Assembly: GCA_027923505.1 (NCBI GenBank)
Contig: BROI01000041.1
Location: forward strand, 57,757-77,756
Reading direction: 5' to 3'
DNA: 20,000 nt
Origin: Mayamaea pseudoterrestris
Lineage: Eukaryota
Part shown: positions 1-20,000 of the stretch, one piece after another
Layout of the letters: the number at the start of each line of letters is the position of its first letter
How positions within the stretch are numbered: position 1 is the first letter of the stretch
Position numbers and translations under genes: made by a program
The notes under the pieces: generated by a model
The model's input: the letters and a program-made list of their open reading frames with translations, nothing else
What the model was told of the DNA's origin: nothing
Databases searched by the model: none

Positions 1-3000
1 TACAAAGTCGCGAGCATTGACTTGGATAAGCATTCAGCGTCGACTGTCGATCGCGGCGCGAGTGGCGGAGTATGGGGAGCGGACGGCCGCATCCTTACCG
101 AGGACAAGTTCCACAAGATTGAAGTCACTGGAGTCGGTGGTCTCAAACTTCCGGACCTGTCTACCGTCACAGCAGTCGCCAAGCTTAAGAGCACCAAGGG
201 TTGGGTCGTCGGCGAGTTCCATAATTACGCATATTCTGGAACCGGCAAGACGATTCATTCGAGTATGCAGATGGAAGCCTTCGGACTTCATGTCAACGAT
301 AAGCATTACAACTTTGGTGGCAAGTTACGAATCGAAACGCCAGATGGATACAAGTTTATGCTCGGAATGGAAAGTGGCATGGCGACCTTGCCAATGTTTC
401 CAGTGTCGGCGCATGAGCTTCACACCTTACCTCGGGTCATGATGACCTTCGATGGGCCTTGGGATCCGAACGAGTTTGACGTCGAGCCGACCGAGGACGA
501 CGACTATGACTCTTCGGATGACGATGACGACGAGGACGACGTACCGGACTTGTTGTCGCGCGACGAAGACGACGAAGACAGTGACGACGAAGAGGGCTTC
601 ACGCGCGTGACACGCTCGCGTACGCGGAATCGCACCCATCGTCAAAGCAACGTGACGTATACGAATCTCGGACACGACAATCAACCTGTTTACACCGAGA
701 AGGAGCTGAATGTTTGTGCCGTCGTACAGAAGTACAATGCGGATCTCGTCTATCAGCCCTACAAGTCTATCCTGCCAAAGAAACCCGATATCGACGCATT
801 GCTGCCGAACTTTGCATGGTACCCGGCGCAGACGATCAAGGATACTTTGCGCCACAGCACGCAGTTCAACATGCACGAGCGCCGATACCCCCCACGAATG
901 CATCGAAAGAGCCGATTCCTGAACGTCTACCGTCTAGATGATCGAGTGGCCCATGACACCATGTTCTTCGACGAACCTGCCATGGATGACCATATCGACG
1001 GACATGCAGGGTGCACATGCGTGCAGCTATTCTATGGTTGTCGCAGTCAGATCATTGTCGTGTATCCCATGCGGACGAAAGGTGACGTACCGAAACGATT
1101 CCGTGATTTCATCCGCGAGTTTGGAGCTCCGTTGGAAGTCTTCTCGGATAATGCGAAAGAAGCGATGAGTGCCGAGTTTGACGAAGTAATGCGCGAGTTC
1201 ATGATTCGCCGTCGTCATACATCGGAGCCGTACTATCAGAATCAAAATCCAGCCGAGCGCATCATCGGGCACGTAAAGGAAAGTCATGAACGACTTATGG
1301 ACCGAACGGGCACTCCGGCATGCTTCTGGCTACGCGCTTTACTCTTTCAGACCGAGATGTACCGTCATTTGTCGCATCCTGCCTTGGACGGCAAGTCTCC
1401 CATCGAGTTTATCACTGGGCAAGTCCCCGACGTGTCGAAGTATTTGCATTTTCGTTGGTTTGAAATTGTCAACTACTTTGTCAAGGATGTCGAGGCCCCG
1501 AAGACCCGCCAGCGCGCGGCGTACTGGCTTGGTCCCAACACGACGTGCGGAGACGACCTGACGTACTTCATCTGCGATTGCGAGACACACGAGATCATGA
1601 CGCGATCGGTTTGCTTACCCCGAAACGACCCAAAATTTTTGAACCTTCGCGTACCGGCACCTGCTTCCCCAGTCATGAAAGAAGGGGAGCCGCGTCTCTA
1701 TACCGTACCTGGTCTAGGTGGCGAGATCCTTATGCCGGAAATGATCAAGAAGATTACCGACGCCGACAGCAGAGACGATGATTCTTTCATTCCTGACGAA
1801 GACGATACCCCTTTGGTCGAGACGGTGGAATACCCGGAAGATGACGATATGACCGACGGGGAGCTAGATCCTAATCCTGCCGATGACGACGACGACAAGC
1901 CGAAGAAGAAGAACATCAATCCGTGGCGCAAACTCCCGAAGTATGCACCCGATGAACTTATCGGCAAGTCGTTTCTCATGAAGACGGACGACGGGCAAGA
2001 AGTTCGAGCGACCGTCATGAGCAAGCTGAACAACCGCGACGCCCAGAACCATCAAAACATTAAAATGATGCTGAAACTTGGTAACGGCGAAGCGGATGAA
2101 GTCATGTCCTATGTCGAGGTTTCCGATCTCTACGAGGCCGAAGTGAACCAAGACATGGCGAATCCTGAGCGTAAATGGTTCTTCAAGGAGATTCTAGACC
2201 ATCAGGGTCCGCTGACGAGCAAGTCGAAGAACTGGAAGCACTCCAAGTGGAACGTCCTTGTACAATGGGACGATGGATCCAAGACTTGGGAGCCTCTCAA
2301 CGCGATGATCGAAAGCGACAAAGTATCAGTGGCAGCCTACGCGCAAAAGCATAATCTTCTCGACAAGGACGGATGGGCATCGTTGAATCGATGGGCCCGG
2401 AACGCCAAGAAGGTTGCGCGCAAGGTGGCGACCGCCCGAATGGAGCAGCAGAAGAACGGACCGCGCTACAAGTTTGGAGTCCAAGTACCCCGAGATTGGA
2501 AGGAAGCGCGGCGTTTGCAGGAAGCTGCAGGGCACACGAAGTGGACGGATGCGGAAGGCGTGGAGCTTGCGAACCTGGACGAGTACGAGACGTTTCAAGA
2601 TCTTGGTCCGAGTTCCACCACAACACCACCAACTGGTTACCAGAAGATCCGAGTCCATTTTGTGTACGATGTCAAGCACGATTTGCGATACAAGGCACGT
2701 CTCGTTGCAGGCGGCCACATGACGAAAGACAACGACGATGCCTACTCCAGTGTTATCTCATTGAAGGCAATGCGTCTAGCTCTCGTCATTGGAGAAGCGA
2801 ACGGCAAGAAGTGCATGGTCGGTGACATTGGGAATGCTTATCTCGAAGCGTTCACCAAGGAGAAGGTATACTTCGTTGGAGGCCCCGAGTTCGGGGAGCG
2901 CGAAGGACACATCCTGGTCATCGTCAAGGCTTTGTACGGATTGCGAACGAGCGGAGCACGATTTCACGAACGCTTAGCCGACGCCCTACTTGCGGAAGGG

Positions 3001-4257
3001 TGGAAGCCGTCCTATTGCGATTCCGATCTGTGGATCAAGGACGCCGGCGACAGCTACGACTACCTCTGTGTATGGGTCGACGATCTGTTGAATATTTCAG
3101 ACGATCCAGCAGCGTTCTTCAAGATGCTAGAGGAGAAGTACAAGTTTAAGCTCAAAGGTGTTGGACATCCCGAGTATCATCTCGGCGGTGACTTTGGACG
3201 AGACCCTGACGGAACTCTTTACTGGTCGGCCAAGACCTACGTTGCGAAACTCTTGGCGCAGTACGAGCGTTTGTTTGAAGGTCCTCCGAAGAAGTATTCA
3301 TCACCAATCGACAAAGACGATCATCCAGAACTTGACCAAAGCGAGCTACTGAACGACCAAGAGAAGAAGATTTACCAGTCTCTAGTCGGAGCACTTCAGT
3401 GGGCGATTACTTTGGGACGATTTGACATTGCCGTTGCAGTTGTGAGTCTGTCGCGATTCCGTGTGGAGCCGCGCAAGGGACACCTGCAGCGGGTGAAGCG
3501 AGTCTGTGGATATTTGCGAGAGTTACCGGACGCAGCAATCCGTTTCCGTACGAAGTGGCCAGCCAACGAGGAGCACTTCGGCACCATGGAGGAACAAGAT
3601 TGGGAGCGCAGCGTTTACGAGAAGGACGGAGTTGATGAGATGTTGGACGTCTACCCACCGCCAAAGGGTGTGACTGTACGAACATCAACTTTCGAGGATG
3701 CGTGTCTCATGCATTGCATGGTGACAGGCAAGTCATTGGAAGGAGTTTTGTCATTTGTCAACCAGACGCCTGTCGACTGGCATTGCAAACTCCAGGCTAC
3801 AGTCGAGACTGCGACCTTCGGATCGGAATTCGGCGTAGCAAAGAGTGGAACGGATATCAGCATTTCTCTACGCGCGTCGCTCATGGCTATGGGCGTACCA
3901 TTGGAGAAGTCTGCCTGGATGTACGGAGACAACCAAGCAGTGATTACGCAATCTACAATCCCGAGTTCGACATTGTCCAAGCGACACAATGCGTTGGCCT
4001 ACCATCGTGTTCGTTGGGCAGTTGCTGCGGGAATTATCAAGTTTGTGAAGATTGACGGAAAGGAGAACATTGCGGACGTACTGACGAAGTACCTGCCGTA
4101 CTGTGATGCGATGCCATTGCTCAAGCCAGTATTGTTTTGGCGCGGCGATACATCGTATGCGATTGTGAAGGACAAGAATGCGGCTACGACGAGCAGCGTA
4201 CCCGAGGGGAGTGACAAGTCGCAGAGCGGCGAAGTCAAGAGCCCGAACCCTAATTAG
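1..4257 (+). CDS. Gag-Pol polyprotein, copy 1, 5'-partial (PR, IN, chromodomain, RT, RNase H)
   Basis: Frame is open from base 1 (YKVASIDLDKH...). Motifs: DRGA 49-60, integrase D955/D1147/E1255, chromodomain-like 2176-2385, WVDD 3073-3084, RNase H FEDA...SEF...GDN...ADVLTK. Stop TAG at 4255-4257 lies inside the LTR. Confidence 0.95.
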   Translation, partial: YKVASIDLDKHSASTVDRGASGGVWGADGRILTEDKFHKIEVTGVGGLKLPDLSTVTAVAKLKSTKGWVVGEFHNYAYSGTGKTIHSSMQMEAFGLHVNDKHYNFGGKLRIETPDGYKFMLGMESGMATLPMFPVSAHELHTLPRVMMTFDGPWDPNEFDVEPTEDDDYDSSDDDDDEDDVPDLLSRDEDDEDSDDEEGFTRVTRSRTRNRTHRQSNVTYTNLGHDNQPVYTEKELNVCAVVQKYNADLVYQPYKSILPKKPDIDALLPNFAWYPAQTIKDTLRHSTQFNMHERRYPPRMHRKSRFLNVYRLDDRVAHDTMFFDEPAMDDHIDGHAGCTCVQLFYGCRSQIIVVYPMRTKGDVPKRFRDFIREFGAPLEVFSDNAKEAMSAEFDEVMREFMIRRRHTSEPYYQNQNPAERIIGHVKESHERLMDRTGTPACFWLRALLFQTEMYRHLSHPALDGKSPIEFITGQVPDVSKYLHFRWFEIVNYFVKDVEAPKTRQRAAYWLGPNTTCGDDLTYFICDCETHEIMTRSVCLPRNDPKFLNLRVPAPASPVMKEGEPRLYTVPGLGGEILMPEMIKKITDADSRDDDSFIPDEDDTPLVETVEYPEDDDMTDGELDPNPADDDDDKPKKKNINPWRKLPKYAPDELIGKSFLMKTDDGQEVRATVMSKLNNRDAQNHQNIKMMLKLGNGEADEVMSYVEVSDLYEAEVNQDMANPERKWFFKEILDHQGPLTSKSKNWKHSKWNVLVQWDDGSKTWEPLNAMIESDKVSVAAYAQKHNLLDKDGWASLNRWARNAKKVARKVATARMEQQKNGPRYKFGVQVPRDWKEARRLQEAAGHTKWTDAEGVELANLDEYETFQDLGPSSTTTPPTGYQKIRVHFVYDVKHDLRYKARLVAGGHMTKDNDDAYSSVISLKAMRLALVIGEANGKKCMVGDIGNAYLEAFTKEKVYFVGGPEFGEREGHILVIVKALYGLRTSGARFHERLADALLAEGWKPSYCDSDLWIKDAGDSYDYLCVWVDDLLNISDDPAAFFKMLEEKYKFKLKGVGHPEYHLGGDFGRDPDGTLYWSAKTYVAKLLAQYERLFEGPPKKYSSPIDKDDHPELDQSELLNDQEKKIYQSLVGALQWAITLGRFDIAVAVVSLSRFRVEPRKGHLQRVKRVCGYLRELPDAAIRFRTKWPANEEHFGTMEEQDWERSVYEKDGVDEMLDVYPPPKGVTVRTSTFEDACLMHCMVTGKSLEGVLSFVNQTPVDWHCKLQATVETATFGSEFGVAKSGTDISISLRASLMAMGVPLEKSAWMYGDNQAVITQSTIPSSTLSKRHNALAYHRVRWAVAAGIIKFVKIDGKENIADVLTKYLPYCDAMPLLKPVLFWRGDTSYAIVKDKNAATTSSVPEGSDKSQSGEVKSPNPN
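4204..4211 (+). other. Polypurine tract (plus-strand primer), copy 1
   Basis: GAGGGGAG immediately 5' of the LTR-initial TG. Confidence 0.85.
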
Positions 4258-4587
4258 CTTGTGTCGAGTCCGCAGCTGTCGTATGTGACATGTGAATGAA
4301 GAAAGTGCGCAACCGTCGTGTGGATGCGTTGTATGAATGGAACGACCAGTTACGACTGATGTAATGTGATTGAAAGAAACGGATTGATCGGATGATCTTC
4401 CGAGTGGTCGATGTAGCGATGTAGCGATAAGCTCACAATATAGAACTACTAGTTTGCGACGAGAGTGCAGTCGTATTCGTGTAGTGGCGAGCGCAAGACT
4501 ATTCGACGAGCCATCTCCATCAAGAGCTGTACAGACCGTGGCCAAGGACCCTGTATCGGAGCTTTTTGGAGGTAAGACGTTGACTGC
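4212..4587 (+). repeat. 3' LTR of copy 1 (376 bp)
   Basis: TGACAAGTCG...CGTTGACTGC, repeated at 4588-4963 and 10896-11271. Boundaries are defined by the differing flanks of the three copies. Confidence 0.95.
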
Positions 4588-4963
4588 TGACAAGTCGCAG
4601 AGCGGCGAAGTCAAGAGCCCGAACCCTAATTAGCTTGTGTCGAGTCCGCAGCTGTCGTATGTGACATGTGAATGAAGAAAGTGCGCAACCGTCGTGTGGA
4701 TGCGTTGTATGAATGGAACGACCAGTTACGACTGATGTAATGTGATTGAAAGAAACGGATTGATCGGATGATCTTCCGAGTGGTCGATGTAGCGATGTAG
4801 CGATAAGCTCACAATATAGAACTACTAGTTTGCGACGAGAGTGCAGTCGTATTCGTGTAGTGGCGAGCGCAAGACTATTCGACGAGCCATCTCCATCAAG
4901 AGCTGTACAGACCGTGGCCAAGGACCCTGTATCGGAGCTTTTTGGAGGTAAGACGTTGACTGC
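4588..4963 (+). repeat. 5' LTR of copy 2 (376 bp)
   Basis: Starts TGACAAG directly after the GACTGC end of the previous LTR. Followed by GAAATCGTC. Confidence 0.95.
4785..4821 (+). promoter_or_regulatory. Possible LTR promoter: (CGATGTAG)x2.5 repeat followed by a TATA-like AATATAGAA
   Basis: The repeat is seen directly. Promoter function is inferred only from its mid-LTR position. Confidence 0.25.
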
Positions 4964-5079
4964 GAAATCGTCAACGGTGTTAGATTAACATTTCAGTGCT
5001 TTGAGAGCGAGAACGAGCGAGGGAGCTATCGTGACACATTCGTCTGCAGCGAGTCCGATTCCTCTGATCAACCTCCACC
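4964..5079 (+). promoter_or_regulatory. 5' leader at the PBS position, with atypical motif and hairpins
   Basis: No TGG after the LTR. Hairpins CGTTGAC-9nt-GTCAACG (4954-4976) and TGTTA-GAT-TAACA (4978-4990). Start context CCACCATG at 5075-5082. Confidence 0.6.
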
Positions 5080-6680
5080 ATGACGACGATTGATGTAACG
5101 ACCTACAAGCGTGCCGTCGGTAAAGTCTTCGATATTCCGTGGCTCGCAGCGTCCGCAGCTTGGGATCCAAACGACCCTACCGCAGTGTGTTTCGAGCAAG
5201 AGGAACTCACGACTGCGGAGGCGATGGCCGAACTGTCGGAACAAGACGTGACGAACATTAAGACCCAGTACCAGTGGTCGACGATACGAACAAGCCGATT
5301 GCGCAAGCTCATGAGTTGGATTCACGAGCAACGTCGGACGACTGCGCAATGGCAAGACTTGGAGAAAGACCAGATTACGAGCCGAGACCTCCCAGTAGCG
5401 CCGGGGTCACCGACAGCAGGCAACCGCAGTTTCGGAGACTTCAGCGTTATCGGAGGCAACGACACCACGACGAAACGACACGACATCAAGCTGGATCTGA
5501 AGACCATGCTGGAGCTCAAGAACGATCGCAAGTTCTGCTCCTACTGGCGGGCCTTCAAGAACCGCATGCGAAGCGAGCGACTTGGCTACTTTTGGGACGA
5601 CGAGTTCAAGGCACCAGCCGCACTCGACCCCGAATTCGCCGAGTATAAGTATCAGTGTTCGAAGCTTTTAGCGGCGCTCGAGTATACCTGCAAGACACCG
5701 CAGAGCAAGCTCATTGTCCGCAAGCACATCGACAGCGCGAATGCCTCAGCGTGCATTGCAGAGTTGGAGGCGACATTCCTCGACGGGATGGCGCGCAAGT
5801 TGGATCTACGTTCGGCCGAAGACGAATGGCGCAATTTCACTCTCGACGCGAGTTACGCCAAGTCTCTCGTCAATTGGCTTATCCAGTGGTCCAGCAAGGA
5901 AGAGAACTACAATGACTACGCCGAGGAAACCGAGCTACTTACAGCAAGCACGAAGCGTCAGATTTTGGAGCGCGCGGTTTTCCGCCATGCGGATATGGCA
6001 TCGGCGGTGAACATGGCGCTGATCGAAGAGTCCAAGACCGGCAACCCGATGACGTACACCCAGTTTTGGAACCTCCTGAACGACGTCGCACGTCAATCTG
6101 ACAATCGTCGTGGCATCAAGGAGACCGAGAAGCGTCAGGCGAACCAATCTGAGCAGACCAAGAAAGAGAAGGAGAAGACGAAGAAGGCAAGCGCGAACAA
6201 TTCCCAGTCTACGCCAAGTAGCAGCAACAATCAGCAATCCAATCAGGGGGGCGGTGGTCGCGGCGACTTGAGCACGGGACGAGGCGGCGGCGGCCGCGGT
6301 CGGGGAGATACTCGTTCGTATGTTCGCAGCTATGCCGACACGAAGACGATCGAAATTCCCAGCGACGTGAATGCGACGATTCCACCAAACACGTGGCGAC
6401 TCCTTACCCGCGATCAGCAACACGAAGTGTTTGAACGCCGTGGTACGAGTCGAGCGGCCAGTGCTGCAGGTGGTTCGACATCAGCAACACAGGCAGGCAC
6501 CACGCAGACGACGAGTACAACACGCAACGCAAACGTCGCAGCCACTTCATCAGCGGCAACGACGGCGAGTGCGGCGACCGAACGTGTGAACAACACCAGC
6601 CGTGGCTCAGCGATGCGAAGTTTCTTAGGTCCAGACCAGCCCACGACTACGACTCGGGGAGCGAATATCGCTCAGAGTCG
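5080..6680 (+). other. Gag region (no CCHC knuckle; RGG-rich segment ~6247-6309)
   Basis: Lies N-terminal to the protease. LEYTCKTPQSKLIVRKH...NASACIAEL resembles copia Gag core. Contains GGGGRGDLSTGRGGGGRGRGD. Confidence 0.75.
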
Positions 6681-9600
6681 CAAGTACAAAGTCGCGAGCA
6701 TTGACTTGGATAAGCATTCAGCGTCGACTGTCGATCGCGGCGCGAGTGGCGGAGTATGGGGAGCGGACGGCCGCATCCTTACCGAGGACAAGTTCCACAA
6801 GATTGAAGTCACTGGAGTCGGTGGTCTCAAACTTCCGGACCTGTCTACCGTCACAGCAGTCGCCAAGCTTAAGAGCACCAAGGGTTGGGTCGTCGGCGAG
6901 TTCCATAATTACGCATATTCTGGAACCGGCAAGACGATTCATTCGAGTATGCAGATGGAAGCCTTCGGACTTCATGTCAACGATAAGCATTACAACTTTG
7001 GTGGCAAGTTACGAATCGAAACGCCAGATGGATACAAGTTTATGCTCGGAATGGAAAGTGGCATGGCGACCTTGCCAATGTTTCCAGTGTCGGCGCATGA
7101 GCTTCACACCTTACCTCGGGTCATGATGACCTTCGATGGGCCTTGGGATCCGAACGAGTTTGACGTCGAGCCGACCGAGGACGACGACTATGACTCTTCG
7201 GATGACGATGACGACGAGGACGACGTACCGGACTTGTTGTCGCGCGACGAAGACGACGAAGACAGTGACGACGAAGAGGGCTTCACGCGCGTGACACGCT
7301 CGCGTACGCGGAATCGCACCCATCGTCAAAGCAACGTGACGTATACGAATCTCGGACACGACAATCAACCTGTTTACACCGAGAAGGAGCTGAATGTTTG
7401 TGCCGTCGTACAGAAGTACAATGCGGATCTCGTCTATCAGCCCTACAAGTCTATCCTGCCAAAGAAACCCGATATCGACGCATTGCTGCCGAACTTTGCA
7501 TGGTACCCGGCGCAGACGATCAAGGATACTTTGCGCCACAGCACGCAGTTCAACATGCACGAGCGCCGATACCCCCCACGAATGCATCGAAAGAGCCGAT
7601 TCCTGAACGTCTACCGTCTAGATGATCGAGTGGCCCATGACACCATGTTCTTCGACGAACCTGCCATGGATGACCATATCGACGGACATGCAGGGTGCAC
7701 ATGCGTGCAGCTATTCTATGGTTGTCGCAGTCAGATCATTGTCGTGTATCCCATGCGGACGAAAGGTGACGTACCGAAACGATTCCGTGATTTCATCCGC
7801 GAGTTTGGAGCTCCGTTGGAAGTCTTCTCGGATAATGCGAAAGAAGCGATGAGTGCCGAGTTTGACGAAGTAATGCGCGAGTTCATGATTCGCCGTCGTC
7901 ATACATCGGAGCCGTACTATCAGAATCAAAATCCAGCCGAGCGCATCATCGGGCACGTAAAGGAAAGTCATGAACGACTTATGGACCGAACGGGCACTCC
8001 GGCATGCTTCTGGCTACGCGCTTTACTCTTTCAGACCGAGATGTACCGTCATTTGTCGCATCCTGCCTTGGACGGCAAGTCTCCCATCGAGTTTATCACT
8101 GGGCAAGTCCCCGACGTGTCGAAGTATTTGCATTTTCGTTGGTTTGAAATTGTCAACTACTTTGTCAAGGATGTCGAGGCCCCGAAGACCCGCCAGCGCG
8201 CGGCGTACTGGCTTGGTCCCAACACGACGTGCGGAGACGACCTGACGTACTTCATCTGCGATTGCGAGACACACGAGATCATGACGCGATCGGTTTGCTT
8301 ACCCCGAAACGACCCAAAATTTTTGAACCTTCGCGTACCGGCACCTGCTTCCCCAGTCATGAAAGAAGGGGAGCCGCGTCTCTATACCGTACCTGGTCTA
8401 GGTGGCGAGATCCTTATGCCGGAAATGATCAAGAAGATTACCGACGCCGACAGCAGAGACGATGATTCTTTCATTCCTGACGAAGACGATACCCCTTTGG
8501 TCGAGACGGTGGAATACCCGGAAGATGACGATATGACCGACGGGGAGCTAGATCCTAATCCTGCCGATGACGACGACGACAAGCCGAAGAAGAAGAACAT
8601 CAATCCGTGGCGCAAACTCCCGAAGTATGCACCCGATGAACTTATCGGCAAGTCGTTTCTCATGAAGACGGACGACGGGCAAGAAGTTCGAGCGACCGTC
8701 ATGAGCAAGCTGAACAACCGCGACGCCCAGAACCATCAAAACATTAAAATGATGCTGAAACTTGGTAACGGCGAAGCGGATGAAGTCATGTCCTATGTCG
8801 AGGTTTCCGATCTCTACGAGGCCGAAGTGAACCAAGACATGGCGAATCCTGAGCGTAAATGGTTCTTCAAGGAGATTCTAGACCATCAGGGTCCGCTGAC
8901 GAGCAAGTCGAAGAACTGGAAGCACTCCAAGTGGAACGTCCTTGTACAATGGGACGATGGATCCAAGACTTGGGAGCCTCTCAACGCGATGATCGAAAGC
9001 GACAAAGTATCAGTGGCAGCCTACGCGCAAAAGCATAATCTTCTCGACAAGGACGGATGGGCATCGTTGAATCGATGGGCCCGGAACGCCAAGAAGGTTG
9101 CGCGCAAGGTGGCGACCGCCCGAATGGAGCAGCAGAAGAACGGACCGCGCTACAAGTTTGGAGTCCAAGTACCCCGAGATTGGAAGGAAGCGCGGCGTTT
9201 GCAGGAAGCTGCAGGGCACACGAAGTGGACGGATGCGGAAGGCGTGGAGCTTGCGAACCTGGACGAGTACGAGACGTTTCAAGATCTTGGTCCGAGTTCC
9301 ACCACAACACCACCAACTGGTTACCAGAAGATCCGAGTCCATTTTGTGTACGATGTCAAGCACGATTTGCGATACAAGGCACGTCTCGTTGCAGGCGGCC
9401 ACATGACGAAAGACAACGACGATGCCTACTCCAGTGTTATCTCATTGAAGGCAATGCGTCTAGCTCTCGTCATTGGAGAAGCGAACGGCAAGAAGTGCAT
9501 GGTCGGTGACATTGGGAATGCTTATCTCGAAGCGTTCACCAAGGAGAAGGTATACTTCGTTGGAGGCCCCGAGTTCGGGGAGCGCGAAGGACACATCCTG

Positions 9601-10941
9601 GTCATCGTCAAGGCTTTGTACGGATTGCGAACGAGCGGAGCACGATTTCACGAACGCTTAGCCGACGCCCTACTTGCGGAAGGGTGGAAGCCGTCCTATT
9701 GCGATTCCGATCTGTGGATCAAGGACGCCGGCGACAGCTACGACTACCTCTGTGTATGGGTCGACGATCTGTTGAATATTTCAGACGATCCAGCAGCGTT
9801 CTTCAAGATGCTAGAGGAGAAGTACAAGTTTAAGCTCAAAGGTGTTGGACATCCCGAGTATCATCTCGGCGGTGACTTTGGACGAGACCCTGACGGAACT
9901 CTTTACTGGTCGGCCAAGACCTACGTTGCGAAACTCTTGGCGCAGTACGAGCGTTTGTTTGAAGGTCCTCCGAAGAAGTATTCATCACCAATCGACAAAG
10001 ACGATCATCCAGAACTTGACCAAAGCGAGCTACTGAACGACCAAGAGAAGAAGATTTACCAGTCTCTAGTCGGAGCACTTCAGTGGGCGATTACTTTGGG
10101 ACGATTTGACATTGCCGTTGCAGTTGTGAGTCTGTCGCGATTCCGTGTGGAGCCGCGCAAGGGACACCTGCAGCGGGTGAAGCGAGTCTGTGGATATTTG
10201 CGAGAGTTACCGGACGCAGCAATCCGTTTCCGTACGAAGTGGCCAGCCAACGAGGAGCACTTCGGCACCATGGAGGAACAAGATTGGGAGCGCAGCGTTT
10301 ACGAGAAGGACGGAGTTGATGAGATGTTGGACGTCTACCCACCGCCAAAGGGTGTGACTGTACGAACATCAACTTTCGAGGATGCGTGTCTCATGCATTG
10401 CATGGTGACAGGCAAGTCATTGGAAGGAGTTTTGTCATTTGTCAACCAGACGCCTGTCGACTGGCATTGCAAACTCCAGGCTACAGTCGAGACTGCGACC
10501 TTCGGATCGGAATTCGGCGTAGCAAAGAGTGGAACGGATATCAGCATTTCTCTACGCGCGTCGCTCATGGCTATGGGCGTACCATTGGAGAAGTCTGCCT
10601 GGATGTACGGAGACAACCAAGCAGTGATTACGCAATCTACAATCCCGAGTTCGACATTGTCCAAGCGACACAATGCGTTGGCCTACCATCGTGTTCGTTG
10701 GGCAGTTGCTGCGGGAATTATCAAGTTTGTGAAGATTGACGGAAAGGAGAACATTGCGGACGTACTGACGAAGTACCTGCCGTACTGTGATGCGATGCCA
10801 TTGCTCAAGCCAGTATTGTTTTGGCGCGGCGATACATCGTATGCGATTGTGAAGGACAAGAATGCGGCTACGACGAGCAGCGTACCCGAGGGGAGTGACA
10901 AGTCGCAGAGCGGCGAAGTCAAGAGCCCGAACCCTAATTAG
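5080..10941 (+). CDS. Gag-Pol polyprotein (1953 aa), intact
   Basis: Single ORF with a Kozak-like ATG. All copia catalytic motifs are present in order, with no stop or frameshift. Confidence 0.97.
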   Translation: MTTIDVTTYKRAVGKVFDIPWLAASAAWDPNDPTAVCFEQEELTTAEAMAELSEQDVTNIKTQYQWSTIRTSRLRKLMSWIHEQRRTTAQWQDLEKDQITSRDLPVAPGSPTAGNRSFGDFSVIGGNDTTTKRHDIKLDLKTMLELKNDRKFCSYWRAFKNRMRSERLGYFWDDEFKAPAALDPEFAEYKYQCSKLLAALEYTCKTPQSKLIVRKHIDSANASACIAELEATFLDGMARKLDLRSAEDEWRNFTLDASYAKSLVNWLIQWSSKEENYNDYAEETELLTASTKRQILERAVFRHADMASAVNMALIEESKTGNPMTYTQFWNLLNDVARQSDNRRGIKETEKRQANQSEQTKKEKEKTKKASANNSQSTPSSSNNQQSNQGGGGRGDLSTGRGGGGRGRGDTRSYVRSYADTKTIEIPSDVNATIPPNTWRLLTRDQQHEVFERRGTSRAASAAGGSTSATQAGTTQTTSTTRNANVAATSSAATTASAATERVNNTSRGSAMRSFLGPDQPTTTTRGANIAQSRKYKVASIDLDKHSASTVDRGASGGVWGADGRILTEDKFHKIEVTGVGGLKLPDLSTVTAVAKLKSTKGWVVGEFHNYAYSGTGKTIHSSMQMEAFGLHVNDKHYNFGGKLRIETPDGYKFMLGMESGMATLPMFPVSAHELHTLPRVMMTFDGPWDPNEFDVEPTEDDDYDSSDDDDDEDDVPDLLSRDEDDEDSDDEEGFTRVTRSRTRNRTHRQSNVTYTNLGHDNQPVYTEKELNVCAVVQKYNADLVYQPYKSILPKKPDIDALLPNFAWYPAQTIKDTLRHSTQFNMHERRYPPRMHRKSRFLNVYRLDDRVAHDTMFFDEPAMDDHIDGHAGCTCVQLFYGCRSQIIVVYPMRTKGDVPKRFRDFIREFGAPLEVFSDNAKEAMSAEFDEVMREFMIRRRHTSEPYYQNQNPAERIIGHVKESHERLMDRTGTPACFWLRALLFQTEMYRHLSHPALDGKSPIEFITGQVPDVSKYLHFRWFEIVNYFVKDVEAPKTRQRAAYWLGPNTTCGDDLTYFICDCETHEIMTRSVCLPRNDPKFLNLRVPAPASPVMKEGEPRLYTVPGLGGEILMPEMIKKITDADSRDDDSFIPDEDDTPLVETVEYPEDDDMTDGELDPNPADDDDDKPKKKNINPWRKLPKYAPDELIGKSFLMKTDDGQEVRATVMSKLNNRDAQNHQNIKMMLKLGNGEADEVMSYVEVSDLYEAEVNQDMANPERKWFFKEILDHQGPLTSKSKNWKHSKWNVLVQWDDGSKTWEPLNAMIESDKVSVAAYAQKHNLLDKDGWASLNRWARNAKKVARKVATARMEQQKNGPRYKFGVQVPRDWKEARRLQEAAGHTKWTDAEGVELANLDEYETFQDLGPSSTTTPPTGYQKIRVHFVYDVKHDLRYKARLVAGGHMTKDNDDAYSSVISLKAMRLALVIGEANGKKCMVGDIGNAYLEAFTKEKVYFVGGPEFGEREGHILVIVKALYGLRTSGARFHERLADALLAEGWKPSYCDSDLWIKDAGDSYDYLCVWVDDLLNISDDPAAFFKMLEEKYKFKLKGVGHPEYHLGGDFGRDPDGTLYWSAKTYVAKLLAQYERLFEGPPKKYSSPIDKDDHPELDQSELLNDQEKKIYQSLVGALQWAITLGRFDIAVAVVSLSRFRVEPRKGHLQRVKRVCGYLRELPDAAIRFRTKWPANEEHFGTMEEQDWERSVYEKDGVDEMLDVYPPPKGVTVRTSTFEDACLMHCMVTGKSLEGVLSFVNQTPVDWHCKLQATVETATFGSEFGVAKSGTDISISLRASLMAMGVPLEKSAWMYGDNQAVITQSTIPSSTLSKRHNALAYHRVRWAVAAGIIKFVKIDGKENIADVLTKYLPYCDAMPLLKPVLFWRGDTSYAIVKDKNAATTSSVPEGSDKSQSGEVKSPNPN
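6720..7160 (+). other. Aspartic protease domain (DRGA active-site variant)
   Basis: STVDRGASGGVWG, with DRGA at 6733-6744 in the D-[ST]-G-A position. Confidence 0.75.
7615..8340 (+). other. Integrase catalytic core (DDE)
   Basis: VAHDTMF (D 7639), FSDNAKE (D 7831), NQNPAER (E 7939); spacing D-x35-E. Confidence 0.9.
8860..9069 (+). other. Chromodomain-like module at the integrase C-terminus
   Basis: WFFKEILDHQ...WNVLVQWDDGSKTWEPL fits the chromodomain pattern (E.ILD.R...YLVKW.G....TWEP). Confidence 0.8.
9328..10203 (+). other. Reverse transcriptase domain (copia type)
   Basis: YKARLVAGGH, DIGNAYL, KALYGLRTSG, WVDD (9757-9768), YQSLVGALQW. Confidence 0.95.
10360..10779 (+). other. RNase H domain (copia type)
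   Basis: FEDA, ETATFGSEF, YGDNQAV, NIADVLTK. Confidence 0.92.
10888..10895 (+). other. Polypurine tract, copy 2
   Basis: GAGGGGAG directly before the 3' LTR, inside the ORF. Confidence 0.85.
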
Positions 10942-11271
10942 CTTGTGTCGAGTCCGCAGCTGTCGTATGTGACATGTGAATGAAGAAAGTGCGCAACCGT
11001 CGTGTGGATGCGTTGTATGAATGGAACGACCAGTTACGACTGATGTAATGTGATTGAAAGAAACGGATTGATCGGATGATCTTCCGAGTGGTCGATGTAG
11101 CGATGTAGCGATAAGCTCACAATATAGAACTACTAGTTTGCGACGAGAGTGCAGTCGTATTCGTGTAGTGGCGAGCGCAAGACTATTCGACGAGCCATCT
11201 CCATCAAGAGCTGTACAGACCGTGGCCAAGGACCCTGTATCGGAGCTTTTTGGAGGTAAGACGTTGACTGC
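10896..11271 (+). repeat. 3' LTR of copy 2 (376 bp)
   Basis: Third copy of the repeat. Identity ends at GACTGC; the flank begins CAGTCCCCG. Confidence 0.95.
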
Positions 11272-12034
11272 CAGTCCCCGGGCTTAACCGACTTCAGTTT
11301 CAAACCTTGCCCATTTGCTCCATCATTCCTGTTTGTCTATGCTTGGACACATGCTTGCAGTGAGATTGGTGCATAAAAATAATCCATAGCTGATTCCAAG
11401 AAGCTACGGTATGGGAGGGCAGTTCAGACATCCACACAGGTACCAGCTCCATGGTGCTAAATTGCATGACCTTCCATATCTTCCCCCAATTGTAGTCATG
11501 TTCCATCAATCCTGTTTGGATATGCTTAAAGCTGGTGAATTCAATGACTGCTGGGTTTGGTCCAATGATTTGCTCCAAAGTGGTGACAAAAAAGTTGTTT
11601 GGCAAGATTTTTTTCAGTGCCTTTGGAATGCTTGGATCTTGGTCGACGTGCACACCAACTCATTCTAAATGGGTTCTTACAGTTTGTCACAATATAAAGT
11701 GTCAAACCTCGTGCGGCGTTGCCTCCGAAAGCAAGTTTATAGATGGAAGTGACATGTTCCAGCATGTGGCACATTTCATCATCCGGCGCCATGTTGCCGG
11801 ATTGCTGGCGAGTATCTGATGCCATCAAATCTTTGAATGTACTTATTCGATGGAATTATATTAGTATGCGCCTCCGTCACAAGCTGATGGTCATTTTGAG
11901 CCAAGAGAAGGAATTTAAATATGTAGTATCTTTCCATGAGAAAGGTAGAGTAGTAGGCAGTGAATGTCAGCATGACAGGCACCAAAGCCTTTGCTAGTTT
12001 GGAATTGGCTGTCATGGTGGTCTACTTGGGAAGC

Positions 12035-12360
12035 TGTTAATCGTTTGTTAATCGTTTGTTCACGACAACATTATTTTTCCTCGACGTGAAACGAGGCTCC
12101 AAACGTCGCATCGTGACCAACGAGCTGCAGTGGCTCTTGCGGCACTGAAATGACTCAAGGACGTTTAGCTACCGTGTTTTGTATGCATTTAATCCTGTGC
12201 AGGGTTGAGTCACATTGAAAACTGAGTGAAATCGCTGATCTATCGAGGCTGAACCTTGACGTGAACCCAGTGAGAACGAGAAAGAAACGAGTAGAGTAGC
12301 GTAGTAACATGCACTATTAGCAATTGAGTTTGTTTGTTTGCTTTACGCTGACTAAGAGGT
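12035..12360 (+). mobile_element. Probable LTR plus leader fragment of another related copia element (LTR ~12035-12227)
   Basis: Begins TGTTA. GAAATC at 12228 is followed 14 nt later by GCTGAACCT. GAGAACGAG (12272-12280) is shared with the intact element's leader (5009-5017). No second LTR to confirm. Confidence 0.45.
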
Positions 12361-12369
12361 TGATCGCTT

Positions 12370-15300
12370 CCTAGTCCATTGTAGTCGCTTGGAATAAAGG
12401 TTCGTCTGATATTATCGTGTCACTGATTAGTGCCTTTCCGTCGTAAATCGTGCTTGAATCAAATATCATACAAGACAGTTGGGATAATCTCGATTGATCT
12501 GCGAACGCTTGTGACCATTAATCTGATTTAATTCCGCTCGAATCGTATTCCACAGCGCGTATTGCTGTTGATCTCGCCGAGCTTTTCGTGATCTTCATAA
12601 TTGCGCCGCAACCTTACGCCAAATTTGTAACGCACGCTTGTTTCGATTCGTCACCAAGGGCTCTCGCTCTGTCAAATGGTTGCTGCTTCCATCCTGGCTT
12701 GTCAAGTGCTTGAGTCCATACTCTGCGAAAGATGGGGATCCTTCTCTTCATGATCGCAGAGGTGCTCCCACGTCGTCGTTCGCCAGTCCATTCACAAGAA
12801 CGCTTTGAACTTCCTTTGTTGTCGGATCGTTTGTTTCAAATATTAAGCTCGTGTCCGATTACCTTCATGAATACCCACTGAGTCTTTTGTTATTGTCCAT
12901 CTGTCGCTCAATTAAATCTGACAGTTTGTTGTAACTTATTAAGTCCTTCTACTGGCTCCTCACCCATCTGGATCAGGAAAACTTGTTGTTTCGAGTAGTT
13001 CAATATCGCTGATTCTTTGATATATTCGCATACAGTTGCTCCCATTTTCTGACTGTTTTCGTGTTCCTCACGAACGTGCATCCGATGAGTTCGCTTGGAG
13101 AGAACAGAGGGCATTTATTCCCTGATTCTGCTCAGCCTTCTAAAGAACTTTGCTGGTACGCTACGTGGTTTCCACACTGGAATCATTTCCTCGTCAAGTT
13201 CCTTCGTAGTTGTCGTGACTACTTTCTGTCGCAGACTCATGCTATGGTAGCATCCTGTCGCAAGATCTGGTGTTTCGTAACTTTGTTTGCTTGCGCTCAA
13301 GCTGCTTTTTCAGAGTTCTCCCTCCAGACTCAGGGAAGCTGAAGGCAACTCTTGTGGTAATGCGAAGCCGCGCCGAGACCATCTTGAGCACGGAATCGCC
13401 TGAAGCGTGTCGCGTCCGTCAGAACAAGAAAATAGTTTTTGGATGCCCAGAATCGGTGTTGCCAGATCGCACGCTGCGGGAAAACTCCTCTGCGCCTCAA
13501 ACGTGACCGGTTCCCACCACTTGAAATGTAACAGCAAAATATCCAGCAGATTGAACGCAACTTCCGTTGGAGTGCGCCATCAGCTACCACAGTCAGAATC
13601 ATGATTACAAATTTAATCAGAAAACTCAGCAAATGGCTGGGCAAACCTGAATCTTGTTGAGGTTCTCCAAGAGTGCCACGTATGTACGGGATTTTGTTCT
13701 GATGACTGGTTCTGTGGTCACTTGAGGAATATTGTACATATGCATAGAGACTCACGGCTTTGCCAGTCTCAGACTTGGCATTATCACTGAGCAGTCCGTT
13801 AGGAGCGCCCACTTCGCGGAATCCTCTAACGCGCTTGAATTTCTCTCCATTCATGTAGCCAAGGTGTAAAAACTTTCTCGCCCAACAAAGAGCTGCATCT
13901 AGTAGCTCCCATGCCCTAGAATGTCATCCAAAGTTGTGTCAGAGTGTATTGTAACCGTATTTAATAGTTTGGCAACCGCTTTCGAACATTAAATTGTGGA
14001 TTTGTGAGGTGTCAAAATTTGACGCGGATGTTCGCAGATGATACCATGTCAGTGTGACGAAAGTCTGTTGAACTTGCTCAGTCGAATCCGCGCCAAAGAG
14101 CAGTATAGTCCGGTTTCGCTTTTGTAGCCCGCAAATTAAGCGTGAAATCCGAGGTGCAATGCCTGTGTTGAGTTTGTTGGGGTGTGATGATTGGGTGCGG
14201 ATAATCATTGTCTAATCGTCACAAAAGATCCATAATCGTGGTACGTCTTGAAATTGTCATGCGCGTGCTTGACATCGTGAAACGGTCGGGTCTGACGGCA
14301 CGTCCGACGCCATTAGACAGTCGGATACTTATCCAAATCATCAACGTGGGCTTCGCTTATGGTCCAGTACAATACTAACGCAAATTGCCAATGACAAAAC
14401 GTAGCCTGCAAACGTTCATCGTAATTTGTTGCGTTACGCCAAACATGGCTGAAATATTGTCGACTCGGGACGCCCCATTGCGCGCAATTGATTTCGGGCA
14501 ATGAATCGTTGGTCCATCTTAGCTACTGGTGACACATCAGAAGAATGGTCTCGCCACTAAGGTCTTAGCCAGTCCAGCTGCAGTGCCAATAGAGGGGAAA
14601 TATGATCAGCAAACCAGTCATACTTGGCGTTGCTTCTGAAATTTAATCCCTCCGCATAAGCCTCCGTTTCAAACACCGAGCTGGGCAATGATCCGCTGGT
14701 CAGAGTGTGCGCGAAGGCACACAAATGATGCTGAGCTGAAAGTAACTCATCTGGTGTTATCAGTCGTCAATGTAGTAATATTATTATTCGTGCAGAACCG
14801 ATCAGCAGTCATTTGGACTGACATTCCACTATTGCTGGCTGAATGATAATTGTGCCAGGAACACTTGCGATCGTCAGCTACAGATTCCGTTGCGTGACAC
14901 TCTGGTGCGCCAAGGTGACTTGCGCTCCGCGTCGTAGTTTTGCCTTATTGGTTGCGCACCGATCTGCTTTGCAGTTGGGATGCTTGTCCTTCAACTGCTT
15001 TCACTGGATCGAATTCATCTCCAACATTCATCCTTCACGCCAAGGTGAGGTTCTTCATGATCGAAATTGTTCCGCGATGGTTGTTGGAGTCGCACTGCTC
15101 ATTGCCGGCTCTTGTTCCACTAGACTGCGCTGATTGATTGTGCACTTAGCATGCTGAGGGTGCTTTCTATCATACTTTATGCAACACTCTTTCTAAGTGC
15201 GTATACAATGCACAATTGTCTTCCAAGTCGTGTTGCCCCATGTGTTTCTTGATGGATTCGCAAAACCTGCTAGCGAAGCGCTGAATCCAGTGTTTGGAGA

Positions 15301-16280
15301 AAGCGCCGTAGCATGTTGTATCATTAAACCAAGAGTTCTGCGTGCCTGAAAGCAGCCAGATGACTTCTTGTAGAACAGTGCAAGAAATTTGATCGTCAGC
15401 TCTTGAATTCAGTCGGCCGCATTCCTGAGTGTAGTTCCGTCGAGCGTTTCCTTCCGATGTGAGCAGTAGCGCTCTTCGAATCAAGGTCACAATCTTTGGT
15501 AGACTTCGCATCCATCATCTTCTTTGAACTGCTGTACTGCGAGTGAAGACGGAGTTCGACAGTGCGTGAGAAAGATCCGGCACACAAACACATTCTTCTT
15601 TACACGCCTTTCTGTTCCTTTGGTTCCTTTTCCTTGGGGCCATAATCATCATCAATACGTGGTAATGTCGCGATGATAATTTGGAAATCCACTGTTTCCA
15701 TGAGGAATCCAGCTACGCCTTACCCTTCACCGAACTTGTATAGACTTTGTACTTATTCACATTGGTTCTTCGGCGGGTCGATGTCGTGACTGCTTCTCGT
15801 GTCCACGTCCATGCTCATCGGTGGTCTTTGTCAGCAGAATTGCCTTCGACGTGTTTCGTAGCGTGGAGTCCTTGATCGCTCTGGATTTGGTGTGGAGGTC
15901 TCATCCGCCCCCGCCAGAATGTTGACGTTGGACGTTGTTGGCTGTGTGAAAGCCAGGTTGGTGGTCAGTTGCGACCATGTCTTGATGTCCGGTGACTCTG
16001 CGCCCAAATTACCATTCAATCGGGTTCATGATCTTTGTTGTTACATCTTCTATGAACGCTCTAAGTCAGAATCCATGCTGGAAGCAACGATATTCACCTT
16101 GACCAGTGCTGAGTACGGATAGCTTCGGGTCAACACAATATTTCACCGAATGCAGAACGTTGGTCGAGCAACTTTGTAGACCCACTCTAATTATGGAACG
16201 GCAATTGTAAGCATGAGAGTAGCCTTTGTGCTACGATCGCTGAGGTTCAGCGCTCCACGTTCCGAGATTTCCAGGAACGG
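12370..16280 (-). pseudogene. Degenerate CoDi-like copia element (gag-PR-IN-chromodomain-start of RT; rest of RT/RH missing)
   Basis: Minus-strand fragments collinear with the intact protein: gag-like ~15170-15510, KPDYTAL (~14100), DDILGHGS..MQLFVG (~13880-13930), REVGAPNGLLSDNAKSE (~13770-13820), LHFKWWEPV (~13510), WVFMKVIGHE/VLV/TTWEHL (12759-12877), RYKFGV (~12620), KHDLRRK (~12440). Many stops and frameshifts. Confidence 0.85.
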
Positions 16281-16424
16281 ATGTTGTGCTAGCAGCATCA
16301 TATACTGCTCGTGGGCCATCTCTCCCCCACCCCAACATCACAACACCAAACACAAATGTGTGTACCAAATTACACCAAGCACCATTAACGCATGACTTGG
16401 TCGGGGCCAAGATGAAACAACAAT

Positions 16425-16790
16425 GACCAGTTCGCTTGCAAAATGCAGCCCAAAGCTGGCCTTTTTCCATTCCAGACGTTCAACCTCCAGGTTACTTTCT
16501 GACTTGGTAGATGACTATGAGCAACATGAGCTACTTTGCTAAACACAACTTGGCCATCCACCCTAATGTCCATGGCTTTCCTTCTTTCATGACTACTGCC
16601 AACGAATGCAGTCCAAGGCTGGCCTTTTTCCTTCCAGACCTTCTACTTCCAGGTTACTTTGGAATCGGTAGATTTGACATGAGCTGCACGAGCCACTTTG
16701 CCAAACGCAACTTGGGCTGTGGCCATGTCGATTGTTACAGATAAGCTGGCTTTTTCCTTTTCCCTGACTTTTATTACTTCTGGGTTACTT
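16425..16790. repeat. Degenerate tandem repeat, unit ~162 bp, two copies plus a partial third
   Basis: ATGCAG.CCAA.GCTGGCCTTTTTCC...CCAGGTTACTTT...GGTAGAT...ATGAGC...ACTTTGC.AAAC.CAACTTGG at 16443-16553 and 16606-16715. Partial GCTGGCTTTTTCC...GGTTACTT at 16745-16789. Confidence 0.85.
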
Positions 16791-16899
16791 ATGACGCTGA
16801 CCAAGTTCGTGGAAGGGTGCCATGGCACGGATGTACAGTACTTGCTCTGGCACCCACAAAGGAGCACATGAAATGATCTATTCTGCACATTAATTATGT

Positions 16900-19800
16900 T
16901 AGTGACTGTTCAATGCCCCATGAATGGATGGCATGACCATAACTGGCAAAATTGTCAGCTTTGTTGGCTACCATTTGTGGATGATACGGACTTAGGGAAT
17001 TTGCGGAACCGGCATAGCAGCAGAAATGCAGCAGTCTCGACTATTGGGAAGGAGGACTCTTTGTTACGGTGTTTGTTCTGAGAAGACTTTCCTCATGGCT
17101 GATAACTGGCACGCTGACGGTTTGGTCTCTCAAGCCAGAAGGTGAATACCAGCACAGTCCAGTTAAGGACATGCATGGCGTCACTCAGCCTATACAGCGC
17201 CATCCAACGACCATGCTGGACAAACACTATCTATATGCGGATGGTAGTGAGTTGAGGCAGGCGTAAGTTCTGTGCGAGAAGTCCGTGGCATGGGCAAACA
17301 AGTTGTGAGCAAGCCATTTACCCCGTCATCTGGCCACGACAAGTTTTCTTTGGGCCACGTGCCTCACTCGCAAGCAGTGCCAACGATTCAAGGGCCAGCA
17401 ATGACAGCAGCTTAAATTGTCCGTAAGGTATTGGCAGTGACACACCTAATGCAGTCTGTACGTCCTGTCAAGTTGCAAGGTCTGGGATATGTTACCACCC
17501 AATTGTTCACTCCACATCGAGGCACTGGCGTTTCGTTTCAGAGCATCCATCACGCAACACATCACAACTATACGTCAGCTCAGAGCAGTTGAAGCTTTTT
17601 AATGGTATCAATGGTCCTTTGTTTGACGAGGATATGTCTCGAGTCCATACAACAACTAAAAGGATCATTTACAGCGAAAAGATGACTCATTCTATCCAAC
17701 TCCTGGATGATTTGCCTGTCTTCCAGCCATGGCGAGATGGAGACCCGCCATTATGGAAGTGTTTACAATAATGCTGACTGGTCACTCACATTGGGTATTC
17801 TGAACCGCTGTCGCATCTTTCTGCAATTGCTTTACTCTTTCCGACATGGTGCACGCTGATGGCGTTTATACTTCACTGAGGCAGCATGGAATGGACAAAT
17901 TGACAAGTCACGCGATACTCATTACCCTGGCCAGCACAAGGTCCTTTTGTCGATCGCTGCTGGGCACTCTGGAGAACAGCACTGCAGCATCACTGGTGTA
18001 CTCGCAAATCGCAGTTACGCTACAGCTTGGGGCGTGGATGACACGGAGCCTACTACAAGATTTTATTCTTAGCCCAAGGCTTGATATTCTCATGGAGAAA
18101 AGGCTGGCAGGCTGGTTTCAATATGGTTACAGTGGGACGGATGCGTCGTCGCGTTTGACAAAAGTTAGGCAGTGCCGCGCCACGATTAGCTCTCGAGTAT
18201 CCGCCCAAATGGTTAGCCCCATGCAGGTCTGATTCAACAGTTGGGGTGCTTCCATGGCTGCTACTTCTACTCCATCACTGTCTGTTCTGGCATCCATGCG
18301 TGTTTACCTTTCCTGAGCCATCTCGCGGGATTCTCGACCATGTTTCCCTTCTGCCGCCAGATGAAGGGGCTGCAATGTCACGTGCACTCCAGAATGGTTC
18401 GGTTGTCGCAGGGAGGGTCCCACGAGCCCATCGTTGCAACCGGAGCTGCAGCCACTACCATCCAGGCCAAAATGTTATACTCTAGTCCTGACACGACAAA
18501 GTGCTTACGAGTGAACTGATTGGTTGTACTAAACCATTGTCCTTGTGCACCTGCTCTGCCGAGCAATATAATGTGACAGAAGGTCTTGAGCTTGCTTACA
18601 ATGGCCTCTCAGCCCTCAAACAAGCTAGCAAGGTTCAATCACGGACACCATTAAGCCAGTCCTTGATGATCTGCTGTAAGTGCTGATGTGTGAACCATTC
18701 AATGGAAAACACGATGTCCTGTCACAGAGGAACGAGGTGGTTGGAAGGCTCAACTTGTGGGTCCCCTGTCGACCTCTGAATGATCTGGATGGGGTGTTTC
18801 ATGTTCAGTTTGCGGATCACCACGGATCCCATGCTCAGTTCTCTATAAGGAAATAATTCATTTGCATAGCAATCAAAAGAAGTACAGTTCGTTTGGCGAG
18901 CAAGTGAATGTACACCCTCCTGAATTATTGGCGCAGTAGGGCAAATTTGGTGACTCCACGGATGCAATGTGGATTGGCAAGCTTCTTTCAAAGCTAAAGT
19001 CTGCCACTGGGGCGCCAACAACACCAGACCAAAATGATCTTCCAAATTTGTGGCAGTCCGCCACCGCACTAAATTACGGAACTATCCCAGGAAGACACCA
19101 TCATGCCTGCAACTCCTTCACCAGTCCAGGTCATAGAAACGGTGGACCATTTGTGCATATCTGTCCAGGAGCTGACACCTCTGACTGAGTGCATGGAAGA
19201 ATTGACAGCAAGCTCATTCACCTTGGCACACTTGGCCCATTCGTACAGTAATTGTGGAGGGCCTCAAAGCATGGCATTCTAGCTCTGCTCCACCAGTTCA
19301 TGCCAAAAAAAATTCAATCCAAGCTTTGATCACAGCACAGAATCACCAGGTGGCACGCAGTTTGAGGGGCGCTTGCCATTGGATGGGCAGCAGCCAGGAA
19401 CAACACGTTGCTCAATGCTAACCGCATACATGGGGAGGCGCTGGTAAAGATAACACTATATTGCTATTGTCGAGTTAAATATTTGGATATATGGTCACAG
19501 CGCAATAACGACCAAGGGAAACTGGCATCAGAGCCTCGACCGCGCCGGCAGGTTGATGAAGAATCTCTGCGCTGGGCATAACATTGCTCATCTGCGCAAC
19601 CTCATGAAGCGAAAACCCGCGTATCCAACAGCGCCGACAACAAATAGCTTGCTCTATCAGGTCCCGCACTGAGTCAGTTTGATCACAACAACACTGATGA
19701 GAGGGTAGTCCAAGGCCAGTAATCACTAATGCAACGGCCTTTTTCTACCCTCTCTGCAAACAATAACCGAACAAGGGAGCACTCCACCAGCATGTTCAAA

Positions 19801-20000
19801 CCAAACACCCTATTATCTGTTCCATTGTTCTCTCATGTCCAGCCAGGTAATGACAATTAGTGACGGCCCTCGGAACGATTATGGCATTGGAATTTGCCCA
19901 GGCGCTCCTTACTCGACCAATACTGCTCGCCCTCATCTGAAATCCTACATCTGTGCGTAATGATGTGCCATTTGTGTCGCTCAATTTGGGGTACAACCCA
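16900..20000 (-). pseudogene. Possible highly decayed non-LTR (LINE-like) retrotransposon, region C-terminal to RT
   Basis: Only faint motifs: NNWVVT...DCIRC...WHCL (~17370-17515; CX2C..H..C-like) followed by VGW (~17200), an order typical of LINE ORF2 C-termini. No long ORF; CpG-poor. Confidence 0.3.

Follow-up and report, generated by a model that had tools for sequence, protein, structure and literature searches.

The segment at positions 4954-4993 is probably the 3′ end of U5 followed by the primer-binding site (PBS) of a half-tRNA-primed LTR retrotransposon of the Ty1/copia type. It lies in a window of 20,000 nt from Mayamaea pseudoterrestris, the whole stretch of DNA that was analysed. 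The earlier note on this DNA had described the same place as having no tRNA PBS, and as carrying instead a conserved bipartite motif in hairpins, with GAAATC (box 1) followed after 13 or 14 nt by a G.T.AAC.T box (box 2). The sequence facts of that description stand, while the conservation of the bipartite motif across the family does not.

The window contains two head-to-tail copies of one LTR retrotransposon, and positions 1-4587 are 100% identical to 6685-11271. The 376-bp LTR, of the form TGACAAG...GTTGACTGC, is present three times with 100% identity (4212-4587, 4588-4963 and 10896-11271). The base right after the LTR differs between the copies, being T, G and C in the continuations TGACAAG, GAAATC and CAGTCC, respectively. 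The features of the element are as follows.

4212..4587, forward strand: 3′ LTR of the upstream copy, whose 5′ side is cut by the window; no spacer to the next LTR
4588..4963, forward strand: 5′ LTR (TGACAAG...GTTGACTGC) of the complete element, with bounds taken from repeat identity
4954..4976, forward strand: U5 hairpin with stem 4954-4960 / 4970-4976 and loop 4961-4969 (TGCGAAATC)
4964..4982, forward strand: 19-nt U5 tail by homology, GAAATCGTCAACGGTGTTA, after the 5′ LTR and missing from both 3′ LTR copies
4983..4993, forward strand: putative PBS of the half-tRNA type, GATTAACATTT, matching the consensus GATTAACAGTC at 9 of 11 positions
5080..10941, forward strand: single gag-pol open reading frame of 1953 aa, Ty1/copia type, with its stop codon 46 nt inside the 3′ LTR
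10888..10895, forward strand: polypurine tract GAGGGGAG, directly before the 3′ LTR
10896..11271, forward strand: 3′ LTR of the complete element, ending ...GACTGC before the flank CAGTCCCC

The polypurine run GAGGGGAG stands immediately 5′ of TGACAAG at the 3′ LTR copies. Since the gag-pol frame reads 46 nt into the 3′ LTR (10896-10941), the coding sequence includes the polypurine tract and the first part of U3. The frame contains an RVT_2 reverse transcriptase (PF07727, E = 8.7e-21, 75 bits against a cut-off of 31.6 bits) and, upstream of it at about residues 898-942, a weak match to the integrase core rve that falls below the cut-off (E = 0.091). In three relatives (P0007, P0012 and P0031), PF00665 is listed ahead of PF07727, an order which points to the Ty1/copia gene arrangement as judged from domain matches. 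A chromodomain-like stretch between the integrase and the reverse transcriptase has no Pfam support.

The two copies meet at 4587/4588, where one LTR abuts the next with no spacer, no shared LTR and no target duplication. This LTR-LTR pair looks like a 2-LTR junction or a cDNA dimer and not like the usual array, in which LTRs and internal regions alternate and neighbouring elements share an LTR. Contigs of the DNA sequencing runs X1, X2 and X5 show the order polypurine tract, LTR, GAAATC and gag, and the sequencing-run contigs compared with the window have no base differences over 4588-5001. In run X4, the library type of which is unstated, a contig with a different left flank is joined at the LTR start (4587/4588). 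The summed contig depth of that run, which is an unreliable measure, is about 10,000-17,000 over the LTR (4612-4935) and about 1,000-2,500 over gag.

The 5′ LTR is followed by GAAATC (4964-4969) and not by a TGG site for a tRNA 3′ end, and the initiator-Met half-site is also absent at the LTR end, as had been said before. A 7-bp hairpin straddles the LTR end, with the arms CGTTGAC (4954-4960) and GTCAACG (4970-4976) around the loop TGCGAAATC, and a second hairpin, GUGUUA-GAU-UAACAU, is found at 4977-4991. All of this agrees with the earlier description. It also speaks for that description that the repeat-defined LTR end coincides exactly with the start of GAAATC and is seen in two separate junctions. 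That end (4963) sits inside the hairpin loop. The fold of the 71-nt region is unremarkable (z = -0.58; 51 of 200 shuffles fold as well). No tRNA genes are present in the window, and the comparison with Rfam gives only a sub-threshold match to SCARNA7 (19 bits against 65). The absence of a tRNA PBS, in contrast, is not borne out, as box 2 (GATTAACAT, at 4983) is the proximal part of a site, GATTAACAGTC, that occurs throughout the family. What makes a PBS appear to be missing is a repeat-defined LTR end (4963) that falls 19 nt before the ancestral U5 end (4982).

The family was collected by a protein search, which gave 646 relatives at E <= 1e-20 among 8000 candidates scored, all of them environmental proteins. 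An alignment of 25 relatives was used to bring in 80 metagenome loci. The 11-mer GATTAACAGTC is found on the coding strand in 50 of these 80 loci and the variant GATTAAGAGTC in 2, with none on the other strand and about 0.1 expected by chance. Many of the 28 loci that lack the site look like short partial contigs that may miss the 5′ region. The sequence logo reads TTgaCA immediately before the site and GATTAACAGTCgcAa from its first base onwards, and outside about -6 to +13 the information is at background. The dinucleotide right before the site, counted over 46 unique instances, is CA in 40, TA in 5 and GA in 1. Eight relatives have an xAGGGGAG run followed by TGNCN, the exact inverted 5-mer of which ends at the site, and these bound LTRs of 343-551 nt. 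When the inverted-5-mer test is applied to all 52 instances, 15 pass, as compared with 11.6% of random 5-mers. Locus L047, the sole relative with a true 3′ flank, has an LTR that ends ...ACGAGTTCA, 2 nt before the site. A PBS within 0-2 nt of the 5′ LTR end is thus a feature of the relatives (L047 at 2 nt, and the eight loci of the polypurine and inverted-repeat test) and not of the window, where the distance is 19 nt. The conserved 11-mer, the preceding CA and the LTR ends at the site in relatives identify the 11-mer as the PBS of the family, flush with U5.

Hairpins a few bases before the site are frequent in the family and are formed by unrelated sequences (mean z = -0.91; 13 of 47 below -1.5), and in L047 the U5 hairpin is present in both LTR copies. 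Fourteen contigs of about 6.5-7.5 kb (L006, L007, L010, L011, L013, L020, L040, L041, L044, L070, L074, L075, L076 and L078) overlap at their two ends by 55-127 nt with 100% identity. Each is a circularly permuted unit of one LTR and one internal region, and results either from assembly collapse or from real tandems or circles. Because of this permutation, the LTR ends of these contigs are unreadable from repeats. A DNA-pattern search for further near relatives gave one match among genome contigs, in a bacterial contig, which was judged to be chance. The same kind of search in viral contigs gave 17 matches, none of them related by tblastn or blastn, and a polyprotein search of the viral contigs gave no match. 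tRNA genes were absent from the 44 of 80 relative loci that were scanned.

The family 11-mer GATTAACAGTC is the exact complement of nucleotides 30-40, in the anticodon arm, of a bacterial tRNA-Asn(GUU); the window matches at 9 of 11 positions, 8 of them contiguous. The complementary 11-mer, GACTGTTAATC, occurs four times in a 4.7-Mb bacterial genome, every time at nucleotides 30-40 of one of its four tRNA-Asn(GTT) genes (ARAGORN). Placement within the tRNA was done by coordinates for the four genes, and one was read base by base. By general tRNA rules, the 11-mer comprises two stem pairs plus the 7-nt loop with U33, A37 and the anticodon GUU. Under the same rules, both site variants have a T at the U33 position, a purine at 37 and complementary flanking GA/TC, and differ only at base 34, where GUU stands for Asn and CUU for Lys. 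The assignment to Asn is provisional, since it is based on a bacterial gene and general tRNA rules and not on the host tRNA-Asn. Loci L019 (at 88) and L020 (at 112) carry GATTAAGAGTCGTGG in place of GATTAACAGTC, a change of one base at the anticodon wobble position. The change from Asn GUU to Lys CUU in these two loci suggests, at the level of the site sequence, a primer switch within the family.

The closest relative, L001, has 77% nucleotide identity to the element and is the only near relative in the set. It has a single LTR copy, between the pol end and gag. The window reads GACGTTGACTGC GAAATC GTCAACGGTGTTA GATTAACATTTC, and L001 reads GCTGTTGACTTT CCCTTT GTCGACGGTGTCA GATTAACATTTC; the loop in L001 is TTTCCCTTT. 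The two sequences differ at 2 of 14 stem positions (both of which still pair, via G-U), at 7 of 9 loop positions, at 1 of 6 tail positions and at none in the site GATTAACATTTC. The divergence of stem and loop is unequal (Fisher p = 0.007), and ACGGTGTYAGATTAACATTTC matches at 20 of 21 positions between L001 and the window. In L001, a polypurine run plus TGACA on one side and TGTCA followed by GATTAAC on the other bound a 403-nt LTR that reaches the site. By homology, the U5 of the window would accordingly end at 4982, with TGTTA where L001 has TGTCA. Since the stem, the tail and the PBS are kept and the loop is free to vary, GAAATC is the loop sequence of a U5 hairpin. The wider family gives the same picture for box 1, which is missing from its other members: GAAATC occurs in none of 46 unique relatives within the 45 nt upstream of the PBS.

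In the mechanism proposed, a 5′ fragment of a tRNA-Asn(GUU)-like tRNA would anneal to GATTAACA(TTT) at 4983-4993. The host tRNA is probably of the Asn type, and its cleavage point would lie at about nucleotide 40. Pairing would involve the anticodon loop together with the 3′ strand of the anticodon stem, for which the tRNA would have to read ...GACUGUUAAUC at nucleotides 30-40 and ...UGUUAAUC at nucleotides 33-40. Reverse transcriptase would extend the primer end leftwards, through GTGTTA and then the U5 hairpin. GAAATC would be a mere loop sequence of this hairpin and no priming box. The earlier note had proposed a different priming or end-definition signal for the lineage. One of its options, a site for a tRNA fragment, comes close to the truth for box 2, and the new priming mechanism itself is not needed. 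Counting against the half-tRNA reading are the match of the window site at only 9 of 11 positions, the U5 end in TA and not CA, the distance of 19 nt from the LTR end, the halt of two separate junctions exactly where GAAATC starts, and the above-chance occurrence, elsewhere in the window, of two sites with GAAATC and a common 9-mer at one spacing.

The two 3′ LTRs of the window break off at one common base of the hairpin loop, 19 nt before the ancestral U5 end. Because the LTR-LTR junction (4587/4588) and the LTR-flank junction (11271/11272) stop at one and the same base, a one-off deletion is no easy explanation. No inverted-repeat relation links the ...GACTGC end to the left end TGACAAG, whereas the 4982 end has one (TGACA on the left; on the right TGTTA in the window or TGTCA in L001). 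At the junction of the 3′ LTR with the flank (11266-11276) there is an 11-nt palindrome, GACTG-C-CAGTC, with the last LTR base at its centre. Hairpin opening or end joining may have left it there, or it may be due to chance. The short ends, the abutting LTRs and the palindrome would fit an end-joining of cDNA ends that had been cut in the hairpin, as far as can be inferred from the junctions. Non-canonical processing or joining of the ends, and not a new start site, is the more probable origin of the short 3′ ends.

A new start site is nevertheless the strongest of the other readings, although it is unlikely. Minus-strand synthesis would begin opposite 4963, either with another small RNA as primer at GAAATCG... 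or following a cut in the hairpin loop, and the tRNA-Asn-like box would be vestigial or accessory. Such a shift of the end would account for two junctions that end at an identical base, the last one before GAAATC, and for an ancestral site that has weakened to 9 of 11 positions. The 100% identity of all LTRs indicates that the copy is recent, GAAATC is met again at two places further along the window, and 3 of 26 diatom copia (CoDi) families are reported without TG/CA LTR ends (PMC2806351). However, GAAATC and its neighbours are unconserved in L001 and in the 46 relatives, and it is the downstream box that is conserved. The ...GACTGC end also lacks the inverted repeat to TGACAAG by which an integrase could recognise it, which the 4982 end possesses. 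Complementarity between the LTR and 4964-4995 is at chance level (245 of 300 shuffles do as well), and the complement of the bipartite motif lies in no tRNA gene among the 119 viral-contig matches listed.

The two other places with GAAATC were correctly located in the earlier note, and both are exact matches to GAAATC-N14-GCTGAACCT. Together with the remnants of an older element they are situated as follows.

12228..12256, forward strand: exact GAAATC-N14-GCTGAACCT; the 116 nt downstream resemble the 5′ UTR of the element
16243..16271, reverse strand: exact GAAATC-N14-GCTGAACCT; GAAATC is in the loop of a CGTTCC/GGAACG hairpin (fold z = -1.94)
12558..13958, reverse strand: degenerate copia-like integrase region of an older element (tblastn; profile positions 832-1311, i-E down to 1e-07)

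The 16271 site is about 2.3 kb upstream of the degenerate integrase remnants, on the same strand. Neither a reverse transcriptase part nor an LTR pair was found for the older element at 12558-13958. Just past the 16271 site there are two direct copies of about 112 nt (16442-16553 and 16605-16715) with 83% identity. When up to 3 mismatches to the bipartite pattern are allowed, 33 of 200 control shuffles give at least two matches. The anchored test asks whether any two GAAATC sites have a 9-mer in common at the same offset within 40 nt. Such a coincidence is seen in 16 of 3000 mononucleotide shuffles, and the pair of remote sites is therefore probably not due to chance. Their similarity to the intact element appears weak to marginal in sequence comparison. 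Over the 51-nt core it is reached by 49 of 2000 shuffles for the 16271 site and by 483 of 2000 for the 12228 site, and over the 116 nt downstream by 9 of 1000 for the 12228 site and 95 of 1000 for the 16271 site. LTR-like similarity was not found upstream of either site. An old related element may have had its 5′ UTR at the 12228 site, to judge from the similarity downstream, and both remote sites may be primer regions of older elements with a common host-specific feature.

Such a feature would be expected if the U5 loop had an accessory role, a reading somewhat more doubtful than that of a new start site. Priming would take place at 4983, and the loop GAAATC would base-pair with a second region of the primer tRNA or be bound by a factor from the host or the element. 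The U5 elements of retroviruses and the extra boxes of Ty1 are precedents for an accessory contact. A host-specific contact would be shared by unrelated elements of one host and not by L001, which comes from another host. In three elements of the window GAAATC is followed after 13-14 nt by a G.T.AAC.T box, and two of the three have GAAATC in a hairpin loop, with stems that differ compensatorily (CGTTGAC/GTCAACG and CGTTCC/GGAACG). The low count of shuffles in the anchored test speaks for this contact as well, and the sites have no common LTR similarity, which argues against simple copy identity. On the other hand, there is no such hairpin at the 12228 site, and the homology of both remote sites to the intact element is marginal. 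The box GCTGAACCT presumably fits no anticodon-loop register under general tRNA rules, and it lies in no tRNA gene among the matches listed. The partner would be expected to contain GAUUUC or AGGUUCAGC in a tRNA or small RNA, and GAUUUC is absent from the one bacterial tRNA-Asn that was read.

The end position and the remote sites can also be combined in one tentative and rather improbable proposal. The U5 end of the integrated DNA would be set in the hairpin loop, 19 nt upstream of the inherited half-tRNA site, by a new minus-strand start or by a structure-specific cut of the cDNA end. A host-specific partner in this step would be marked by the loop sequence GAAATC, which three otherwise unrelated elements of one host have in common and which the 46 relatives from other places all lack.

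Least probable of all is an origin outside priming biology, in which the head-to-tail pair with its short U5 ends would be an assembly artefact or a single aberrant insertion, made by end joining and duplicated afterwards. Points for it are the 100% identity of the copies over 4587 nt, their contact without spacer or target duplication, the palindrome GACTG-C-CAGTC at the right junction, which is a type of sequence found where hairpin ends have been joined, and the lack of an LTR-LTR junction in the contigs of runs X1, X2 and X5 (a weak point, as contigs can drop rare forms). Against it, the tandem unit is exactly one full element, beginning with the first base of the LTR and running up to the shortened end, which is unlikely without an element-specific process. 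The left end of the array is outside the window.

Drosophila copia and yeast Ty5 are primed by half of the initiator tRNA-Met. The priming principle of the present element is the half-tRNA principle of the copia/Ty5 class with a different tRNA. In the excerpted text of a paper on plant elements (PMC6317226), half-tRNA is one of three primer types, used as 1/2 tRNA-Met by Osser and Bryco and as 1/2 tRNA-Ile by Bianca. Like these elements, the present family has a PBS of about 11 nt that faces an internal anticodon-arm stretch and not the CCA end, that directly follows the LTR in the relatives and that is characteristic of the lineage. Unlike them, it uses a site of the tRNA-Asn(GUU) type (Lys(CUU) in 2 of 80), and the site in the window is 19 nt off and matches at 9 of 11 positions.

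FunCo1, a copia element of filamentous ascomycetes, has the PBS ATTAAGAGTCT, which corresponds to an internal tRNA-Lys region (PMC5445492). The site GATTAAGAGTC of L019 and L020 contains 10 of the 11 bases of the FunCo1 PBS (ATTAAGAGTC), and the main family site differs from that PBS by one base, at the anticodon wobble position. The likeness concerns the PBS, and FunCo1 elements are different ones and probably belong to other hosts. The fungal GalEa elements, which share a copia branch with CoDi, have no PBS and possess a Conserved Hairpin Site, a 9-bp palindrome that includes the last LTR base and has a complementary box 12-41 nt away (PMC5445492). The hairpin of the window resembles it in being at the boundary between the 5′ LTR and the internal region, where a PBS is expected. 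In contrast to GalEa, the arms CGTTGAC/GTCAACG are non-palindromic, the first arm is within the LTR and a tRNA-type PBS follows.

Tf1-type self-priming is named in the excerpted texts of two papers (PMC5445492, PMC6317226), and the lack of a TGG site and the structured U5 region are reminiscent of Tf1. Self-priming, one of the options of the earlier note, was rejected, as pairing of the LTR with 4964-4995 is no better than in shuffles. The best LTR duplex has -15.2 kcal/mol, and 245 of 300 shuffled targets do equally well. An exact match exists only for the 7-mer of the local hairpin. Pairing of both boxes with a tRNA 5′ half (D-arm plus anticodon) was likewise rejected. The corresponding pattern, AGGTTCAGC-N12-16-GATTTC, has at least 119 matches in viral contigs, with none in tRNA genes among those listed (ARAGORN), a weak test that concerns tRNAs other than those of the host.

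Literature searches gave no description of an Asn-type site for this group. Primer binding, tRNA and polypurine are unmentioned in the main text of the diatom paper (PMC2806351). The finding is largely explained by the half-tRNA reading, and the anomaly that is left is the setting of the U5 ends in the hairpin loop. One 11-nt site that corresponds to an anticodon arm of the Asn type, and that has a Lys-type variant, is common to a large environmental family of copia elements. Annotation tools that expect a TGG or an LTR-flush site would label such elements as PBS-less. The short 3′ LTR ends in the hairpin loop, if they are systematic, would bear on how the cDNA ends of these elements are made or processed.
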